64,000 nt of DNA from Minisyncoccota bacterium (GTDB lineage: Bacteria; Patescibacteriota; Minisyncoccia; Moranbacterales; UBA2206). Numbering within the stretch: position 1 is the first letter of the stretch; every line of letters starts with the position of its first letter. The notes under the pieces were generated by a model that saw only the letters and a program-made list of their open reading frames with translations, made no database searches and was not told the origin of the DNA. The stretch covers positions 6,511-70,510 of the forward strand of contig JARLIA010000011.1 of assembly GCA_031291955.1 (NCBI GenBank), given 5' to 3'. The position numbers were made by a program, and so were the translations under genes. This document shows positions 1 through 64,000 of the stretch, one piece after another.

Positions 1-28
1 TTAAAACTTTTCCAGGCACTTAGAGCCT
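1..28. repeat. Boundary repeat ttaaaacttttccaggcacttagagcct, an inverted copy of 4832-4859 with one mismatch; possibly truncated by the window edge
   Basis: Reverse complement of positions 1-19 equals 4841-4859 except one base. The core ggcacttagagcct also recurs at 4868-4881. Confidence 0.5.
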
Positions 29-107
29 CAATACCGACAAGCGCGCAACTCCCAAAAGAAAAATATAGTTTTAAAATTAACTAAGTAATTAATTTATTCA
101 AAAACAT

Positions 108-848
108 ATGTTTCAAAAACTTCTTTCCAGAATGTCCAGAAAGGCTGTGGCCGGCCTGGTCTTCGGCGTTATGCTGGCTTTGGGCGCCCTTATGGCCATC
201 GCTTTCACTGAACCGTCCACTTCTCCTTCCAGCATGCAGGAACCCCTTAATTCCAGTTCTACTGGCAATCTCAATAACGAAAAAAACGGCTCCGGGTCGG
301 GGACGAATGACACGCCGTACACGCAAATCCTGGGCGGCGTGGATGATTATAATAATAACTCCACGATGCCAAGCGACACGTATTCCGCCTCTTGGACGAC
401 GTGTAATTCCGGAAACAGTTATTGCGGCACGGGCGACGCGACCAATGCCAACAAGCAAGATCCCAACACCGGCCTGACCTGGTCGAACTGGCTTGATTCG
501 GGGAACAGCCACGACTGGTTTTGGGCCAACAACTGCGCGGAACCGGGGAGCGCCAGCGACCCCGGCACGTGCGTCAACAATGGAGACGCGGCCTGTCAAT
601 GTGTGAAACTGACCAGCTCAAAAACCGGTTGTGAAGCGCTGAGCGGCTGGCGCCTGCCATATCAGAAAGAACTGATGCAATCCTATATTGACGGATCCTG
701 GGGAAATCTATCTTCGGCTAACTACAGCTATTGGTCGTCTACTACCAACTCGTACAATACCCAGAGTGCTTGGTTCGTGTACCAGAACTACGGCAACACG
801 AACTACAACATTAAGACGGGTACCACTAAAGTCCGGTGCGTCCGTTAG
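108..848 (+). CDS. DGR target protein: N-terminal signal/TM segment, Ser/Thr-rich linker and C-terminal DUF1566 (Lcl C-terminal, C-type-lectin-like) domain carrying the variable region
   Basis: 246 aa. Hydrophobic N-terminus AVAGLVFGVMLALGALMAIAF. Motifs GLTW, WRLPYQKEL, YWSSTT and terminal KVRCVR are typical of DUF1566. The last ~45 codons are repeated at 2363-2513. Confidence 0.75.
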   Translation: MFQKLLSRMSRKAVAGLVFGVMLALGALMAIAFTEPSTSPSSMQEPLNSSSTGNLNNEKNGSGSGTNDTPYTQILGGVDDYNNNSTMPSDTYSASWTTCNSGNSYCGTGDATNANKQDPNTGLTWSNWLDSGNSHDWFWANNCAEPGSASDPGTCVNNGDAACQCVKLTSSKTGCEALSGWRLPYQKELMQSYIDGSWGNLSSANYSYWSSTTNSYNTQSAWFVYQNYGNTNYNIKTGTTKVRCVR

Positions 849-860
849 TCTTGTGGCAAC
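709..860 (+). repeat. DGR variable region (VR), including a conserved 3' end that runs ~12 nt past the stop codon (IMH-like)
   Basis: Direct repeat of 2363-2513. Differences are concentrated at positions that are A in the TR copy. Confidence 0.7.
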
Positions 861-906
861 GATTTGGTGATTTGATCATTCGGGTGATTTGGTTATTTGA
901 ATTATT

Positions 907-949
907 TAAGGTTCAACCTTTGGCTAGCCAAAGGTTGAACCTTAGGAAG
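907..949. repeat. 48-bp perfect palindrome family (cttcctaaggttcaacctttggct|agccaaaggttgaaccttaggaag), copy 1; outer 5 nt of the left arm absent
   Basis: Self-complementary; followed by cctcttt then ATG of the KilA-N ORF. Confidence 0.8.
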
Positions 950-956
950 CCTCTTT

Positions 957-1718
957 ATGACAAAAAGAAAAAAAGAAATAAACATAAAAGGCACGATAGT
1001 AGCTTTCTTTTCCGAGAAGGATAATGATTTTATTTGTTTGACTGACATGGCGAAATTCAAGGCTTATGATAGCGGAGTCGTTATCTCCAATTGGCTGACC
1101 ACGAAATATACCGTACAATTTATGGGCGCATGGGAACAATTGCATAATCAAAATTTTAATCTTATGGAATATCATAAGATTAAAAATGAAGTTGGCACCA
1201 ATGGGTTTATCGTTTCTTCGTCTATGTGGATCAGAAAGACAAATGCCATAGGCATTAGATCCAGCGCGGGCAGATATGGCGGTACTTTTGCTCATAAAGA
1301 CATCGCTTTCGAATTTGCAACTTGGCTCTCTCCGGAGTTTAAGCTTTATTTGATCAAAGAATTTCAAAGGCTGAAGATTGAAGAAAATGACCGGCTGACG
1401 CTTGGCTGGGATACAAAAAGAATGCTGACAAAAATAAATTATCGCATCCATACTGATGCGATCAAGGCTCACATAATTCCTAGCCGTATTTCAAGGGTTC
1501 AGGAAAATAATGTATACGCGAGCGAAGCTGATGTTTTAAATATGGCTTTATTTGGAATGACGGCGAAAGTTTGGCGAGACAAAAATTCAAAACTTGCGGG
1601 AAATATACGGGATTACGCGGATGTGACACAATTGGTCTGCCTGTACACGCTTCCTAAGGTTCAACCTTTGGCTAGCCAAAGGTTGAACCTTAGGAAGCCT
1701 CTTTATGGCTCGCTATAA
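957..1718 (+). CDS. KilA-N domain protein; C-terminal 20 aa encoded by read-through of palindrome copy 2
   Basis: 253 aa. GTFAHKDIAFEFATWLSPEFKLYLIKEF resembles the KilA-N/APSES DNA-binding core. AGGAAG lies 7 nt upstream of the ATG. Confidence 0.55.
   Translation: MTKRKKEINIKGTIVAFFSEKDNDFICLTDMAKFKAYDSGVVISNWLTTKYTVQFMGAWEQLHNQNFNLMEYHKIKNEVGTNGFIVSSSMWIRKTNAIGIRSSAGRYGGTFAHKDIAFEFATWLSPEFKLYLIKEFQRLKIEENDRLTLGWDTKRMLTKINYRIHTDAIKAHIIPSRISRVQENNVYASEADVLNMALFGMTAKVWRDKNSKLAGNIRDYADVTQLVCLYTLPKVQPLASQRLNLRKPLYGSL
1650..1697. repeat. 48-bp perfect palindrome, copy 2
   Basis: 24-bp arms with no loop; identical to 4306-4353; followed by cctcttt then ATG of avd at 1705. Confidence 0.85.
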
Positions 1719-2064
1719 CCACCTTCTTGTTTTCCAGCGGTCTTATGACTTGAATCTGGAAATATATCGCACGACCCACAATTTCCCTCGGGAATATAAA
1801 TATAGTTTGGGACAAAAAATGAAAGAAATTTCCGCGGAACTTTTGGATTGGATCGTGGTGACCAATTCCCAAAAAGACAAGACGCCCTATTTTTCCAAAA
1901 TAAAAATGCAGATCGAAAGATTGCGCATCCAGATCCGGGTGGCGTATGATTTGAAAATAATCAAAAGCCAAAGATTGGAATTTTTGAACCGGATCATCGA
2001 AGAAATTTCCATGCAGGTCAGTGGCTGGGAAAACTGGGCGAAGACTCAGGATGCAAAGGCTTAG
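1705..2064 (+). CDS. avd: Avd-like accessory variability determinant (four-helix-bundle protein family)
   Basis: 119 aa. N-terminal LLVFQRSYDLNLEIYRTTHNFPREYKYSLGQKMKE matches the four-helix-bundle / 23S-IVS protein family that includes DGR Avd. Lies between VR and TR. Confidence 0.7.
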   Translation: MARYNHLLVFQRSYDLNLEIYRTTHNFPREYKYSLGQKMKEISAELLDWIVVTNSQKDKTPYFSKIKMQIERLRIQIRVAYDLKIIKSQRLEFLNRIIEEISMQVSGWENWAKTQDAKA

Positions 2065-2084
2065 GCTCTAAGAGCCTAAGCCTT
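2056..2084 (+). terminator. Perfect hairpin (13-bp stem, 3-nt loop) overlapping the avd stop codon; no U-tract
   Basis: aaggcttaggctc-taa-gagcctaagcctt. The core ggctctaagagcc is related to the boundary repeat core. Confidence 0.35.
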
Positions 2085-2362
2085 TGGGTTTCCGCGCTCG
2101 GTTCCCAGTTCTTTGAAAATTTAGAGAAGAAGATTTGGCGAAGCCAGAATTTTTATTTCGATTTCGGCCTGACAGTCGGGACAAATAAAAAGAGAGCATC
2201 GAATCGTTGCGGTTCCGCCTGCTTGATGGCGTTGGTTTTTGGAAAAGTTCGTTTCGATAAAAAAATATCAAACGCGCGACTGGCGTCAAGAGCATTAAGT
2301 TGCTTTGAACCATACTCAATTTCGGTTGAGATTGGTTCAGTTGAGGAAAAATGGTGGAATGA

Positions 2363-2513
2363 TATCTTCGGCTAACAACAACTATTGGTCGTCTACTACC
2401 AACTCGAACAATACCCAGAATGCTTGGAACGTGAACCAGAACAACGGCAACACGAACAACAACAATAAGACGAACACCAACAAAGTCCGGTGCGTCCGTT
2501 AGTCTTTGGCAAC
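2363..2513 (+). repeat. DGR template repeat (TR), AAC-codon-rich
   Basis: ~151-bp direct repeat of VR. Encodes an N-rich pseudo-peptide (NNNYWSSTTNSNNTQNAWNVNQNNGNTNNNNKTNTNKVRCVR). 14 adenine positions differ from VR. Confidence 0.75.
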
Positions 2514-2628
2514 TATTCACTTTTTACCGCTGGCAATGCTGGCTTCGCCAAGCCTTTTTCGGGAAAAATTTCCAAGCAAAAAACCCGCTTGCGCGGATTT
2601 CTTGACGAGCACCAACTGGTGCAGGACT

Positions 2629-2769
2629 CGGACTTGTCATTCCTATGCAGTAATACTAGCAGAGAATGGAAAATATGTCAAATTTGGTTATTCACACGAT
2701 TGTGGAGATGAGGGGAATCGAACCCCCGGGCTCTGGAATGACAAGTCCGAACCCGCACCAAGCCATCCC
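2629..2769. other. Structured region between TR and RT, including a minus-strand tRNA-like acceptor/T-arm minihelix
   Basis: 15-bp inverted repeat (2629-2643 cggacttgtcattcc / 2735-2749 ggaatgacaagtccg) encloses a T-arm-like hairpin. The minus strand of 2702-2769 folds as GGGGAUG...GGGGGUUCGAUUCCCCU-CAUCUCC-A with no anticodon arm. Its T-arm is identical to that of tRNA-Glu at 59094. Confidence 0.35.
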
Positions 2770-2815
2770 CACAACGAAAATATCATAACACAAAAATAAG
2801 CAAGCGGCAAAAAAA

Positions 2816-3938
2816 TCATTTTTTAACTCTAAAATAATAAAAATCAAGGGACGATGGTTCAAGATAAGATTTCAACACGCCGAAATGTCTGGTGTAAAGC
2901 GACTTTCGCAGGCGCACCGTGTCGGCATGGCGGAATTGACCGTAGTAGGAATTTATGACGGATAAAATATTCTGAAGATCTTTTTGGAAAGTTTCCGGAG
3001 AATCGGGGAGGGGAGAATCGTTAAATTTTTTCAGCTTTTCTTTGAGATGGTTCACCACTCTTCGTCGGATGAGAGAATAGCCGGGCTTTATGATAAACCC
3101 GACAAAATTAATTCCACGACAGACGGATTGTTGGACGGATTTTCTCGGATGAAGAGTGAGTTGCAGTTCTTTTTTCAAAAAAATATCGATTCGTTTTTTC
3201 CAAATTTGAAGCTGGCGGGGATTTTTGCCAATCAAGATAAAATCATCGACATAGCGCAGATAAAATTTCACCCCCAAATCGTGTTTTACGAATTGATCGA
3301 GCCGATTGAGATATATATTGGCGAAAAACTGGGAAGTCAAATTGCCGATCGGAAGCCCCCGATCGGGCGAAATCCTAAAAAGGGTTTTGTTTTTAGGAAT
3401 GAGTTTGGCCAGATTCGGGTTGCCTTTGCGATAATAATTTTTGGTCGGATCGTGAAAAATTATTTTTTCGGCCAGCCATAAGATTTCCGGATTTCTTACC
3501 TGTTTTTTTGATGGCCGCGAAAAGAATATTTTTATTGAGCGACATAAAAAAAGCGGCAATGTCCATTTGGAGATAATGAGCGGGATGGGAAAAATTTTCA
3601 GTGGCGGTTCTTAAGGATTTTTTGAGATATTTTATGGCGATGTGAGAACCTTTGCCTTTTCGGCAGGCGAAAGAGTGAAAAATGAATTTTTTTTCGAAAA
3701 TCGGTTCCAGATAGCTGACGAGCAGGTGATGGACAATCCTATCGCGAAAATCAGCGGCGAAAATTTCGCGCGGCTTGGGAATAGTTACCACAAAACAAAT
3801 GGATTGCCCGGGATGATAAACGCGGTCTTGAAGCTCGCGTTCCAGTTTCAAGAGTTCATATTCAAAATTTAGCTCGATTCTGGCGGCATTGGCGGTTTTT
3901 CTTTTCCGTTTTCGGCAATCGTGATAGGCTTTTAACAA
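2816..3938 (-). CDS. DGR-type reverse transcriptase, interrupted by a +1 frameshift at the T7 run 3504-3510
   Basis: N-terminal ORF (3393-3938) has RDRIVHHLL, SFACRKGKGSHIA and LQMDIAAFF (RT motifs 1-3). C-terminal ORF (2816-3559) has GLPIGNLTSQFFANIYL, YLRYVDDFILIG (YxDD), GINFVGF and SYYGQFRHAD. Removing one A from the A7 run on the coding strand gives a continuous ...AAIKKQVRNPEILWLAEK... Confidence 0.8.
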
Positions 3939-3982
3939 ATTTTGAAAAGTAAAATAAGTAACGGCGCAAGATTTTGCGTCGC

Positions 3983-4004
3983 CTCTCTCTCTCTCTCTCT
4001 CTCT
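3983..4004. repeat. (CT)11 dinucleotide microsatellite in the divergent RT / transposase promoter region
   Basis: Uninterrupted ctctct... tract 45-66 nt upstream of the RT ATG (minus strand) and ~115 nt upstream of the transposase ATG. Confidence 0.9.
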
Positions 4005-4119
4005 CGATTTCCGAAATTATTTTTTCCTCCTCCATTTTTTGTTTTTCTATGTTATTATAATAACACAGTCAAAAAAAGAGCTAAACAAAAAAAACAGACC
4101 TCGGAGGTCTGTCAACCAA

Positions 4120-4794
4120 ATGAGAAAAACCGAGTTTGCCAACGAGGAATACTATCATATTTACAATCGCGGGGTAGACAAGCGGGAAGTGTTTGGCCAT
4201 GCCAATGATTATGAAAGATTTTTGCTTGGTATGGATTTGTTGAATGACGAGGATGACGGACTGATGCTTCTTTGGAGGGACTTGCACAAAAATGGGGCGG
4301 CCGGGCTTCCTAAGGTTCAACCTTTGGCTAGCCAAAGGTTGAACCTTAGGAAGCCTCTCGTTGATATCATCGCTTATTGTCTCAACCCCAATCATTATCA
4401 TTTCATCTTGAAGCAAAATAAAGACAAGGGGATAGAAAAATTTATGCAAAAATTGAGCACCAGCCATACGATGTATTTCAATAAAAAATATCAGAGAAGC
4501 GGCGCGCTATTTCAAGGCCGGTATAAATCCATCCACATCGACTCCAATGAATATCTGCTGTATCTCTCGTGCTATGTCAACGCCAATCATTTCATTCACG
4601 GGTATAATAGTGTTGAGGACTGGCCATATTGCAGTTATCCGGATTATCTCGGCAAAAGAAACGGAAAATTGTGCGGCAAAGAAATGATACTCGGGCAGTT
4701 TGACAATGATTTTTCCCAATATGAAAAATATCTGAATGACAACGCGCTCCACTTCAAAGAGAAAAAGGAAATGGAAAAATATATCTTGGAATAA
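4120..4794 (+). CDS. HUH tyrosine transposase, IS200/IS605 TnpA / REP-associated (RAYT-like, COG1943) family, with an in-frame palindrome insertion
   Basis: YHIYNRGVDKREVF, AYCLNPNHYHFIL (HuH) and ALFQGRYKS (catalytic Tyr context). Start taken at MRKTEF. The 48-bp palindrome 4306-4353 is translated in-frame as LPKVQPLASQRLNLRKP between the N-terminal motif and the HuH motif. Confidence 0.75.
   Translation: MRKTEFANEEYYHIYNRGVDKREVFGHANDYERFLLGMDLLNDEDDGLMLLWRDLHKNGAAGLPKVQPLASQRLNLRKPLVDIIAYCLNPNHYHFILKQNKDKGIEKFMQKLSTSHTMYFNKKYQRSGALFQGRYKSIHIDSNEYLLYLSCYVNANHFIHGYNSVEDWPYCSYPDYLGKRNGKLCGKEMILGQFDNDFSQYEKYLNDNALHFKEKKEMEKYILE
4306..4353. repeat. 48-bp perfect palindrome, copy 3 (inside the transposase CDS)
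   Basis: Identical to 1650-1697. Confidence 0.9.
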
Positions 4795-4831
4795 AAGGCT
4801 GCAAGAGCCAAGCTCCTTAATGATGGGAGTT

Positions 4832-4881
4832 AGGCTCTAAGTGCCTGGAAAAATTTTAACATTGCTTGGCACTTAGAGCCT
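4832..4881. repeat. Inverted-repeat hairpin (14-bp stem aggctctaagtgcc / ggcacttagagcct, 22-nt loop); right boundary repeat of the DGR module
   Basis: Lies between the transposase stop and the giant gene start; the left arm plus loop is the reverse complement of window positions 1-28. Confidence 0.6.
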
Positions 4882-4887
4882 TGAAGA

Positions 4888-7800
4888 GTGCGTAAAGTAA
4901 AAGAATTAAAAAAAATTAAAGTGACCTCCAAAACAAAAATTATTTTATACTCCTTGGCTTTTTTCCTGATCTTTTTGGGTTTTTCCGGCAATGCCAATGC
5001 CGCTCAAATTGGCAACACCATCGATTGGGCCTGGAGCGGGCAGTTGGGATGGATCCATTTTAACGGCAGCGCAGCCACGCCGGATTATGGCGTGACGACG
5101 ACCGACGGCACTGGTCTAACTGGCTATGCCTGGAGCGAAAAAGGCGGCTATATCAAATTTTCCGGCACTTGTTCGCAAGCCGGCGGATGCCCGGGCGGAG
5201 GGAATACATATCAAGTGACAGCTTCCGGCACGTGCGCAGTTGGTCGGGAATGTCTTTCCGGCTGGGCTTGGGGAGCGGGAATCGGCTGGATCCATTTTGC
5301 CGCCAGCGGTTCAAACTATGCCAACAATTCCAATACCACCTACGGCGTCTATATCGATTCCCAAGGATTTTTCAGGGGCTACGCCTGGAATGACCAATTC
5401 GGCTGGATCCATTTCGGTGGAGCGTGTACCGGAGGAGTTGGAACTTGCCTGAATGGAGAAGCGACTTACGCGGTTCATGAAGGTCCTAAAAACGTCTACT
5501 ATTCCGTCGGCCAATCGGTGTCCAATCTCATGACCGGTTCGCCGACGATGAATCTGACGAGTGGCGTGGCGACTTTTTCCGTGGCGCAGACGGGAAACAT
5601 CGGGGTGGGCGACCGGGTGACGTATAACACTTCCAGCGTCGCTTACATTGCATCGAAAACCGACTCGACCGGGACTGATTGGCAACTGGTGACGGCCACC
5701 GGCGGAACGCCGGCGGATGTCTCTGTCGCGACGGTCAATTCCATCACCCACGAATACACTTCACTTGCGGCGGCGATTGCCGGAGCCACAGACGTCAACC
5801 ATCTCAACAACACCGATCTCACAGTCGCCAACGTGGTTTTGAATATTCCTTGTTATTATGATTCCGGATCGGACACGACAGCGGTGACGGTTTCCGGCTA
5901 CACGACTTCGGCGGCGGATTACATCAAAATTTACACGCCGTCCAACACAACTACTTATCCGGCTGAAGCCAATAATTCGCAGCGGGCGATGGGGAAGTGG
6001 GACGCGACGAAATATAATCTTCAAGCAGGGGCTTCGTCATCCAGTCTTTTGAATATTCTTGTTCCTGATGTGAAAATTGACGGGCTGCAATTATATCAAT
6101 CGGTAGGATATTATTCATCTGTAGTAGGATTGAATAGCAGCGGTGTTGTCAATCTCAGTGTGTCTAATAGTATTATAAGAGCATTCAGTGGCAATACAGG
6201 AAATTATGGCATAATTATTGAAGGCGGAAGCACTGGAAGTGTTTATAATATTTACAATAACATTGTCTATGGGGCGAGTTATGATTCTGGGTGTAATGGC
6301 CTAATGGTTGAGAATAGTTCGGTGTTTTTGTATAACAATACCTTTTACGGCAACTATACGGGAATTTATGGCTATAGCGGCACACTTATAGCTAAAAATA
6401 ACATTGTCTATAACAACACCACCGACTATTCCGGCTCATTCGATTCTTCTTCCACTAACAATTTGAGCAAAGATGCGACTGCGCCGGGGTCTAATGCGGA
6501 AATAAATCGGACCGTCCAATTCGCCAACGCCGGCGCCAATGATTTTCATCTTTCCCTTGCCGACACGGCCGCCCTGGGACACGGCGCGAATCTCTCCGTC
6601 GATACCAATTTTGCTTTCGATACTGACATTGACGGCCAAACGCGACCGACGATATGGGACATCGGAGCGGACCAATCCGCCACGGCGATATATTATTCCG
6701 TTGGGCAAAATACCAACGATCATTCTTCTGGCGGGAATGTTTCCATCTCTTCCGGCGAAGCGACTTTTGACACGCCTCAAACGGCGACGAACTTGGGCGT
6801 GGGAGATGTGCTCACCGCCGGAGGCAACGCTTATTACATTTCCAAAAAAATCGACACTTCCCATTGGGATGTTATTACGGCTCTTGGCGCGACGCCGGCG
6901 GATTTATCTTCCACATCGGTTACCTCCATTACTCACGCCTTCGCGTCTTTGGAAGGTGCGGTCGATGCCAGCACTGCCTCTGGCGCGTTCGACAGTTCGC
7001 ATCTCAACACCAAAGATCTGGTGGCGAACAATTATCAATTGAATATTCCTTGCTATTACGATACCGGTGCGGACACGACAGCGGTGACGATTTCGGGATG
7101 GACAACAGGCGCTTCCAATTACATTCGTATTTACACGCCGAAGAGTCTGACGACGGAAGCCAATTTTTCGCAAAGGGCGACGGGTAAGTGGGATAATTCG
7201 AAATATTCAATTTCAGCCAATGCTAACGTTATTTATGTGCAGATTGAAAATGTCCATGTAGACGGGTTGCAAGTCGAACTTAATCCAACATCAGATGATG
7301 GATATTTAGGAATAGGAGTAAATTCCCAATCATACATCATCGATGGGTTTGAAGCTTCAAATAATATCGTTAAACAGACAACTCAAAAAGTTGATGCGTA
7401 CGGGGTAATTTGTTATACAGGAGCATCTACTTGTAAAATATGGAATAACATTGTTTATGGCTTTAGTTTAGGATCGGCAGGAAGAGGGTCTATTTTGGTG
7501 GGCGGGTCAAGCAGTACTGTGGCCTATGTTTACAATAATACGACCTATGGAAATTATATCGGAATACAGGAATTGGCAGGCGGGGAAATATTTCTCAATA
7601 ACAATCTTTCATACAATAACGGGACCGACTATGACGGCTCTTTCGATCCGTCTTCCACCAACAACTTGAGTAAAGACGCGACTGCGCCGGCCTACGGGAC
7701 GTATTATCGTAACGCGACGGTAACTTTCGTTGACGCTACGAACGATGATTTCCATCTGGCTTCCACCGATACGGGAGCGATTGGCAACGGCGCGAATTTG

Positions 7801-10800
7801 ATCAGCGACACTTATTTGCCTTTTTCCACTGACATCGACGGCCAAACGAGACCGGCGACGGGAGCCTGGGATATCGGGGCGGATGAAAGCACTAGCAGGG
7901 TCTACTATTCCGTCGGTCAATCCGCCAGCAATCTCATGACCGGCGCGCCGACCATGACCATGGTTTCCGGCGCGGCGGTTTTGTCGGTGGCGCAGACGGG
8001 AAACATCGGGGTCGGTGATCGGGTGACTTACAACACCTCGCAAATCGCTTACATCGCTTCCAAAACAGATTCATCCGGCACCAAATGGAATTTGGTGACA
8101 GCTCTCGGCGCGACACCGGCCGATGTGACGACGGCCGTGACTGTCAATTCCATCACGCACGAATACACTTCGCTTGCCGCGGCGATTGCCGGCGCCAGCG
8201 GCGCCAACCACATCAACAATCTCGATCTTACGGCCGCCAACGTGGTTTTGAATATTCCTTGCTATTATGATTCCGGCCCGGATACGACGGCGGTGAATGT
8301 TTCCGGTTTCACAACCAGCGCGACAAACTACATCAAAATTTATACCCCCCACATCACAACTACTTATCCGGCCGAAGCCAATTTTTCGCAGAGGGCGATG
8401 GGGAAGTGGGATAATGGGAAGTATAGTTTGGAAGTTTCAGGTCCTTGGAAAAACGCGATTGATAATAATGTAATTTATACCCAGGTTGTCGGCTTGCAAA
8501 TCAGCCTGGCAAACGCCGCTGGTTTTGTCGGGGATATCCGCGATGATGCCGGCGGACTTATGGCCAGCTTTAATTTAATCACGGGAGACGACACGGGATA
8601 TGGAATTATAAGCGGAACTTATATATACAACAATATAATATATAACTTTCCAAACAACTATGGAATTTATATCACCTCGGGTTATGTTTATAATAATACT
8701 GTTTATAATGCGGGTATTGCATACGCTTGGTCAGGCGGTAACGGAACATTTTTAGAAAATAATATTGCTCAAGATACGGTAACTGGATATAGCAATAATC
8801 CTCCGGGTGCCAACAATCTTTCCGATCACGCCGACGCGCCCGGGTCCAATCCGCAAAATTCCAAAACCGTCCAATTCGCCGACGCGGCCAAGTCTGATTT
8901 CCATTTGAGCCCGAATGACTCGGTCGCGCGGGGAGCAGGAACAAATCTTTCCGCCGATTCCAATTTAGCGTTCAACACCGACATCGACGGCCAAACCAGA
9001 CCAGCCACAGGCGCTTGGGACATCGGCGCCGACCAATCCGCCACAGCCATATATTATTCCGTCGGCCAAAATACTTCCGATCACAAAACCGGCACGCCAA
9101 CAGTGACGATTGCCGGAAACGCGGTGACGTTCAGCACGGGCCAGACGGCCACCAATATGGGAGTGGGAGACAAAATTACTTATACCGTGAGCTTGACCAA
9201 CTATTCTTGCTATATTACTTCAAAGACATCCACCGACGGCACCGGCTGGATGTGCGAAACGGCCACCGGTGGCACGCCGACCGCCGCGCCCGGTGGTTCG
9301 GCTGTCGTTTCCATTACTCACGCGTTCAGTTCTCTCAATGCGGCCGTCTCCGGCGCGTCAGGCGCGAGTTATCTCAACACTTCGGATTTATACACCAACA
9401 ATTACCAATTGAATTTTCCTTGCTACTACGATTCAGGCCCGGATATGACGACGGTGACAGTTGGCGGTGGCTACACAACGGCCGAGCCGAACTATATTAG
9501 AGTTTATACGCCGTATAACACAATAACGGAAGTGAATCAGTCACAAAGAGCGATGGGGAAGTGGGATAATTCTAAATATAACGCCAGCGGATATATAAAT
9601 TTAGGGACAAACTATGTATGGATTGATGGTTTGCAAATTGTAAATTATTCATCCGGCGGCTATCCTTCGGCAATCGAGGCGAATGGGACTGCCACTCTCG
9701 GTCTTCGAGTATCCAATAGTATCATTTTTATGGACACTTCGGGAACGGCTAGTGGCACAGGAATTAAATCGGGCGCTTCGATGACGGTCTGGAATAATGT
9801 TATATATATGGCAAATACTACCAGTGCGGGGATGTATTTTAGCTACGGTAAATTTTATATTTACAACAATACGGTATATGGAGGAAGCGACGGAATTAGC
9901 GGTGCAAACCTTGGCGAAGTAATGTATGCCAAGAATAACCTTTTTTATGGTAATAATCTTGATTATCACGGCGCGTTCGACTCTTCTTCCACCAACAACT
10001 TGAGCAAAGACGCCACCGCGCCGGGCAGCAATCCGATAAACTCAGCCACCGTAAATTTTGCCAACGCGACGGCCAATGATTTTCATCTTTCCCCCACTGA
10101 CACGGCCGCATTGGGACACGGCGCCAATTTGAGCGCCGATTCCAATTTAACGTTTAATACCGACATTAATGGCAACAGCCGCGGGAGTTTTTGGTCGATC
10201 GGGGCGGATAATGGACCAGTGGCGACCATTAACGCGCCGCACGCGACAAACACCAGCGCCAGCACCGGATTGGATTCGGGTCTCGTCGGCTACTGGTCGT
10301 TTGACGGTCCGACCATTTCCGGGACAACAGTGAAAGATCTCTCCGGCCAAAACAACAACGGAACCAACTCCGGCGCCACGCCGACTATTGGGGCGCGGGG
10401 GCAGGCATTGAGTTTTGACGGGACGAGCAGTGGTGTCGCAACTGGTAATATATACCCAACCGGAAGCGGGGTTTCTTATGCTTTTTGGATGAAAACACCG
10501 CAAACGACTAATGCTATGCCTGTTATGGGTTGGGGATATGATCAATGTTGGGTCAGTAACGTAGGTTCGCATAAAATCAACTGCACTAATGATGGCGGAG
10601 GTTATGACGGAGTGACTTCCAGCATTAGCGTGGATGACAATAAATGGCACTTTATTGTTTTTGCTTCAGCGGGTGGAAGCAATGGAACCGTGACGCTTTA
10701 CGTGGATGGACAAAATCAGGGCAGCAACACTGAGACGCTAGGCATATCAAACGATTTTGCTATAAAATGGGGTTCGGTAGGATTCGACAGTCGCCACTAC

Positions 10801-11592
10801 GCCGGAGCACTTGATGAAGGCAGGGTTTATAATCGCGTTTTGTCGGCGGCTGAAGTGAATGACCTTTATCATCTCGGCGGGCAAACCGTCGGCGCGCCGC
10901 AGGCGGCGACGGGACCGACTTCCGGACTGGTGGGTCACTGGACGTTTGACGGCCCGACCATTTCCGGCACAACCATTGCCGACACCAGCGGGAGCGGCAA
11001 CAACGGCACCAACAATGGCGCCACGCCGGTGATGGGGAAATTGGGGCAGGCGATGAGTTTTGACGGGACGGATGATTATGCGTGGATAAACAATTCTAGT
11101 GCTCTTGATTTTGGCTCCGGAGATTTTTCCGTTGGGATGTGGGTGAACAAAAAGGCGAACTCTTCTGGTTGGAGTAATACTTTCGGTGTGAATAAATGGA
11201 ATACCGGAGAATCTCCTGGTACAAATGAATGGGGTCTTAACCTTACTAATGCCGGAAATGATAACACTTTCAGCTTTAATATCGAAGATGGAGCTACAAC
11301 ATATTCCGTTGCCGATACGACCATTTTTCTCTTGAATAAATGGTATCACGTGGAGGGCGTTAAATCGGGAAGTTATTTGTATATTTATGTAGATGGAGTT
11401 TTGAAAAATTCAAATAACATAGGCAGTCATTCTGTTAACAATGTTGGGGATGCTATCCAGATTGCGAGAAATGGAGGGGGGTCGATTCACTATACGAAAG
11501 CCGATTTCGACGATGTCCGCGTTTATAACCGCGCGCTGTCGGCGCAAGAGGTGGGGGATTTGTATCAGGCGGGAAGTGTGACGATGAAATAA
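4888..11592 (+). CDS. Giant secreted surface protein (2234 aa): signal peptide, four tandem ~400-aa parallel beta-helix-like modules (ABAB) and two C-terminal LamG (concanavalin-like) domains
   Basis: N-terminal KTKIILYSLAFFLIFLGFSGNANA. Repeated NNIVYG / NNTFYGN / DIGADQ beta-helix signatures. C-terminal LVGYWSFDGPTISGTTVKDLSGQNNNGTN and LVGHWTFDGPTISGTTIADTSGSGNNGTN are LamG-like. Confidence 0.85.
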   Translation: MRKVKELKKIKVTSKTKIILYSLAFFLIFLGFSGNANAAQIGNTIDWAWSGQLGWIHFNGSAATPDYGVTTTDGTGLTGYAWSEKGGYIKFSGTCSQAGGCPGGGNTYQVTASGTCAVGRECLSGWAWGAGIGWIHFAASGSNYANNSNTTYGVYIDSQGFFRGYAWNDQFGWIHFGGACTGGVGTCLNGEATYAVHEGPKNVYYSVGQSVSNLMTGSPTMNLTSGVATFSVAQTGNIGVGDRVTYNTSSVAYIASKTDSTGTDWQLVTATGGTPADVSVATVNSITHEYTSLAAAIAGATDVNHLNNTDLTVANVVLNIPCYYDSGSDTTAVTVSGYTTSAADYIKIYTPSNTTTYPAEANNSQRAMGKWDATKYNLQAGASSSSLLNILVPDVKIDGLQLYQSVGYYSSVVGLNSSGVVNLSVSNSIIRAFSGNTGNYGIIIEGGSTGSVYNIYNNIVYGASYDSGCNGLMVENSSVFLYNNTFYGNYTGIYGYSGTLIAKNNIVYNNTTDYSGSFDSSSTNNLSKDATAPGSNAEINRTVQFANAGANDFHLSLADTAALGHGANLSVDTNFAFDTDIDGQTRPTIWDIGADQSATAIYYSVGQNTNDHSSGGNVSISSGEATFDTPQTATNLGVGDVLTAGGNAYYISKKIDTSHWDVITALGATPADLSSTSVTSITHAFASLEGAVDASTASGAFDSSHLNTKDLVANNYQLNIPCYYDTGADTTAVTISGWTTGASNYIRIYTPKSLTTEANFSQRATGKWDNSKYSISANANVIYVQIENVHVDGLQVELNPTSDDGYLGIGVNSQSYIIDGFEASNNIVKQTTQKVDAYGVICYTGASTCKIWNNIVYGFSLGSAGRGSILVGGSSSTVAYVYNNTTYGNYIGIQELAGGEIFLNNNLSYNNGTDYDGSFDPSSTNNLSKDATAPAYGTYYRNATVTFVDATNDDFHLASTDTGAIGNGANLISDTYLPFSTDIDGQTRPATGAWDIGADESTSRVYYSVGQSASNLMTGAPTMTMVSGAAVLSVAQTGNIGVGDRVTYNTSQIAYIASKTDSSGTKWNLVTALGATPADVTTAVTVNSITHEYTSLAAAIAGASGANHINNLDLTAANVVLNIPCYYDSGPDTTAVNVSGFTTSATNYIKIYTPHITTTYPAEANFSQRAMGKWDNGKYSLEVSGPWKNAIDNNVIYTQVVGLQISLANAAGFVGDIRDDAGGLMASFNLITGDDTGYGIISGTYIYNNIIYNFPNNYGIYITSGYVYNNTVYNAGIAYAWSGGNGTFLENNIAQDTVTGYSNNPPGANNLSDHADAPGSNPQNSKTVQFADAAKSDFHLSPNDSVARGAGTNLSADSNLAFNTDIDGQTRPATGAWDIGADQSATAIYYSVGQNTSDHKTGTPTVTIAGNAVTFSTGQTATNMGVGDKITYTVSLTNYSCYITSKTSTDGTGWMCETATGGTPTAAPGGSAVVSITHAFSSLNAAVSGASGASYLNTSDLYTNNYQLNFPCYYDSGPDMTTVTVGGGYTTAEPNYIRVYTPYNTITEVNQSQRAMGKWDNSKYNASGYINLGTNYVWIDGLQIVNYSSGGYPSAIEANGTATLGLRVSNSIIFMDTSGTASGTGIKSGASMTVWNNVIYMANTTSAGMYFSYGKFYIYNNTVYGGSDGISGANLGEVMYAKNNLFYGNNLDYHGAFDSSSTNNLSKDATAPGSNPINSATVNFANATANDFHLSPTDTAALGHGANLSADSNLTFNTDINGNSRGSFWSIGADNGPVATINAPHATNTSASTGLDSGLVGYWSFDGPTISGTTVKDLSGQNNNGTNSGATPTIGARGQALSFDGTSSGVATGNIYPTGSGVSYAFWMKTPQTTNAMPVMGWGYDQCWVSNVGSHKINCTNDGGGYDGVTSSISVDDNKWHFIVFASAGGSNGTVTLYVDGQNQGSNTETLGISNDFAIKWGSVGFDSRHYAGALDEGRVYNRVLSAAEVNDLYHLGGQTVGAPQAATGPTSGLVGHWTFDGPTISGTTIADTSGSGNNGTNNGATPVMGKLGQAMSFDGTDDYAWINNSSALDFGSGDFSVGMWVNKKANSSGWSNTFGVNKWNTGESPGTNEWGLNLTNAGNDNTFSFNIEDGATTYSVADTTIFLLNKWYHVEGVKSGSYLYIYVDGVLKNSNNIGSHSVNNVGDAIQIARNGGGSIHYTKADFDDVRVYNRALSAQEVGDLYQAGSVTMK

Positions 11593-11642
11593 GTACCACT
11601 GATTGGACGCTGATCGGGTACGCGGAACGGACGCGGATGATC

Positions 11643-11752
11643 CCCCCTCGCCCGTACTCGGGAGAGGGCCGGGCAGAGGGCACGGAGCGCGTGGCCCTCT
11701 CTGTCACGAGTACGTGACATCTCCCCCGAGTACGGGGGAGAGAGATAAATAT
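11643..11752. repeat. GC-rich structured intergenic repeat, copy A (nested inverted repeats: cccgtactcggg / gtcacgagtacgtgac / ctcccccgagtacgggggag)
   Basis: ~85% identical to 15748-15860. Sits 50 nt after the giant-gene stop. Confidence 0.6.
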
Positions 11753-11810
11753 TGACAAGTGTCTAAATTAGGCATATTATGGGTATATAAGTATCTAAGT
11801 TAGGCATATT

Positions 11811-12947
11811 ATGTATAAAAGAATCATCGAATCGGAATTGAAAAAGAGCTTTTTTAAAGGAAAAATCATCATAATAGTCGGCGCCCGGCAAATCGGGAAA
11901 ACGACTTTGGCTGAAAAAGTCGTCAAAGAATTTTCCAAAAAGGAAACCCGCTTTTTCAATGGCGACAATCCGGCCGACCGGGATCTCTTGAACAATAGAA
12001 GTTTTGAATTCTTGGACAAGCTTGTCGGAAGCGCCGAAATAATTTTTATCGATGAAGGACAGAAAGTCGGCACGATCGGACAGACATTGAAATTGTTGGT
12101 CGATAATTATAAAAAGAAAAAACAAATCATCGTGACCGGATCGTCCAGTTTTAATCTGCTCGACCGGACCGAGGAACCTTTGACCGGAAGAAAGCGGGTC
12201 TTCTATCTTTTCTCTTTGAGTCTGGAGGAACTTTATCCGCGGAAGAATACGCTAAAAATTCTGAAAGAGCTGGAGCAGCATCTGGTTTTCGGCTCATACC
12301 CGGAAGTGGTCAATGCCGCGACGTTTGACGAAAAAAGAAAAGCCATCCTGGAAATATCTTCCAGTTATCTGTATAAAGACGTTTTGGAATTTCAGGGGAT
12401 AAAAAAATCCGACGCCATGATCAAACTGTTGAAAGCTCTGGCTTTCCAGATCGGTTCGGAAGTTTCCTACACGGAACTGGCTAATGTTTCCGGGCTCAAC
12501 AAAAAAACGGTGGAAAACTACGTCGATATTTTGGAAAAGAACAACATTATTTTCCGGCTCTCGCCGTACGCGGGGAACTTGCGGAAAACCATTTCCAAAT
12601 TGCGCAAGATTTATTTTTATGACATCGGGATCAGGAACGCGCTCATCGGCGATTTCAATTTTCTTGACGGACGGAATGACGTTGGCGCTCTTTGGGAAAA
12701 CTTCATTTTGGTCGAAAGGCTGAAATTTCGGACTTATCACGGGATTTTTGCCAACAATTATTTCTGGCGGACGTATGATGGCGCCGAGGTTGATCTGGTT
12801 GAAGAAAGGGAAGGAAAATTATTTGGATATGAATTCAAATGGAACGGCAAAAAAAGAAAAGGCGCGCCTTCGGTTTATTGGCAAAAATATCCCCATAGTT
12901 CGTACGAAATAATTTCTCCCGAGAATGTCGGCGGATTTGTTTTATGA
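11811..12947 (+). CDS. AAA ATPase (AAA_14 N-terminal domain plus DUF4143-type C-terminal domain)
   Basis: Walker A in GARQIGKTTL; family-typical length and C-terminal region. Confidence 0.7.
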   Translation: MYKRIIESELKKSFFKGKIIIIVGARQIGKTTLAEKVVKEFSKKETRFFNGDNPADRDLLNNRSFEFLDKLVGSAEIIFIDEGQKVGTIGQTLKLLVDNYKKKKQIIVTGSSSFNLLDRTEEPLTGRKRVFYLFSLSLEELYPRKNTLKILKELEQHLVFGSYPEVVNAATFDEKRKAILEISSSYLYKDVLEFQGIKKSDAMIKLLKALAFQIGSEVSYTELANVSGLNKKTVENYVDILEKNNIIFRLSPYAGNLRKTISKLRKIYFYDIGIRNALIGDFNFLDGRNDVGALWENFILVERLKFRTYHGIFANNYFWRTYDGAEVDLVEEREGKLFGYEFKWNGKKRKGAPSVYWQKYPHSSYEIISPENVGGFVL

Positions 12948-13055
12948 TATCCGCACCGACGGGACTGTCTTGACATTTCCATTGACCGTATTCCCCAAGC
13001 AGTTTATAATTAGACTACATCCGACGACATAAAAATTAACCCAAAATCAATAGAT

Positions 13056-15725
13056 ATGGAAAATGAAATCAACCGCAACGAAGGCGAGCGCCCGGTGAAT
13101 ATTAATCTAAGAAGCGAAGTTCAGCGCGGCGTGCCGGTTCGGCCAATGGGAAATTTCGCGTCTCGCGTGCGGGCGGCGGAAGCGCCACGGCGCGAAGTTC
13201 GGGCGGAAGCTGGAGCTGACAAGAAAGACAAAAAACTCTTGGTCAAGATGCTTGACCGAGTGATCGGTCTTTCTATTTTCGCCATTTTTTTCGGTGTGCC
13301 GCTTTATTTTACCGGGACGGCTTCGCAGGGGATCATTTTTGAAAAACAGATTTATTTCTATTTTTGGCTCCTTCTGGGTCTGGTCGTTTGGGCGGCCAAG
13401 GGCGTCATCACTGGCGAGATGGATATCCGCCGGACGTCACTCGACATTCCGATCCTCGGGGTGTGGCTGGCGGTGGGACTGGCGACCATTTTTTCGGTGG
13501 ACCGCTGGCACAGTTTTTTCGGGGCGTTTTCTGATCCGTCTCGCGGATTCATGAGCGTCACGGCCTATATCGTTGCTTTTTATCTCATTTTGTCCAATTT
13601 CAATGCCAAGCGCTTGAAGTTGATTCTTTGGGCCATTCTGACTTCCGGCGGCATTCTGATTGTTTGGACGACTTTGGCCATTTTGGGCATCAAGTTTTTG
13701 CCTAATTCTTTGGCCCAGTATGCGCCACTCTCTCTTTCCGGTTCGGTCACTAGTCTCGGAGTGATTTTCGCGGCGCTGGTGCCGCTCATTGCCGTAGTTA
13801 TTATGAAATTTTCCGAAAATGAGGAGATGGCCGCTGTTAAGAAAAAAATATTGACCGGCGGACTAATGCTCATGTTGCTCCTTGATCTCTTTTTGATTTT
13901 GGCGCTTTATAATTATGTTCCTTGGTTGGCTTTCTTTATCGGTGTGGTAATCCTTTTGGTTTTCATCTTGGCGAAAATCGTGCGGCCGAAGGAGTCATGG
14001 ACGTGGCTCCCGATGGTGGTTTTCATTCTGGCGATGGTGCTCCGGATGACCGGCGCGGTCTCGATCGCTCGCGTCAATCTGCCGATGGAGCTCAGCCTTA
14101 ACTATGCGACCTCGACAGCTATCGCCAAAAATAGTCTGTCTCACAAATTATGGCTTGGCAGTGGTCCGGCCACTTATGGCTACGATTTTTCCATGAACCG
14201 TCCGCAGGATTTCAATCTCAATGCTTTCTATAATTTGCGTTTCTTCCAAGGAACGGGCGCGTTTATGGAATCCGCGGCAACCCTGGGTCTTGTTGGCACG
14301 GTTTTCTTGGTCGTCTTAATTTTGGCGTATATCGGTCTGCAATTCCATCTGGTCGCCAAGGATAAGGAAAAGAATAAGCTATATTCTCTGGGTGCCTTTT
14401 CGGCCGCGGCCGTGTTTTTGGTGGCAGTACTGTCCGATCGATCTGGCGGAGTTGATCTTCTGCTGGCTGTCCTCTTCATCGCTTTTGCTTTAGCTGTTTC
14501 TTTTTTGGAATCGGAAAAAGATGAAAATTATCTTAGTTTGAGCCTGAAAGCTTCGCCCAAGTTCGCGCTGGCTTTGGCTTTTGTCTTTATGGTTGTGTGT
14601 GCTGGCGTAGCGTTCCTGTTTGTATTTTTGGGCAAGGTTTACGCGGCCGACATTTTGGCCGGACAAGCGGCGCTTACTCTCAACAAGGATCAAACAACGG
14701 CTCTTGCCGATATGGGGAAAGCCATTAGTCTTAATCCGATGGAGCCCCGGTATTATACCCAGATCGGGCAATACTACATGGCTTTGGCCAATCAAGAGGC
14801 TATGAAAGATCAGAAGACGCGCGATGTAGATAAGATCAAGCAATATCTGAATTTTTCTATCCAGGCCACTACTCAAGCCGAATCAATGGAGTCCAATGAC
14901 GTCGGCGCGGTCGAATCATTGGCGTTGATTTATGAAAATGCTGGTCTCTATGTGCCGGATTCACTGAAGCTGGCCGAGCAATATTATCAAACAGCCCAAA
15001 AACTGGAACCGCATAACCCGGTCTATGACATAAAATTGGGACAATTGGCCATTAGCGAAGCGGCTGGCGGGACAGACAAGAACGCCGCTAAAGCGGCGCT
15101 GACCACCGCCCAAGGTCTTTTCCAAAAAGCGGTTTCGGAGAAGAATAATTACGCCGACGGGTACTATCAGTTGGCCTTGGACGACGAAGCCTTGAATCAG
15201 ATGGATCAAGCAATAAGTAACGGTCAGCAAGCTGTCCAGCTCAATCCGCAAAACTCCAGCTATCTTTTGGCGATGGGACGCTTCTATCAGGAAAGGAACG
15301 GCAGTGGTGACGCGGCACTGGCCGAGCAATATTATCAGGCTGATATTTCTTTGAATGATAAAGACATTAACGGTCATTTCTATCTGGGAATCTTCTATGA
15401 AAAACAGAAAGAATCCGATAAGGCCAAGGAGCAATACAACAAAGTGATCAGTTTGCTTCAGCAGGGTCAGAACAATCAGCAGACCATTGATCAGGTCCAA
15501 AAGATGATCACTAATGTTGACGATGGCGTGGCCAACACGCCCGAGAGTCTGGGATTAGTCCAGCAGAACAATTCTTCTGGCGCATCCGCGTCGGCCGCTA
15601 CCCAAGCCATCTCAGTGCCGGCCAATGCGCCAACCCCGACTCTGAATCAGACCAAGCCGGCGGATAACGCTGTTCCGGCAGGCAATACGAAAACTACTCC
15701 GGCAGCTACGACGACAAAGCCGTAG
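13056..15725 (+). CDS. Polytopic membrane protein, O-antigen-ligase-like core with C-terminal TPR repeats and a Ser/Thr/Pro-rich tail
   Basis: More than 10 predicted TM segments. Several TPR-like repeats: YYTQIGQYYMALANQ, YYQTAQKLEPHNPVYDIKLGQ, AVQLNPQNSSYLLAMGRFYQ. Confidence 0.55.
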   Translation: MENEINRNEGERPVNINLRSEVQRGVPVRPMGNFASRVRAAEAPRREVRAEAGADKKDKKLLVKMLDRVIGLSIFAIFFGVPLYFTGTASQGIIFEKQIYFYFWLLLGLVVWAAKGVITGEMDIRRTSLDIPILGVWLAVGLATIFSVDRWHSFFGAFSDPSRGFMSVTAYIVAFYLILSNFNAKRLKLILWAILTSGGILIVWTTLAILGIKFLPNSLAQYAPLSLSGSVTSLGVIFAALVPLIAVVIMKFSENEEMAAVKKKILTGGLMLMLLLDLFLILALYNYVPWLAFFIGVVILLVFILAKIVRPKESWTWLPMVVFILAMVLRMTGAVSIARVNLPMELSLNYATSTAIAKNSLSHKLWLGSGPATYGYDFSMNRPQDFNLNAFYNLRFFQGTGAFMESAATLGLVGTVFLVVLILAYIGLQFHLVAKDKEKNKLYSLGAFSAAAVFLVAVLSDRSGGVDLLLAVLFIAFALAVSFLESEKDENYLSLSLKASPKFALALAFVFMVVCAGVAFLFVFLGKVYAADILAGQAALTLNKDQTTALADMGKAISLNPMEPRYYTQIGQYYMALANQEAMKDQKTRDVDKIKQYLNFSIQATTQAESMESNDVGAVESLALIYENAGLYVPDSLKLAEQYYQTAQKLEPHNPVYDIKLGQLAISEAAGGTDKNAAKAALTTAQGLFQKAVSEKNNYADGYYQLALDDEALNQMDQAISNGQQAVQLNPQNSSYLLAMGRFYQERNGSGDAALAEQYYQADISLNDKDINGHFYLGIFYEKQKESDKAKEQYNKVISLLQQGQNNQQTIDQVQKMITNVDDGVANTPESLGLVQQNNSSGASASAATQAISVPANAPTPTLNQTKPADNAVPAGNTKTTPAATTTKP

Positions 15726-15747
15726 CCCGGAAGGTTAAAAAAAATAC

Positions 15748-15860
15748 CTCCTCGCCCGTACTCGGGAGAGGGCTGGGGAGAGGGCGCGGAGCGCGGAGTT
15801 ACAGTGTTGCCCTCTCTGTCACGAGTACGTGACATCTCCCCCGATTACGGGGGAGAGGGA
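15748..15860. repeat. GC-rich structured intergenic repeat, copy B
   Basis: Shares cctcgcccgtactcgggagagggc ... gccctctctgtcacgagtacgtgacatctcccccga.tacgggggagag with copy A. Sits 23 nt after the stop at 15725. Confidence 0.6.
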
Positions 15861-15893
15861 TAAAGAATAATCTAAGATAAAAAAACAAAAATT

Positions 15894-16583
15894 ATGACTG
15901 GAGTGCAAACCTGGGGGCAAGCCATTGTCACGTCGCTGACTAATTTGTGGGAAAGCTTGGTGAATTTTTTGCCGGAATTAGTCGGTGCCCTGTTGGTTTT
16001 TTTGGCCGGCTGGGTAATTGCGACCGCCATCGGAAAATTAGCCACGCATTTCATGCAGACGCTCCAAGTTGATCGGGCGGCTGAGAAAGCTGGATTCACC
16101 GGAAAAGTTAAAGGCAGTAATTTTAATTTCTCTCTCTCGGCTATTTTTGGCGGATTGGTGAAATGGTTTTTGGCGTTGGTGTTTCTCATGGCGTCCGTCA
16201 ATATTTTGCATCTGGATGAAGTGACAGCCTTTCTTGACAGCATTCTTCTTTATCTGCCGAACGTAGTGGTGGCGGTAATCATTTTGGCGGCGGTTTTTCT
16301 GATCGGCAATTTCGTCTATGTCATCGTCAAAGGTTCGACTCGGGCGGCTGGTGTGATGTCAGCGACGCTCCTGGCTGCTATTTCCAAATGGGCCATTATT
16401 ATTTTCGGTTTTTTCGCGGCGCTTATCCAGCTGGGCGTGGCCTCGACCCTCATTAGTACCATTTTTACCGGCATTGTCGCCATGTTGGCGCTGGCCGGAG
16501 GTTTGGCTTTCGGTCTCGGCGGCCGGGAAGAAGCGGCTTTGATTTTGAAGAAAATGAGGGAAGAGTTGACGGAGAAAAGATAG
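15894..16583 (+). CDS. Membrane protein with repeated conserved TM-helix motifs (MscS-associated TM_helix-like)
   Basis: 229 aa, four hydrophobic helices. N-terminal WESLVNFLPELVGALLVFLAGWVIA pattern. Confidence 0.4.
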   Translation: MTGVQTWGQAIVTSLTNLWESLVNFLPELVGALLVFLAGWVIATAIGKLATHFMQTLQVDRAAEKAGFTGKVKGSNFNFSLSAIFGGLVKWFLALVFLMASVNILHLDEVTAFLDSILLYLPNVVVAVIILAAVFLIGNFVYVIVKGSTRAAGVMSATLLAAISKWAIIIFGFFAALIQLGVASTLISTIFTGIVAMLALAGGLAFGLGGREEAALILKKMREELTEKR

Positions 16584-16586
16584 CCC

Positions 16587-16614
16587 TTGACATTATTTTT
16601 ACAACTGCTAGAAT
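16587..16614 (+). promoter_or_regulatory. Sigma70-like promoter TTGACA-16nt-TAGAAT upstream of the 23S rRNA leader
   Basis: Near-consensus hexamers immediately after the stop at 16583. Confidence 0.45.
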
Positions 16615-19257
16615 GACAAAGCGTTAAAAAAATGCAAGTATTTGCCTCACGGATTGTACCAATATTTGGAAATCGCTAAGGCTGCTTAATGATAAAATCA
16701 ACTATAAAATTTAGAAGCAAAAGCGGGTGAAACTTCGTGTTTAAGTTTGTCTTAAACGAGGACCCGTCGGGTTCTTTTTTAATTCGCGCGGAAATCATTA
16801 TAATCATTGTCGCGATTATAATCATTATAAAAATTTCCGCATGAACGAACTTTGACAATTTAGGTCTTGATCAAAAATATTCAGTTCCGCTGTCAGCGGA
16901 AATGGAAGTGGATATTTGCGATCAGTCCTCTGATATCTTCGCAATAGGGTATCAGAGATGTAGGTAATGCAATATGCAAACTGTGTAGTTGGCAATTTTG
17001 GTAATTGCTAACTGCTAACCTGCCCGCAATGCTTCGCAATAGCGATGCAGGCGGGCTAAAAGAAGAGCGGTAATATTAATGCATACGGTGGATGCCTTGA
17101 CATCAAAGAGCGATGAAGGACGTAGCAGTCTGCGATAAGCTTCGGGGAGGTGACGAGCAACCTTTGATCCGGAGATTTCCGAATGGGACAACCCAGCCCG
17201 TAAGGGTTATCATTAACTGAATTCATAGGTTAATGAGGCGCACCCGGTGAATTGAAACATCTTAGTAGCCGGAGGAAGAGAAAACAACAGTGATTTCGCA
17301 AGTAGTGGCGAGCGAAAGCGGAACAGCCTTGAGTCATTAGCGATTTTGTTAGCTGAACGTTTTGGAAAGAACGGCCAGAGAGAGTGAAAGCCTCGTAGGC
17401 GAAAACGGAATCGTGGAACCAGGACTCAAAACAAGTAGGGCGGGACCGGAGAAATCCCGTTTGAAGATGGGAGCACTATCTCCCAAGGCTAAATATCTTT
17501 GATGATCGATAGCGAACTAGTACCGTGAGGGAAAGGTGAAAAGCATCCCGATGAGGGAGATGAAATAGTATCTGAAACCGTATGCTAACGAAGAGTTAGA
17601 GCTCCGACACTTGTGTCGGGGTGATAGCGTGCTTTTTGTAGAACGATCCAGCGAGTTAGTTCTATGCGGCTTGGATAAGCGACGTTGTCGTGTATCCGTA
17701 GTGAAAGCGAGCCTTAACCGGCGAATATGTCGTATGGACTAGACCCGAAGCCAGGTGAGCTATTTATGAGCAGGGTGAATTTACTGTAAAAGGTAAAGGA
17801 GGCCCGAACCCACGCACCGTGCAACATGCGGGGATGACTTGTGAATAGAGGAGAAATTCCAATCGAACTTGGCGATAGCTGGTTCTTCCCGAAATAGCTT
17901 GAGGGCTAGCGTTGGGCAACTATGTTTCGGAGGTAGAGCTACTGAATGAGGATTCGCGGTTCGCCGTAGGATTCTCAACCAAACTCCGAATTCCGAAATA
18001 ACTATCCCAGCAGTCAGTACTCCGGGGCTAAGCTCGGAGCACAAGAGGGAAAAAGCCCATGACCGCCGTCTAAGGTCCCAAAATCTATGTTAAGTGGAAA
18101 AGGAGGTGAAGTTTCTTATACACCTAGGAGGTTGGCTCAGAAGCAGCCATCCTTTAAAGAGTGCGTAACAGCTCACTAGTCTAGAGACTTCGCGCCGAAA
18201 ATTCAACGGGGCTCAAACATAGTACCGAAGACGCGGATTTGATATGTATTTATACATATTGAGTGGTAGGGAAGCGTTCCATATGCGCTGAAGCGCCATG
18301 CGTGAGCAGACGTGGAGTGTATGGAAGTGAGAATGCTGGAACGAGTAACCGCAATTGGGGTGAGAACCCCCAACACCGAAAGTCTAAGGTTTCCTGGGCA
18401 ATGGCAATCATCCCAGGGTTAGCCGGGCCTAAGGCGAGGCCGAAAGGCGTAGTCGATGGACATATGGTTAATATTCCATAGCTTTCACATTATTCGATGG
18501 AGTGACGCATCGCTGTACTTCTTGCCGATTATTGGATTTCGGTAGGAATAGCGAGGTGGCCAGACAGGCAAATCCGTTTGGCAATACACCAAGCCGTTTC
18601 TCGAATTCCGGTTCGCCGGAAGAAGAGGAAGGAGCGCGGTGCCAGGAAAAGCTTCTAAGGTTCGTAATGTGAAATCCGTACTAAAACCGACACAGGTAGA
18701 CTGGGCGAGTAGCCTAAGGTGAACGAGTGAACCTTCGTTAAGGAACTCGGCAAAATAGCGTCCGTAACTTAGGAATATGGACTACCGGTGCTTAGCTTGC
18801 TAAGCGCTGGTCGCAGCGAAAGATACCAAGCGACTGTTTACCAAAAACACAGGTCTCTGCAAACCCGCAAGGGGATGTATAGGGGCTGACGCCTGACCAG
18901 TGCCGGAACGTTAACGGGAGCGGTGAAAGCTTATCCCCGAAGCGCCGGTGAACGTCAGCGATAACTATAATCGTTCTAAGGTAGCGAAATTCCTTGACAG
19001 GTAAGTTCTGTCCCGCATCAAAGGCGTAACGACTTGGTAACTGTCTTAACGAAGAGCTCGGTGAAATTGCAATGACGGTAAAGATGCCGTCGACCTGCAG
19101 CAAGACGAAAAGACCCCGTGGAGCTTTACTATAGCTTGGCATTGCGTTTGAGGTTATGCTGCCTAGAATAGGTGGGAGCCTTTGAAATCCCGATTCAGGT
19201 CGGGATGGAGGCAACAGTGTAATACCACTCTGTGTGATTTTAAACGCTAACCCTGGG

Positions 19258-19375
19258 CTGTTAGAAAATTGGAAACATTTTTTTAACTCCTCAGCTTTAG
19301 ATTCAAGTAATAGTGTAAAAAGTATCTATGATGATATAAGTTGAGAGTTATGGAATGATTCTTTCTAGTTTTCTA
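19258..19375 (+). other. AT-rich ~118-nt insertion/expansion segment within 23S, replacing a short hairpin upstream of GGACAGUGCCUGGUGGGUAGUUUGACUGGGGCGG
   Basis: Alignment by eye to the E. coli 23S sequence in this block shows ~35 nt there versus ~150 nt here. Confidence 0.4.
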
Positions 19376-19398
19376 CCAGTCCGGGGACAGTGCCTGGT

Positions 19399-19431
<33 letters not shown>

Positions 19432-19592
19432 GGCAACGGAGGCGTTTACAAAGGTAGGCTAGGTCCGGATGGAAATCGGGCCGGTAGTGCAAACGCATAA
19501 GCCTGCTTTACTGCAAGACTCATTAGTCGATCAGTCACGAAAGTGGAAGTTAGTGAACCGACCATCGCTCATAGGAGCGTGGAAGATCATCA

Positions 19593-19625
<33 letters not shown>

Positions 19626-19650
19626 CCTCCCAAGAGTCCACATCGACGGA

Positions 19651-19711
<61 letters not shown>

Positions 19712-19749
19712 TGGCTGTTCGCCAATTAAAGTGGTACGCGAGCTGGGTT

Positions 19750-20470
19750 CAAACCGTAGAGAAGTCGAAAGTTTATAAAGTTATAAAGTTCATAAAGTCG
19801 ACTTTTGTACAGTTTGAACCCGAGGAAAGACATCAAATAATCACGGCGGCCTTGAAGAGTAATCTTCAAGTGCGAAACTGACTCATATCGATGAAGTCCT
19901 GTTGCATGACAAACTGTCATGTGCTAGGATAATATCGAGGGAAGTCGTGTATGCTAGAATCAATTTCGTCAATTGAAAAATCTTATTTGGCTGGTTTTTT
20001 GGATGCTGATGGGAGCATTTACGTGCAAGCAAAACCAAACGAGACTTATCGTTTCGGTTTTCAAATCGCGTCGTACATAGTTTTCTATCAATCGTCTAAA
20101 GATGAAAAAGCCTTTTCCGACATGTGTTCCATTATTAAACTGGGGCACAAGCGTGTCAGAAAAGACGGTATCATAGAATATATAATCAGCAGGCAAGAGG
20201 AAATTATTCAATTTATTAATTTAATTGAGCCTTATATAAAACTGAAAAAAGCTCAATTGGAATTATTGAAAAAGATAATTGATCTTAAGAAGAAAGTCCA
20301 GGATAAAAAAGATTTTATAAAATTGATAAATTTGATTGATAAATTTCGCGAATTAAATTATTCAAAGAAGCGAAAAAAACGTACATTGACCCCGTAGAGA
20401 CTAAACGTCAGTCTCCTAATTCAATAAAATTAGGATGAAGGTATAGTCCAATGCACGTAGCAATACGTGG
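19750..20470 (+). mobile_element. Group I intron in 23S domain V/VI (inserted within GAGCUGGGUU|..ACGUCGUGAGACAG), encoding a LAGLIDADG endonuclease
   Basis: Flanking exon sequence rejoins to the conserved 23S block. The 5' exon ends in U and the intron ends in G (cgtgG|aaaacatgcgtgagacag). Confidence 0.65.
19951..20397 (+). CDS. Intron-encoded LAGLIDADG homing endonuclease
   Basis: 148 aa; LAGFLDADGSI motif. Confidence 0.8.
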   Translation: MLESISSIEKSYLAGFLDADGSIYVQAKPNETYRFGFQIASYIVFYQSSKDEKAFSDMCSIIKLGHKRVRKDGIIEYIISRQEEIIQFINLIEPYIKLKKAQLELLKKIIDLKKKVQDKKDFIKLINLIDKFRELNYSKKRKKRTLTP

Positions 20471-21088
20471 AAAACATGCGTGAGACAGGTTGGTCTCCTA
20501 TCTGCTGTAGGCGTTATTGCTTGAGAGGACACTTTCCTAGTACGAGAGGACCGGAAAGTACGAACCTCTGGTGTACCAGCTGTTCCGCCAGGAGCATCGC
20601 TGGGTAGCTACGTCCGGACGGGATAACCGCTGAAGGCATATAAGCGGGAAGCCCACCTCAAGATTAGGCAATTTTTGGTGCTTGCACCAAAACGATTTGC
20701 TAGAAGATGACTAGTTTGATAGGTTTCAGGTCTAAGCGGAGTGATCCGTTAAGCCGAGAAATACTAAAAAATCGAACATTATCTCTCTTTTTTCATTTAA
20801 CATGGAACATAGAACATGGAACATTTCCTTTGGGAGTTTGTTTCATGCTTCATGTTTCATGCTCTATGATATGGTTAGCAGTTAGCAGAAACTAAATTAT
20901 TGCGATAATTGAAAGAAAAAAACATCCTGGATGTTAATAGGATAATATGTTATAATGCCTACTATGACCGACAAGTACAAAACAAGTTTGAAGTTTACAC
21001 TGGTGTTTTTTTCTATCATATTGGTTACGGTTATGTTTTTTGTGTTCTTTTCACCAGTGATAAACGCATTTTAGAAAAAAGACATTAT

Positions 21089-21198
21089 TTTGGTGGTTCT
21101 AGCGAAGTGGTCACACCCGATCCCATTCCGAACTCGGTCGTTAAGCACTTCCGCGCCGATGGTAGCTCTTCGCGAGCAAGAGTAGGTCGCCGCCAGAA
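21089..21198 (+). rRNA. rrf: 5S rRNA
   Basis: TTTGGTGGTTCTAGCGAAGTGGTCACACCCGATCCCATTCCGAACTCGGTCGTTAAGC...GCCGATGGTAGC...GCCGCCAGA matches the 5S consensus. Confidence 0.8.
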
Positions 21199-21240
21199 TA
21201 ATGTCTTTTTTATTTTGGGCTAATATGCTAGAATAGACGC

Positions 21241-22068
21241 ATGGAAAAAACGGGGAGAAAAAGAACAATTATCATTATCATTTATCTGGTGATTTTTTTT
21301 GGTTTGGGCTGGTTTGTGTACAGCCTTCTTAAACCCAAGGCTACTTGTTTTGATGGGACAAAAAACCAAAACGAAGAAGGTGTTGATTGTGGCGGCGTGT
21401 GCGCCAAAAAATGCGCTGTTCAGGCGGACGCCCAGCCTCTGATTATTCAAAAAACTGGCGCGGTGCCTTCGGGTATTGCTGGAAAATATGATTTTTACGC
21501 GCTAGTGTCCAATCCAAATTCGGTTTATGGCAGCAAGAAATTCGACTACGAAGTTGATTTTAAAGACGCTTCCGGGGCTGTTTTGGCAACTCGCGGAGGC
21601 TCTAATTTTATCCTGCCGGGAGAGGCGAAATACCTGGTCGATCCGGATATTTCTGTTTCAGGTACGCCAGCGACAACGGACATAAAAATTACCGATTCTG
21701 ATTGGGTAAAGCTCAATAGCTACTACGAAGAGCCGGATATTGAGGTCGTTAACAAGACCTATAACCAAGTTTCCGGCGGCGTCGGTTTTTCACAGGCGTA
21801 TGGACTTCTTAAGAATAATAGCCTTTTCGATTTTGATTTGATAAAGATTGAAGTTATCCTGAAAGATCAGAACGGCAATGTGCTCGGATTGAACTCTACC
21901 CAGATGAAAACGGTTAAAGCCGGTGAGCAGCGTGATTTCACCGTGGCCTGGCCAAACAGTTTTCCGGGTACGGTCAGTAATATGGAGGCCCAGGCCGAAG
22001 TGAATGTTTTTGATTCCAGCACGTTTCTGAAACAATACTATCAAACGGAAAAATTCCAGCAATATTAG
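21241..22068 (+). CDS. Hypothetical N-terminally anchored exported protein with a CFDGTKNQNEEGVDCGGVCAKKC motif
   Basis: 275 aa; single N-terminal TM helix; no recognisable catalytic motifs. Confidence 0.45.
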   Translation: MEKTGRKRTIIIIIYLVIFFGLGWFVYSLLKPKATCFDGTKNQNEEGVDCGGVCAKKCAVQADAQPLIIQKTGAVPSGIAGKYDFYALVSNPNSVYGSKKFDYEVDFKDASGAVLATRGGSNFILPGEAKYLVDPDISVSGTPATTDIKITDSDWVKLNSYYEEPDIEVVNKTYNQVSGGVGFSQAYGLLKNNSLFDFDLIKIEVILKDQNGNVLGLNSTQMKTVKAGEQRDFTVAWPNSFPGTVSNMEAQAEVNVFDSSTFLKQYYQTEKFQQY

Positions 22069-22231
22069 AGAGCTTGTCTTAAGAATAATTTCCTGCTACG
22101 GCTTTCAAAATTCGGCTAAAAAAACTTTCAGAGCTCGTCGCGTTACTCTCCGAGTAGCGCTCCTCACTCTTCAAGTTTTTCGCTCGAATTTTGAAAGCCT
22201 CGCGACGAAAATTATTCTTAAGACAAGCTCT
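22069..22231 (+). other. ~160-nt inverted-repeat structured element immediately upstream of the ftsW start
   Basis: Arms agagcttgtcttaagaataattt...gctttcaaaattcg (22069-22114) and cgaattttgaaagc...aaattattcttaagacaagctct (22184-22231). They pair over 23+14 bp with an internal bubble. The central ~70 nt contains a second imperfect hairpin. Confidence 0.5.
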
Positions 22232-23383
22232 ATGCTGGCACGAAACGTGAAACACCTAACGTTTCGCGTTATGCGCTTTACGTTTCGCGACTTTATGAAT
22301 AAGTTTTTCAAACTTGATTGGATGATGCTGGGAGCCGTGGCACTCCTTTTGATTATCGGGATGTTGGCGCTTTACAGTATTTCGTACGAGGATGCCAGCT
22401 CTATTTATGCTGGTAATCTGGCTAGACAAGCAATTTCTATCGCTATCGGGGGCGGGATGTTGTTTTTTTTGGCCTTTTTTGACTACCGTGTCCTTAATTC
22501 GTACAGTACCAAGCTATATTTTCTAGGACTGGTTCTTCTGGTGCTGGTTATCGTCTTCGGCAAAACAGTAAATGGACATACCGGCTGGCTGAATTTTGGA
22601 GGAGTGAGTCTTCAGCCGGTTGAAATCGTAAAATTGATCATGATTATTTTTTTGGCTAGTTTTCTTAGTAAGAAAAAAAATCAATTAAGCATCGCGGTCC
22701 GGATAATTGTATCGGTTGTGTTGGTTTTCATTCCGATTTATTTGATCATGAAACAACCGGACTTGGGCTCGTCCACTATTGTCATTGGCTGCTGGGGGAT
22801 GCTACTTTTTGTTTCCGGTTTGAGCAAGAAAAATCTGGTCATCCTGATTATTATCGGGGCACTGTTGGCTTCTTCTGGCTGGTTTTTTCTGAAGCCTTAT
22901 CAAAAGGACCGGATCGTTAATTTAGTGCGGCCGGAACGCGATCCCCGAGGGAGCGGTTATAACGTTCTTCAGGCGATTGTGTCGGTCGGCTCAGGCGGAA
23001 TTACTGGCAACGGCCTGGGACATGGTTCTCAGTCTCAACTGAATTTCCTGCCGGAAAAGAACACAGACTTTATTTTTTCCGTTTTGGCTGAAGAGCTCGG
23101 ATTTATCGGTTCACTTTCCATCCTGATTCTTTACGGCATTCTTTTTTGGCGACTAAAGGAAACAGCTCGGATGGCTAGGGACAACTTCGGTTATCTCATC
23201 GTCATTGGTGTAATGGCGATGCTCTTTTTGCAGGTACTGGTCAATGTTGGGATGAACATTGGGGTAATGCCGGTAACCGGCGTGCCGCTGCCGCTTTTGA
23301 GTTTTGGCGGCAGTTCGGTAATCACCATCCTGGCTTCGGTCGGAATCGCGGAGAGTATCTACATGCGGAGGATAAAAGATTAA
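22232..23383 (+). CDS. SEDS-family peptidoglycan glycosyltransferase (FtsW/RodA)
   Basis: 383 aa, 10 TM segments. GHTGWLNFGGVSLQPVEIVKL and C-terminal VMPVTGVPLPLLSFGGSS signatures. Confidence 0.85.
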   Translation: MLARNVKHLTFRVMRFTFRDFMNKFFKLDWMMLGAVALLLIIGMLALYSISYEDASSIYAGNLARQAISIAIGGGMLFFLAFFDYRVLNSYSTKLYFLGLVLLVLVIVFGKTVNGHTGWLNFGGVSLQPVEIVKLIMIIFLASFLSKKKNQLSIAVRIIVSVVLVFIPIYLIMKQPDLGSSTIVIGCWGMLLFVSGLSKKNLVILIIIGALLASSGWFFLKPYQKDRIVNLVRPERDPRGSGYNVLQAIVSVGSGGITGNGLGHGSQSQLNFLPEKNTDFIFSVLAEELGFIGSLSILILYGILFWRLKETARMARDNFGYLIVIGVMAMLFLQVLVNVGMNIGVMPVTGVPLPLLSFGGSSVITILASVGIAESIYMRRIKD

Positions 23384-23435
23384 TTCTTTTTGAAACATTG
23401 ACTATTAGAATCAATAATGCTACTGTTTTATAGAT

Positions 23436-23726
23436 ATGACCAACAAAACCGACAATTTGGAGGCGATGACCCGGTGTGGAGTTTGTCGGTCAAAATTCGG
23501 CAAAGAGGATATTTTTTTGATCTCGGATGATCCGGCTAAGACGATTTTCCACACCACTTGTCCCGGGTGTCGTACGGCGGTCCTGGTTCTTTTGTCGAAC
23601 GGTCAGAACGGTCTTCTTGGAATGGAGATGATAACCGATCTCGATCGGGAAGAGGCCAAGGAGAAATTGAATACCCGCGCTATCACGGCGGACGAGGTTA
23701 TTGGAGTTTATAAAGCGTTGAAATAA
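23436..23726 (+). CDS. Hypothetical zinc-ribbon protein (CxxC...CxxC)
   Basis: RCGVCRSKF ... TTCPGCRTAV. Confidence 0.35.
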   Translation: MTNKTDNLEAMTRCGVCRSKFGKEDIFLISDDPAKTIFHTTCPGCRTAVLVLLSNGQNGLLGMEMITDLDREEAKEKLNTRAITADEVIGVYKALK

Positions 23727-23781
23727 TTTTTAATTGCTCGAGAGGGTTCCGCCAAGGCGGGATCAGGTAGAGTGTAAGGCA

Positions 23782-24462
23782 ATGGATAAAGTGAAGTTGG
23801 AGTCGAAGATGCGCGATGTTTTCGGCCGAAAGACTAACAAGGGAAGGCGCGAAGGATTGGTGCCAGCGGTAGTTTACGGCCGGGGAATCAAGTCGGAAAG
23901 CCTTTGGATCAATAGGTTGGATTTGGAAAGACTGCTTAAGAAATCCGGAGAAAGCACGGTTATTGATCTTTTGATCGACGGAAAAAATGGGCGGAACGTG
24001 ATCATCTATGAAATCCAAAGAGACCCAGTGACGGACAAATATTCGCACGTCGATTTTTTCCAGGTCCGGATGGACGAGGAAATCGAAACGGAAGTAGAGC
24101 TTAACTTTGTCGGCGAAGCGCCGGCGGTAAAAGAGCTGGGCGGCGTGTTAGTTAAGAATATTTCTGAAATATCCGTCAAATGTTTTCCGGGCGATCTGCC
24201 GTCGGAAATCAATGTGGATATCAGTGCCCTCAAAACTTTCGAAGACCACATTTGCATCAAGGATCTTAAAATTTCTCCGAAAGTGAAAATCGATCTTGAG
24301 CCGGAAACGGTCGTGGCGCTGGTGGAAGAGCCGCGGAGCGAGGCGGAACTGGCCGGTCTTTCCGAAAAAGTGGAAGCGGATGTGACCAAGGTCGAAGGTG
24401 TGACTAAAGAAGAAACGCCGGTCGGGGGTGAAATGAAGAAAAAAGAAGATAATAAAAAATAA
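23782..24462 (+). CDS. rplY: Ribosomal protein L25 / general stress protein Ctc
   Basis: MDKVKLESKMRDVFGRKTNKGRREGLVPAVVYGRG is the L25 N-terminal signature. Acidic C-terminal extension as in the Ctc form. ATG start chosen over the upstream TTG. Confidence 0.8.
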   Translation: MDKVKLESKMRDVFGRKTNKGRREGLVPAVVYGRGIKSESLWINRLDLERLLKKSGESTVIDLLIDGKNGRNVIIYEIQRDPVTDKYSHVDFFQVRMDEEIETEVELNFVGEAPAVKELGGVLVKNISEISVKCFPGDLPSEINVDISALKTFEDHICIKDLKISPKVKIDLEPETVVALVEEPRSEAELAGLSEKVEADVTKVEGVTKEETPVGGEMKKKEDNKK

Positions 24463-24511
24463 CAGAGATTTATCTTTTTATAAGCAAAATCCCGCTCCCT
24501 TCGGGCGGTTT

Positions 24512-25843
24512 TTGCTTTATGACTCGTTTCGGGCATTTCCCTCCTCAAAAAAATCTGCTATAATGTTTGGGCAGATGAGATTCATAAAACACATGCTTTC
24601 CGAAAGAAAAAAAAACGCCCGGAAAAATATTTTCGCGTCTTTTTCGCGTCTGAAAAAAACTGTGTTTGGTCGGAAGGTCGGACTGGTTTTTTTTGCGGTC
24701 ATTTTTGCAGCTTTTGATTTCAATCTGATTTCTGGACGGGCTTTGGCTGGCCATATCTCCGACACCAAGAGTTCAATAAGTAAAACCACCCAGCAACTTC
24801 AGCAGACCCAAGCGCAGTTGCAACAGAGCCAGGTCCAATACCAAGTGAACCAGCATCAAATAGTCTCTACCAAAACCATATTGACACAGACTCAGCAAGA
24901 TATTGCCGCCAAAGAAAAAGAGATCGATGATCTCAATCAACAAATTGAAAACAATAAGACGCTTCTGGCTGGCTACATTCAAGAAATGTCCATCAATGAC
25001 CAGACTGATCCGCTCGTCAGCTTTGCTTCTTCCGGCAATTCACTTGATTCTTTGGTCGGCAATTATGACCAGATGATAAATGTCAAAGGAAAAATTCTGG
25101 ATATGGTGAATCAGATAAATCAACAAGAAAACGATCTATCCGGCGCCAAGAGTCAGCTGGCCGATAAGGTGGCCCAAAATGAACAGTATTTGGCGACCAA
25201 ACAGACCCAACAGGTCCAAGTAGCCAGCACTATCCAAACTGCCCAAGCTACTATCGCCCAGTTGAATGCAAAATTGAGCGCCCTCCAGAGCCAATTGGCC
25301 GCTCTTTTGGGATCGGGCGTCAGTGCCAAAGATATTATGGACGCGGCCAAAATTGCCTCAAGAGCGACCGGAGTGGACAAAGATTTCATCATTGGTGAAT
25401 TGGTTGTTGAATCGGATATGGGAAAATTTACCGGCGGATGCATCTATAGTCAGAGCAAAATGGGCAGTACGAATGCCAGCATTTTCAAAAGCGTCTGCAG
25501 TAGCCTGAATTTGAATTATAAAACCCAAAAAGTATCTTGTCCCTTGAGCTATGGTATCGGCGGCGCGATGGGCGTGGCTCAGTTTATGCCTTCAACTTGG
25601 GTTGGTTATGAGTCGCGAATTTCCGCGGCGACCGGAAACAACCCGCCCAATCCTTGGAGTTTGGCGGACGGCGTGACTGGCATGGCGATAAAGCTCGCGG
25701 CGGACGGCGCGACTTCCAAGCATGGTGAATCGGACGCGGCCGCTCGTTATTATTGCGGCGGCAATATTAATCGGGCGGTTTGCCAGAATTACGCCGACAA
25801 AGTGATGTATTGGGCGGATAATTATCAGCAATTGATGAATTAA
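24512..25843 (+). CDS. Membrane-anchored coiled-coil protein with a C-terminal lytic-transglycosylase-like (SLT) domain; start uncertain (a TATAAT at 24558 suggests a later start)
   Basis: TM segment VGLVFFAVIFAAF, long Q-rich coiled coil, C-terminal GVAQFMPSTW motif. Confidence 0.5.
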   Translation: MLYDSFRAFPSSKKSAIMFGQMRFIKHMLSERKKNARKNIFASFSRLKKTVFGRKVGLVFFAVIFAAFDFNLISGRALAGHISDTKSSISKTTQQLQQTQAQLQQSQVQYQVNQHQIVSTKTILTQTQQDIAAKEKEIDDLNQQIENNKTLLAGYIQEMSINDQTDPLVSFASSGNSLDSLVGNYDQMINVKGKILDMVNQINQQENDLSGAKSQLADKVAQNEQYLATKQTQQVQVASTIQTAQATIAQLNAKLSALQSQLAALLGSGVSAKDIMDAAKIASRATGVDKDFIIGELVVESDMGKFTGGCIYSQSKMGSTNASIFKSVCSSLNLNYKTQKVSCPLSYGIGGAMGVAQFMPSTWVGYESRISAATGNNPPNPWSLADGVTGMAIKLAADGATSKHGESDAAARYYCGGNINRAVCQNYADKVMYWADNYQQLMN

Positions 25844-25969
25844 AACTGCGATTTTAGCGAATTAAATAAGAGGAAAGGATGCCTTTAAAATGGCATTTTT
25901 TCATTTGATTTTTGAGACGAGCTGGTGTATTATGGAACCAGTCCGATTTTTTAATCATAGACTAAATTT

Positions 25970-27238
25970 ATGGAACATTTCGAAATTACAGGTGGGAGAA
26001 AATTGAGCGGGGAGATTAATGTCCGAGGTTCAAAGAACGCTACTACGCCGATTTTGGCGGCCACGGTTCTCACGAAAGAAGAGTGTATTTTGTCCAACGT
26101 GCCCCTCATTGAAGACGTTTTTCGCATGGTTGAGATTTTGGAAAGCATGGGATCCGAGATCAAATGGCTAAACGAAAGAAAGATTTCGATCAAAAACGAC
26201 AAAATTGATCCTTTAAAGATGGATGTGGAAAAAGTGAAAAGGCTGCGTTCTTCCATTTTGCTTTTGGGATCACTCTCTGGGCGTTTTGACAATTTCAAAA
26301 TCTATCATCCGGGTGGGTGCGTGATCGGCAAGCGGCCATTGGGAACCCACTTTGACGCGATGGCCAAGATGGGAATAGACATCAAGCAGAAAGAGAAATT
26401 CTATTTGGTTGATGCTAAAAAAAGAAAAACGGGAAAAATAATTCTGCGCGAGTTTTCAGTGACGGCTACGGAAAATGCCATGATGCTAGCGGCCGCGCTT
26501 CCCGGGAAGACAATCATAAAAATCGCGGCTGCTGAGCCGCACGTCGAAGACCTGGGAAAATTTTTGGTTTCAATGGGCGCCAAAATCAAAGGACTCGGTA
26601 CGCACACTTTGGAAATTACCGGCGTTAAAAAACTGTGTGGTACAAAGCACGTTATCATTCCCGACGCTAACGAGGCGGCCACATTCCTTATTATGGGGGT
26701 GGCCACGGATAGCCCGATAAAAGTGAATGGCGCTCGGGAGGAACATCTCGAATTGGTGCTGGAAAAATTGCGCGAGTTTGGAGCGGATTTCAAGATAGGA
26801 AAAAATTTCATCCAGGTAATCCCCGCCGAAAAATTGAAGGCGGTTTCCAAGATCGATATGCGCATTTATCCGGGCGTTCCTTCGGATGTCCAGGCGCCGT
26901 TAGGCGTTTTGGCCACTCAGGCGGAGGGGCACACGCTTATTTTTGACACGCTTTTCGATGGGCGCTTCAACTACGTGAACGAGCTGGAAAAGATGGGCGC
27001 CAAAGCCTACATTCTCAACCCGCATCAAGTCGTCATATCTGGGCCTACTAAGCTTCATGGCAACGGAACGAAAAGTTTCGATCTGCGGGCCGGCGCTTCG
27101 CTCATCATTGCGGCCCTTGTTGCCGAGGGCAAGACGGTTATCGAAGATATCTACCAAGTTGATCGGGGATATGAAAAGATTGAGGAGCGATTGCAAAAGC
27201 TGGGCGCGGAGATAAAGAGGCTGCGAAATACGAAATAA
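25970..27238 (+). CDS. murA: UDP-N-acetylglucosamine 1-carboxyvinyltransferase MurA
   Basis: GGRKLSGEINVRGSKNATTPILAATVL N-terminus; full-length conservation. Confidence 0.9.
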   Translation: MEHFEITGGRKLSGEINVRGSKNATTPILAATVLTKEECILSNVPLIEDVFRMVEILESMGSEIKWLNERKISIKNDKIDPLKMDVEKVKRLRSSILLLGSLSGRFDNFKIYHPGGCVIGKRPLGTHFDAMAKMGIDIKQKEKFYLVDAKKRKTGKIILREFSVTATENAMMLAAALPGKTIIKIAAAEPHVEDLGKFLVSMGAKIKGLGTHTLEITGVKKLCGTKHVIIPDANEAATFLIMGVATDSPIKVNGAREEHLELVLEKLREFGADFKIGKNFIQVIPAEKLKAVSKIDMRIYPGVPSDVQAPLGVLATQAEGHTLIFDTLFDGRFNYVNELEKMGAKAYILNPHQVVISGPTKLHGNGTKSFDLRAGASLIIAALVAEGKTVIEDIYQVDRGYEKIEERLQKLGAEIKRLRNTK

Positions 27239-27260
27239 ATACGAAATAGAAAGTACGAAA

Positions 27261-27629
27261 ATGGCGCATGCATGTTTCGTAGTTCGTAAATTTATGAAAA
27301 AATATTACGACGCGACAAAAAAGTTCCACCGGAAATTCAAGATGAAGGGGACGAATAATGAAGACATGGGTTTCCGCTTGAATCTGATGACGGAAGAACT
27401 AGGCGAACTGGCCCAGGCGGTGACGCGCGGAAAATCGCGGGCGGAAATTTTTGAAGAGAATATCGATCTGTTGAATTTGATTTTGGGAAATTTTGTCAGT
27501 CTCGGCGCAAAACTGTCTGACATTGACAAAGTTTTTTGGCAGAAGCATGAGAAGATCATGAACCGGGAAATAAAAACCATTAACGGGAAGTTGCGAGTGA
27601 GCCATTATGGGAATAAAAAATTAAGATAA
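27261..27629 (+). CDS. MazG-like nucleotide pyrophosphohydrolase (small all-alpha NTP-PPase)
   Basis: LMTEELGELAQAV core with a downstream EE..DLL pattern. Confidence 0.5.
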   Translation: MAHACFVVRKFMKKYYDATKKFHRKFKMKGTNNEDMGFRLNLMTEELGELAQAVTRGKSRAEIFEENIDLLNLILGNFVSLGAKLSDIDKVFWQKHEKIMNREIKTINGKLRVSHYGNKKLR

Positions 27630-27633
27630 AATT

Positions 27634-28047
27634 ATGAAGATAGGAATAATTGGATCGATGCAATTTACGGATAAAATGATTGAATATCGCGATAAGCTTA
27701 ACGCTTTGGGTCATGACGCTTTTATCACTGATTTGCATAAAACAATGATCGGTAAGACAGATAAAGAAATTGAAGAAATAAAAATTCATCAGAAAAACAA
27801 CATGGATGCCATTCGGGAGTTTTGGAGAATGATGCAAGGCGCGGACGCCGTTCTTGTTTTGAATTTGGACAAAAATGGCGTTAAGAATTACGTGGGCGCC
27901 AACACGCTGATGGAAATCGGCTTTGCTCACGTGCTTGATCAGAAAATATTCATGTTGAATGATATTCCTGAGTTTCCCTATTCTAGAACGGAAATTGAAG
28001 CGGTTAAACCGGTTGTTATTAACGGAAATTTGGAATTGATAAAATAG
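27634..28047 (+). CDS. Rossmann-like nucleoside 2-deoxyribosyltransferase / DUF4406-like protein
   Basis: MKIGIIGS...ADAVLVLNLDKNG...GANTLMEIGFAHVLDQKIFML pattern. Confidence 0.35.
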   Translation: MKIGIIGSMQFTDKMIEYRDKLNALGHDAFITDLHKTMIGKTDKEIEEIKIHQKNNMDAIREFWRMMQGADAVLVLNLDKNGVKNYVGANTLMEIGFAHVLDQKIFMLNDIPEFPYSRTEIEAVKPVVINGNLELIK

Positions 28048-28059
28048 AATCACAAAATT

Positions 28060-29067
28060 ATGCTTGTACGAAAAATCGGAATCGATCTCGGGACGGCCAA
28101 CGTTTTGGTGTTTGTGCCGGGGAAAGGAATTGTGGCTAACGAGCCGTCGGTGGTTGCGATAACTCTCGCGGAGAATCGCGTTTTAGCGGTGGGAAACGAC
28201 GCCAAGGAAATGCTTGGGCGCACCCCGGATACCATCCAGGCCTCGCGACCGATGAAAGACGGCGTGATCGCGGATTATAAAATCACCGAAGCCATGCTCA
28301 AATATTTTATCAATAAAGTTTCCGGCAAGTTCCGGCTGATTCGGCCAGAGGTGATGATCTCCATTCCGGTGGGCGTCACTTCCACCGAAAGAAGAGCGGT
28401 GGTTGACGCGGCGGTGCGAGCCGGCGCCAAAGCAGCTTACGTTGTTAAAGAACCGATGTTGGCCGCCATCGGGGCCGGGATTCCGATCGCTAATCCGTCC
28501 GGCAATATGATCATCAATATTGGCGGCGGGACTTCCGAAATCGCGGTGATTTCCTTGGGTGGCATTGTTTCGGCCACCAGCGCTCGAGTGGGCGGAAATA
28601 AGATTGATCAGGCCATTTCCGACTACATCAAACGAAAATACAGTTTGGCTATCGGCGACCGGACGGCTGAGGAAGTGAAAATTACCATTGGCTCGGCCAT
28701 CGCCCAAGTAAAAGAAGAATATATGGACATTCGCGGGCGGGATTTGACAGGCGGGCTGCCGAAAACTGTCAAAATATCATCGAACGAAGTGACGGAAGCC
28801 ATTCAAGACGAACTGCGCGAGATCATCAACGCCATCAAAAAAGTTCTGCAAACCACGCCACCGGAACTGGCGGCTGATATCATGGACAAGGGTATGGTGC
28901 TTTCCGGCGGCGGCGCGCTCATCAAAAACTTGGATGCTCTCATCACTAAGACTATTGGCGTTCCGAGCTACGTGGCCGACGATCCGCTTTTTTGCGTCAT
29001 CAAGGGCATCGGGATCGCGCTTGAGAACCTGGATGTGTATAAACGTACTATCATGCTGTCAAAGTAA
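28060..29067 (+). CDS. mreB: Rod shape-determining protein MreB
   Basis: IGIDLGTANVLVFV, actin-fold phosphate motifs; full length. Confidence 0.9.
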   Translation: MLVRKIGIDLGTANVLVFVPGKGIVANEPSVVAITLAENRVLAVGNDAKEMLGRTPDTIQASRPMKDGVIADYKITEAMLKYFINKVSGKFRLIRPEVMISIPVGVTSTERRAVVDAAVRAGAKAAYVVKEPMLAAIGAGIPIANPSGNMIINIGGGTSEIAVISLGGIVSATSARVGGNKIDQAISDYIKRKYSLAIGDRTAEEVKITIGSAIAQVKEEYMDIRGRDLTGGLPKTVKISSNEVTEAIQDELREIINAIKKVLQTTPPELAADIMDKGMVLSGGGALIKNLDALITKTIGVPSYVADDPLFCVIKGIGIALENLDVYKRTIMLSK

Positions 29068-29198
29068 ATTTCTAATTTTCAATTTCTAATTTCTAAACAA
29101 TTTCCAATACTTCAATGATTAAATTTTAAAGCATTTTTAATTTAAAAATTGAGAAATTAAAAATTGTTTGAAAATTGAAAATTGAAAATTGAAAATTC
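29066..29198. repeat. MITE-like intergenic element, copy 1: left arm aaatttctaattttcaatttctaatttctaaacaatttccaat, right arm aaattgtttgaaaattgaaaattgaaaattgaaaatt with (GAAAATT)n
   Basis: The arms are imperfect reverse complements. It fills the spacer from the mreB stop to the next gene. Homologous copies at 47216-47372 and 61126-61262. Confidence 0.65.
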
Positions 29199-29207
29199 GG
29201 CAGTTTT

Positions 29208-30338
29208 GTGAAGATTGGCATCGACGCTTCTCGGGCTTTCATTTCGAAGCGTACCGGCATCGAGGAATATTCTTATCAAACCATAAAACACTTGAGAAAT
29301 AAATTGGATAAAGCTCAAGTTTTTTTGTATTTAAGAAAAAACCAAAAAGTGGATTTTGACTTGCCGGAAAATTGGAAAGTGAAAATAATCAACTGGCCGC
29401 GACTGTGGACGCAAGCGGGACTGTCGCTGGAACTGCTGTTTCATCCGGTTGACGTTCTATTTGTGCCGGGACACGTCGCGCCGTTGATTCACCCGAGAAA
29501 TACTATTGTTACAATTCATGGTTTGGAATTCGAAACGTATCCGGCCGGGTATTCTTTTTGGGAGAGGAGCTATATGCGTTTCGCGGTAAAATTGTCCTGC
29601 CGGTTTGCCAAAAAAATAATCGCAGTTTCGAAAAATACGAAGAAAGATTTGACGGATTTATACAAAATTACGGAAGGGAAAATTGAAGTGGTCCATGAAG
29701 GAGTGAATAATAATTTTCAATTTTCAATTTTTCCGGCTACGCCGGATCTCGCGAAGCGAGACAATTTTCAAACAATTTCCAATGATAAAATTTCAAATTA
29801 CAAACCATACTTATTATTTATCGGTCGGTTAGAAAAGAGGAAGAATATCGAAGGAATAATTGACGCGTATAAAATCCTGGTCGAAAAACACAAGATTCCG
29901 CACGGTCTGGTGTTGATGGGTGGTCCGGGATATGGTTTTGAAACTATAAAATTGAAAATTGAAAATTGTAAATTGAAAATTGAAACTCTTGGTTATGTCG
30001 ACGAAGCGGTGAAATGGAAATTATTGTCCCACGCGGATATATTTTTATTTCCAAGTTTCTACGAGGGTTTCGGCTTGCCGGTTTTGGAGGCGCAAGGCGT
30101 AGGTACGCCCGTCGTCACTTCTAATGTTTCGTCCCTGCTGGAAGTGGCCGGCGAGGGAGCGGCTTATTGCGTCCCTGGCGAGCCGTTTTCCATTGCCGAA
30201 GCAGCCTGGTCTATTATTCGTGACAAAGATTTTCGAGAAAGCGTAATTGAAAAAGGGCAGGAGAATGTCAAAAGGTTTTCCTGGGAAAAATGCGCGGAAG
30301 AGATTGCTAAAATTTTGACAGGGGAATGGACAAATTAA
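29208..30338 (+). CDS. GT4-family glycosyltransferase (GTG start) containing in-frame heptamer-repeat insertions
   Basis: LLFIGRLEKRKN, FPSFYEGFGLPVLEAQ and GTPVVTS motifs. Inserted segments NNNFQFSIFP...NFQTISNDKISNYKP (29700-29800) and KLKIENCKLKIET (29948-29985) derive from the MITE arm / (TTGAAAA)n repeat. Confidence 0.8.
   Translation: MKIGIDASRAFISKRTGIEEYSYQTIKHLRNKLDKAQVFLYLRKNQKVDFDLPENWKVKIINWPRLWTQAGLSLELLFHPVDVLFVPGHVAPLIHPRNTIVTIHGLEFETYPAGYSFWERSYMRFAVKLSCRFAKKIIAVSKNTKKDLTDLYKITEGKIEVVHEGVNNNFQFSIFPATPDLAKRDNFQTISNDKISNYKPYLLFIGRLEKRKNIEGIIDAYKILVEKHKIPHGLVLMGGPGYGFETIKLKIENCKLKIETLGYVDEAVKWKLLSHADIFLFPSFYEGFGLPVLEAQGVGTPVVTSNVSSLLEVAGEGAAYCVPGEPFSIAEAAWSIIRDKDFRESVIEKGQENVKRFSWEKCAEEIAKILTGEWTN
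29948..29985 (+). repeat. (TTGAAAA)5 heptanucleotide tract inside the GT4 CDS
   Basis: ttgaaaattgaaaattgtaaattgaaaattgaaac. The unit length is not a multiple of 3. Confidence 0.8.
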
Positions 30339-30557
30339 AAAATCGCCGGGAAGGCGATTTCGCCTAACGTATCGGCATCATCTGAAGTTTTTGCGCAGCG
30401 GATAACGGAACAAAAATTTGGGTCGAAATAAATTGACTTTCCTTTGAAATATATTTGTGTCAATTTATTGAGCCAGATATTAGTTGTTGAGCGATGTAGC
30501 TAAAGAAAACATTCCGTATTTGTATCCTTTTTTCGAAAACGCTTGGAATTTTTGTTC

Positions 30558-31211
30558 CTATTTATGTTTTAAATATTTCTCATATGCCTCTCGTAATTCC
30601 GCTGACAATTTTTCAGGGATTGGCGTGGTTAACCCGCTTATAGAGTCGATACTGTATGCGTGAACTTCATCTTCAAGTACTTCTTCGTGATATCCTGCTT
30701 TTGCTCTTAACTCATATTTAATTAGTGTGGTATCGTATTTTAATAGAATTTGTTTAACTTCACTCCTGTAATTATCGTTTGTATAAAATAGGCCGTGAGC
30801 AGTTTCATGAGTCAAGAGTTGATCAATTTTCTTGTTTTCTTTGTGTATGCCGATGATATAAAATACACCAGTTTCACTTTTAAATATTTCCAACATATTT
30901 TTTTCCGCTTCTGAAAGTGGATTAAATCTTCCATCGCAAAATGGTTTCAAAATATATGAAGGAATATTAAATCCATTCCAGTCAGAATAATATGTAAATT
31001 CACCGGTCTTGATTCCATTTGGCGAGGTTTTAATATACCATTGTTTAAATTCATCAAGAGAAAAAATCTTTCCTCTAAAATTTGGCGATTCGTAATGCTC
31101 TTGAAATCTCAGAAAGGTTGAAGTAATGTCTTGCTGGGTTTCAAAAGTAAGCAGGTGAATTTTATCGGCTAATTTTGTGTGTTGTATATCCATGAGTTTA
31201 AAAAATTCCAC
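30558..31211 (-). CDS. Hypothetical protein with an HExxH motif (THETAHGLF); AT-rich
   Basis: 217 aa, no TM segment. Lone minus-strand gene between glycosyltransferase and recombinase genes. Confidence 0.4.
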   Translation of the reverse strand: MEFFKLMDIQHTKLADKIHLLTFETQQDITSTFLRFQEHYESPNFRGKIFSLDEFKQWYIKTSPNGIKTGEFTYYSDWNGFNIPSYILKPFCDGRFNPLSEAEKNMLEIFKSETGVFYIIGIHKENKKIDQLLTHETAHGLFYTNDNYRSEVKQILLKYDTTLIKYELRAKAGYHEEVLEDEVHAYSIDSISGLTTPIPEKLSAELREAYEKYLKHK

Positions 31212-31391
31212 TTGGGGTTTTCTTTTTTAAAAAATTTCAAAAAAGGGCTATCTAAAAAATAAAATTTAAGGGCAAATAAAATTTCCGATAACTCGTTATT
31301 ATGCGAAGTGTTTTCGTAAAGTATACGCAATATTGTATCATTTGCGAATATTGTATATAATTCATCTATACCAATATTATACATCATTGCC

Positions 31392-32213
31392 ATGAAAATG
31401 GAAGAATTACTGATCAAAATAGAAAACGAATTGAAATTGAGAAATTATAGCCGGAAAACCATCAAAAGCTATCTTGCTTGTTTAGCGGAATATTTTCGTT
31501 TTGTGAAAGTTGTCGGCAAAAATCCTGACGTGGCGAAAATAAAGCAATTCCTTTTGGCCAAACAAGACGCGGGACAATCTTCCCAAACAACCAATGTCCA
31601 TTTGCACGCCATTAAATATTTCTATCAAGAAATCACAAAAAGTACCGTGGCAATTGAAATTAAGTTCGCCAAAACTGCCAGCAAACTGCCGGTCGTGTTG
31701 TCGCGATTGGAAATTCAATCGATTCTGGATAACATCAGCAATGAAAAGCATTATTTAATGATCGCGCTGGCCTATGCCGGAGGACTGAGGGTAAGCGAGA
31801 TTACTAATTTGAAAATAAAAGATATTAATTTGGATGAATTGACGATCCATCTGAAAGGCGCCAAGGGCAACAAGGATCGCATCACTATTTTTCCAGAAAA
31901 GTTAAAAAATGATTTCAGCAAGCTTATTGGCGGAAAAAATAGCAACGATTTTGCGTTTGGAAGCGAGCGTGGCGGAAAACTGACCGAACGGACGGCGCAA
32001 AAGGTTTTTGAGAATGCCTTGAAAAATGCTAAAATTCAAAAAGACGCCACTTTCCATTCGCTACGCCACAGTTTTGCCACGCATCTCTTGGAAAACGGCA
32101 CGGACGTGCGCTATGTTCAAGAATTGCTCGGCCATGCTAATATCAGAACAACGCAGATTTATACAAAAGTGACCAATCCGATGTTAAAAAACATCAAGAG
32201 CCCATTATGCTAG
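31392..32213 (+). CDS. Site-specific tyrosine recombinase (XerC/XerD-like, phage-integrase family)
   Basis: N-terminal SAM-like domain (NYSRKTIKSYLACLAEYF). C-terminal HSLRHSFATHLLENGTDVRYVQELLGHANIRTTQIYTKV with the catalytic Tyr. Its 3' end overlaps the next gene by 7 nt. Confidence 0.75.
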   Translation: MKMEELLIKIENELKLRNYSRKTIKSYLACLAEYFRFVKVVGKNPDVAKIKQFLLAKQDAGQSSQTTNVHLHAIKYFYQEITKSTVAIEIKFAKTASKLPVVLSRLEIQSILDNISNEKHYLMIALAYAGGLRVSEITNLKIKDINLDELTIHLKGAKGNKDRITIFPEKLKNDFSKLIGGKNSNDFAFGSERGGKLTERTAQKVFENALKNAKIQKDATFHSLRHSFATHLLENGTDVRYVQELLGHANIRTTQIYTKVTNPMLKNIKSPLC

Positions 32214-33355
32214 ATGAAAAAAAAATAAAAGTTGCCCTAGTCCATGATTTTCTCATTCAGTTCGGCGGCGCCGAGCGGTTTTTGGAGGCGCTGGCGGAAA
32301 TGTTTCCGGCGGCGCCGATTTATACGATCCTATATGATCCGGAAAAAATGCGGGGAAAATTTGCCGGCCGCGACATCCGGACTTCCTTCTTTCAGAAATT
32401 ACCGAAATGTTTACGCAAGCGATATAAATTTCTCCTGCCGCTTCTGCCGACAGCGCCGGAAACTTTCGATCTGCGGGATTTTGATCTAGTGATTTCTTCC
32501 AGTGGGGCTTGGTCGAAGGGGATTGTGACGCGATTGAATACTATCCATATCGCCTATATTCACAGTCCGATGCGGTTTGTTTGGGATTATAATGAAAAAT
32601 ATTTGCAGGAAGAAAGAAAGAGAAAGTTTGGTTTATTCATCCGTCCACTTTTTAGTTATTTCCGTCTTTGGGACAAGTTGGCGGCCGATCGCCCGGATTA
32701 TTTAATTGCCAATTCGAAATATACGCAGGCCAGGATAAAGAAATATTACAGAAGAGAGAGCGAAGTGATTTACCCGCCGGTGGAAATGAAATCCGAAATC
32801 CGAAATCCGAAATCCGAAATAAATTCAAAATTAGAAGCACAAAATCCGAAACAGAATACCAAGTATTTTTTAATTATTTCGCGGTTGAGCGCGTATAAAA
32901 AAATCGACAAAGCTATTAAAGCTTTCAATAAATTGAAATTGCCGTTGGTGATTGTCGGCGAAGGAAAAGAAGCAGAGCGGCTCAAAAAATTGGCCGGAGA
33001 AAATGTGAAATTTTTAGGATTCGTGCCGGAGGAAAAATTGCCGGAAATTTATGCCGGCGCCCGGGCGTTTATTTTCCCCGGCGTGGATGATTTCGGTATC
33101 GCCCCGGTCGAGGCTATGGCGCACGGTGTGCCAGTGATCGCTATTCAGAAAGGTGGCGCCAAAGAAATTGTGGAAGAAGGAAAGACTGGTGAATTTTTCG
33201 CTGAAGCGACCCCGGAAAAAATCGCGGCGGCGGTGAGTAAATTCCTAGAAAAAGAAAAGAACTATGACAGGGAATATATCACCAAGACGACGGAAAGGTT
33301 TTCAAAAGAAAGATTCGTGATGGAATTTAGGGAATATATCGAAAATATGATTTAA
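32207..33355 (+). CDS. Glycosyltransferase (GT4/GT1 fold)
   Basis: ISRLSAYKKIDKAIKAF...GFVPEEKLPEIYAGARAFIFPGVDDFGIAPVEAMAHGVPVIA. Confidence 0.75.
   Translation: MLDEKKIKVALVHDFLIQFGGAERFLEALAEMFPAAPIYTILYDPEKMRGKFAGRDIRTSFFQKLPKCLRKRYKFLLPLLPTAPETFDLRDFDLVISSSGAWSKGIVTRLNTIHIAYIHSPMRFVWDYNEKYLQEERKRKFGLFIRPLFSYFRLWDKLAADRPDYLIANSKYTQARIKKYYRRESEVIYPPVEMKSEIRNPKSEINSKLEAQNPKQNTKYFLIISRLSAYKKIDKAIKAFNKLKLPLVIVGEGKEAERLKKLAGENVKFLGFVPEEKLPEIYAGARAFIFPGVDDFGIAPVEAMAHGVPVIAIQKGGAKEIVEEGKTGEFFAEATPEKIAAAVSKFLEKEKNYDREYITKTTERFSKERFVMEFREYIENMI
32788..32815 (+). repeat. (GAAATCC)4 heptanucleotide tandem repeat inside the glycosyltransferase CDS
   Basis: gaaatccgaaatccgaaatccgaaatcc followed by gaaataa; translated as KSEIRNPKSEI. 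Confidence 0.9.
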
Positions 33356-33381
33356 AATTTCAAATTTAGCCTTTAATATTT

Positions 33382-34257
33382 ATGATTGTCGGTCATCAAA
33401 AAATCCTTAATTTTCTGGATAAAAGCATCGAAAAAGATACGCTTGTCCAGGCCTATCTTTTTTCCGGCCCGGAACATGTCGGGAAGTTTACCGTCGCCAA
33501 GAATTTCGCGCAAAAGCTCACTGACGGAGAGGATAAAAAGATCAATCCTGATTTAGTGGTTATCGCCCCGGAGATTGAGGAAAAGAAAGGAATCATTAAA
33601 AAGAAGGATATCAAAATTGAACAGATCCGGGATTTGCAAAAAGAGCTGTCTTTTTCTCCGTATTTTGGAAAATATAAAATCGCTATTATTGATGACGCCG
33701 ACCGATTGACGACGGCGGCCCAGAACGCTCTGCTCAAAACATTGGAAGAACCGAATGAAAAAAATGTTATCATCTTGATCGTTCAAAATCCGGACAAAAT
33801 CCTGCCGACGATCAAATCAAGATGCGTGGTCAAAAAATTCAATCTTGTCGGCGACGCGGAAATGGCGCCCATGGCTGGGGCGGAAAAAAATAAGCAAGAA
33901 ATTATTTTTTGGTCGCTTGGTCGTCCCGGTTTAGCGTGGACCTTTGCTGATGATCCGGAAGAATTTATGTCGCGGTCATTCGCGAAACAGGAATTTGAAA
34001 AAATATTTCCCGACAATCTTTCTGGTCGGTTTGCTCTGGCTGAGAATTTGAGCAAAGATGTGCCGGCACTCATTGAAAAAATGGATCTTTGGCTGGTATT
34101 GCTTCGGGAGAACATTTTGCGCGCCACCGCCGGGTCTGGCCTTTCGCCGGAAAAATCCCTCTATCTCTTGGAGCATATCGGCGAAAGCCTGAAGGCTATA
34201 AAAGAAACCAACGCCAGCACCCGACTGGTGCTGGAAAATCTTTTTCTCGTTTTCTAG
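33382..34257 (+). CDS. holB: DNA polymerase III delta-prime subunit
   Basis: AYLFSGPEHVGKFTVAKNFAQKL and IAIIDDADRLTTAAQNALLKTLEEP (sensor/box motifs). Confidence 0.75.
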   Translation: MIVGHQKILNFLDKSIEKDTLVQAYLFSGPEHVGKFTVAKNFAQKLTDGEDKKINPDLVVIAPEIEEKKGIIKKKDIKIEQIRDLQKELSFSPYFGKYKIAIIDDADRLTTAAQNALLKTLEEPNEKNVIILIVQNPDKILPTIKSRCVVKKFNLVGDAEMAPMAGAEKNKQEIIFWSLGRPGLAWTFADDPEEFMSRSFAKQEFEKIFPDNLSGRFALAENLSKDVPALIEKMDLWLVLLRENILRATAGSGLSPEKSLYLLEHIGESLKAIKETNASTRLVLENLFLVF

Positions 34258-34363
34258 CATAATTGTTTTTTTAGTTTTATCCTCGCGAATTTACAAATCA
34301 ATTGCGATATGAGAATTATCATATTGAAGAGTTGTTTGTAAATTCGCGGGAGTCTTTTTAAAA

Positions 34364-35302
34364 ATGCTTGAACCGAAAAAAACAAAAACACATTCCCGGA
34401 TCGTTCGGCCAAGGAGAAATCCTATTTGGGCTAAAATAGCTTTCTATTTTCTGCTACTGGTTTTTTTGGGCGCCATTGTTTACCTTCTCTTTTTTTCGGG
34501 AAAATTGTCCATTACTTCCATCCAGGTCAACGGGGCGAAAAATATTTCTTCAAGCGATATTGTTTCCGAAACGGAAGCGCAACTAGCTGGAAAATATCTG
34601 AAGTTTTTTGCCAAGAGCAATATTCTTTTGGTGCGGGACGGAAAAATCCAGGAAGATCTGGCCGGACATTTCCGGCTTATTGAAAATGTTGCGGTTAAGA
34701 AAAAATTTCCCAACACTCTTTTGATTCATATTTTTGAGCGGACGCCGACGCTCGCGGTCTCAACGCCTGATTGCTTCATGCTGGATGAAAACGGTACGGC
34801 CTACGACCAGGCTGATCCGAACGCGGAGACTTTTAAAAACCAGAATCTGATCAGACTCTCCGTCCAAAGCGGCCTCAATGTGGCACTCGGACAGAAAAAT
34901 GTTTTGGATAAGGGATATATGAATTACATCCTCTTCATCAAGCCGCGTCTTAAGAGCGATTTCAATCTGGATGTTTCTTCTGATTTTCAAACGCCTAATC
35001 CGATGGCGGAGGAAGCGGACGTTAAAACTCAACAGGGCTGGATGATTTATTTCAGCACCGCGATCCCGCTCGACAAAGAACTGCAGATGCTTCAGGCCGT
35101 TCTGGGTAGCCAGATAAATTCCGACCAACGGAAAGATTTGGAATATGTCGATCTGCGGATCGACAATAAAGTTTATTACAAACTGAAAAATTCCGACACT
35201 AACACGGAAGTCGACCAAAATGGTTCTCAAAATAATACGAACCCAACAGATCAGCCAATCAATACTGGCACGAATAATAAAGACAAGAAGAAAAAGAAAT
35301 AG
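34364..35302 (+). CDS. FtsQ/DivIB-like cell division protein (single TM segment plus POTRA-like region)
   Basis: N-terminal TM segment IAFYFLLLVFLGAIVYLLFF followed by ITSIQVNGAKNISSSDIV. Confidence 0.5.
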   Translation: MLEPKKTKTHSRIVRPRRNPIWAKIAFYFLLLVFLGAIVYLLFFSGKLSITSIQVNGAKNISSSDIVSETEAQLAGKYLKFFAKSNILLVRDGKIQEDLAGHFRLIENVAVKKKFPNTLLIHIFERTPTLAVSTPDCFMLDENGTAYDQADPNAETFKNQNLIRLSVQSGLNVALGQKNVLDKGYMNYILFIKPRLKSDFNLDVSSDFQTPNPMAEEADVKTQQGWMIYFSTAIPLDKELQMLQAVLGSQINSDQRKDLEYVDLRIDNKVYYKLKNSDTNTEVDQNGSQNNTNPTDQPINTGTNNKDKKKKK

Positions 35303-35408
35303 TCTGAATCACTAATCCCGCTTGTCGGGACTGATTTTCACGTGAATATACATGAAAAAAGCTCGGCTAAGTCCGAGCTTTTAAAATTTCAGTGTAATCA
35401 CGTGTTAA

Positions 35409-37379
35409 TCAGTGGTTCAGACTGGCTGCTTGCGCCGGGGTGACGTAGTAAACAAAGATTGACGTTCCGACTTGGGCGACGGGTGGGATGTTTTTGATCC
35501 AACGGTAGGATTGGTTGTCGGGTTTCGTTTTGTCGTAGATGCTGCCCATCAGAAAATTAGTCGAAACAGCGTACCAACCTGGCTGGATCGGCCGGGTGGT
35601 GTCCGACCAGGGAAGCGCAGTCGCGCCGAAATAGTAGTTGACGTCGGCGCCGCCGAAATAGTCGACGCGTATCTGATCAATCGGAACTCGACTGTTGTCA
35701 GTTTTTTGCAAAGTCGCAAGAAACGCGGGGCTCACCAATTTAGCGCACTGGGAATTTTTCTCGAGGCCATATCCATCGTTGCCGCAGAACCAATTATAAT
35801 TGCCGACCCAGGTTTTGAGGCGCTTCAGGTCTTGGCCCCAGTCGGCGTTGGAATCAGTGGCATAATGGAACCCGTTTGCAGGGCCACCGGCCAACTCGTT
35901 GAAATAGGACATATAAGCCGGGTAAGCGGAGACTGTCCCGGCTACCAAGAGGAGTGTCATAGTGCCGATAATTGTTCCCCAGACGAGACGGGCGTGGGGA
36001 TTGAGACGGCGGAAGTATTCAAAAATAACTTTGGCGGTCAGAAGATAGGCAAACGGCAGAATCGGGAAGAGGTGACGGAAACCGATGTTGAGATTACTTC
36101 GGATGCTGATAATGGCGTAAAGCACCACAAAACAAAAAAGAGAAAAGGTGGTAATATTGTTCCGGAAATAACTGGCGATACCCGAATCCGGGCCGCGGGC
36201 GTCCTTTGGTCGGATGAGATATTTAATGAATACGACCAGGGCAATGATTAGCGCCAGGAGATAGAAAAACAAGGTTGGCAGCGGTTCTTTTAGAATAAAA
36301 ACAATCGGGAAATAAGTCAGGAAGCCGTGATTAGAGACAGCCCCCAGAAAATACGCGCCGTTGCCGCCGTCGACTCTTTGCACTACCATGGCCACGCCCA
36401 GGATGTAGGCGGACAGCGGACGACCAAGGGAAGATTTGTTGAGCGCCAAGGTAACTTTGTTGGTAGTTCGGGCGGAAAGAGAATCAGAAGTGGCGGAAAA
36501 ATAATTATTGATAGTGTCAGCCAACTTTTGAGGCGGCATTTTGTAGGTGTTGGCCAAATAGACCGCCCAGACGACTATCAGGGAAATGGCAAAAACAACG
36601 AGGCCTTTGCCGACATATTCGCCCAATTTTTTAAAGCGGAAACCCCAAAGACTTTTGGTTTTGTCGGGATTGAGCCGTGCCAAAGGATAGATGATGGCCG
36701 CCATGGCCAAGACAGGAAAAAGAGTGATGGATGAAAATTTAGCCAGTTGTTCGAGCCCCAGAAAAAATCCGGCCAGAAGAACATTTTTCCAACTTGGATC
36801 CTTCACGAAACGCAAAAAATAATAAAAGGAAAAAGTCATGAAAGCGGCGATGCCGAGATCGGTGGTGACGAAATGATTGTGGCCAAGAACATTGGGATCG
36901 AAGGCGCAAAGAACGAGCGCGAAGAGTCCGGCGCTTCGGCCGCCCAATTCTTTGCCCCATTTGAAAAGAAAAAGAGCAAAAATAAGGGAAAGCAGAACGA
37001 ATGGCACGCGAGCCCAAAAGATGATTTTGTCGGCGTTGTTGCCTTCCTGCCAGATGAGATCGTGACCGGCGTCCCATTGGCCATTGATCTCGGTTGTCCA
37101 AAAGGGTTTGCTGAGGTCGAATTTCAAATGCATCGGAAGCAGCATCAGGCCCGCGAAATCTTTTAGCATTGGCGGATGTTCGGGGTTGAGCCGCAGATCG
37201 TGAGTTGTAACATAGGAATAGCCGGCCGGGATGTGGGCGTCTTCGTCGTAAATCAAGCTGTCGTTATTGGCGTTCAAAATCGAGACGACAAAAATGAACA
37301 ACAGGATAGCGGCGATGATCCAATGATAGTGTTTTTCGATAAAGTTTCGCATATATTTATTTTTTATTTCATGACCCAA
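35409..37379 (-). CDS. GT39-family (PMT/ArnT-like) membrane glycosyltransferase
   Basis: 656 aa, polytopic. N-terminal NANNDSLIYDEDAHIPAGYSYV...NPEHPPMLKDFAG signature. Confidence 0.7.
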   Translation of the reverse strand: MGHEIKNKYMRNFIEKHYHWIIAAILLFIFVVSILNANNDSLIYDEDAHIPAGYSYVTTHDLRLNPEHPPMLKDFAGLMLLPMHLKFDLSKPFWTTEINGQWDAGHDLIWQEGNNADKIIFWARVPFVLLSLIFALFLFKWGKELGGRSAGLFALVLCAFDPNVLGHNHFVTTDLGIAAFMTFSFYYFLRFVKDPSWKNVLLAGFFLGLEQLAKFSSITLFPVLAMAAIIYPLARLNPDKTKSLWGFRFKKLGEYVGKGLVVFAISLIVVWAVYLANTYKMPPQKLADTINNYFSATSDSLSARTTNKVTLALNKSSLGRPLSAYILGVAMVVQRVDGGNGAYFLGAVSNHGFLTYFPIVFILKEPLPTLFFYLLALIIALVVFIKYLIRPKDARGPDSGIASYFRNNITTFSLFCFVVLYAIISIRSNLNIGFRHLFPILPFAYLLTAKVIFEYFRRLNPHARLVWGTIIGTMTLLLVAGTVSAYPAYMSYFNELAGGPANGFHYATDSNADWGQDLKRLKTWVGNYNWFCGNDGYGLEKNSQCAKLVSPAFLATLQKTDNSRVPIDQIRVDYFGGADVNYYFGATALPWSDTTRPIQPGWYAVSTNFLMGSIYDKTKPDNQSYRWIKNIPPVAQVGTSIFVYYVTPAQAASLNH

Positions 37380-38917
37380 AAATTCGCTCCGTGTCCGTCG
37401 CCTTTTTCTTCCAAGGTAATATTCGGAAATCTATTTTTCAAGACTGTGATGGTCTGGCCATTGTTGTCGGTCAGGATAATTATGAAATTACTTTTGTTTT
37501 CCGGCGAAATATACGCGGCTTGGCTGTGATAGGCATAGTGGATGTTCGGGACGTCTTGGTCGAAGAGTTTAACGGGGATGCGTTCCATGTTTTCGGCGAC
37601 GACGAATTTCTGCTGGTCGGCCGGCAGGGTGTGGAGATAGGTCGAGATGCCGATCAGGCTTTTGTCGAAAGCCTCGGCGGTTTGCGGTTGAGCGGGCCAG
37701 ACAATTTCGTATTTTACGGCATTAAAGACGCCGATTGACACCAGCATCAGGAGGAGCAAGAAAGCGGTTGCTTTTCGGAAAGTAGCCGTATGTTTTTGGC
37801 CGTATTCCCAAAAGAAATTGAACGTGAGGGCGGCCAGAATGAAGACGGCCGGCATGGTGCCGATTCCCCGGAGGGCGTGCGGATTGCCTTCCGCCGCCAG
37901 GACTTCAGGAATTAGCATGATGAAAAAGATGGAAAGGAGGAAGGCGTAAATTTCCAGTCGGGAATCGCGGATTTTTTGAGTGAAACGGATCGTGAGGAGA
38001 TGGAAAAAGCGGCCAATCGCGTAAATGATTCCGAAAAGAAAGGCCACGCCGGTGAGCGGATCCAGAATGGGGTAGGGTGGAAAGTTTTGGCGCCAGTTCT
38101 GGTCGCCCCAAAAATTATATTTCCCCAACCCCAGGGCCAATGTTTTGAGAAGGGTGAGGATGAGTTGACCATGATTCACTTTGGGATTGAAAACGGAAAC
38201 TTCCGAAGTGCGCGATTGCCAATATTCCGGGTGGGCGATAAAAAAAGTGTAGAGCATGGGGCTGGCGGTGGCGAAGGCCGCTACGCAAAAAATTAGAAGC
38301 GATTTCCAATATTCACGCAAAAAGTGCTCGCGTGTAATCATTAGGACAACCAACATTACCACCAGAACAAGCGGAGCGATGCGGAAAGCGATATAGGTGT
38401 GAAGACCAAGACCGAAAATTAAGCCGCCAATGGCAAAATCCAGCCAGCTTTTTTTTCGCAGTCCGCGGAACAGGAAATAAAAGGCAAATGTCAGGTCGGC
38501 GGGCAAGAGGACGGCCCGAAAAGCGATGCGGGAAAAATCAATCGACCAAAAAGCCGCGGCTGTGAGAAAAGCGCTGATGAGGCCGACGCGCCGATTTTGG
38601 AAAAGTTCGGCGCTTAGCAGATACATACCCCAGATGGTCAGAGTTCCGAAAATGATAGAGGGAAGTTTTAAGGTCAAAATGGAAACGCCCCAAAATTTGA
38701 AACAGAGGGCGATCATATTCATGAACAATCCTTCGCGGCCGTTGTTGGCCGGATAGAACCATTGCCAGTGGCCGTTGGATGCGGCAAGCGCGTCCATGCC
38801 GTTGACCGCTTCGTCCGGATAGACGCCCGGCGGCGCATGGTTAATATTCACAACGCGCAGGAACAGTCCGAACGCGATAATCAAAATCAACAGGATGTAT
38901 GTTTTTTTTGTGTTCAT
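37364..38917 (-). CDS. GT39/ArnT-like membrane glycosyltransferase (second paralogue; overlaps the downstream gene by 16 nt)
   Basis: 517 aa, polytopic. VVNINHAPPGVYPDEAVNGMDALAA N-terminal loop. Confidence 0.7.
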   Translation of the reverse strand: MNTKKTYILLILIIAFGLFLRVVNINHAPPGVYPDEAVNGMDALAASNGHWQWFYPANNGREGLFMNMIALCFKFWGVSILTLKLPSIIFGTLTIWGMYLLSAELFQNRRVGLISAFLTAAAFWSIDFSRIAFRAVLLPADLTFAFYFLFRGLRKKSWLDFAIGGLIFGLGLHTYIAFRIAPLVLVVMLVVLMITREHFLREYWKSLLIFCVAAFATASPMLYTFFIAHPEYWQSRTSEVSVFNPKVNHGQLILTLLKTLALGLGKYNFWGDQNWRQNFPPYPILDPLTGVAFLFGIIYAIGRFFHLLTIRFTQKIRDSRLEIYAFLLSIFFIMLIPEVLAAEGNPHALRGIGTMPAVFILAALTFNFFWEYGQKHTATFRKATAFLLLLMLVSIGVFNAVKYEIVWPAQPQTAEAFDKSLIGISTYLHTLPADQQKFVVAENMERIPVKLFDQDVPNIHYAYHSQAAYISPENKSNFIIILTDNNGQTITVLKNRFPNITLEEKGDGHGANFWVMK

Positions 38918-39034
38918 GGGTTTATTATAAACGACTCTTTGGCCCTTGACAAATTTCTAAAACCTGCTACGCTGTAAGGTCTTTTAATTAATTAAATCAA
39001 TAGAGCCTTTCTAAATGGCCCTATCAACAAAGAT

Positions 39035-39490
39035 ATGTCAAAAAAGACGCTAATTTACGGGGTTCTGGGAATTGTCTTGGCGGGAGCCATGTTTGCCGCC
39101 GCGCCGCGAGCCTTGGCCTGCACTTCGGGTTGTCCGGGAATCCCTAAGGTTCCGACCTTTCACATGCCGGAACCGCCACGCATTTCCACTCATGAGTGGA
39201 AGCCAACGCCGATTAAGACAATCAGTTCGACTGTGGTCGAACAACATGTCAGTCAGGAGACTAATGTGAAAGTGGAAGTGAAAGGAAACAACAACAGCAA
39301 TGATCATCACAACGATCACAATGATCATAAGGATCACAAAAAAGTCGAAAAGGTTACTAAGATAGTTAAGGTTGTCAAAGAACTGCCAGTGACCGGTCCT
39401 AGCATATTGGGACTCGCAGGGCTTATCATCTTGGCAATTTTAATCGCGGTTGGAATCAAGAAAAGCTATCAGGTCAAATCGGCCAAATAA
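39035..39490 (+). CDS. Small LPxTG cell-wall-anchored protein with a His/Asp-rich segment
   Basis: Signal peptide. NDHHNDHNDHKDHKK. C-terminal LPVTG plus hydrophobic segment plus KKSYQVKSAK sorting signal. Confidence 0.6.
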   Translation: MSKKTLIYGVLGIVLAGAMFAAAPRALACTSGCPGIPKVPTFHMPEPPRISTHEWKPTPIKTISSTVVEQHVSQETNVKVEVKGNNNSNDHHNDHNDHKDHKKVEKVTKIVKVVKELPVTGPSILGLAGLIILAILIAVGIKKSYQVKSAK

Positions 39491-39508
39491 GCATCTTTCG
39501 TAATTGCA

Positions 39509-40372
39509 ATGTACGCACTGTATAAAAAAATCAGAAACAGTTGGGTTAGTTCCATTCTTTTCGCTTGCGTTCTGCTGGTCATCTTTCTCGTTCTCTTTTA
39601 TCTTTCCAATCTGAATCTTGGCCCGAGCCATAAAATTCAGTCGGTCGATCAAAACTCGGTCGCGATCGATCCGGGCGCCGGGATAAAAGAAAAACTCGGC
39701 GCGTTGGATGTTTCGATGGAAAGCTACGACGAGTGGGCCAAAAGCGAGGGACTCAATAGCAATAGCAATAACAATGCTCTTGATGCCGATCCGGATGGGG
39801 ATGGTCTGCCCAACTATCTGGAATACGCCTACGGGACTAATCCGACTAAGGCCGACACGGACGGCGACGGTTTTTCCGATTCACATGAGATCCAAAATGG
39901 CTATGATCCGGACGCGTCAAATCCGTCCGCTCGGGCGCAAGTGGAAATTTCCGTGAGTAAGATTAATATTGCCGCACCGGTCATCTGGTCCAATACGACC
40001 GACTCGGCCGGGATGGATAAGGATTTGGAAAACGGCGTGATCCATTATTACCAAACCGCCGCGCCGGGCCAAAACGGTACCATGATCGTCTCCGGTCACT
40101 CCAGCAATTATGTTTGGGCCAAGGGGGATTATAACCATATCTTCGCCGATCTCAATAATGTGGCAGTTGGCGATGTCATCACGGTGAAAGAGACTGAAGC
40201 TAATGGCCGGGTGCTGACATATTCTTATAAAATCTCCGGCAAAAAAATCGTTTCGGCTGACGACCAGAGCGTCTTTGACAATTCTTCCAATCCGACGCTC
40301 GAACTCACGACCTGCTGGCCGATTGGGACGAATTTGCAGCGACTGATTGTGACGGCGGATCTCGCGCAATAG
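39509..40372 (+). CDS. Sortase (transpeptidase) with N-terminal TM segment and Asp-rich calcium-binding-like repeats
   Basis: SGHSSNY (catalytic His), TLELTTCWP (TLxTC catalytic Cys). DADPDGDGLPNY / DTDGDGFSD repeats. Confidence 0.85.
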   Translation: MYALYKKIRNSWVSSILFACVLLVIFLVLFYLSNLNLGPSHKIQSVDQNSVAIDPGAGIKEKLGALDVSMESYDEWAKSEGLNSNSNNNALDADPDGDGLPNYLEYAYGTNPTKADTDGDGFSDSHEIQNGYDPDASNPSARAQVEISVSKINIAAPVIWSNTTDSAGMDKDLENGVIHYYQTAAPGQNGTMIVSGHSSNYVWAKGDYNHIFADLNNVAVGDVITVKETEANGRVLTYSYKISGKKIVSADDQSVFDNSSNPTLELTTCWPIGTNLQRLIVTADLAQ

Positions 40373-40415
40373 AAGTTTGAAATTTTGAATATAAAATCAA
40401 CACCAATTTCCAGGC

Positions 40416-40444
40416 TTGACAAAATTTAGGAATTGGTGTAAACT
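40416..40444 (+). promoter_or_regulatory. Sigma70-like promoter TTGACA-17nt-TAAACT ahead of the secreted-protein cluster
   Basis: Consensus -35 with correct spacing; ~250-nt leader to the ATG at 40698. Confidence 0.4.
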
Positions 40445-40534
40445 CGAATGTTCGTGAATATTTCCGATATCCCATAGTTCATCTATATAAGATGAACTAG
40501 AGGATGTCTGAAAGTCCGGGATGCCCCGTTTGTT

Positions 40535-40574
40535 CCGGCATCAATTGTTCTTGAAAATTTATTATTGATGCCGG
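40535..40574 (+). other. Perfect 11-bp stem hairpin (ccggcatcaat / attgatgccgg, 18-nt loop) in the long 5' leader
   Basis: Seen directly in the sequence; lies between the promoter and the RBS (aggagg at 40688). Confidence 0.4.
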
Positions 40575-40697
40575 GTCGGGGGATTTCCTGATTGATTGGC
40601 GTCAAACGTTTAGGCGGCCAAGTGTATCGCGAGCGGAATGTTTCGTTCGGGCTTGGCCAAAAAATTACTTTTGTCCAAATTTTTTAGGAGGAAAACC

Positions 40698-41150
40698 ATG
40701 AGGACGAGAAAAATGTTGTTTGGTTTTTTGGCAATGGTTGCGGTGTTGGCCCTTGTTTTTACCACCAGCGCTTACGCCGGCGATACCTGGTCGGGCGGTG
40801 GCACTGCCAAGGGCAGCATAAGCACCTGGAACGATTCCGCCCAGAACGTGTCCAGTTATAACGGACACGACAGCGGAACCCGTTTTACCGGAATGACCGG
40901 ATCCCAATCCATGGACTCGGGCCAGGATTGGAAGTCTTCCCAGGGCACTAAATTTTCCGGGGAGACTAACAACCAGCAATCGTATGACGCCGCAAAACCA
41001 TTTGCCGGCGGAGGTGGCGCGCAGATGAGCGCTTATCAGTGTGCCTCTACCAGTGTAAAGGGCTCCGGATCCGGCTCCGGCGGTAATTATGGCGGTGGCA
41101 GCCATGGCGGTTGCGGCGGCGGGTGTGGAGGTCACGGCGGTCATCACTAA
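40698..41150 (+). CDS. Secreted Gly/Ser-rich protein with a C-terminal GGCGGGCGGHGGHH tail
   Basis: Signal peptide MRTRKMLFGFLAMVAVLALVFTTSAYA; low-complexity composition. Confidence 0.5.
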   Translation: MRTRKMLFGFLAMVAVLALVFTTSAYAGDTWSGGGTAKGSISTWNDSAQNVSSYNGHDSGTRFTGMTGSQSMDSGQDWKSSQGTKFSGETNNQQSYDAAKPFAGGGGAQMSAYQCASTSVKGSGSGSGGNYGGGSHGGCGGGCGGHGGHH

Positions 41151-41388
41151 GACTACCCGCGATCTCTAAAAGTGTTCGGGCGAGGAATTTTCTCGCCCGG
41201 ACACATCTTATTTTTCTATAATTATTCCTATATTAAATTCAGATTCCCATCAATTCGATAGGATTCTGTGAGAATACAGGAGATCTTAAAAAAATTCTTT
41301 TAAAACCGAATAGTTTGCGATCGGTTTTGCATACTTGGCGATTTAGTAATTTCTTAAAGAGATAAAAAATGACAAGAAGGAGATAGAG

Positions 41389-42561
41389 ATGAGAAAGAGG
41401 TCTATTCTGTTTGTGGTGTTTGCGGCGGTCATGATCTTTCTGCCGGTCAATTTCGCATTGGCTGGCGGCGGAGGAGGCTGTCAGGGCGGAGATTGTGGTA
41501 ATAAAGGCGGAAACGGAGGCAATGGCGGAACAAATGTTGACATTAATAACCAACAGCAACAAAGCCAAAGTCAAAGCCTTTACAACAAGTTTAGTCCAAA
41601 TAACGAAATAAACATTCCCATGCAGGCACCGGGAATCGGAGGTAATGACCTGTCTGGCGGATCAATCAATACCGGCGCGTTTCTTAATGCCGGGATGACC
41701 GAGCAGGACTTTATCCGGTTCTATCCGGAATTGTCCTGCGCTGGTTGGAATAATCTCGCCTACTCGTATACCAGCGAGAACGGCGATGACTACTGGCGCA
41801 AGATTGAAAGCGCCATAAGAGTTGACGCCGATTTCAAAAACCGATACACGCCCACTGCAAGTCTTCGAACAATGATTACCTTGCCAAAGGGCGTAGGATA
41901 CACATTCGTGGGAACCGCTACAGGAAAAGTCGATCCCAAGAGCGGGATCGAAGTTTCCAGCGCGGCGGTTTATTACCGCACCGGGATTGCCGGTATGCAC
42001 GCTGGCGCCAATGTGATGATGCCTTATGAGGCATACACGAAGGCGGTGCAGCAGGCCAGTGGGCACACCTTTGGTCTGAGTTTGGGGATCGGGTTTCAGA
42101 TGGTGGGCATCGGGATCGGTACCTCCAAGAGCAGTAAGACTCTGCATGTCGATGCCGAGCCTCAAGGGACGTGGGTTTTTCTTTACGTCTCGCCGGGCGC
42201 CATTGCTCGAGCGTTAACACAAGTCGCGCCGCAGTCGACCGAGCAGATCGCCAGATGCGTACTGCCCGGACCGCGCAATGTTAATCTGCGGATTGACGAC
42301 GCAATGCTGGATATCAGAAATTACAACCAGCGTCACGATTTGCGCGATTTGCGCCTGACTCGTGACACACTGCTGTTGGCAATTAAGCTCGATCGAGCTA
42401 GCGGTCAGCAGCTGCGGACGGTCTATGAAATGCTAGCTTCGGTTAATTTGGAGCTGGCGCGCGTAATCAATGGGTTTGATCGTGAGCATTATCAAAAGCT
42501 TGCGGTCAAGTACGCCTACCGAGCTGGATTGTCTTCGATTAGAACGATAAATGAATACTAG
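41389..42561 (+). CDS. Secreted protein with Gly/Cys-rich N-terminus (GGGGGCQGGDCGNKGGNGGNGG) and globular C-terminal region
   Basis: Signal peptide; 390 aa. Confidence 0.5.
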   Translation: MRKRSILFVVFAAVMIFLPVNFALAGGGGGCQGGDCGNKGGNGGNGGTNVDINNQQQQSQSQSLYNKFSPNNEINIPMQAPGIGGNDLSGGSINTGAFLNAGMTEQDFIRFYPELSCAGWNNLAYSYTSENGDDYWRKIESAIRVDADFKNRYTPTASLRTMITLPKGVGYTFVGTATGKVDPKSGIEVSSAAVYYRTGIAGMHAGANVMMPYEAYTKAVQQASGHTFGLSLGIGFQMVGIGIGTSKSSKTLHVDAEPQGTWVFLYVSPGAIARALTQVAPQSTEQIARCVLPGPRNVNLRIDDAMLDIRNYNQRHDLRDLRLTRDTLLLAIKLDRASGQQLRTVYEMLASVNLELARVINGFDREHYQKLAVKYAYRAGLSSIRTINEY

Positions 42562-42607
42562 CCCTCGCGCGCCGTTACGGGCGCGAGGTCCAAAAAGGAG
42601 ATTTCAG

Positions 42608-43465
42608 ATGAGAAAAAATTTGTTTTTGGCAGTATTGGCATTGATGATGTTCTCCGCTTGGCCGCTTGCGGCTTGGAGCGGAGTGCCTATCGGTCAGGTT
42701 TCGGCTTACGTCGAGGGCAGGAATGTCGCCCAGGCGCCGGCAAACAATCAATACGCCGCGAGCGGAAATTACGCTCAGGCGGTCGCTGGTGTCCCGGTGA
42801 ACCAGGTTGGCGCGTATGTCCGCGGACAGGCCGTGACGAATAAGTCGGCCGAACGGACAGTCTATCGGACACGGATTGTTTACAAACCCGTGACCATTCC
42901 GGCTGAGACAGTGAAATACACACTGAAGGCTGGCGATACCTTTTGGGGTCTTGCCAAAAAGCTAAACCTCAAGAATTGGACGGTCTTGGCCGCGCTCAAT
43001 CATATGACGCGGCATCAGGCTGGCCATATGAAATATGGCCGAGTGATTTTGATTCCGAAACCGTTTGCCGAGACCAAATTGGGCAAGTCGGAGGCGGTGA
43101 ATCAGAGACTTTTGGCCGAGAATTCCGCGTTAAAAAAGCAGCTGGTGGACGCGAAAAAGTTTGAAGCGACGATCAGTGATCTTCAGAAAAAGGTTGCCGA
43201 TCTTCAGCGCAAGCTGAACGCGGCCGTTACTGCTAAACCGACTGTCACCAAGAAGTCGGCCGCCGTTGCTACATCGAAACCGGCCGCCAAGAGCGCAAAG
43301 CTTCAGACGCCGGTCAAGGCAAGCTCTAAACTTTCCAAAGTCGTTAAGACTCCGGAAAGCAAGGCTTCTTCCTTGGACAGGACGACGGTTACTCTGATTG
43401 TGGTTGTTGTCATATTGGCAATAACCAACATCGTGACCTTGATCAGGAAAAGGTGCACGCCTTAA
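42608..43465 (+). CDS. Secreted LysM-domain protein with coiled coil and C-terminal membrane anchor
   Basis: Signal peptide MRKNLFLAVLALMMFSAWPLAAWS. YTLKAGDTFWGLAKKLNL (LysM). C-terminal hydrophobic VTLIVVVVILAITNIVTLI. Confidence 0.5.
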   Translation: MRKNLFLAVLALMMFSAWPLAAWSGVPIGQVSAYVEGRNVAQAPANNQYAASGNYAQAVAGVPVNQVGAYVRGQAVTNKSAERTVYRTRIVYKPVTIPAETVKYTLKAGDTFWGLAKKLNLKNWTVLAALNHMTRHQAGHMKYGRVILIPKPFAETKLGKSEAVNQRLLAENSALKKQLVDAKKFEATISDLQKKVADLQRKLNAAVTAKPTVTKKSAAVATSKPAAKSAKLQTPVKASSKLSKVVKTPESKASSLDRTTVTLIVVVVILAITNIVTLIRKRCTP

Positions 43466-43664
43466 CCGATACAAACATACTTCCGCAAAACGGAAGCCGC
43501 CGGCTTGAACCTATAAGTTCATGCCTGGAGCACGGGACGTTCGGACAGGGTACCCGTGAATAAAGTTTCATCAACGTATGAAGCTTTTTTTATTTGTCCA
43601 CAGCTTTCCAAGTGGAATAATTTGTGGTTTGATGATATAATTCAGTTGAAATTTATTTTTCAAA

Positions 43665-46600
43665 ATGGAAGAAACAGAAAGAAAAAAAATAATAAGAATA
43701 AAACCAGGGGAGAGAAAAAAACAGCCCGCTGTTGATTTAGGAGTGGCGGGAGGAATAACCCCAGCCGAAAAAGATTTTAAAGAAAAAGTCGCCGGAAGAG
43801 TGCAAGTCAAACAGGATGAGATAAATAATCTTATTTATGAAAGAATTGCCAAAGATCAGCTGCCGGATAATGGGGGAGAGGATTTATTTAAAAAAAAGAG
43901 AATAGAACAACTAACAAAAGAAATCGAAGAACTGAACAAAAGAGTCCAGCAGTCTTATAAAATGGAAAATTATACCGTTAGAAAATCGGGAAATGTTGAG
44001 CCGGATGTGGAAAAAATGGTGTTGGAAAAAGAGGCGGAAATCAGGAAGCTTGAAAAAGAGATCGGGGGAAATGAGATTGATAATCCAAAACCTGGAGAAG
44101 AACAAGGAACTGTGCCGGGCGGAGTGCAAGCGATAGAAAAAGATGAGGAATCAGTTCGGGACAAAGAAGACAATAAAGCGACGGATGAACCCCAGCTACC
44201 GAAGCCGGCCACTGTCGAGGCTGGACAAGATAATGAAGCGCAAGCGGCCGAGAATATTTCAAAAGCAAACAGTTTTGACGAGCTGAGAAGCGAAATAGAA
44301 AGGATTGGAATTATAAACGGCAGTAAGGAAAATTTTTCTGCTGCTGATCTCAATAGGATCATTACAACTGCGGAATTGTTTTTCGAAAAAAACCCCGACC
44401 AATTTACGTTCACAAAAGAGGCGTTGCTTGGTAGTCTTGTTGCGATAACTGGAACTTTCGGAATTAGGGATAAAGTGATTGAGTTAGTGTTAAAAAGACA
44501 TGCGGAGTTGCACGAAAATAATGAAGTGATAGAGAATGAGGCTGTAAACTCAAACAGAGAGTCTGCTCAAGAAAAAGACGAAGAAAAAAAAGATTGGGAC
44601 GGAAGATATGCCAAGCCGGAAGAAATTATCGACGCGGAGTTTAAGGAAGTTGAGCCTTTGCGGATTACTGATCAGAATTTTAGAGGGGAAAATGCAGAAA
44701 AACTGAATCAGTTAGAGAATGAACTTGATCACTTGCGGAAAGAATACTTGGAGGTGGATTATAAAAAGAATACCGGATATAAACGATTGGGGAAAATTTT
44801 TGGAAGATCCTTTCAAAATAAAGAAAGTAAGCTTGTTGAGAATGATCAAGATATTGCTTGGTACCGGGCGCATTACGATGACAAGCTGATGGATTATAAG
44901 AGCGCACTCTTGGATGATTGGAAGGTTAAAGGATCAACACCTGAAAGGTTGGCGGAAATCGCGAAGATTTTCGAGACGGAAGCCAACATCAATATGGCTG
45001 ACGGGCATACCCGAACTAAAGTTGAGCACCAAGAGGGGCGGATGGGGAAAGGCATGGTGGACTTAATGGATAAGACTATTCGTAATTATCGGAATCTTTC
45101 GTTCAAGCAGAAGCTAGCCATCTCGGCCGCTTTTGGAATTGCCGGGGTGGGAGCTGGACTAACCGGCAGCGCTTTTCTGATCGGAGGTGCGGCTACGGCC
45201 GCTACCATCCGACGCTTTTTCTTGGGGACAGTCACCGGAACGAGTGCAGCACTGTCTGCGGAGTCGATGACGCAACGGAACCGGGAAAAGTCGGTGGAAA
45301 AAAATACGGCCAAGTTGGTCAAACAATTTGAGGGGAAAGCTCCGAAGGAGATTGAAGAACTAGCACGAGAAAGAATAAATGGTCTGATTTATGATGAAGA
45401 CCAAAAAATAAATACGATTAAAAATAAGAATCTACGTAATTTAGGCGTTGGAATCGGGGTGGGGCTAGCCAGTGCATTGGCCGTTCCAGAATTTATGAAG
45501 CACGGAAAAGAATGGATATCTCATGCTGGAATTGGTGAAAAAATCGCTGGAGTTTTTGGATACCATCATGCTGGGAGTGTGAAGCTAGGAGGGGGAATTT
45601 TAGATCACAAGAATCATCCAAATCTATCTCATAACCCGGCCGGACACGCCGCGGGCACGCACGCGGGAGCGCCGGTCCATGAAACACCCAAAGTTGCGCC
45701 GAAAGCTCTGGCTGGGCACGAAGTATCGCCGTCCAGCAGGGCGCCGGTCGGATCCGTTCATGCTCCCGAAGCGCCGGTTAATAAAGTCGTGCCACCGTAT
45801 AAAATAACGCCTGAAGGGGTTCATCAGCAACCAGTTCCGAAAATCACACCTCCAGGCGCGGAGCATATGCAGCCCGAAGTGAAAATTCCATCCGGCGCGA
45901 ACGCGCATGAAGCGGCGAAAAATATCGTAACCATAAAACAAGGCGGCAGTATCGAAAGGATATTGACGGACAAAGGGACTAGTCCCGGTGAAGCGCACCG
46001 AATGGTCTTTAGAAGCGCGACGGAAAAAGCCAAAGAAGCGGCGGCGGCCAGCGGAAGAAGTTGGAATGAATTGAGCAAAGCCGCCAAGCACCGGCTCATT
46101 GAGGGCGAAATGAAAAAAATGAATCTAGTGCATGCCGGGGATAAAATTGAAATAAGTCCGGACGGCAAGAATTTCAGCTTGGAGAGAATTCCCAAAACGG
46201 AATGGCCGAAAGCCCCCATCTATCACGCGGCCGGGCATAATATTGAAAATGATCACTCAACCGGCGCGCAGCATGCTGCCGAAACGGCCAAAGTCCCTCC
46301 GGTCGCCGAACACGTGCCTAAAATCCATCCCAATCCGGTCGAATTCAGCGAAAAATTACATCCGGGCGGTCCGCCGCCTCATCTGCCTGTCAAAGAGGTC
46401 GAGGCTTTGCGCCATCAGCCGCGCCCGAGCGCGGAAAGTATCATAAAAAGGTTGCACGAAACCGGTTCTCGCCCCAGCGCGGAAAATGTTATGCGCGGTT
46501 TTCATTCCGCCCATCCGCTTCGTCCGGTCGATGTTAGATTTATCGGAAAAGCCGGAATTGTTCCGGGGCAAAATTTCAACGAAAGAGGCTCCCATTTTTT

Positions 46601-46841
46601 AAATTATATAACTAATAATAAAAATCACTATCGTATTTGGGAAAGGATAAGACATCGCCCATATCACGAAATTAAGGGAACGGAAATAGGCAAAAGAATG
46701 AAACACATAGTCGATCTGAACAGAAGGATTTTGGGAACCGGAAAAATCAGGATAGGCCATAACGATACGCCGAATAAAATATTGGCGTACATCACCAAAA
46801 ATTCGATCGACCACGAAATGGCATTCAGGAATGCGGCCTGA
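43665..46841 (+). CDS. Large (1058 aa) coiled-coil membrane protein of unknown function
   Basis: Charged N-terminal coiled coil; two central hydrophobic segments; His/Pro-rich C-terminal region. Confidence 0.5.
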   Translation: MEETERKKIIRIKPGERKKQPAVDLGVAGGITPAEKDFKEKVAGRVQVKQDEINNLIYERIAKDQLPDNGGEDLFKKKRIEQLTKEIEELNKRVQQSYKMENYTVRKSGNVEPDVEKMVLEKEAEIRKLEKEIGGNEIDNPKPGEEQGTVPGGVQAIEKDEESVRDKEDNKATDEPQLPKPATVEAGQDNEAQAAENISKANSFDELRSEIERIGIINGSKENFSAADLNRIITTAELFFEKNPDQFTFTKEALLGSLVAITGTFGIRDKVIELVLKRHAELHENNEVIENEAVNSNRESAQEKDEEKKDWDGRYAKPEEIIDAEFKEVEPLRITDQNFRGENAEKLNQLENELDHLRKEYLEVDYKKNTGYKRLGKIFGRSFQNKESKLVENDQDIAWYRAHYDDKLMDYKSALLDDWKVKGSTPERLAEIAKIFETEANINMADGHTRTKVEHQEGRMGKGMVDLMDKTIRNYRNLSFKQKLAISAAFGIAGVGAGLTGSAFLIGGAATAATIRRFFLGTVTGTSAALSAESMTQRNREKSVEKNTAKLVKQFEGKAPKEIEELARERINGLIYDEDQKINTIKNKNLRNLGVGIGVGLASALAVPEFMKHGKEWISHAGIGEKIAGVFGYHHAGSVKLGGGILDHKNHPNLSHNPAGHAAGTHAGAPVHETPKVAPKALAGHEVSPSSRAPVGSVHAPEAPVNKVVPPYKITPEGVHQQPVPKITPPGAEHMQPEVKIPSGANAHEAAKNIVTIKQGGSIERILTDKGTSPGEAHRMVFRSATEKAKEAAAASGRSWNELSKAAKHRLIEGEMKKMNLVHAGDKIEISPDGKNFSLERIPKTEWPKAPIYHAAGHNIENDHSTGAQHAAETAKVPPVAEHVPKIHPNPVEFSEKLHPGGPPPHLPVKEVEALRHQPRPSAESIIKRLHETGSRPSAENVMRGFHSAHPLRPVDVRFIGKAGIVPGQNFNERGSHFLNYITNNKNHYRIWERIRHRPYHEIKGTEIGKRMKHIVDLNRRILGTGKIRIGHNDTPNKILAYITKNSIDHEMAFRNAA

Positions 46842-46899
46842 TTTCCGTCAACAGCGCTGAAACAATTTGACAATATAACAATTTAACAATCCAAAATTT

Positions 46900-47217
46900 A
46901 TGACCGATCAAAATCAAGCACCTTCCGATCAAACTGATTTGCAAAAAACCCTGATCGACGAATTGGGGCTGGCAAGCCTCCCGCAAGAAAAACAGGAAGA
47001 ATTGCTCGTCAAAATGACGGAAGTGGTTTTGAAGCGCATCTTTGTCGAGACGATGGAGAAATTGTCTGAGACCGACCAAGAAACTTATGCTAAAATGATA
47101 GATGAGAACACTCCGCCGGAAGAGCTGGAGAAATTCCTGATGGAAAAGATTGCCAACTATGACGAGTTGGTGAAGAAAGTGGTCGATGGTTTTCGGGCGG
47201 AGATGCTAAAAGAATAA
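46900..47217 (+). CDS. Small acidic hypothetical protein
   Basis: 105 aa, Glu-rich, no motifs. Confidence 0.35.
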   Translation: MTDQNQAPSDQTDLQKTLIDELGLASLPQEKQEELLVKMTEVVLKRIFVETMEKLSETDQETYAKMIDENTPPEELEKFLMEKIANYDELVKKVVDGFRAEMLKE

Positions 47218-47372
47218 TTTCTAATTTTCAATTTCTAATTTCTAAACAATTTCCAATGCTTCAATGACTAAATTTTCAAACGTTTAATAACTTGAAAAAA
47301 TTATTGAACTGTTTGTTTCGCTATGCGAGATCTGGTGCAGCCAGAAAAATTGAAAATTGAAAATTGAAAATT
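47216..47372. repeat. MITE-like (GAAAATT)n element, copy 2
   Basis: Same arms as 29066-29198, with a different ~70-nt centre. Confidence 0.6.
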
Positions 47373-47380
47373 ATAGCGCT

Positions 47381-47866
47381 ATGCCAGACGAAACAAAATC
47401 AAACTTAGAGCCGATCGATGAGTCTGGTTTAGATCTCAAAGACAAATTTGTCGGAGGGTCGGCGGCCGAAGCGAAGGTTGAGAGCGTTGGGCTGGGGGAA
47501 GAAGCGGCGCCGGAAGCGAAGATTGAGGAAATCCATTCTATTGAAGGCGCGGTTGAAAGAAAAGAGGGCGCGGCCGAAAAGGAAGCGGCCTATTCCAAAA
47601 TCCTCTCCAAGATTGGATCGCAAACTCACACGCCGACGACCGACGACGACGTCAAAACCGACGCGGCGACAGTTGCGGGCGGAGCGGACGCCGAAAGTCG
47701 GATCACGAACTTGGTGAATATCGCCGAAGTGAAAGGCATCCCGCACGCCGTGAAAGTCGCCCGGCACATGGAGGATAATTATACCCTGGACGAATTTCAC
47801 GATCGCCTCTTGGGCGCGGAATTGCATGACGCGCTGGTTGCAAAGGGGATGATAAAAGAAATATAA
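47381..47866 (+). CDS. Acidic hypothetical protein (the alternative ATG at 47357 lies inside the heptamer repeat)
   Basis: Glu/Ala-rich; no motifs. Confidence 0.35.
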   Translation: MPDETKSNLEPIDESGLDLKDKFVGGSAAEAKVESVGLGEEAAPEAKIEEIHSIEGAVERKEGAAEKEAAYSKILSKIGSQTHTPTTDDDVKTDAATVAGGADAESRITNLVNIAEVKGIPHAVKVARHMEDNYTLDEFHDRLLGAELHDALVAKGMIKEI

Positions 47867-47960
47867 AAAATCAAAATCAGAGCCACTGATTCTCACATGA
47901 TTATCCCGATTGCACTGAAATAAAATTCATGTGAAATCATGTGCAAATCAGTGAGAATCA

Positions 47961-50471
47961 GTGGTTCAGACAATGCAAGTGTTTGATATAAACGCAATCT
48001 TGGTTACTCTTATCTTTATCTCCGCCACCGCTTCACTTATCAGTGGCGCGCTTTTGGTGGCGCGGAGTTATTTGGCTTTTCGTTCGCAGATCAACCAGTC
48101 CATGAATCTGGATCTGGAAATCATCCGCGTTTCCAAAAACGAAAAACCGGAAAGCGCGGAAGGGTGGAAGTCCAATGAAGTCTGGAAAGAAGAAATTGGA
48201 GCGATGGAGCAGCTCTTGACCGCCCTTTCGGCCATGAAGGACACGCGCGGACTCTGGAGTCGCCTGCTTTACGGTTCTCCCTGCATAAGTCTCGAAATTG
48301 CCAATTCGGCCAGCAGCGAGGAAATTGTTTTCTATATCGCCCTCCCGCGGAAATTCCGGGAATCAATCGAAAAACAAGTCCACAGCTTTTTCCCTAACGC
48401 TGTTATGGAGCAGAGTCGGGATTATAATATCTTTTTCCCGGGCAGTGTCACGACTTCCGCTACTTTGAAGCTAAAACACCGACATGCTTTGCCAGTCCGA
48501 ACTTATGAGAACATGGAAGTTGATCCGCTTTCTGCTATTACTAATGCTCTCTCCAAATTGGAAGTGAAGAATGAAGGAGCGGCCATCCAGCTGATCTTGA
48601 AACCGGCTGGCACCGAGTGGCGGACGCACGGGCGCCGAATTGCCCATGAGATGCAGCAGGGGAAACGCCTGAAAGATGTTGACCGCTCGATGGCCATGAA
48701 GGTCGGCGCGGGCATGATGAGCGCCGCTTCGAGCGCCATGGCCACGCAAAAAAAAGACGATCCGTTCAAAAACGATCCAAAACCGGTGCAACTTACGCCG
48801 GAAGAACAGGAGCTGGTGAAATCCATCGAAATGAAAGCCTCGAAAACCGGCTACCACGTCAACATCCGTCTGGTTGCTTCGGCTGCCACTTTGGAACGCT
48901 CGCAAATGATTCTGGCCCAGATGGAAAACGCTTTTTCGCAATATGAAAATGGCGACACCAATTCTTTCCGCATTCAAAAGCGGGGCGGGAAAAAAGAAGT
49001 GGCCTACAATTTTATCTTTCGGAATTTCATTCCTGAGGAAGCGGTTATTCTTAACAATGAAGAGATTGCCAGTATTTTTCACTTGCCTATTTCCACCACC
49101 GAAACGCCTAAGATTAAATGGCTGAAGTCCAATGCCGCCGCGCCGCCGCTGGATATTCCCTCGGAAGACACGCCAGGGGCGATTCTTCTGGGCTACAACG
49201 ACTATCGCGGCACCAAAACGCCGATCCGGATTTTGGACAAAGATCGCCGGAGACATCTCTATACGATCGGACAGACTGGTACTGGGAAGTCTACGTTTTT
49301 GCAGGAAATGGCCAAGCAAGACGCTCGGGCCGGTCGCGGGTTTTGTTTTATCGATCCGCACGGCGACGCGATTGAAGATATTTTGACCGCTATTCCCAAA
49401 GAGCGCGCGGAAGACGTAATCATTTTTGATCCGTCGGATATTGAGCGTCCTTTTGGTCTTAATATGATGGAATATGATCCGGCCTGGCCAGAGCAAAAAA
49501 CTTTCGTCATCAATGAGCTGATCGGAATTTTCGACCAGCTTTATGATTTGAAATCGACCGGCGGGCCGATGTTTGAGCAATATATGCGAAACGCCATGCT
49601 TTTGGTGATGGATGATCCGGAATCAGGGAATACGCTTATGGAAATTCCGAAAGTGCTGGCGGACGAGCAATTCCGGGCGATGAAGATCAAAAAATGCACC
49701 AACCCGACGGTGGTAGATTTCTGGGTGAACGAAGCCGAGAAGGCGGGCGGGGAAGCGGCTCTCGCCAATATGGTGCCATACATCACTTCCAAACTCACAA
49801 CTTTCATCTCGAATGACTTGATGCGCCCGATCATCGCCCAGCAAAAATCGACCATCAATTTCCGGGACGTTATGGACAACAAAAAAATCTTGCTCATTAA
49901 TCTTTCCAAAGGCAAGATCGGGGAAATCAACGCGCGCCTGCTCGGAATGGTGGTGGTTGGCAAAATTCTGATGAATGCTCTCGCCCGAGCCGATACGCCG
50001 GAAGACCAGCGGACGGATTTTTATCTCTATCTTGATGAGTTTCAGAATGTGACCACCAATTCCATTTCCCAAATTCTTTCCGAAGCGAGAAAATACCGCT
50101 TGGTTCTCGTCTTGGCTCATCAGTTTATCGCGCAACTGAAGGAAGAAATTTCGAAAGCCGTTTTCGGCAACGTCGGCTCAATGATGATTTTCCGGGTTGG
50201 CGCGGAAGATGCCGAATTTTTGGAGAAGAATTTCCTGCCGACTTTCGGGAAACAGGATCTCGTCAATGTGGATAATCGCCAAGGCTTTGCCCGAATTTTG
50301 ATCAATGACCTGCTCACTAAACCTTTTAATATGGCCACTTATCCGCCGACTCGCGGCGACTTGGAGGTGGCCAACGCCTTAAAAGAACTTTCGCGTTTGA
50401 AATACGGCCGTGACAAAAACATCGTCAACCGGGAAATAATGGACCGGACGAAACTGAAAGCGGCGGTTTAG
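47961..50471 (+). CDS. TraD/VirD4/TrwB-like (type IV coupling protein family, FtsK-HerA superfamily) membrane-anchored ATPase
   Basis: N-terminal TM segment. Walker A YTIGQTGTGKST, then FIDPHGD. Walker B YLYLDEFQNV. SEARKYRLVLVLAHQ resembles the T4CP RKYG motif. Confidence 0.6.
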   Translation: MVQTMQVFDINAILVTLIFISATASLISGALLVARSYLAFRSQINQSMNLDLEIIRVSKNEKPESAEGWKSNEVWKEEIGAMEQLLTALSAMKDTRGLWSRLLYGSPCISLEIANSASSEEIVFYIALPRKFRESIEKQVHSFFPNAVMEQSRDYNIFFPGSVTTSATLKLKHRHALPVRTYENMEVDPLSAITNALSKLEVKNEGAAIQLILKPAGTEWRTHGRRIAHEMQQGKRLKDVDRSMAMKVGAGMMSAASSAMATQKKDDPFKNDPKPVQLTPEEQELVKSIEMKASKTGYHVNIRLVASAATLERSQMILAQMENAFSQYENGDTNSFRIQKRGGKKEVAYNFIFRNFIPEEAVILNNEEIASIFHLPISTTETPKIKWLKSNAAAPPLDIPSEDTPGAILLGYNDYRGTKTPIRILDKDRRRHLYTIGQTGTGKSTFLQEMAKQDARAGRGFCFIDPHGDAIEDILTAIPKERAEDVIIFDPSDIERPFGLNMMEYDPAWPEQKTFVINELIGIFDQLYDLKSTGGPMFEQYMRNAMLLVMDDPESGNTLMEIPKVLADEQFRAMKIKKCTNPTVVDFWVNEAEKAGGEAALANMVPYITSKLTTFISNDLMRPIIAQQKSTINFRDVMDNKKILLINLSKGKIGEINARLLGMVVVGKILMNALARADTPEDQRTDFYLYLDEFQNVTTNSISQILSEARKYRLVLVLAHQFIAQLKEEISKAVFGNVGSMMIFRVGAEDAEFLEKNFLPTFGKQDLVNVDNRQGFARILINDLLTKPFNMATYPPTRGDLEVANALKELSRLKYGRDKNIVNREIMDRTKLKAAV

Positions 50472-50514
50472 AAAAATTAATAAAAGTAGTTTAATTCTAT
50501 TTTTAATCAAAAAT

Positions 50515-50862
50515 ATGAAAAGCGAACAATTTAGACCGGAAAAAATCAATAAAAGCGAATGGAAAACTGAAACAGAAAAACACGAAGGCGGTGTTTCTGA
50601 TTTTTTAAAAAACTACCTCGGAAAAGATATTAATGAACGTCCGCGCTATGATTCATCTTTAGAATTGCATTTTTCTGGGACTAACCGTGTCGTGCATGAT
50701 AAAATATCTCAAGGCACGGCGAATGTTGTAAGCGTGAATATTTTTTATGTCAATAATAAGCCTGATCAAATCCATATAGTTTTTGATGGCGAACATCAGG
50801 GGCATAATTTAGACGTATATTTGAAAGGAAAAGCACTTGAAGATTATTTAGGGGAAAAATAA
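50515..50862 (+). CDS. Hypothetical protein
   Basis: 115 aa, no motifs. Confidence 0.3.
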   Translation: MKSEQFRPEKINKSEWKTETEKHEGGVSDFLKNYLGKDINERPRYDSSLELHFSGTNRVVHDKISQGTANVVSVNIFYVNNKPDQIHIVFDGEHQGHNLDVYLKGKALEDYLGEK

Positions 50863-50881
50863 ATAAATAACCAATTATCCA

Positions 50882-51538
50882 ATGCGCAGATTATTTTTAG
50901 ACATCGAAACGCTTCCGGCCGGCCCGGACGATTATGGAAAATTGCAAGTCCTGCACGCCAAGCGGGAAAAGAAAAAAGAAAAAGAAAGTCAGATTGATTT
51001 TGAGCAATATTTGCTTAGCACTTCTTTTGATGGTGCTTTTGGCCGGATTTTGTGCATCGCTTATGCAGTGGACGACGGACCAGTCGAGGTTCTTTCGGCC
51101 GAAGAAAAGGGGGAGGGTGAAATGCTCCGTGAATTTTGGAGCATCGTGGCTGCCATCAGCAAGAAACCCTACAATTCCCAATATCCTGATTATGGCGTGT
51201 GTTTCATCGGCCACAATGTGATGGATTTTGATCTGCGTTTCATCTATCAGCGCTCGATCATCCATGGCGTAAAACCGGCCTATGATTTGCCGTTTGTTCG
51301 CTACCGAAGTTATCCGATTTACGACACGATGAAAGAGTGGGTCAAATGGGCCAACGCCAATGTCGGGCTGGAAGCGCTTTGCCTCGCGCTCGGTGTGCCG
51401 ACGCCCAAAGACGGCATTGATGGTTCGGAAGTCTGGAGTTTCTATCAAAAAGGCAAAGTGGCCGATATCTTGAAATATTGCCAGCGTGACGTCGAAGCCA
51501 CCCGAGCGGTTTATCGGAAGATGAACTTTTTGGAATAG
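50882..51538 (+). CDS. RNase H-like 3'-5' exonuclease (PolB-exonuclease-like DEDD fold)
   Basis: LFLDIETLP (exo I-like), FIGHNVMDFDLRFI (exo II-like), YDTM. Confidence 0.5.
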   Translation: MRRLFLDIETLPAGPDDYGKLQVLHAKREKKKEKESQIDFEQYLLSTSFDGAFGRILCIAYAVDDGPVEVLSAEEKGEGEMLREFWSIVAAISKKPYNSQYPDYGVCFIGHNVMDFDLRFIYQRSIIHGVKPAYDLPFVRYRSYPIYDTMKEWVKWANANVGLEALCLALGVPTPKDGIDGSEVWSFYQKGKVADILKYCQRDVEATRAVYRKMNFLE

Positions 51539-51694
51539 CGCGTTCGGAATAGAATATGCTATAGAATATTCCATAGAGGCCTCTAAAAAAGAAACCCCGC
51601 GTGACTTTGCGGGATAATTTATTTTTGAGCAATTTTTCTAAAACCTTATTTCCAGGTAGTTGTTTCATAACTAAATCTCCGTTGAAAAAACTTA

Positions 51695-54600
51695 TCAGTT
51701 CATCGAAAAACTTTCCACCCGCGTGCCGTCGGTGACGTAAATCTGGCCAGTTGATTCGTCGACAGTGAAATCAACGGCCTTTTTGAAAGTGGCGTCGGCG
51801 TATTGGGAAACGATCTGGCCGTTGGCCTCGAGTTTTGCGACGCGGCCATTGGTTTTGTCGAGGACGTAGATATATTTGTCGCTATTATGCGCGTAAACCT
51901 CGGCGGCTTTGACCGGCGGAATGGTGGCGCCGATTTGGAAATTTTGCTTTTTGCCTTGGAAATATTCGCTTAGATTGCCGGTGGAATCAGTGAGAAAGAC
52001 ATTGCCGTTGACGGCCATGTCTTGGGCTTTGGAAAGATCGGCGTTAGCTTTCAACCAGTCGGTCTTGTCGGTAAAACCGTCAGGGGTACGCGGATAACGG
52101 TAAACCTGATTATTATTCTGATCCAGGACGTAGAGATAGGTGAGATAGGTTTTGGCATAACTCACCGTGGCGTTGGCGGGGAGATTCAGATTTTCCGGCT
52201 GGAATTTCGGAGCCGCCGGGCTCCAGGAAATCATTTGATTTTTGGCGTTTATAAAAAATATCAAATTTAAGTCAGAAAGACCAAGGGAAATTTTGGCCGC
52301 GCCGAAGTCGCCGGGAAAAGGATAAGTTTTTTTGTTTTGGACATCGACCACTTGGCCGGTACTTACGACGAAAATCTTGCCGTTCAGATTTATGAGTCGA
52401 GTGATGCCTGTTCCGGAATAGACGGAAGAAGGATTCAGGGTGCTAGCGCCGTTTTTTGTGTCGGGTGTTGATGTGTTTTGGAGCTGGGTCTGGGCGGGAG
52501 CTTTTTCGACGGCCGCATCGTTTGTTTTAGAGCGGCTATTTTGCCATCTGACAATAAAATACGGGACGATCAAAAGGAAAATGATCGCCAGAATAGCGTA
52601 AAGTTTTTGGGAATAATCAAAACGGGAGGCAGCGTTTTTTATTTTTCTGAAATCGGGAAGTGCTCCGACGGCCGTTTCGCGTTTCGGATATTCTCTATCC
52701 AGAGGAACAGTCGAATTGACCTTTATTAAAGTTGATTCTTCCGGTTCGATTGGGGATGGAGGGGAAACCCTTGCTTTCTCTCGGGAGAATAAATCATCGA
52801 TCCGTCGCGAGTCGACAAAACTGCTTTGTCCTGCAGCGATTGATTTATTGGGAGAAACGGGCGATTGGATGTCTGTGCTTGATTGTTCGACAGGAGCTTT
52901 TGTCAGGATAGAATCAATCCGTTCCAATCCTTCCGGTCGAGCCGGATTTGTCCGGCTGGAAGATGTCATATCCAGACTGGCCGGTTTTGGTCCGGCCGAA
53001 ATCATTTTTTTCTTTATTTGCGGCTGGACTGCTTCGTTAGATTTCAATTCGGAAAGCTTCCGGCCGCCTAATTTTTTGGCGATATTATGGCCGCTTCGAA
53101 AAGCCTCGCCCGGTTTTTCTCCGGTAAATTTTTCCTTAAATAATGAACTTATCCAGCTGTCTTTTTTTGCTTGGTCAGCGATTCCTTCTTTTTGGTAAGT
53201 GACCGGTAAATCGGAAGAAGTTTTCTTTTTTGGTTTGAAGCGGGCCAGTTTTTCTCTAATAATAGGCTTTGCTTTGGCAGAACTTCGACTTGCGAATCTG
53301 GCGGTCGCAAGACCGGCGCTTTTTATTCGGGCGACAGCGGCGCCGCTGGTCACGCTGATTTTTGAAGCGATCGGAGCGGCGTTGACCCTGACTATTTTGA
53401 GATAATTCTTGTAATGAGATGTCTTATTTTTTTCCGGGGCGGCTTCGGAGGTTCGGACCTCGGAAAGAATAGCCTGGGCTTCTTCGGAAGAAATATTCCT
53501 AGTTGGAACAAGCGGCTCTTTCGCTGAAAACGTTTCTTCTTTTTGCCGGCGCGGTTCAATCGGTATTTTTTCTTCATTATCGTCTTCTTCTTCCAAGAAA
53601 ATTCCTGTCCAATTCATTTGGCGTATTTTCCGCCCAAAAGCGCCTAAATTTCTGAAAGTTTTTTCTCCTAAGCTGGAAGTTTTAGAAGTTATGCTTCCCA
53701 CGATTTCTGAGAGTTTGGAGGTCTCATCATAGGGAAATTGGTCTTCTTTGATGTAGATGTGGCCGGTTTTCTTGTCGACGAAATTACCGTTGTTTTTTTC
53801 AATATCGTTTTTCAGTTCTGAGACCAGTTCTTGTTTTTCCTGGTTTCCAATGGCTGATTCGGGCGCGGCAGCGACCTTTTCCGGTTTCGGAGCGGTCTTG
53901 GAAAAAGCCTGCTGACTGAAGGCGTTTAGCTTTTTCGGCCGGCGCGTTTGTGCTTCCGCGACATCATCGTCCTTTTCCGCAAAATCCACAACTAGAACGG
54001 CCGCACGAGGAAGCTCGTTAACTAGGGCCGTGTGAAGAAAGCGGGTGAATTCTTCGGGAGAAAATTTGATTGCGCTCCGTTTGATTTCTTCGAAAGAAAA
54101 AATATCAAAGATGCCATCAGTAGTGATGATTAAGCGATCATCTTTTTCGAGGCGGCCCGAAAGGACGTCTACGAAAGTTTTTAGCGGATTGGGCGTGTTT
54201 CCGGTTTTTTCTCCGTCGGTAATGTCGGCCAAAACTTTTCCACGAAGAAGAAAAGCTCGCGCGCTGCCGGCTTGGGAAAGATGGACATTTCGTTTTTCAA
54301 TCACGAAAATGAGGGCATGGAGATGTCCGAGCCAGTTGACATTTCCATGCTCGGCCAGTTTCGCGAGAGCTAGGTTGGCTTTGTGAAGGGCTGCTTCCAA
54401 GCTTTCCACTGCTCCGCGTTTGACTTTGAGATAGTATTCCTTCTTAATAATGGAAACCAGATAGTTGACGACATAGGACGAATCTTCCGATTGGTCGGTG
54501 ATTTCGAAGATGCCGGCCAATGTTCCTAGTCCAGCCTCGGCTATGTTTTCCGGTTCTTGGACGAAGGTCTCGATATAGGGGCGAAAATCACTTTTTTCGC

Positions 54601-54712
54601 ACACCAAAATATCCTTGAAGTTCGCTTCAAGGGGGAGGATTTTTTTATCAGTCTTTTTTTTGGGCATATTCGGTCGAAGTATTTTAATGGAGGCGTAAAA
54701 AAACGCAAGCAC
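51695..54712 (-). CDS. Large PP2C-type (SpoIIE-like) serine/threonine phosphatase with a long low-complexity region, TM anchor and C-terminal beta-propeller (NHL-like) repeats
   Basis: N-terminal PP2C-like block ...LHALIFVIEKRNVHLSQAGSARAFLLRGK...IITTDGIFD. C-terminal repeated YIYVLD / IYVTDG strands. Confidence 0.5.
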   Translation of the reverse strand: MLAFFYASIKILRPNMPKKKTDKKILPLEANFKDILVCEKSDFRPYIETFVQEPENIAEAGLGTLAGIFEITDQSEDSSYVVNYLVSIIKKEYYLKVKRGAVESLEAALHKANLALAKLAEHGNVNWLGHLHALIFVIEKRNVHLSQAGSARAFLLRGKVLADITDGEKTGNTPNPLKTFVDVLSGRLEKDDRLIITTDGIFDIFSFEEIKRSAIKFSPEEFTRFLHTALVNELPRAAVLVVDFAEKDDDVAEAQTRRPKKLNAFSQQAFSKTAPKPEKVAAAPESAIGNQEKQELVSELKNDIEKNNGNFVDKKTGHIYIKEDQFPYDETSKLSEIVGSITSKTSSLGEKTFRNLGAFGRKIRQMNWTGIFLEEEDDNEEKIPIEPRRQKEETFSAKEPLVPTRNISSEEAQAILSEVRTSEAAPEKNKTSHYKNYLKIVRVNAAPIASKISVTSGAAVARIKSAGLATARFASRSSAKAKPIIREKLARFKPKKKTSSDLPVTYQKEGIADQAKKDSWISSLFKEKFTGEKPGEAFRSGHNIAKKLGGRKLSELKSNEAVQPQIKKKMISAGPKPASLDMTSSSRTNPARPEGLERIDSILTKAPVEQSSTDIQSPVSPNKSIAAGQSSFVDSRRIDDLFSREKARVSPPSPIEPEESTLIKVNSTVPLDREYPKRETAVGALPDFRKIKNAASRFDYSQKLYAILAIIFLLIVPYFIVRWQNSRSKTNDAAVEKAPAQTQLQNTSTPDTKNGASTLNPSSVYSGTGITRLINLNGKIFVVSTGQVVDVQNKKTYPFPGDFGAAKISLGLSDLNLIFFINAKNQMISWSPAAPKFQPENLNLPANATVSYAKTYLTYLYVLDQNNNQVYRYPRTPDGFTDKTDWLKANADLSKAQDMAVNGNVFLTDSTGNLSEYFQGKKQNFQIGATIPPVKAAEVYAHNSDKYIYVLDKTNGRVAKLEANGQIVSQYADATFKKAVDFTVDESTGQIYVTDGTRVESFSMN

Positions 54713-55004
54713 CCGTCCGGCGCAATAGCTCGGGATTTGCCATAATTATAGCAGAAAAATGAAATAGTAAAAAGTTTCAGCGGTATTAATAATTTAGAAA
54801 CGGTGCGAAGCCGGGAGAAATGCAGAAAAAGCCAATTGTGGGATGAGTTGCCATATTTTAATAATATTATATAATTTATCTGGACAGGGGTGGTGTTATT
54901 TTCTAAGATTATCGTGTTGCCGGGTTTTTTTTCGCCGACAAAATTGTTAAATAATAATATTTTTCTCATGACATTTGTGCGCAGGAGGTATGGGAGACGC
55001 TTAA

Positions 55005-55790
55005 ATGTTAAATAATGGATTAAGGATGTTGGAAAACGAAATTGTCAAATTAGGTCTTTCGGAAAAAGAAGCCAAAGTTTATTTGGCCTCGCTTGAGCTT
55101 GGCCCGTCGCCAGTGCAAGCTATCGCTCAAAAATCCCAAGTCAATCGCGCTACGACCTACGTGGTGATCGACAGTCTGATGAATATGGGGCTGATGTCGA
55201 CATACAACGAAGGAAAAAAAACCTATTTTGTTTCCGAGGGGCCGGAACGTCTTTTAGAATTACTTAATGATCAGGAGTATAAAGTAAAAAACAAAATAAA
55301 AATACTGGGGAAAAAAATGCCAGAATTAAAAATCCTATTCAATAGCAAGCCCGATAAGCCAGTAGTAAAATATTACGAAGGTGTTGAGGGGTTGCGCTCG
55401 GTTCAGATGGATTTCGTGAATACGCTTAGCGCGGGAGATGAAATTTATGCCTTTATCCCCCTGGATGATTATTTTAAGACTAATTTAAAAGACAAAGTGG
55501 CAGACATAACCCAAAAAAGATTTCAAAAAAAAATTCGGATGAAAATTATTTACTCCACTCCCAATGGCCGCCAGCTTGAGTATGAAAAACAAGAAGGAAA
55601 GAATTTGAAAGAATACTTGTATATAGATTACAGTAAGTTCCCTTTTCGGTGTGGAATAAACATTTATGGCAGTAAGGTGTTTATGATTGATTATCTTGGA
55701 AGAATGGGAGGAATAGTCATCGAAAATAAGACTATTTCTGATATGCTGAGGATGCTCTTTGGAATGATTTGGGATAAATATAAAAAATAA
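55005..55790 (+). CDS. TrmB-family HTH transcriptional regulator
   Basis: LGLSEKEAKVYLASLELGPSPVQAIAQKSQVNRATTYVVIDSLMNMGL winged-helix N-terminus. Confidence 0.65.
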   Translation: MLNNGLRMLENEIVKLGLSEKEAKVYLASLELGPSPVQAIAQKSQVNRATTYVVIDSLMNMGLMSTYNEGKKTYFVSEGPERLLELLNDQEYKVKNKIKILGKKMPELKILFNSKPDKPVVKYYEGVEGLRSVQMDFVNTLSAGDEIYAFIPLDDYFKTNLKDKVADITQKRFQKKIRMKIIYSTPNGRQLEYEKQEGKNLKEYLYIDYSKFPFRCGINIYGSKVFMIDYLGRMGGIVIENKTISDMLRMLFGMIWDKYKK

Positions 55791-56136
55791 TCCCGGCTGT
55801 TTTTTTCCGTAAAATTTATTTTTCGGAGAAAAGTGGTCAGGAAATTGGCTTTAAACCAATAGGGTTAATGAAAGCCGGAATTTCTCTGATTGCGAGGCAA
55901 GTTTATCTGGTTTATCTGGAAAATCTAAATCAAACTTTCCAAATGCGGAAATTTGCGTTTGGATTTTGTCAGGAGGATGAAATGGAAGGCTAACATTTTC
56001 TTTGTCGGAGGGGGAATTGATGGAGTCGTAGTACGAGGAGAAGAGAAGGGGGACGTGGAGTGATTAGCTTTAGCTATTAAAACTCCAAAAGGCAGTTAAC
56101 CCGGGCGGAACCACATTATTTGGTTTCCGCCCTAAC

Positions 56137-57876
56137 TTATTTTTGGGCGTTGCGTACTTTTTTTATCGGTTGAAAAAGTTTTAGTTTGGAAACTGGAGTT
56201 TTTTCGTGGCTTCTTATCCTTTTTTCCTTGAAGATTTCCAAATTTTTGAGCACCAGCGAGGCTTGGGCGGCAAAGGCTTCGAAAAAATCGAGCTCTTGGG
56301 GCGTGATGGAATCGCGGTCGGCAAAACAAAAGAGGACGGCGCCGCGCAATTGTTTGCCGGAGATAATCGGCAGGAAAAGAAAATATTTTACAATGTTACT
56401 CGGTGAAACAAAATCTTTGTGCAGATCTTCTATGAAAGATCCTTGTACCCGGATTTTTCTTTCGACTAAGGGCTTTAAAAAAGCGTGTTTTTCGAGGGGA
56501 ATGTGCGTTTTTTCATCTTTGAACTTGCGGCTATTTCCGATTGGAAGGAAGATTAAGCTGCGGGTCGATTTGCTGTAACGGAAAAATTTTATCAATTCGG
56601 CCCGGGAAATGTTGTAGGCCGATTTGGCGATAAATTCCAGGATTTCTCGCATGTTTTTTCCGCCGCTTTGTGTGTATAGATCTAATAAGATTGAAATCTG
56701 GCGATTGATGGCGCCCAGGTGCTTATATGATTCCAGCAGTTTTTTTTCCACCTGATTTTTTTCCTGTTCCATCTTTTCGTGCGTCTTCCTAAGTCGGATT
56801 GTTTCCAACCCGAAAGCTAAGTCATTGGTCAGTTCCTGCAAAAAAAAGATCTCTTTTTTATCAAAAGCATCGGGCTCAGTGGCATAGATGGTAAGCGCTC
56901 CGAAAGTGATCCGGGATGATTTGAGCGGGATGGCTATCGATGAATAGAATCCTCTTCGAAGGGCTTCCTTGCGCCAAGGTAAAAGACGCGGATCATTCGC
57001 GAAATTCCGGGCGAGGGAAATTTTTCCGGTCCGAATGGCTGTGCCGGTCGGTCCGCCGCTCCTTGGATTTTCGGCATTCCAAGAAATTTTAGCGGCGGTG
57101 AGATATTCCCGGCCGGTTCCAGCCCAAGCCAATGGTTTTACGCTTTTATATTCGTTATTTTCAGCTATCCCTATCCAGACCATTTTATAGCCGCTGATGT
57201 TGACAATTATTCGGCAAACGTCCTTCAGAAGTTTTTTTTCTTCCGTGGCATGAATTAGAATATGGTTGCAGGCGGAGAGCGCTTGAAGCGCCCGAGATGA
57301 TCTTTCGAGAGCTTGCTCGATTCTTTTTCGCTGGATGATTCCGGCCAGGGCATTGGCGATCGCGGTCAGAAATCTCTCCTCGGTTTTATTGCGTGTGTGT
57401 CCAGCTTTGATATAGATGTTTACGACACCCAATGCTTTTTTTGAAAAAATTATCGGAACACAGTAATGCCCATGTTCTTTAGTATTTGGCGTCGAAAAGG
57501 TGTGGTATTTGTTTATATGTGGGGTGAAAATAATCTTCTTTTTTTCGGCGGCCAGCCCACAAAGGCATTGGCCGGATTTGATCTGTCGACACTGTGCGAG
57601 GAGCTTTTTGTCAATTCCTTTTTGTGCCCTCATTTCCAAGGTGTCGGAGTTGTCTTGGGCGATAAAAATACTTCCGGTTCGGTCAAAGGCCAGCCAGGGG
57701 ACCGCCAGAATCATGTTGAGACACTGTTTGAGAATTTCATCCAAGCTGATATTTTTGACCGCCAACTCCAAAAGATGGCCGGTAATTCTTTGAATGTCAT
57801 GGCTTTTTCTGAGTTTGTCATTCGCTTTCATCATTCTCTTCATGCTTCTTGTATTTAAAGTGTGAGGCGAAACCAT
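56137..57876 (-). CDS. Multi-GAF-domain sensor protein (no obvious output domain)
   Basis: Several GAF-like blocks, for example LDEILKQCLNMILAVPWLAFDRTGSIFIA. Confidence 0.5.
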   Translation of the reverse strand: MVSPHTLNTRSMKRMMKANDKLRKSHDIQRITGHLLELAVKNISLDEILKQCLNMILAVPWLAFDRTGSIFIAQDNSDTLEMRAQKGIDKKLLAQCRQIKSGQCLCGLAAEKKKIIFTPHINKYHTFSTPNTKEHGHYCVPIIFSKKALGVVNIYIKAGHTRNKTEERFLTAIANALAGIIQRKRIEQALERSSRALQALSACNHILIHATEEKKLLKDVCRIIVNISGYKMVWIGIAENNEYKSVKPLAWAGTGREYLTAAKISWNAENPRSGGPTGTAIRTGKISLARNFANDPRLLPWRKEALRRGFYSSIAIPLKSSRITFGALTIYATEPDAFDKKEIFFLQELTNDLAFGLETIRLRKTHEKMEQEKNQVEKKLLESYKHLGAINRQISILLDLYTQSGGKNMREILEFIAKSAYNISRAELIKFFRYSKSTRSLIFLPIGNSRKFKDEKTHIPLEKHAFLKPLVERKIRVQGSFIEDLHKDFVSPSNIVKYFLFLPIISGKQLRGAVLFCFADRDSITPQELDFFEAFAAQASLVLKNLEIFKEKRIRSHEKTPVSKLKLFQPIKKVRNAQK

Positions 57877-58759
57877 ATTGGGCTTGGTGGTTCATTTTTT
57901 GGGTTCGGATCTGGATTTCAACCGGATGATTGTCATGAAGGATAGTCAGATGGATGCTTTGGTAGCCATTGTCTTTGGGTATAGCGATATAATCTTTCAC
58001 TCGACTGGTTAAGATTGGATTATTTTTAAGCATGAGCACCATGGTCCGGTAGCAATCATCTTCCGTCTTGACGATGATTCTGAGGCCAATTGTGTCCAAA
58101 ACTTGGGAAAAGAGGATGTTTTTTTTGGTAATCTTGTGGTGAAGGCTGTAGATGGTTTTCAGTCGTGATTCAATTCTGGCTTCAACCTTGCCGTCCTCCA
58201 TGATTTTCTTGAATTCCCGCGTGATATTTTTTTGCTGGAGCAGGAATTCCTTGCGCGTAAAACCCAGAAGGGAATGGTAGTTATCATATATCGAGGGATG
58301 GAGTATTGCGAAAAATCTGTCTTCTAGCTGCGTTCTTATCTCTGTTATGTCCAGGTTTTCAAGCAGTTTCATGGCAAAATCTGTCTTCTCTGTTTTTGTC
58401 GCCCGGATCATCCGCGGATCTTTCGGGTAGCGATTGAATAATATGACGAAATTAGCCAGATAAAGAATGATGATTTTTTTTGTTTTAGAATATTTTTTGA
58501 AAACCGATCGGTCTCCGTCATGAAGAGCGTTGACTTGGTCGATGATTTTTGCGGCCGGTTCGCCGAAATTTTTTCTGATGTTTCCCAAGCCCGAGGTTTT
58601 TCCGAACGGATTTTGGATCAAAGAGGAAAGCAAAATATCCTCATCATCGACAAATAGGAGGAGGTAGCTGAATATTTCTTTATTGATTTTTCCCGGAGGA
58701 TTTTTTTTGAGAGCGGGATGGTTGGAAACTAATTTTAGAAAAGCCTCTCGCGTTTTCAT
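57818..58759 (-). CDS. RelA/SpoT-homologue (p)ppGpp synthetase-domain protein
   Basis: IGLRIIVKTEDDCY...YQSIHLTILHDNHPVEIQIRTQKMNHQAQYGFASHFKYK matches the RelA_SpoT synthetase motif. Confidence 0.65.
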   Translation of the reverse strand: MKTREAFLKLVSNHPALKKNPPGKINKEIFSYLLLFVDDEDILLSSLIQNPFGKTSGLGNIRKNFGEPAAKIIDQVNALHDGDRSVFKKYSKTKKIIILYLANFVILFNRYPKDPRMIRATKTEKTDFAMKLLENLDITEIRTQLEDRFFAILHPSIYDNYHSLLGFTRKEFLLQQKNITREFKKIMEDGKVEARIESRLKTIYSLHHKITKKNILFSQVLDTIGLRIIVKTEDDCYRTMVLMLKNNPILTSRVKDYIAIPKDNGYQSIHLTILHDNHPVEIQIRTQKMNHQAQYGFASHFKYKKHEENDESE

Positions 58760-59093
58760 TTTGTTTGTGAACTAGCCCACTTGCCATAATTATCGGTTTA
58801 TTGGGTAAATAAGTCAATAGCTTGTGACAAGAAATATTAAAAATGGCTGGATTAATAAAGAAATATTGTCAATGATTGCTGACATTCAATTTATTAATAC
58901 TGCCCCCTATCATGTTTTGCGTAGCGGTAATTGCCTGTTTTTTGATTTCCTGTTACACTAAAATCCAGGTGATTCAAGTAGGTTTGGTTTTGGGTTAAAT
59001 CAAGCAATTTATTGGATTCAATGCCATAGTATTACATTTCAGATTGCAATTATTTCATGCCACGCCGTATGTTTTTTGGGTTTTCCTGATGAT

Positions 59094-59165
59094 GCCGCCA
59101 TCGTCTAGCGGCTAGGACGCCAGGTTCTCATCCTGGTAACAGGGGTTCGATTCCCCTTGGCGGTA
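59094..59165 (+). tRNA. tRNA-Glu (anticodon CTC)
   Basis: Cloverleaf folds by hand: acceptor GCCGCCA/TGGCGGT, anticodon stem CCAGG/CCTGG with loop TTCTCAT, T-arm AGGGGTTCGATTCCCCT. No encoded CCA. Confidence 0.8.
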
Positions 59166-59179
59166 CGGAGTTAAAAAAT

Positions 59180-60274
59180 ATGCCTAGCGATAAAAAAGCT
59201 TCGGAGGCGATCAGGCTTCTTGAGAATTATAAAAAAAAGGTCGAGCCTCTCCTGGTTCGATATTTTGACGCGAAAATAGAACAAGCGTCTAAGGTTGACG
59301 CGCTGGCCGAGGAGGCGGTTAGAATGATTGCCGATTTCACTTTAGCTGCTGGCAAAAGGATCCGGCCGGCTTTGGTGTATTATGGATATCTGGCGGCGGG
59401 CGGACGCGAGGTGGAAAATATCATTGAAGCTTCGATAGGTATTGAGTTGGCACACACTTTTCTTTTGATTCACGATGATATTATCGATAAGGATGCCCGG
59501 CGGCATGGGGTATCGACGCTGCACGAACGTTACAAAAAAATCGGCCGGCGATTGAATTTCAAAAAAGACGCGGTCCATTTTGGCAATTCCATGGCTATGC
59601 TGGCCGGCGACATGGCCAACGCCATGGCCAATGAAATCATTTTTAATAGTCAATTCTCTCCGGAGGTGATTGTGCGGGCATTGGATAAATTACAGGAAAT
59701 CGTTTATACTATCGTTCCAGGCGAAATGCTTGATTTGATTTTGGAAACGCGCGGCCGGGCAACGGAAGTGGAGGTGTTGCGTATGTATGAAGGCAAGACG
59801 GCTAGTTATAGTTTTGAAGGGCCGCTCCATCTGGGCAGCCTCATGGCCGGCAAGGAAAATGGGAATATGCTCAAGGATTTTTCTGCGTACGCCTATCCGG
59901 TCGGCAAGGCCTTTCAGATTAAAGATGACATTATCGGTCTTTTTGGTTCGGAGAAGAAAATCGGAAAACCTGTCGGTTCGGATATTATCGAAGGCAAGGA
60001 AACGCTTCTGGTGGTTAAAACCAGGGAATTGGGCAATCGGAATCAGCGGGCAATTATTAGGAAATATTTGGGCAAAAAAGACATCAAGAAACCGGAGTTG
60101 GAAGAATTTCAAATGGCTGTTCGGGAGTCCGGATCCTTGGATTATGCTGAAAAATTGGCGGATAGTTTTATTCAGGAATCATTGGCGGTTTTGGATGGCA
60201 TAAACGTTCGAAGTACGGAGGCGGAAGTTTTTTTAAGAGGGATGGCGGAATATATGATGACAAGAGAATTTTAA
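59180..60274 (+). CDS. Polyprenyl diphosphate synthase (trans-isoprenyl diphosphate synthase family)
   Basis: First DDxxD LIHDDIID and second KDDIIG motif. Confidence 0.85.
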   Translation: MPSDKKASEAIRLLENYKKKVEPLLVRYFDAKIEQASKVDALAEEAVRMIADFTLAAGKRIRPALVYYGYLAAGGREVENIIEASIGIELAHTFLLIHDDIIDKDARRHGVSTLHERYKKIGRRLNFKKDAVHFGNSMAMLAGDMANAMANEIIFNSQFSPEVIVRALDKLQEIVYTIVPGEMLDLILETRGRATEVEVLRMYEGKTASYSFEGPLHLGSLMAGKENGNMLKDFSAYAYPVGKAFQIKDDIIGLFGSEKKIGKPVGSDIIEGKETLLVVKTRELGNRNQRAIIRKYLGKKDIKKPELEEFQMAVRESGSLDYAEKLADSFIQESLAVLDGINVRSTEAEVFLRGMAEYMMTREF

Positions 60275-60410
60275 GATTATTTTTTTGCGTTCGGTTTAAA
60301 AAGTGCTAAAATAACAAAAGCATAAAGTTAATCGATTTGAAGCGGCCAAGCCATTTAAATTAAAAAGGGAAAGCAAGTTGTTTTGCGCGCAAAACGACGC
60401 AGTTTAAACT

Positions 60411-61124
60411 ATGGAAAAAAATATCGCGACAATCCCTGGGCACGTAGCGATAATTCCGGATGGCAACCGGCGTTGGGCGCGCGCGCGCGGACTTGAATCT
60501 TGGAAAGGACACGAAACGGGTGCGGAAAATTTTGAAAAACTGATCTCTAAGGCGCTGGACAAGGGCATTAGGTGTTTGTCTATATGGGGTTCTTCCATGG
60601 ACAATCTGCTGAAACGTCCAGTGGCGGAAAAGAAGGCGCTTTTGGACATTTACAAAAGATATTTCAAGAAGCTTTTGGAGGGAAAGGAAATCTATGAAAA
60701 CGAAGTGCAAGTCAACTTTATCGGTCATTGGGAAGAGCAGTTTCCCGAATCATTGAAATCTACTATCCGCGAAACCATTGAAAAAACCCGGCATTATAAA
60801 AAAAGAATGCTGAACTTTATGCTGGCCTACAGCGGAACGGACGATATGCTCATGGCCATCAAAAAAATCAACGATAAATATGGAGTCGGCGCTGAAATCA
60901 CGCCGCAAATCATCAAGGAAAATCTGATGACGGCGGCGCTTCCGCCAGTGGATTTCATGATCCGGACGGGGGGTGAGCCGCACAACTCTAACGGTTTTTT
61001 GATGTGGGACACGGCTGACGCCCAACTTTATTTTTTCGGTGGTAACTTTCCCGATTTTGATGATCGGGAATTTGAAATAGCACTGGAAGATTATGCTAAG
61101 AGAGGAAGAAGGTTCGGCGGATAA
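60411..61124 (+). CDS. uppS: Undecaprenyl diphosphate synthase (cis-prenyltransferase)
   Basis: GHVAIIPDGNRRWARARGL signature. Confidence 0.9.
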   Translation: MEKNIATIPGHVAIIPDGNRRWARARGLESWKGHETGAENFEKLISKALDKGIRCLSIWGSSMDNLLKRPVAEKKALLDIYKRYFKKLLEGKEIYENEVQVNFIGHWEEQFPESLKSTIRETIEKTRHYKKRMLNFMLAYSGTDDMLMAIKKINDKYGVGAEITPQIIKENLMTAALPPVDFMIRTGGEPHNSNGFLMWDTADAQLYFFGGNFPDFDDREFEIALEDYAKRGRRFGG

Positions 61125-61125
61125 A

Positions 61126-61262
61126 ATAAATTTCTAATTTTCAATTTCTAATTTCTAAACAATTTCCAATGTTTTAATGATTGAATTTTCAAGCTACATT
61201 CTTAATTTAAAAATTAAGAAATTAAAGATTGTTTGAAAATTGAAAATTAAAAATTGAAAATT
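61126..61262. repeat. MITE-like (GAAAATT)n element, copy 3
   Basis: Left arm identical over ~45 nt to copies 1 and 2. Confidence 0.6.
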
Positions 61263-61269
61263 TCAAAAC

Positions 61270-61584
61270 ATGGAACACATTTTCACTGACCAAAATTTCG
61301 AAACCGAAGTGTTGAAAAGCGATAAACCAACGCTGGTTGATTTCTGGGCGCCGTGGTGCGGTCCGTGCCAAGTTATGGGACCAATTGTTGAAGAACTGGC
61401 TAAAGATATGGGGGAAAGAGCCAAAATCGGAAAAATGAACGTGGACGAAAACCCGGAAACGGCCAAAAAACTCGGTGTCATGTCCATTCCGACGCTGATG
61501 ATTTTGAAAGGCGGAAAAATGATAAAGCAGTTCGTGGGTGTGCAGGATATTGATACACTGAAGGAAGAGTTAGAAAAAGCGTAA
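61270..61584 (+). CDS. trxA: Thioredoxin
   Basis: WAPWCGPC active site. Confidence 0.9.
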   Translation: MEHIFTDQNFETEVLKSDKPTLVDFWAPWCGPCQVMGPIVEELAKDMGERAKIGKMNVDENPETAKKLGVMSIPTLMILKGGKMIKQFVGVQDIDTLKEELEKA

Positions 61585-61654
61585 ATCATGTAAGCATATT
61601 AGCATGTTAACATATTAACAAAATGCTAAAATGTTGACATGTTAATATGTTAAT

Positions 61655-62578
61655 ATGGATCATGTTTACGATCTAATAATAATCGGTTCTGGCCCGGCCG
61701 GCCTCGCTGCTTCGATTTATGCTTCCAGATATAAACTGGAGCACCTGCTTTTTGGAGCGGAGAATGGCGGGCAAATGAACGAGATATATGAGATTGAAAA
61801 CTGGCCGGGTGATATAAGTGTGCCTGGGAAAGATCTCATTGGTCGCTTCACTGCTCACGCCGAAAACTACGGCGTGAAAGTGCAAAGGGAGTCGGTCGGA
61901 TCGGTCAGAAAAATCGACGGGGACATTTTTGAGATAGAAACCGCGCACGGAAAATATCAAGCGCGGTCTTTGATTTTGGCCATGGGAGCCGAGTATCGCC
62001 GGATGAATATTCCCGGCGAAAAAGAATTCACCGGGCGTGGTGTTTCCTATTGCGCGACTTGTGACGCCATGTTCTTTCGGGACAAAATCGTCTGCGTGAT
62101 CGGCGGGGGAAATAGCGCGGCCGTGGTGGCGCTGGAACTGACGGATTTTGCCAAAAAGGTCTATCTTATCCATCAAGAAGAAAGATTGTCAGCCGAACCG
62201 TTGTGGTTGGATAAACTTTACGCCAATTCTAAAATAGAAGTTTTAAAGGATAATGACGTTATCGAAATCAAGGGCGCGGACAAGGTGGAAAAAGTCATCT
62301 TAGAAAACCCGGTGAATGACCGAACTTTCTTGGAACTGGACGGTGTGTTTATTGAAGTGGGAACGGAGCCGGGCGTGCGGCTGGCGCGGAAATTGGGCGT
62401 TGCCACTGACGATGGGAGCTATATCAAAGTCAATCCCGATATGAGCACCAACGTGCCCGGCGTTTTCGCGGCCGGCGACATCACGACCGGATCGAACAAA
62501 TTCAGACAAGTTTTGACAGCGACCTCCGAAGGAGCGATTGCCGCCAATAGCGCGTATAAAAGTTTAAAACTAAAATAA
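61655..62578 (+). CDS. trxB: Thioredoxin-disulfide reductase
   Basis: GSGPAG FAD motif, CATC redox-active site, GGGNSA NADPH motif. Confidence 0.9.
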   Translation: MDHVYDLIIIGSGPAGLAASIYASRYKLEHLLFGAENGGQMNEIYEIENWPGDISVPGKDLIGRFTAHAENYGVKVQRESVGSVRKIDGDIFEIETAHGKYQARSLILAMGAEYRRMNIPGEKEFTGRGVSYCATCDAMFFRDKIVCVIGGGNSAAVVALELTDFAKKVYLIHQEERLSAEPLWLDKLYANSKIEVLKDNDVIEIKGADKVEKVILENPVNDRTFLELDGVFIEVGTEPGVRLARKLGVATDDGSYIKVNPDMSTNVPGVFAAGDITTGSNKFRQVLTATSEGAIAANSAYKSLKLK

Positions 62579-62581
62579 TTT

Positions 62582-63718
62582 ATGAAAAGTCAAACTCATC
62601 CGTCAATCGAGTTATCGAAAAAACTCGGTGGGAAAATTGAAGTGAACAGTAAAGTTAAACTTACTAAGGATAATCTGAAAATTCTGTACACGCCCGGCGT
62701 GGCGGAAGTTTCGCGTGCGGTGGCGAAGAATAAAAAACTGTCCAAAATTTACACCATCCGCAAAAATACGGTTGCGGTTATTTCGGACGGCAGTGCCGTT
62801 TTGGGACTCGGCAACATCGGCCCAGAGGGAGCTTTGCCGGTAATGGAGGGGAAAGCCTTGTTGTTTAAGGAACTGGGCGGCGTGGATGCTTTCCCGATTG
62901 TTTTGGCAACGCAGGACACGGAAGAAATCATAAAAGTAGTGAGAGCGCTTGAGCCGACGTTCGGCGGGATAAATCTCGAGGATATTTCCGCGCCGCGCTG
63001 TTTTGAGATTGAAGAAAGACTGAAAAAAGAGCTTAATATCCCAGTGATGCACGATGACCAGCATGCGACGGCCATTGTGGTTTTAGCGGGACTTATTAAT
63101 GCGGTAAAAGTCGTAGGAAAAGAAATTGGGAAAATCAAGGTGGTGATTTCCGGTGTTGGTGCGGCCGGAGTGGCCACCGCGAAACTGCTTCTGAAGTATG
63201 GGGTCAAGAATATTGTTATGGTTGACAGTCAGGGAATCATATATAAAGGCCGGGGCAATATGAATCCGGTGAAAGAAGAGTTGACCAAGATTACCAACAA
63301 AGAAATTAAAAAAGGCGACCTTAAAGAAGCTCTTCTTGGGGCGGATGTTTTTGTCGGACTCAGCGCGCCGAATATTGCCACAGAGGAGGATGTTCGGCGC
63401 ATGGGGAAAGACGCGATTATTTTTGCCATGTCCAATCCTATTCCGGAAATCATGCCGGAGGAGGCTAAGGCTGGCGGCGCGCGCGTAATCGCGACCGGAC
63501 GCTCGGATTATCCAAATCAGATTAACAATGTTTTGGTGTTTCCCGGAATCTTTCGTGGAGTTTTCGATAATGATATTCGAAAAATTACCGATCAACATAA
63601 ACTGGCGGCGGCTAAGGCGATTGCGGCTTTGGTAAAAAACCCAAAAAGTGGTAAAATAATTCCAGAGGCGCTGGATAGTCGTGTGGTGAAAGTCGTGGCC
63701 GGCGTGTTTAAAAAATAA
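62582..63718 (+). CDS. NAD(P)-dependent malic enzyme (short MaeB-N-type)
   Basis: LKILYTPGVAEVSRAV...VISDGSAVLGLGNIGPEGALPVMEGKALLFKELGGVDAFPI. Confidence 0.8.
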   Translation: MKSQTHPSIELSKKLGGKIEVNSKVKLTKDNLKILYTPGVAEVSRAVAKNKKLSKIYTIRKNTVAVISDGSAVLGLGNIGPEGALPVMEGKALLFKELGGVDAFPIVLATQDTEEIIKVVRALEPTFGGINLEDISAPRCFEIEERLKKELNIPVMHDDQHATAIVVLAGLINAVKVVGKEIGKIKVVISGVGAAGVATAKLLLKYGVKNIVMVDSQGIIYKGRGNMNPVKEELTKITNKEIKKGDLKEALLGADVFVGLSAPNIATEEDVRRMGKDAIIFAMSNPIPEIMPEEAKAGGARVIATGRSDYPNQINNVLVFPGIFRGVFDNDIRKITDQHKLAAAKAIAALVKNPKSGKIIPEALDSRVVKVVAGVFKK

Positions 63719-63829
63719 ATAACCGATACGAAACAACGAAACGTATTCGAATCTGCGAACAAATGCAAAAACTGCGAATATTTTTTTCGTAGATTCGCAT
63801 TTAATTCGTAGTTTCGCATCGGATAATAT

Positions 63830-64000
63830 ATGAAAATATACAAACAAAAACTCGAAATCAAAAGTGCGACCCAGATAGAGTTTATCGATATTACGGACAA
63901 AGTTGATCAGATAATTTCCGGTTCCGGCATCAGAGAAGGACAGGTGCTGGTCTATTCGCCGCACACGACCGCCAGCATCGTGGTGAATCATAATGAGCCG
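63830..64000 (+). CDS. YjbQ/UPF0047-family protein (5' part only; runs off the window end)
   Basis: MKIYKQKLEIKSATQIEFIDITDKVDQ...VLVYSPHTTASIVVNHNEP. Confidence 0.5.
   Translation, partial: MKIYKQKLEIKSATQIEFIDITDKVDQIISGSGIREGQVLVYSPHTTASIVVNHNEP

Follow-up and report, generated by a model that had tools for sequence, protein, structure and literature searches.

A dispersed family of AT-rich, imperfectly palindromic hairpins at gene junctions of a Minisyncoccota bacterium, probably related to the intervening sequences of rRNA

Introduction

The intervening sequences (IVSs) present in the 23S rRNA of Leptospira, Coxiella and Salmonella consist of inverted repeats that make a long stem and optionally carry a PF05635/S23p ORF (PMC4990558), and the hairpin family described in this work shares both characters. 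In Coxiella, the IVS is described as a selfish hairpin that RNase III excises; its S23p ORF is in decay, and it contains tandem heptamers (PMC4990558), which are also found in our family. In addition, rRNA insertions of Patescibacteria (CPR) carry 23S_rRNA_IVP ORFs (PMC11270868). Neither PMC11270868 nor PMC4990558 describes the present hairpin family outside rRNA.

The Rickettsia palindromic elements (RPEs; PMC10969869, PMC1779305) are similar to our family as well. They are palindromes of ~100-150 bp with no transposase known and, like our family, they are located in intergenic regions, in RNA genes and in frame within housekeeping proteins of reduced genomes. However, sequence and host phylum are unrelated, and the association with PF05635 and rRNA is a feature of our family and not of the RPEs. 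Furthermore, RPEs add peptides encoded by the whole element, whereas our family keeps one arm that replaces a native loop with a net change of 0-4 aa. The Correia elements of Neisseria (CREE/NEMIS; PMC2649163), hairpins of ~100-150 bp that lie near genes and are co-transcribed with them, provide a working model for the family. These elements can create promoters and are substrates of RNase III (PMC2649163), but their terminal inverted repeats are defined and measure 26 bp, and they have a TA duplication and an IHF site; our family showed no such features. The REP/BIME sequences, like our family, are genome-specific palindromes at conserved intergenic positions of operons and lack target duplications. 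In contrast, REPs have 20-40 nt, are GC-rich and flank a RAYT (Y1 transposase) gene, while our elements have ~130 nt, are AT-rich and their ORF is of the PF05635 type. The TIGR-Tas arrays were also considered and were rejected, their architecture (tandem guide arrays) being different.

CPR genomes are very small and densely packed, and therefore a repeat family residing in essential operons, rRNA and housekeeping enzymes was unexpected. Here we analyze a stretch of 64,000 nt from a Minisyncoccota bacterium (contig JARLIA010000011.1, positions 6,511 to 70,510 of the forward strand), hereafter the window, in which three intergenic spacers contain a common sequence. Our favored explanation, to which we assign a probability of about 0.65, is that these spacers hold ORF-less copies of an AT-rich, dispersed family of imperfect palindromes, of the IVS type and widespread in Patescibacteria (CPR). 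We favor the view that it is a selfish hairpin that persists only where it is harmless and is transcribed within operons. A description of the family was not found in the searchable literature (queried with sequence strings, peptides, and CPR combined with MITE, palindrome or repeat) or in Rfam, and no such family is mentioned in the reviews published in 2024 on prokaryotic MITEs and on CPR rRNA insertions. IVSs, RPEs and Correia-like palindromic repeats are known kinds of elements, and the present family is a variant of these rather than a new category; what sets it apart is its breadth across the CPR, its link with PF05635 and its behavior inside proteins.

Results and discussion

The three copies of the window

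The full copies and their parts are the following:

29067..29197, + strand: copy 1, ORF-less short form, between mreB (28060-29067) and a GT4 gene (29208-30338); nhmmer E=7e-20
29067-29108, then loop, 29163-29169 and 29170-29197, + strand: left arm, core ATTGTTT and four GAAAATT units of copy 1
47216..47372, + strand: copy 2, between a DUF5663 gene (46900-47217) and a 161-aa ORF (ATG 47381); nhmmer E=1e-18
47216-47257 and 47345-47372, + strand: left arm (identical to that of copy 1) and right-arm units of copy 2
47319..47344, + strand: GC-rich 26-nt module cgctatgcgagatctggtgcagccag nested in copy 2, after the ATTGTTT core and before the heptamers
61129..61262, + strand: copy 3, between uppS (60411-61124) and trxA (61270-61584); nhmmer E=4e-20
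61129-61170, 61228-61262 and, within the latter, 61235-61262, + strand: left arm, right arm and (GAAAATT)n array of copy 3

The 42-nt left arm AATTTCTAATTTTCAATTTCTAATTTCTAAACAATTTCCAAT is present with 0 mismatches at 29067, 47216 and 61129, always on the + strand, when 0 occurrences are expected from shuffled sequences. The right end of each copy is made of 3-4 GAAAATT units, and the two arms of copy 1 are imperfect reverse complements of each other (64 nt at 77%). A preliminary description made from the letters alone had reported three copies at these places, with a common left arm, right arms of (GAAAATT)n and an imperfect inverted-repeat relation between both, and our results agree with it on all these points. 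A profile built for nhmmer from 64 copies in other genomes detected in the window exactly three full copies, plus fragments internal to the GT4 gene that will be discussed below. It had also been stated that the centers differ between copies. This is valid for copy 2, whose main difference from the other two is the nested GC-rich insert at 47319-47344, but not for copies 1 and 3, which in an alignment are ~90% alike over their whole length, loops included. The GC-rich module forms two small hairpins in the predicted fold and is the 87% reverse complement of 29712-29764, inside the GT4 ORF.

Unrelated AT-rich, low-complexity spacers originated by local replication slippage could account for the variable number of heptamer units in a genome whose spacers are AT-rich. 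Nevertheless, the left arm has a non-repetitive core and is identical at the three loci (with 0 expected by chance), the exact 42-mer is also present in 10 other loci that belong to 10 different MAGs, and the loops of copies 1 and 3 are ~90% alike. We consider that these observations refute slippage, whose probability is practically nil, and that the sequences are copies of a dispersed element, as had been proposed.

The position of the copies with respect to the neighboring genes is tight. Copy 1 begins on the final A of the mreB stop codon, a TAA, and its last base lies 10 nt 5' of GTG 29208, the start codon of the GT4 gene, which is aligned with the Met of the orthologues. The first 2 nt of copy 2 belong to the upstream TAA, and 8 nt separate its end from ATG 47381. 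Copy 3 begins 4 nt past the uppS TAA and ends 7 nt before ATG 61270. Thus, the filling of the spacers from stop to start that was first described was found again, with copies that enter the stop codon by 1-2 nt or begin 4 nt after it and that end 7-10 nt before the start; as will be seen, it recurs in 48 copies from other genomes. Pfam assigned the flanking genes to MreB and GT4, to DUF5663 and an unknown 161-aa protein, and to UppS and thioredoxin, in agreement with the gene names given before for the first and third junctions. Between the element and each start codon there are 7-10 nt of host sequence, devoid of an SD motif. It should be noted that an SD-like motif is present in 4/36 genes of the window, so that its absence at the copies is not distinctive.

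Every window copy is predicted to fold as RNA into a single long hairpin, with z = -5.2, -4.7 and -2.7 for the + strand of copies 1, 2 and 3, respectively. The - strand folds somewhat better for copy 1 (z -7.7) and copy 3 (z -4.0), and copy 2 is approximately equal on both strands. No match to Rfam at the gathering threshold was obtained in the window, and a search of 28950-30050 with a permissive E-value gave only chance-level matches with E above 3. Rho-independent terminators were rejected as an explanation: no terminator-like site (GC-rich stem plus T run) is present at any of the three copies.

Distribution and architecture of the family

Other genomes were sampled by means of a single arm 21-mer, AATTTYYAAACAATTTCCAAT, taking one genome per species, and the counts that follow refer to the matches listed. 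The 21-mer was found in at least 112 stretches, mostly from Patescibacteria MAGs and often several times per genome (up to 5 among the matches listed, in loci sampled from single MAGs). The lineages comprise Moran-, Harrison-, Kuenen-, Yonath-, Zambryski-, Wolfe-, Magasanik-, Shapiro-, Falkow- and Roizmanbacteria, "Saccharibacteria" and others. Among the matches listed, ~72 have the full hairpin architecture, and whole elements in other genomes are 86-90% identical to copy 1. A few matches of the 21-mer without arms (Neobacillus, Christensenellaceae, others) look like chance. In viral contigs, the search with the 21-mer gave 0 matches.

The organization of the family is as follows: a 5' arm of 3-5 tandem AATTTYY heptamers followed by the core AAACAATTTCCAAT, a variable loop of 30-60 nt, and a 3' arm composed of ATTGTTT and 3-5 RRAAATT heptamers. 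In ~65-100% of 53 copies, Watson-Crick pairs are formed at the five A/T positions of each heptamer, pairing being near-universal by the core and reaching about two thirds in the outermost unit. In the same 53 copies the YY/RR positions mostly face each other as C.A and U.G, which leaves 2/7 positions mispaired and the stem weak. The commonest YY/RR combination is CT/GA (21 copies), the inverse TC/AG appears in 9, and 7 copies are fully complementary. Since there is one C.A and one U.G per heptamer on either strand, wobble pairs are uninformative on the strand. The variant units co-vary between the arms, AATTTAC being accompanied by GTAAATT and AATTTCC by GGAAATT. This co-variation, together with the systematic mismatch, indicates that the arms are kept alike and yet not perfectly complementary. 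As can be read from their sequence, (AATTTCT)n contains TAA in all three frames and (GAAAATT)n contains TGA and TTG in all three.

Position and turnover at gene junctions

Among the matches listed, 48/74 full copies lie between co-directional genes. In this group the first heptamer is most often at -2 to 0 nt from the stop codon (16/48), which typically overlaps the first bases, and the last heptamer is at a median of 8 nt from the start codon, with the mode at 7-8 (16/48). With respect to transcription, the arm with AAACAATTTCCAAT is on the 5' side in 37 copies and on the 3' side in 11. Furthermore, the spacing between arm and start is kept even where there is free spacer 5' of the element (L129, L137, L125 and L128). 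This tight 7-8-nt spacing is equally compatible with tolerance and with selection for a host function.

Orthologous junctions were compared among relatives. At the junction of mreB with the GT4 gene, 3-4 relatives also have a hairpin that extends from stop to start, with a different sequence each time: the units are CGCGTAA in L113, the closest relative, and AATTTAC in L114, while L115 has AACTACGAAA arms and a stem that takes in the mreB TAA and the A of the ATG. The uppS-trxA spacer measures 56-265 nt across ~30 relatives; some spacers are empty (56-65 nt) and others carry one of at least 5 hairpin families. What distinguishes L129 from L145 and L120 is a (GAAAATT)4 segment located 8 nt 5' of the trxA ATG. 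In L006, the family of the window is present at the same junction as in the window. Such differing occupancy at orthologous sites implies that the hairpins were gained, lost or exchanged over short evolutionary distances.

In the preliminary description the element was called MITE-like. A classical MITE would be a deletion derivative of an IS moved in trans by a transposase that recognizes the terminal inverted repeats, and the small size, the inverted-repeat arms, the several copies and the variable occupancy of orthologous sites are in line with this term. The remaining attributes of a MITE were not observed. A target-site duplication, for which TA or TAA had been suggested, was absent in all 74 copies, whose flanks are only A/T-biased, with no repeated di-, tri- or longer motif (left/right flanks in the window: gta/cgg, aat/ata and ata/tca). 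The ends of the elements are heptamer arrays of variable length and not fixed termini. Moreover, a transposase-bearing relative was not found among at least 115 matches, PF05635 being the sole enclosed ORF, and no viral contig contained the arm. A classical MITE seems to us very improbable. It should be mentioned that the lack of a target-site duplication, fixed termini, a transposase or a PF05635 gene in the window also counts against the reading that we favor, as does the weakness of the stem.

In the preliminary description the copies were said to constitute the promoter and RBS regions of the downstream genes, a role that we regard as putative. The regular distance to the start codon could be explained if the right arm were a portable promoter, with transcription starting at or just before the start codon and giving leaderless or very short-leader mRNAs. 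Copies 1 and 3 contain TTGAAA-N17-GAAAAT, and copy 3 replaces nearly the whole uppS-trxA spacer of the element-free relatives. The maintenance of the 7-8-nt spacing in many genomes, even with free spacer upstream, points in the same direction, as do the segment of L129, a right arm almost without left arm, the rare use of SD motifs in the genome, and the precedent of the Correia promoters (PMC2649163). However, a four-unit (TTGAAAA)n array yields the TTGAAA-N17-GAAAAT arrangement automatically. These matches reach 9/12 positions, are no commoner than in shuffled sequences and refer to the sigma-70 consensus, which may not be that of the CPR. In addition, copy 2 has no match, its array being broken by the GC module, and the element is also present within rRNA, within ORFs and between convergent genes. 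We regard a promoter role as rather unlikely.

Another interpretation is that the host has selected these hairpins as RNA devices at operon junctions, either for translational coupling or ribosome transfer, or as an RNase III "punctuation" that separates the cistrons and sets the stability of each. At its 5' base the stem overlaps the stop codon, while the start codon lies ~8 nt past its 3' base, and in L115, as described above, the stem even takes in the TAA and the A of the ATG. Also consistent with a device are the co-variation of the arms and the finding that hairpins of unrelated sequence are present at the same mreB-GT4 junction in every relative compared. This last observation counts against our favored reading. 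Other spacers of the window are likewise filled by unrelated hairpins, for example that at 22069-22231. On the other side, some junctions of the relatives are element-free, the stem is systematically mismatched, and the copies located in proteins and rRNA could not play such a role. We see a host-selected device as a doubtful explanation.

Long form and relation to the intervening sequences of rRNA

The favored reading, a selfish hairpin of the IVS type, is based on a long form of the element and on the copies found in RNA genes. In L011, L036, L042, L087, L111 and L169, arms of the window type surround one ORF. They are 366-416 nt apart, and the enclosed ORF has 115-121 aa and is found in either orientation. 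The two long-form ORFs that were scanned both belong to Pfam PF05635 (E = 6e-18 and 3.5e-19), that of L169 has a precomputed PF05635 match, and the other ones are homologous by tblastn. L169 was found via the protein and not through the arm pattern, and therefore represents an independent sample. The short copies would be the hairpin of the long form without the PF05635 gene. A PF05635 gene was not found in the window by tblastn, and an RNase III signature motif is likewise absent from it. In L057, L082 and L097 there are incidental PF05635 genes between inverted repeats of other short tandem units. The contexts of P0138 show the same neighbors at all ten places and are thus silent on mobility, but they provided an independent example of the long form.

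[quoted passage not shown] A short copy is present in L033 at the tip of helix 25 of the 23S rRNA, a classical IVS site. Other copies were found in the 16S rRNA (L034) and in the 3' half of the 23S rRNA (L039), and several lie within ~10 nt of tRNA or tmRNA genes. As for the stem-loop at an rRNA helix tip (helix 25 or 45 of the 23S rRNA) that characterizes IVSs, family members in L033, L034 and L039 have it, while the window copies are located between protein genes instead. The occupation of helix 25 is common to IVSs and to our family, as is a sporadic distribution that suggests horizontal spread. Unlike IVSs, the window copies have no ORF, and arm fragments are found inside a protein gene; the family also differs by arms that are heptamer arrays with regular mismatches. 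Taken together, the occupied sites are operon junctions, the flanks of tRNA and tmRNA genes, helices of rRNA and, with a single in-frame arm retained, the variable loops of proteins. These are presumably transcribed places that tolerate extra RNA.

Copies inside protein genes

Two segments derived from the element were found in frame inside the GT4 ORF that follows copy 1, and they had been missed in the preliminary description:

29712..29804, + strand: element-derived segment, aa 169-199, interdomain linker; three AATTTTC/T units, GC-rich module (29733-29760), left-arm core AATTTTCAAACAATTTCCAATG and start of the loop; nhmmer E=1e-6
29947..29985, + strand: right-arm-type (AAAATTG)n array, encoding IKLKIENCKLKIE, aa 247-259; nhmmer E=0.003

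These segments are 216 nt apart, and 20 nt of 29947-29985 are a perfect inverted repeat of 29712-29731. Peptides resembling the arms are found at both positions in most of the aligned GT4 orthologues from other CPR genomes. The codon of the array that would be an in-frame TGA is TGT in the window and TCA or TTA in orthologues, so the residue is usually C, S or L, each of these codons being one substitution away from TGA. In comparison with solved GT4 structures, the arm segments occupy the usual linker and helix with little change of length.

In other genomes the left arm is read in frame within KsgA, pyruvate kinase, LigA, UvrC, a Mur ligase and an aminoacyl-tRNA synthetase, as well as within membrane proteins. 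The arm peptides of KsgA and of pyruvate kinase align to a native variable loop, with +2 and +4 aa, respectively. Considering these two and GT4, the arm-derived peptides represent a net gain of 0-4 aa and retain a single arm. This replacement of native loops by one arm, nearly neutral in length, is unlike what a simple insertion would be expected to produce, and it counts against the favored reading.

Under the favored reading, the window copies would be co-transcribed with mreB and the GT4 gene, with the DUF5663 gene and the next gene, and with uppS and trxA. The RNA of the element would form a long and weak A-U hairpin, in which C.A and U.G mismatches split helices of 5 bp, and in this fold a single stem would have at its base the stop codon of the first gene and the start codon of the second. 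The stem may be cut by RNase III, if the analogy with IVSs and with the Correia elements of Neisseria holds, or it may just be melted by translating ribosomes. As regards the way of spreading, copying by recombination or by template copying could be proposed rather than cut-and-paste transposition, because there are no target duplications and the replacement in proteins is length-neutral. A broader proposal, which we put forward only tentatively and hold to be improbable as it stands, is that IVS-type hairpins constitute a general class of horizontally spreading CPR elements. With the help of an Avd-like PF05635 protein, they would write themselves into operon junctions, rRNA helix tips and surface loops of proteins by templated replacement, without target duplication or net length change, and would be retained through the stop-start geometry or a leaderless promoter.

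If the favored reading is correct, a repeat family would exist that is as conserved across candidate phyla as rRNA is, and the 23S rRNA IVSs, long without an explanation, and their PF05635 proteins would be tied to a much larger population of hairpins outside rRNA. The family would then be a concrete system in which to study the movement of IVSs and the role of PF05635. It would also account for odd low-complexity peptides of the CPR, such as NFQFSIFNFQTISN and IKLKIEN.KLKI. Furthermore, it would lead to testable predictions on how genes are expressed, be it by RNase III processing, coupling or leaderless promoters, in organisms where Shine-Dalgarno signals are largely missing.

A last aspect concerns the GT4 gene itself. 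At the DNA level, the window and L113 are 100% identical 3' of ~29780 and ~75% identical at 29424-29720, and fully identical stretches reappear nearer the start of the gene. This jump in identity places the main breakpoint of the GT4 mosaic at the in-gene element, where it could be either a recombination or an assembly breakpoint. If the favored reading holds, elements of this kind would mark breakpoints that MAGs owe to repeat-linked recombination or to mis-assembly, this gene being an example.

Mosaic structure and differing flanks at repeats

Compared with its closest relative, L113, the GT4 gene of the window (29208-30338) is a mosaic. On the 3' side of the in-gene repeat, identity between the two sequences is 100% for more than 500 nt; directly 5' of it the identity is about 75%, with identical stretches returning toward the start of the gene. 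This structure is the product either of recombination or of a metagenome assembly chimera at the in-gene repeat. In the long form of the heptamer family, locus L182, represented by one short contig, differs from L179-L185 in its downstream flank; the element is the same and the PF05635 protein is identical. The contig represents either a second genomic site of the long-form element or a place where the assembly broke at the repeat.

GC-rich modules nested in the arms

Small GC-rich palindromic modules were observed within heptamer-family arms in the window (47319-47344 and 29733-29760) and also in L005, L018, L076, L089 and L091. Their relative position is constant: they separate the heptamers from the AAACAA/TTGTTT core. 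GT4 orthologues contain GC-rich palindromes of a similar kind that are translated into the peptides LPAGRQV, LPAGEAG and PTGQAG, and a 35-aa insert, PARNASLFSLALFIQK…HSDAGG, is common to four of these orthologues.

Other repeats and features of the window

The following elements were located in the window:
901-954, 1649-1702 and 4305-4358: perfect palindrome of 51 nt in three copies, GCTTCCTAAGGTTCAACCTTTGGCTAGCCAAAGGTTGAACCTTAGGAAGCC
4888-11592: ORF of 2234 aa containing a tandem array of five or six repeats, each about 1.2 kb long (60-88% identity)
11640-11760 and 15750-15864: GC-rich module with several small hairpins (…GTCACGAGTACGTGAC ATCTCCCCCGAGTACGGGGGAGAG…)
19951-20397: LAGLIDADG_1 endonuclease ORF
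21089-21198: 5S rRNA, after the 23S rRNA gene
61590-61654: hairpin of the 8-mers CATATTAG/ATGTTAAC, after trxA

The palindrome constitutes a repeat family separate from the heptamer family, and the GC-rich multi-hairpin module lies 3' of each of two large genes. The endonuclease ORF is contained in an insertion of about 720 nt (19758-20478, with L077 as reference) near the 3' end of the 23S rRNA gene. The 8-mer unit family is found upstream of trxA in the relatives L122-L124 and L155, whereas in the window it follows this gene.

A near-perfect hairpin of 163 nt (22069-22231), with a perfect terminal inverted repeat of 23 nt, fills the entire spacer between the ORF at 21241-22068 and the FtsW/RodA gene (22232-23383), fitting exactly from stop to start. 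Its RNA minimum free energy is -79.7 kcal/mol, and in sequence it has no relation to the heptamer family.

Throughout the window, an SD-like motif is present upstream of only 4 of the 36 genes on the + strand, and many start codons are immediately preceded by aaaatt or aaattt, which are similar to the heptamer unit.

Follow-up and report, generated by a model that had tools for sequence, protein, structure and literature searches.

Palindromic heptamer-repeat element DNA in frame within a GT4 glycosyltransferase gene of a Minisyncoccota bacterium

Introduction

Rickettsia palindromic elements (RPEs) are found in frame within Rickettsia genes (Ogata et al., 2000, Science 290:347; as summarized in PMC10969869). 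They are multi-copy palindromes of ~100-150 bp which occur between genes as well as in frame in unrelated housekeeping genes, where they are translated as an extra peptide, and their insertions are common to orthologues of related species and lie at spots tolerated by the fold. The element family described here appears to share these traits, the tolerated spots being an interdomain linker and, in the case of MetRS, a domain junction. It comes from another phylum and is unrelated in sequence, so the likeness is one of the way of working and membership among the RPEs is not claimed. Also, in contrast to RPEs, its arms consist of ~4.4 tandem heptamers with a unit that varies by lineage, the genic copy is often a half-element that tends to replace linker rather than to add to it, one genic tract lies in a folded helix, and nucleotide conservation exceeds amino-acid conservation.

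Bacterial MITEs and REP/BIME palindromes (ERIC, Correia, BOX; PMC10969869) are similar to the present element in being small, non-coding, multi-copy and mostly intergenic, in forming a long hairpin and in giving rise to occasional in-frame fusions. As in MITEs, terminal inverted repeats, a length below ~300 bp and multiple copies were found here. However, neither a target-site duplication nor a parent IS or RAYT-type transposase was found for the present element, and in place of unique terminal inverted repeats it has arms made up of tandem repeats.

Contingency loci are a third system for comparison and include the tetranucleotide repeats of Haemophilus lic2A/lgtC and the homopolymers of Neisseria lgt genes. 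Contingency tracts are long, pure, polymorphic between isolates and located near the 5' end of accessory genes. The gene studied here is like them in that a repeat unit which is not a multiple of three lies within the ORF of a surface-glycan glycosyltransferase. In the following, we compare this gene, located in a stretch of 64,000 nucleotides (the window), with all three systems.

Results

A family of palindromes with heptamer-repeat arms

Three intergenic copies of the element are present in the window:

29067-29197, forward strand: copy A, in the spacer that separates the mreB stop from the GT4 start, with left arm (AATTTCT/AATTTTC)4.3 and right arm (GAAAATT)4
47215-47372, forward strand: copy B, whose right arm holds a GC mini-hairpin module
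61129-61262, forward strand: copy C (fold z -2.6)

They are 131-158 bp long with imperfect inverted arms of ~31 nt, and all contain the core AAACAATTTCCAATG, at 29095 with one mismatch and at 47244 and 61157 exactly. RNA folds of -32.2 kcal/mol (z -5.3) and -37.7 kcal/mol (z -4.9) were predicted for copies A and B, respectively. The double heptamer AATTTTCAATTTTC (at most one mismatch) occurs 15 times in the window, as compared to 0.51 expected, and none of 100 shuffles reached 15. A full element would be a palindrome of ~110-160 bp that starts with ~31 nt of heptamers (AATTTYY, ~4.4 units) and continues with the non-repeat core AAWCAATTTCCAATG and a variable loop, sometimes with nested GC mini-hairpins; its 3' part would consist of CATTGTTTR and ~31 nt of complementary heptamers (GAAAATT). 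The arm length of ~31 nt is nearly constant whatever the unit sequence.

A search of metagenomes with the pattern AATTTYYAAWCAATTTCCAATG gave more than 120 matches. Among the 83 analyzed on metagenome contigs, 68 are intergenic; the other 15 share one orientation and are each located in a frame of 150 aa or more without a stop. The proteins concerned include MetRS, pyruvate kinase, 5'-3' exonuclease and both GT4 paralogues; in MetRS, the in-frame element was found on four contigs at one common interdomain site, the junction of the catalytic and anticodon domains. Judged by the copies in the window and these matches, the family is abundant in Patescibacteria, multi-copy, and both intergenic and intragenic. 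The mreB-GT4 and GT4-holB spacers hold intergenic copies in many related loci, with differing unit sequences, and this occupation of orthologous spacers agrees more with turnover in place than with transposition at random.

About 70 aligned copies displayed no consistent flanking direct repeat, although the AATT...AATT ends would mask a short A/T duplication. As neither a transposase nor a target-site duplication nor an empty site was identified for the element, it is copy number and distribution that point to mobility. Rfam gave no match at the elements, either at gathering thresholds over the whole window or by E-value in 29000-30100, and a promoter/terminator scan of the elements found a weak TTGAAA-17-GAAAAT in the right-arm repeats (9/12) and no terminator. 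Literature searches on heptanucleotide, MITE or palindromic repeats in Patescibacteria, Parcubacteria or CPR returned no description of the element, which is apparently an undescribed patescibacterial analogue of RPEs.

A GT4 glycosyltransferase in a conserved housekeeping block

The gene that carries element DNA is the following:

29208-30338, forward strand: GT4 (GT-B fold) glycosyltransferase CDS, 376 aa, GTG start, taken from the ORF list and assigned by Pfam, AF2 and Foldseek

Pfam assigns Glyco_transf_4 (PF13439) to aa 17-167 (E 5.7e-13) and Glycos_transf_1 (PF00534) to aa 195-352 (E 3.1e-31). The AF2 model has a pLDDT of 87.9 and a pTM of 0.85, and its best Foldseek matches are MshA and BshA (E ~1e-20) along with PimB', all three with TM ~0.7-0.77. 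The EX7E motif is present in the C-terminal domain as E286 and E294 (YEGFGLPVLEA) and is invariant in 26 homologues. By domain search and structure model, the product is a GT4 enzyme of two Rossmann domains with GT-B fold; a Candidatus Pacebacteria MAG in NCBI encodes a protein of 100% identity.

The gene order murA-mreB-GT4-GT4-holB-POTRA (FtsQ-like) is kept in four related contigs, which makes it a conserved housekeeping block and not the accessory context of a contingency locus. The adjoining GT4 (32207-33355) carries a second in-frame case in the equivalent interdomain linker:

32788-32820, forward strand: (GAAATCC)4.7, encoding KSEIRNPKSEI, identified by TRF and placed by Pfam

GT4s from other CPR lineages (L035 and L038; L numbers denote related loci) also have heptamer peptides in the equivalent linker. 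Apart from a tyrosine recombinase (31392-32213), no recombinase was noticed in the window.

Site 1: a left half-element in the interdomain linker

An initial annotation of this DNA had proposed that fragments of the element are embedded in frame in the GT4 gene, a claim which is borne out by the three intergenic relatives, the core matches and the excess of heptamers. The region 29700-29800, which had been likened to the left arm of a MITE, proved to contain one contiguous left half-element, and the translations quoted for it and for the second tract are correct. This first site is composed as follows:

29709-29798, forward strand: site 1, in-frame left half-element, ~aa 168-197 of the interdomain linker, supported by blastn-short against the intergenic copies, core match and AF2
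29712-29731, forward strand: heptamer array (AATTTTC)2.9, translated NFQFSIF, found by TRF and pattern search
29733-29761, forward strand: nested GC module of two mini-hairpins, CCGGC-TAC-GCCGG (29733-29745) and TCTCGC-GAA-GCGAGA (29747-29761), both in the predicted fold
29763-29784, forward strand: one AATTTTC unit followed by the non-repeat core AAACAATTTCCAATG (core itself 29770-29784)

The order of heptamers, two GC mini-hairpins and AATTTTC plus core recurs in copy B and in the metagenome locus L133. Site 1 matches the reverse complement of copy B with 90% identity over 41 nt (E 9e-9), and the GC module has its homologue at 47318-47346 of copy B, with a compensatory change from CCGGC/GCCGG to CTGG/CCAG. 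A composite of a reversed right arm and a left arm had also been considered for site 1 and was dropped after L133 and L118, in favor of one left half-element within which a GC module is nested.

Residues 170-192 have pLDDT values below 50 in the AF2 model, and site 1 thus corresponds to a disordered interdomain linker. From G165 to R207 there are 41 aa in this protein, as compared to 31 in orthologues, to a median of 31 in 60 distant GT4 homologues and to 24 in L001, a relative with 88% identity that lacks ~60 nt including the GC module. Comparison of L001 with the window reveals a mosaic, with 76.5% and then 99.2% identity, so the extra 60 nt may stem from allelic recombination or chimeric assembly and not from element activity.

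Site 2: a heptamer tract in a folded helix and strand

The second site lies in the C-terminal Rossmann domain:

29948-29985, forward strand: site 2, right-arm-type tract (AAAATTG)5.4, encoding KLKIENCKLKIE (TRF: period 7, 93% match)
29967-29969, forward strand: codon TGT (Cys254), which takes the place of an in-frame TGA and is the only break in the tract, as read from sequence and frame

This tract had been described as (TTGAAAA)5; the period of seven holds, with 5.4 units, although the array is impure owing to the T at 29969. At this position a perfect repeat would give an in-frame TGA, and since every third unit would do so, a perfect tract is impossible in this frame. Orthologues avoid the stop by differing substitutions, namely TTA (L085), TGC (L083) and TAT (L082).

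AF2 predicts a helix (244-254) and a strand (258-260) at site 2 with pLDDT ~92. The segment G241-G262 measures 20 aa, the median among 60 distant GT4 homologues being 22 aa, and the K-I-E codons (AAA ATT GAA) are common to repeat-free orthologues. As far as sequence and model indicate, site 2 is a native helix and strand that adds no length and does not interrupt the protein, and it may never have been an insertion. L083 and L084 have extra element-like pieces there. Of the two segments that had been said to interrupt GT4 blocks, with surface loops to be checked as their location, site 1 alone behaves like an insert and lies in a linker predicted to be disordered; site 2 does neither.

Conservation in orthologues and resemblance within genomes

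Orthologues with 50-70% identity contain heptamer DNA and the core at site 1, with a unit that varies among lineages and is AATTACC in L082, AATTTCC in L083, L085 and L002, AATTTCG in L084, and AATTTTC in the window and in L003. In L084 and L014, both element arms lie within the linker. As independent assemblies of orthologues show equal features, misassembly was ruled out as source of the repeats. The initial annotation had held that equivalent peptides in homologues without repeat DNA would speak against it; the peptides do occur in homologues, where repeat DNA is present too.

Mean pairwise identities at codon positions 1/2/3 are 0.73/0.74/0.73 for site 1, as compared to 0.70/0.80/0.44 for the rest of the gene. 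In windows of 8 codons, third-position identity does not exceed 0.62 outside both sites and reaches 0.70-0.81 at site 1. This flat conservation indicates that site 1 evolves as a nucleotide element and that the peptide is not what is conserved. The proposal that element DNA has been exapted as a linker peptide is supported for site 1, a disordered linker segment common to orthologues, exapted or tolerated, while its peptide as such is not what is conserved. Selection on an RNA or DNA function could instead account for the flat pattern.

The core variant AAAC is common to all four copies of the window, the genic one included; in L082, L083, L002 and L130, the genic copies have AATC. The genic core of L085 and L001 is the close variant AATCAAATT, and copies located on one metagenome contig agree mutually (L118, L121, L152). 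With ~21 kb covered per related genome, few cases point to concerted evolution.

In order to find tract-length variants of this allele, JGI metagenomes were searched with the conserved flanks around a gap of 23-53 nt, and no match was obtained. A census of element-peptide proteins with a duplicated 21-aa query gave one weak match, probably due to the handling of low-complexity sequence.

Discussion

We consider it probable that the GT4 gene carries element-derived passenger DNA, selfish as in the case of the RPEs, and no regulatory switch. The left arm, in the orientation present in this gene, is free of stops in every frame, so that an element which inserts into coding sequence, or is gene-converted into it, can be read through. 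Genic copies would then survive where the protein tolerates them, presumably as neutral passengers. At site 1, the half-element would fill a naturally variable, disordered linker between two Rossmann domains. Its presence would predate the split of the orthologue group, that is, it would already have been in the common ancestor, and we infer that it is kept element-like at the nucleotide level by evolving in concert with, or by gene conversion from, other copies. In this strain, site 1 is ~60 nt longer and carries extra heptamers and the GC mini-hairpin module. At site 2, a right-arm-type tract may have overwritten the sequence coding for an amphipathic helix and strand native to the protein, with the length kept. 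An element arm may have served as donor in a conversion event, or A-rich codons that already resembled the repeat may have slipped locally; the point change from TGA to TGT would hold the frame open. The translated products would be a floppy linker at site 1 and an ordinary helix at site 2.

A nucleotide-level signal in the gene, be it a hairpin of site 1 with site 2, an array to which a protein binds, or a signal for pausing or processing at the boundary between domains, with the peptide being incidental, is a rather unlikely alternative. It would agree with the flat codon positions and with the highest third-position identity of the gene being located at site 1, with the nearly constant arms, with the mreB-GT4 and GT4-holB spacers being occupied in many related loci despite differing units, and with the compensatory mini-hairpin change between the genic copy and copy B. 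Also, pairing of site 1 with site 2 is predicted over the ~165 coding nt that separate them (z -3.1 for the MFE structure; z -3.2 for the duplex, at -35 kcal/mol) and is strong in L083 (z -4.3) and L085 (z -4.5). However, it is weak in L082 (z -1.7) and L084 (z -2.5), and L002, L003 and L004 are without a complementary site 2. Non-cognate pairs of sites 1 and 2 are as strong as cognate ones and therefore indicate no covariation, whereas both strands fold equally well and thus bear no RNA-strand signature. There is no Rfam match, the promoter-like matches are weak, and homogenization by gene conversion accounts for an equal conservation pattern. Conserved long-range pairing of the two sites was rejected as main explanation, given the lack of cognate-specific covariation and the weak pairing in L082 and L084.

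The heptamer palindromes might also form a nucleotide-level system that is actively maintained within and between genes of Patescibacteria, a reading to which we assign a low probability. In such a system, homing or gene conversion would repaint permissive linkers with the current variant of the genome, or an RNA or DNA signal (pausing, processing, protein binding) would act at domain boundaries and gene junctions. The flat codon positions, the ~31 nt arms whatever the unit, and the occupied orthologous spacers fit this reading.

That the repeats arose purely locally, by replication slippage of A/T-rich codons in place and with no element ever inserted or copied in, seems quite improbable. Site 2 has native length and shares AAA ATT GAA with repeat-free orthologues, the DNA coding for IKDKIEKSKYK in those orthologues is loosely 7-periodic, and the orthologue linkers at site 1 have the typical length of 31 aa, all of which would suit such an origin. 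However, site 1 consists of a 15-nt non-repeat core and a GC double-hairpin besides its heptamers, ordered as in the intergenic copies and in unrelated metagenome contigs, and such a core and GC module are not creatable by slippage. Furthermore, a like composite occurs in unrelated proteins.

The initial annotation had suggested a phase-variation switch, in which slipped-strand mispairing would alter the number of 7-nt units, shift the frame and turn the GT4 off and on, and although a 7-nt unit inside a CDS does toggle the frame, the enzyme is of the cell-envelope type as in classical contingency loci, and all units within an array change jointly from lineage to lineage, which indicates turnover on evolutionary time scales, this proposal is very improbable, short of formal refutation: unlike contingency tracts, those found here are short (perfect runs of 2.9 units at site 1 and of 2.7 and 2.4 at site 2), necessarily interrupted at 29969 with a fixed stop-removing substitution in every orthologue, embedded at site 2 in a helix and strand that are predicted with confidence and constant in length, and part of a core gene in conserved housekeeping synteny; orthologues differ by in-frame changes only, no frameshifted allele occurs among the 120 homologues listed, site 2 is identical in L001, the only close relative (a weak point, since that stretch is 99% identical overall), and an on/off switch would be senseless in MetRS, pyruvate kinase and 5'-3' exonuclease, in which like arrays are found, essential genes among them.

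The element accounts for many odd low-complexity peptides in CPR database entries (NFQFSISNFQSISND, KSEIRNPKSEI), and annotators and structure predictors should be aware that such segments are element-derived. The difference between flat and third-position-poor codon conservation offers a simple test by which element-derived segments can be told from protein-selected ones. In MAGs, the repeats are likely points of recombination or misassembly.

The genomes of Patescibacteria are tiny and regarded as streamlined. Nonetheless, the element family is present in essential enzymes (GT4s, MetRS, pyruvate kinase) and in most nearby spacers. If the RPE-like reading is true, this would be a second, phylogenetically remote case of selfish palindromic DNA reshaping proteins.

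Palindromic elements with heptamer arms

The source of the window is a Patescibacteria MAG, and the sequence of its GT4 protein matches that of an NCBI "Candidatus Pacebacteria" protein at 100% identity. The gene forms part of a murA-mreB-GT4-GT4-holB-POTRA(FtsQ-like) block that is common to orthologues of 50-70% protein identity.

Features of the window
17065-19817: 23S rRNA
21089-21198: 5S rRNA
29067-29197: full palindromic copy A, spacer between co-directional genes
29208-30338, + strand: GT4 enzyme, 376 aa (Pfam Glyco_transf_4 aa 17-167, Glycos_transf_1 aa 195-352)
29712-29731: (AATTTTC)2.9 within the GT4 gene (site 1)
29770-29784: exact element core within the GT4 gene (site 1)
29948-29985: heptamer array of 5.4 units within the GT4 gene (site 2)
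32207-33355: neighbouring second GT4 gene, paralogue
47215-47372: full palindromic copy B, spacer between co-directional genes
61129-61262: full palindromic copy C, spacer between co-directional genes

A full copy has about 4.3 heptamers (AATTTCT/AATTTTC) in its left arm and about 4 heptamers (GAAAATT) in its right arm; between the arms lie, in this order, the core AAACAATTTCCAATG, a loop and CATTGTTTG. Long hairpins are predicted for the intergenic copies (z of -5.3, -4.9 and -2.6), folding being equal on both strands. The window contains 15 occurrences of the double heptamer versus 0.5 expected. The left arm lacks stop codons in all frames and thus can be read through.

Site 1 is a half-element in an interdomain linker

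The initial annotation, in which sequences, coordinates and translations of the site 1 heptamers and core and of the site 2 array were correct, regarded both sites as element fragments interrupting the GT4 gene. For site 1 this holds: 29709-29798 is a single contiguous left half-element, with heptamers followed by a GC module, one further AATTTTC unit, the core and ATAAAATTTCAAAT. The nested GC module comprises two mini-hairpins (CCGGC-TAC-GCCGG and TCTCGC-GAA-GCGAGA) and is found in reverse complement in the right arm of copy B (90% over 41 nt, E 9e-9), with a compensatory difference in one stem, CCGGC/GCCGG in site 1 versus CTGG/CCAG in copy B. The module order of site 1 is repeated in the left arm of metagenome locus L133, and in L118 the GC module lies in a right arm, immediately upstream of another GT4 start.

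In an AlphaFold2 model of the GT4 (26-sequence alignment as input, mean pLDDT 87.9), residues 170-192 have a pLDDT below 50, so site 1 is predicted to be a disordered linker joining the two Rossmann domains. The linker from G165 to R207 comprises 41 aa in the window and 31 aa in most orthologues; the latter is also the median length in distant homologues, so in most orthologues the linker has largely been replaced, and not lengthened, by the element.

Orthologues of 50-70% protein identity have equivalent peptides encoded by heptamer arrays plus core, with the units (AATTACC)4 in L082, (AATTTCC)3 in L083, L085 and L002, (AATTTCG)4 in L084 and (AATTTTC)4 in L003; in L084 and L014 both arms lie within the linker. 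About 60 nt, spanning heptamers and GC module, are missing from L001, the 88%-identical relative. Compared with the window, L001 shows a mosaic of 95% (29208-29400), 76.5% (29401-29711) and 99.2% identity (29773-30300), with the jump at the element core, about 29773; this is due either to recombination at this repeat or to chimerism of the metagenome assembly. In L001 the mreB-GT4 spacer also contains an element, whose units differ in sequence (ACGCGTA/CGTTCCA). Further in-frame inserts occur in GT4 orthologues of alignment A1, namely PARNASLFSLALFIQKILKKLGIKTDYNTHSDAGGP, a conserved block of 35 aa that follows the PxxH motif (P0029, P0060, P0065, P0095), and a block of 32 aa (P0096), probably from different repeat families.

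Mean pairwise identity across nine orthologues at codon positions 1/2/3
Rest of GT4 gene: 0.70/0.80/0.44
Site 1: 0.73/0.74/0.73
Site 2: 0.71/0.71/0.54

Base composition alone predicts an identity of about 0.35. In 8-codon windows, third-position identity at site 1 (0.70-0.81) is the highest of the gene and amino-acid identity is below average, indicating from sequence comparison that site 1 evolves as a nucleotide element and not as a protein segment. The pattern of site 2 is intermediate and more coding-like than that of site 1.

Site 2 is native secondary structure

The insertion claim failed for site 2. Its product is predicted to form a helix (244-254) and a strand (258-260) with a pLDDT of about 92, and G241-G262 comprises 20 aa versus a median of 22 in 60 GT4 homologues (28-45% identity). 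Therefore, judging from the model, site 2 is native secondary structure with heptamer-periodic coding DNA; a location in a surface or loop region applies to the disordered site 1 and not to this confident helix/strand. The site 2 codons are AAA TTG AAA ATT GAA AAT TGT AAA TTG AAA ATT GAA. In a perfect repeat codons 253-254 would be AAT TGA, and the T at 29969 is exactly the stop-removing change; orthologues avoid the stop by TTA (L085), TGC (L083) or TAT (L082). A purely local slippage origin is plausible for site 2 only.

Distribution of the arrays

The spacers of all related loci are filled by arrays of period 7, which measure about 31 nt (4.4 units) and are built from a wide variety of unit sequences. 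Nearly every locus has such an array in the mreB-GT4 and GT4-holB spacers. Since arrays almost always measure about 31 nt (4.3-4.7 units) with any unit sequence (window, L002-L004, L014, L082-L085), a constraint on arm length is suggested.

A scan of JGI metagenomes with the pattern AATTTYYAAWCAATTTCCAATG gave more than 120 matches, a lower bound. Among the matches listed, 83 were analysed, of which 68 are intergenic; the other 15, all in the same orientation, fall within open frames no shorter than 150 aa. In four independent contigs (L103, L117, L145, L160) the element, NFQFSIFNFQSISND, is in-frame at the junction of the catalytic and anticodon-binding domains of MetRS, and in-frame elements also occur in pyruvate kinase and 5'-3' exonuclease (L105; L096) and in both GT4 paralogues. 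The element-bearing exonuclease has a second heptamer insert. Half-elements also adjoin gene starts, as the core ATG (CAATTTCCAATG) appears to act as start codon of CysRS (MTKFSKIKLYN..., L139) and of a secreted protein (MTQFSKLKK..., L153, L159).

The neighbouring GT4 carries (GAAATCC)4.7 in frame at 32788-32820 (KSEIRNPKSEI), in the equivalent interdomain linker, and its orthologues have unrelated repeats there: a TCAGGAA array (L082), a GC hairpin (L083) and NFQFPISNFQSISND (L155). Between the two GT4 genes, 30558-32213 holds a 217-aa minus-strand ORF with no Pfam match and a tyrosine recombinase (31392-32213, Phage_integrase); it looks like a small inserted module, and unlike in the window the two genes are directly neighbouring in L082, L083 and L084. 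A (CGAAATA)n array at 27224-27260 overlaps the 3' end of murA (25970-27238) and contains its final codons and stop. The 23S-5S rRNA spacer holds three arrays at 20799-20888, (AACATGG)3.7, (TTCATGC)3.1 and (GTTAGCA)2.1, whose units are found again in L085 (239-338) and L084 (1610-1626).

Origin and maintenance of the genic element

The best supported account, which we consider probable, resembles that of Rickettsia palindromic elements. A multi-copy palindromic element with a stop-free left arm would be readable as coding sequence, and its copies would persist in protein regions tolerating them. Conversion or re-insertion appears to keep the genic copy similar to the others, because it shares the core variant AAAC with the three intergenic copies of the window, copies within one metagenome contig agree with each other and all units of one array change together between lineages. 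Genic copies elsewhere have AATC (L082, L083, L002, L130) or the close variant AATCAAATT (L085, L001). As neither transposase nor target duplication nor empty site was found for the element, mobility is inferred.

The main rival, a nucleotide-level function such as that of a hairpin in RNA, a protein-binding array or a pausing signal, is unlikely. Pairing of sites 1 and 2 is predicted in the window, L083 and L085; this pairing is weak in L082 and L084, and the two sites do not covary. The slipped-strand phase-variation switch proposed initially is very improbable, given short perfect runs, an obligatory stop-removing interruption, the structural, length-conserved site 2, a housekeeping setting of the gene, the occurrence of identical arrays within essential genes and the lack of any frameshifted homologue among 120 listed. 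A search of JGI metagenomes gave no tract-length variant. The one direct comparison, with the identical tract of L001, is weak evidence, since the stretch is nearly identical overall.

The behaviour of the GT4 element matches that given for Rickettsia palindromic elements in the summary of PMC10969869, which is no claim of sequence membership, and the heptamer-armed element agrees only in part with the definition of a MITE. Full-text literature searches yielded no description of elements of this type in Patescibacteria or CPR. While palindromic elements within coding genes are already known, the new features here are arms built from heptamer arrays, linkers that are replaced rather than extended, conservation that is greater at the nucleotide than at the amino-acid level, and the host phylum.
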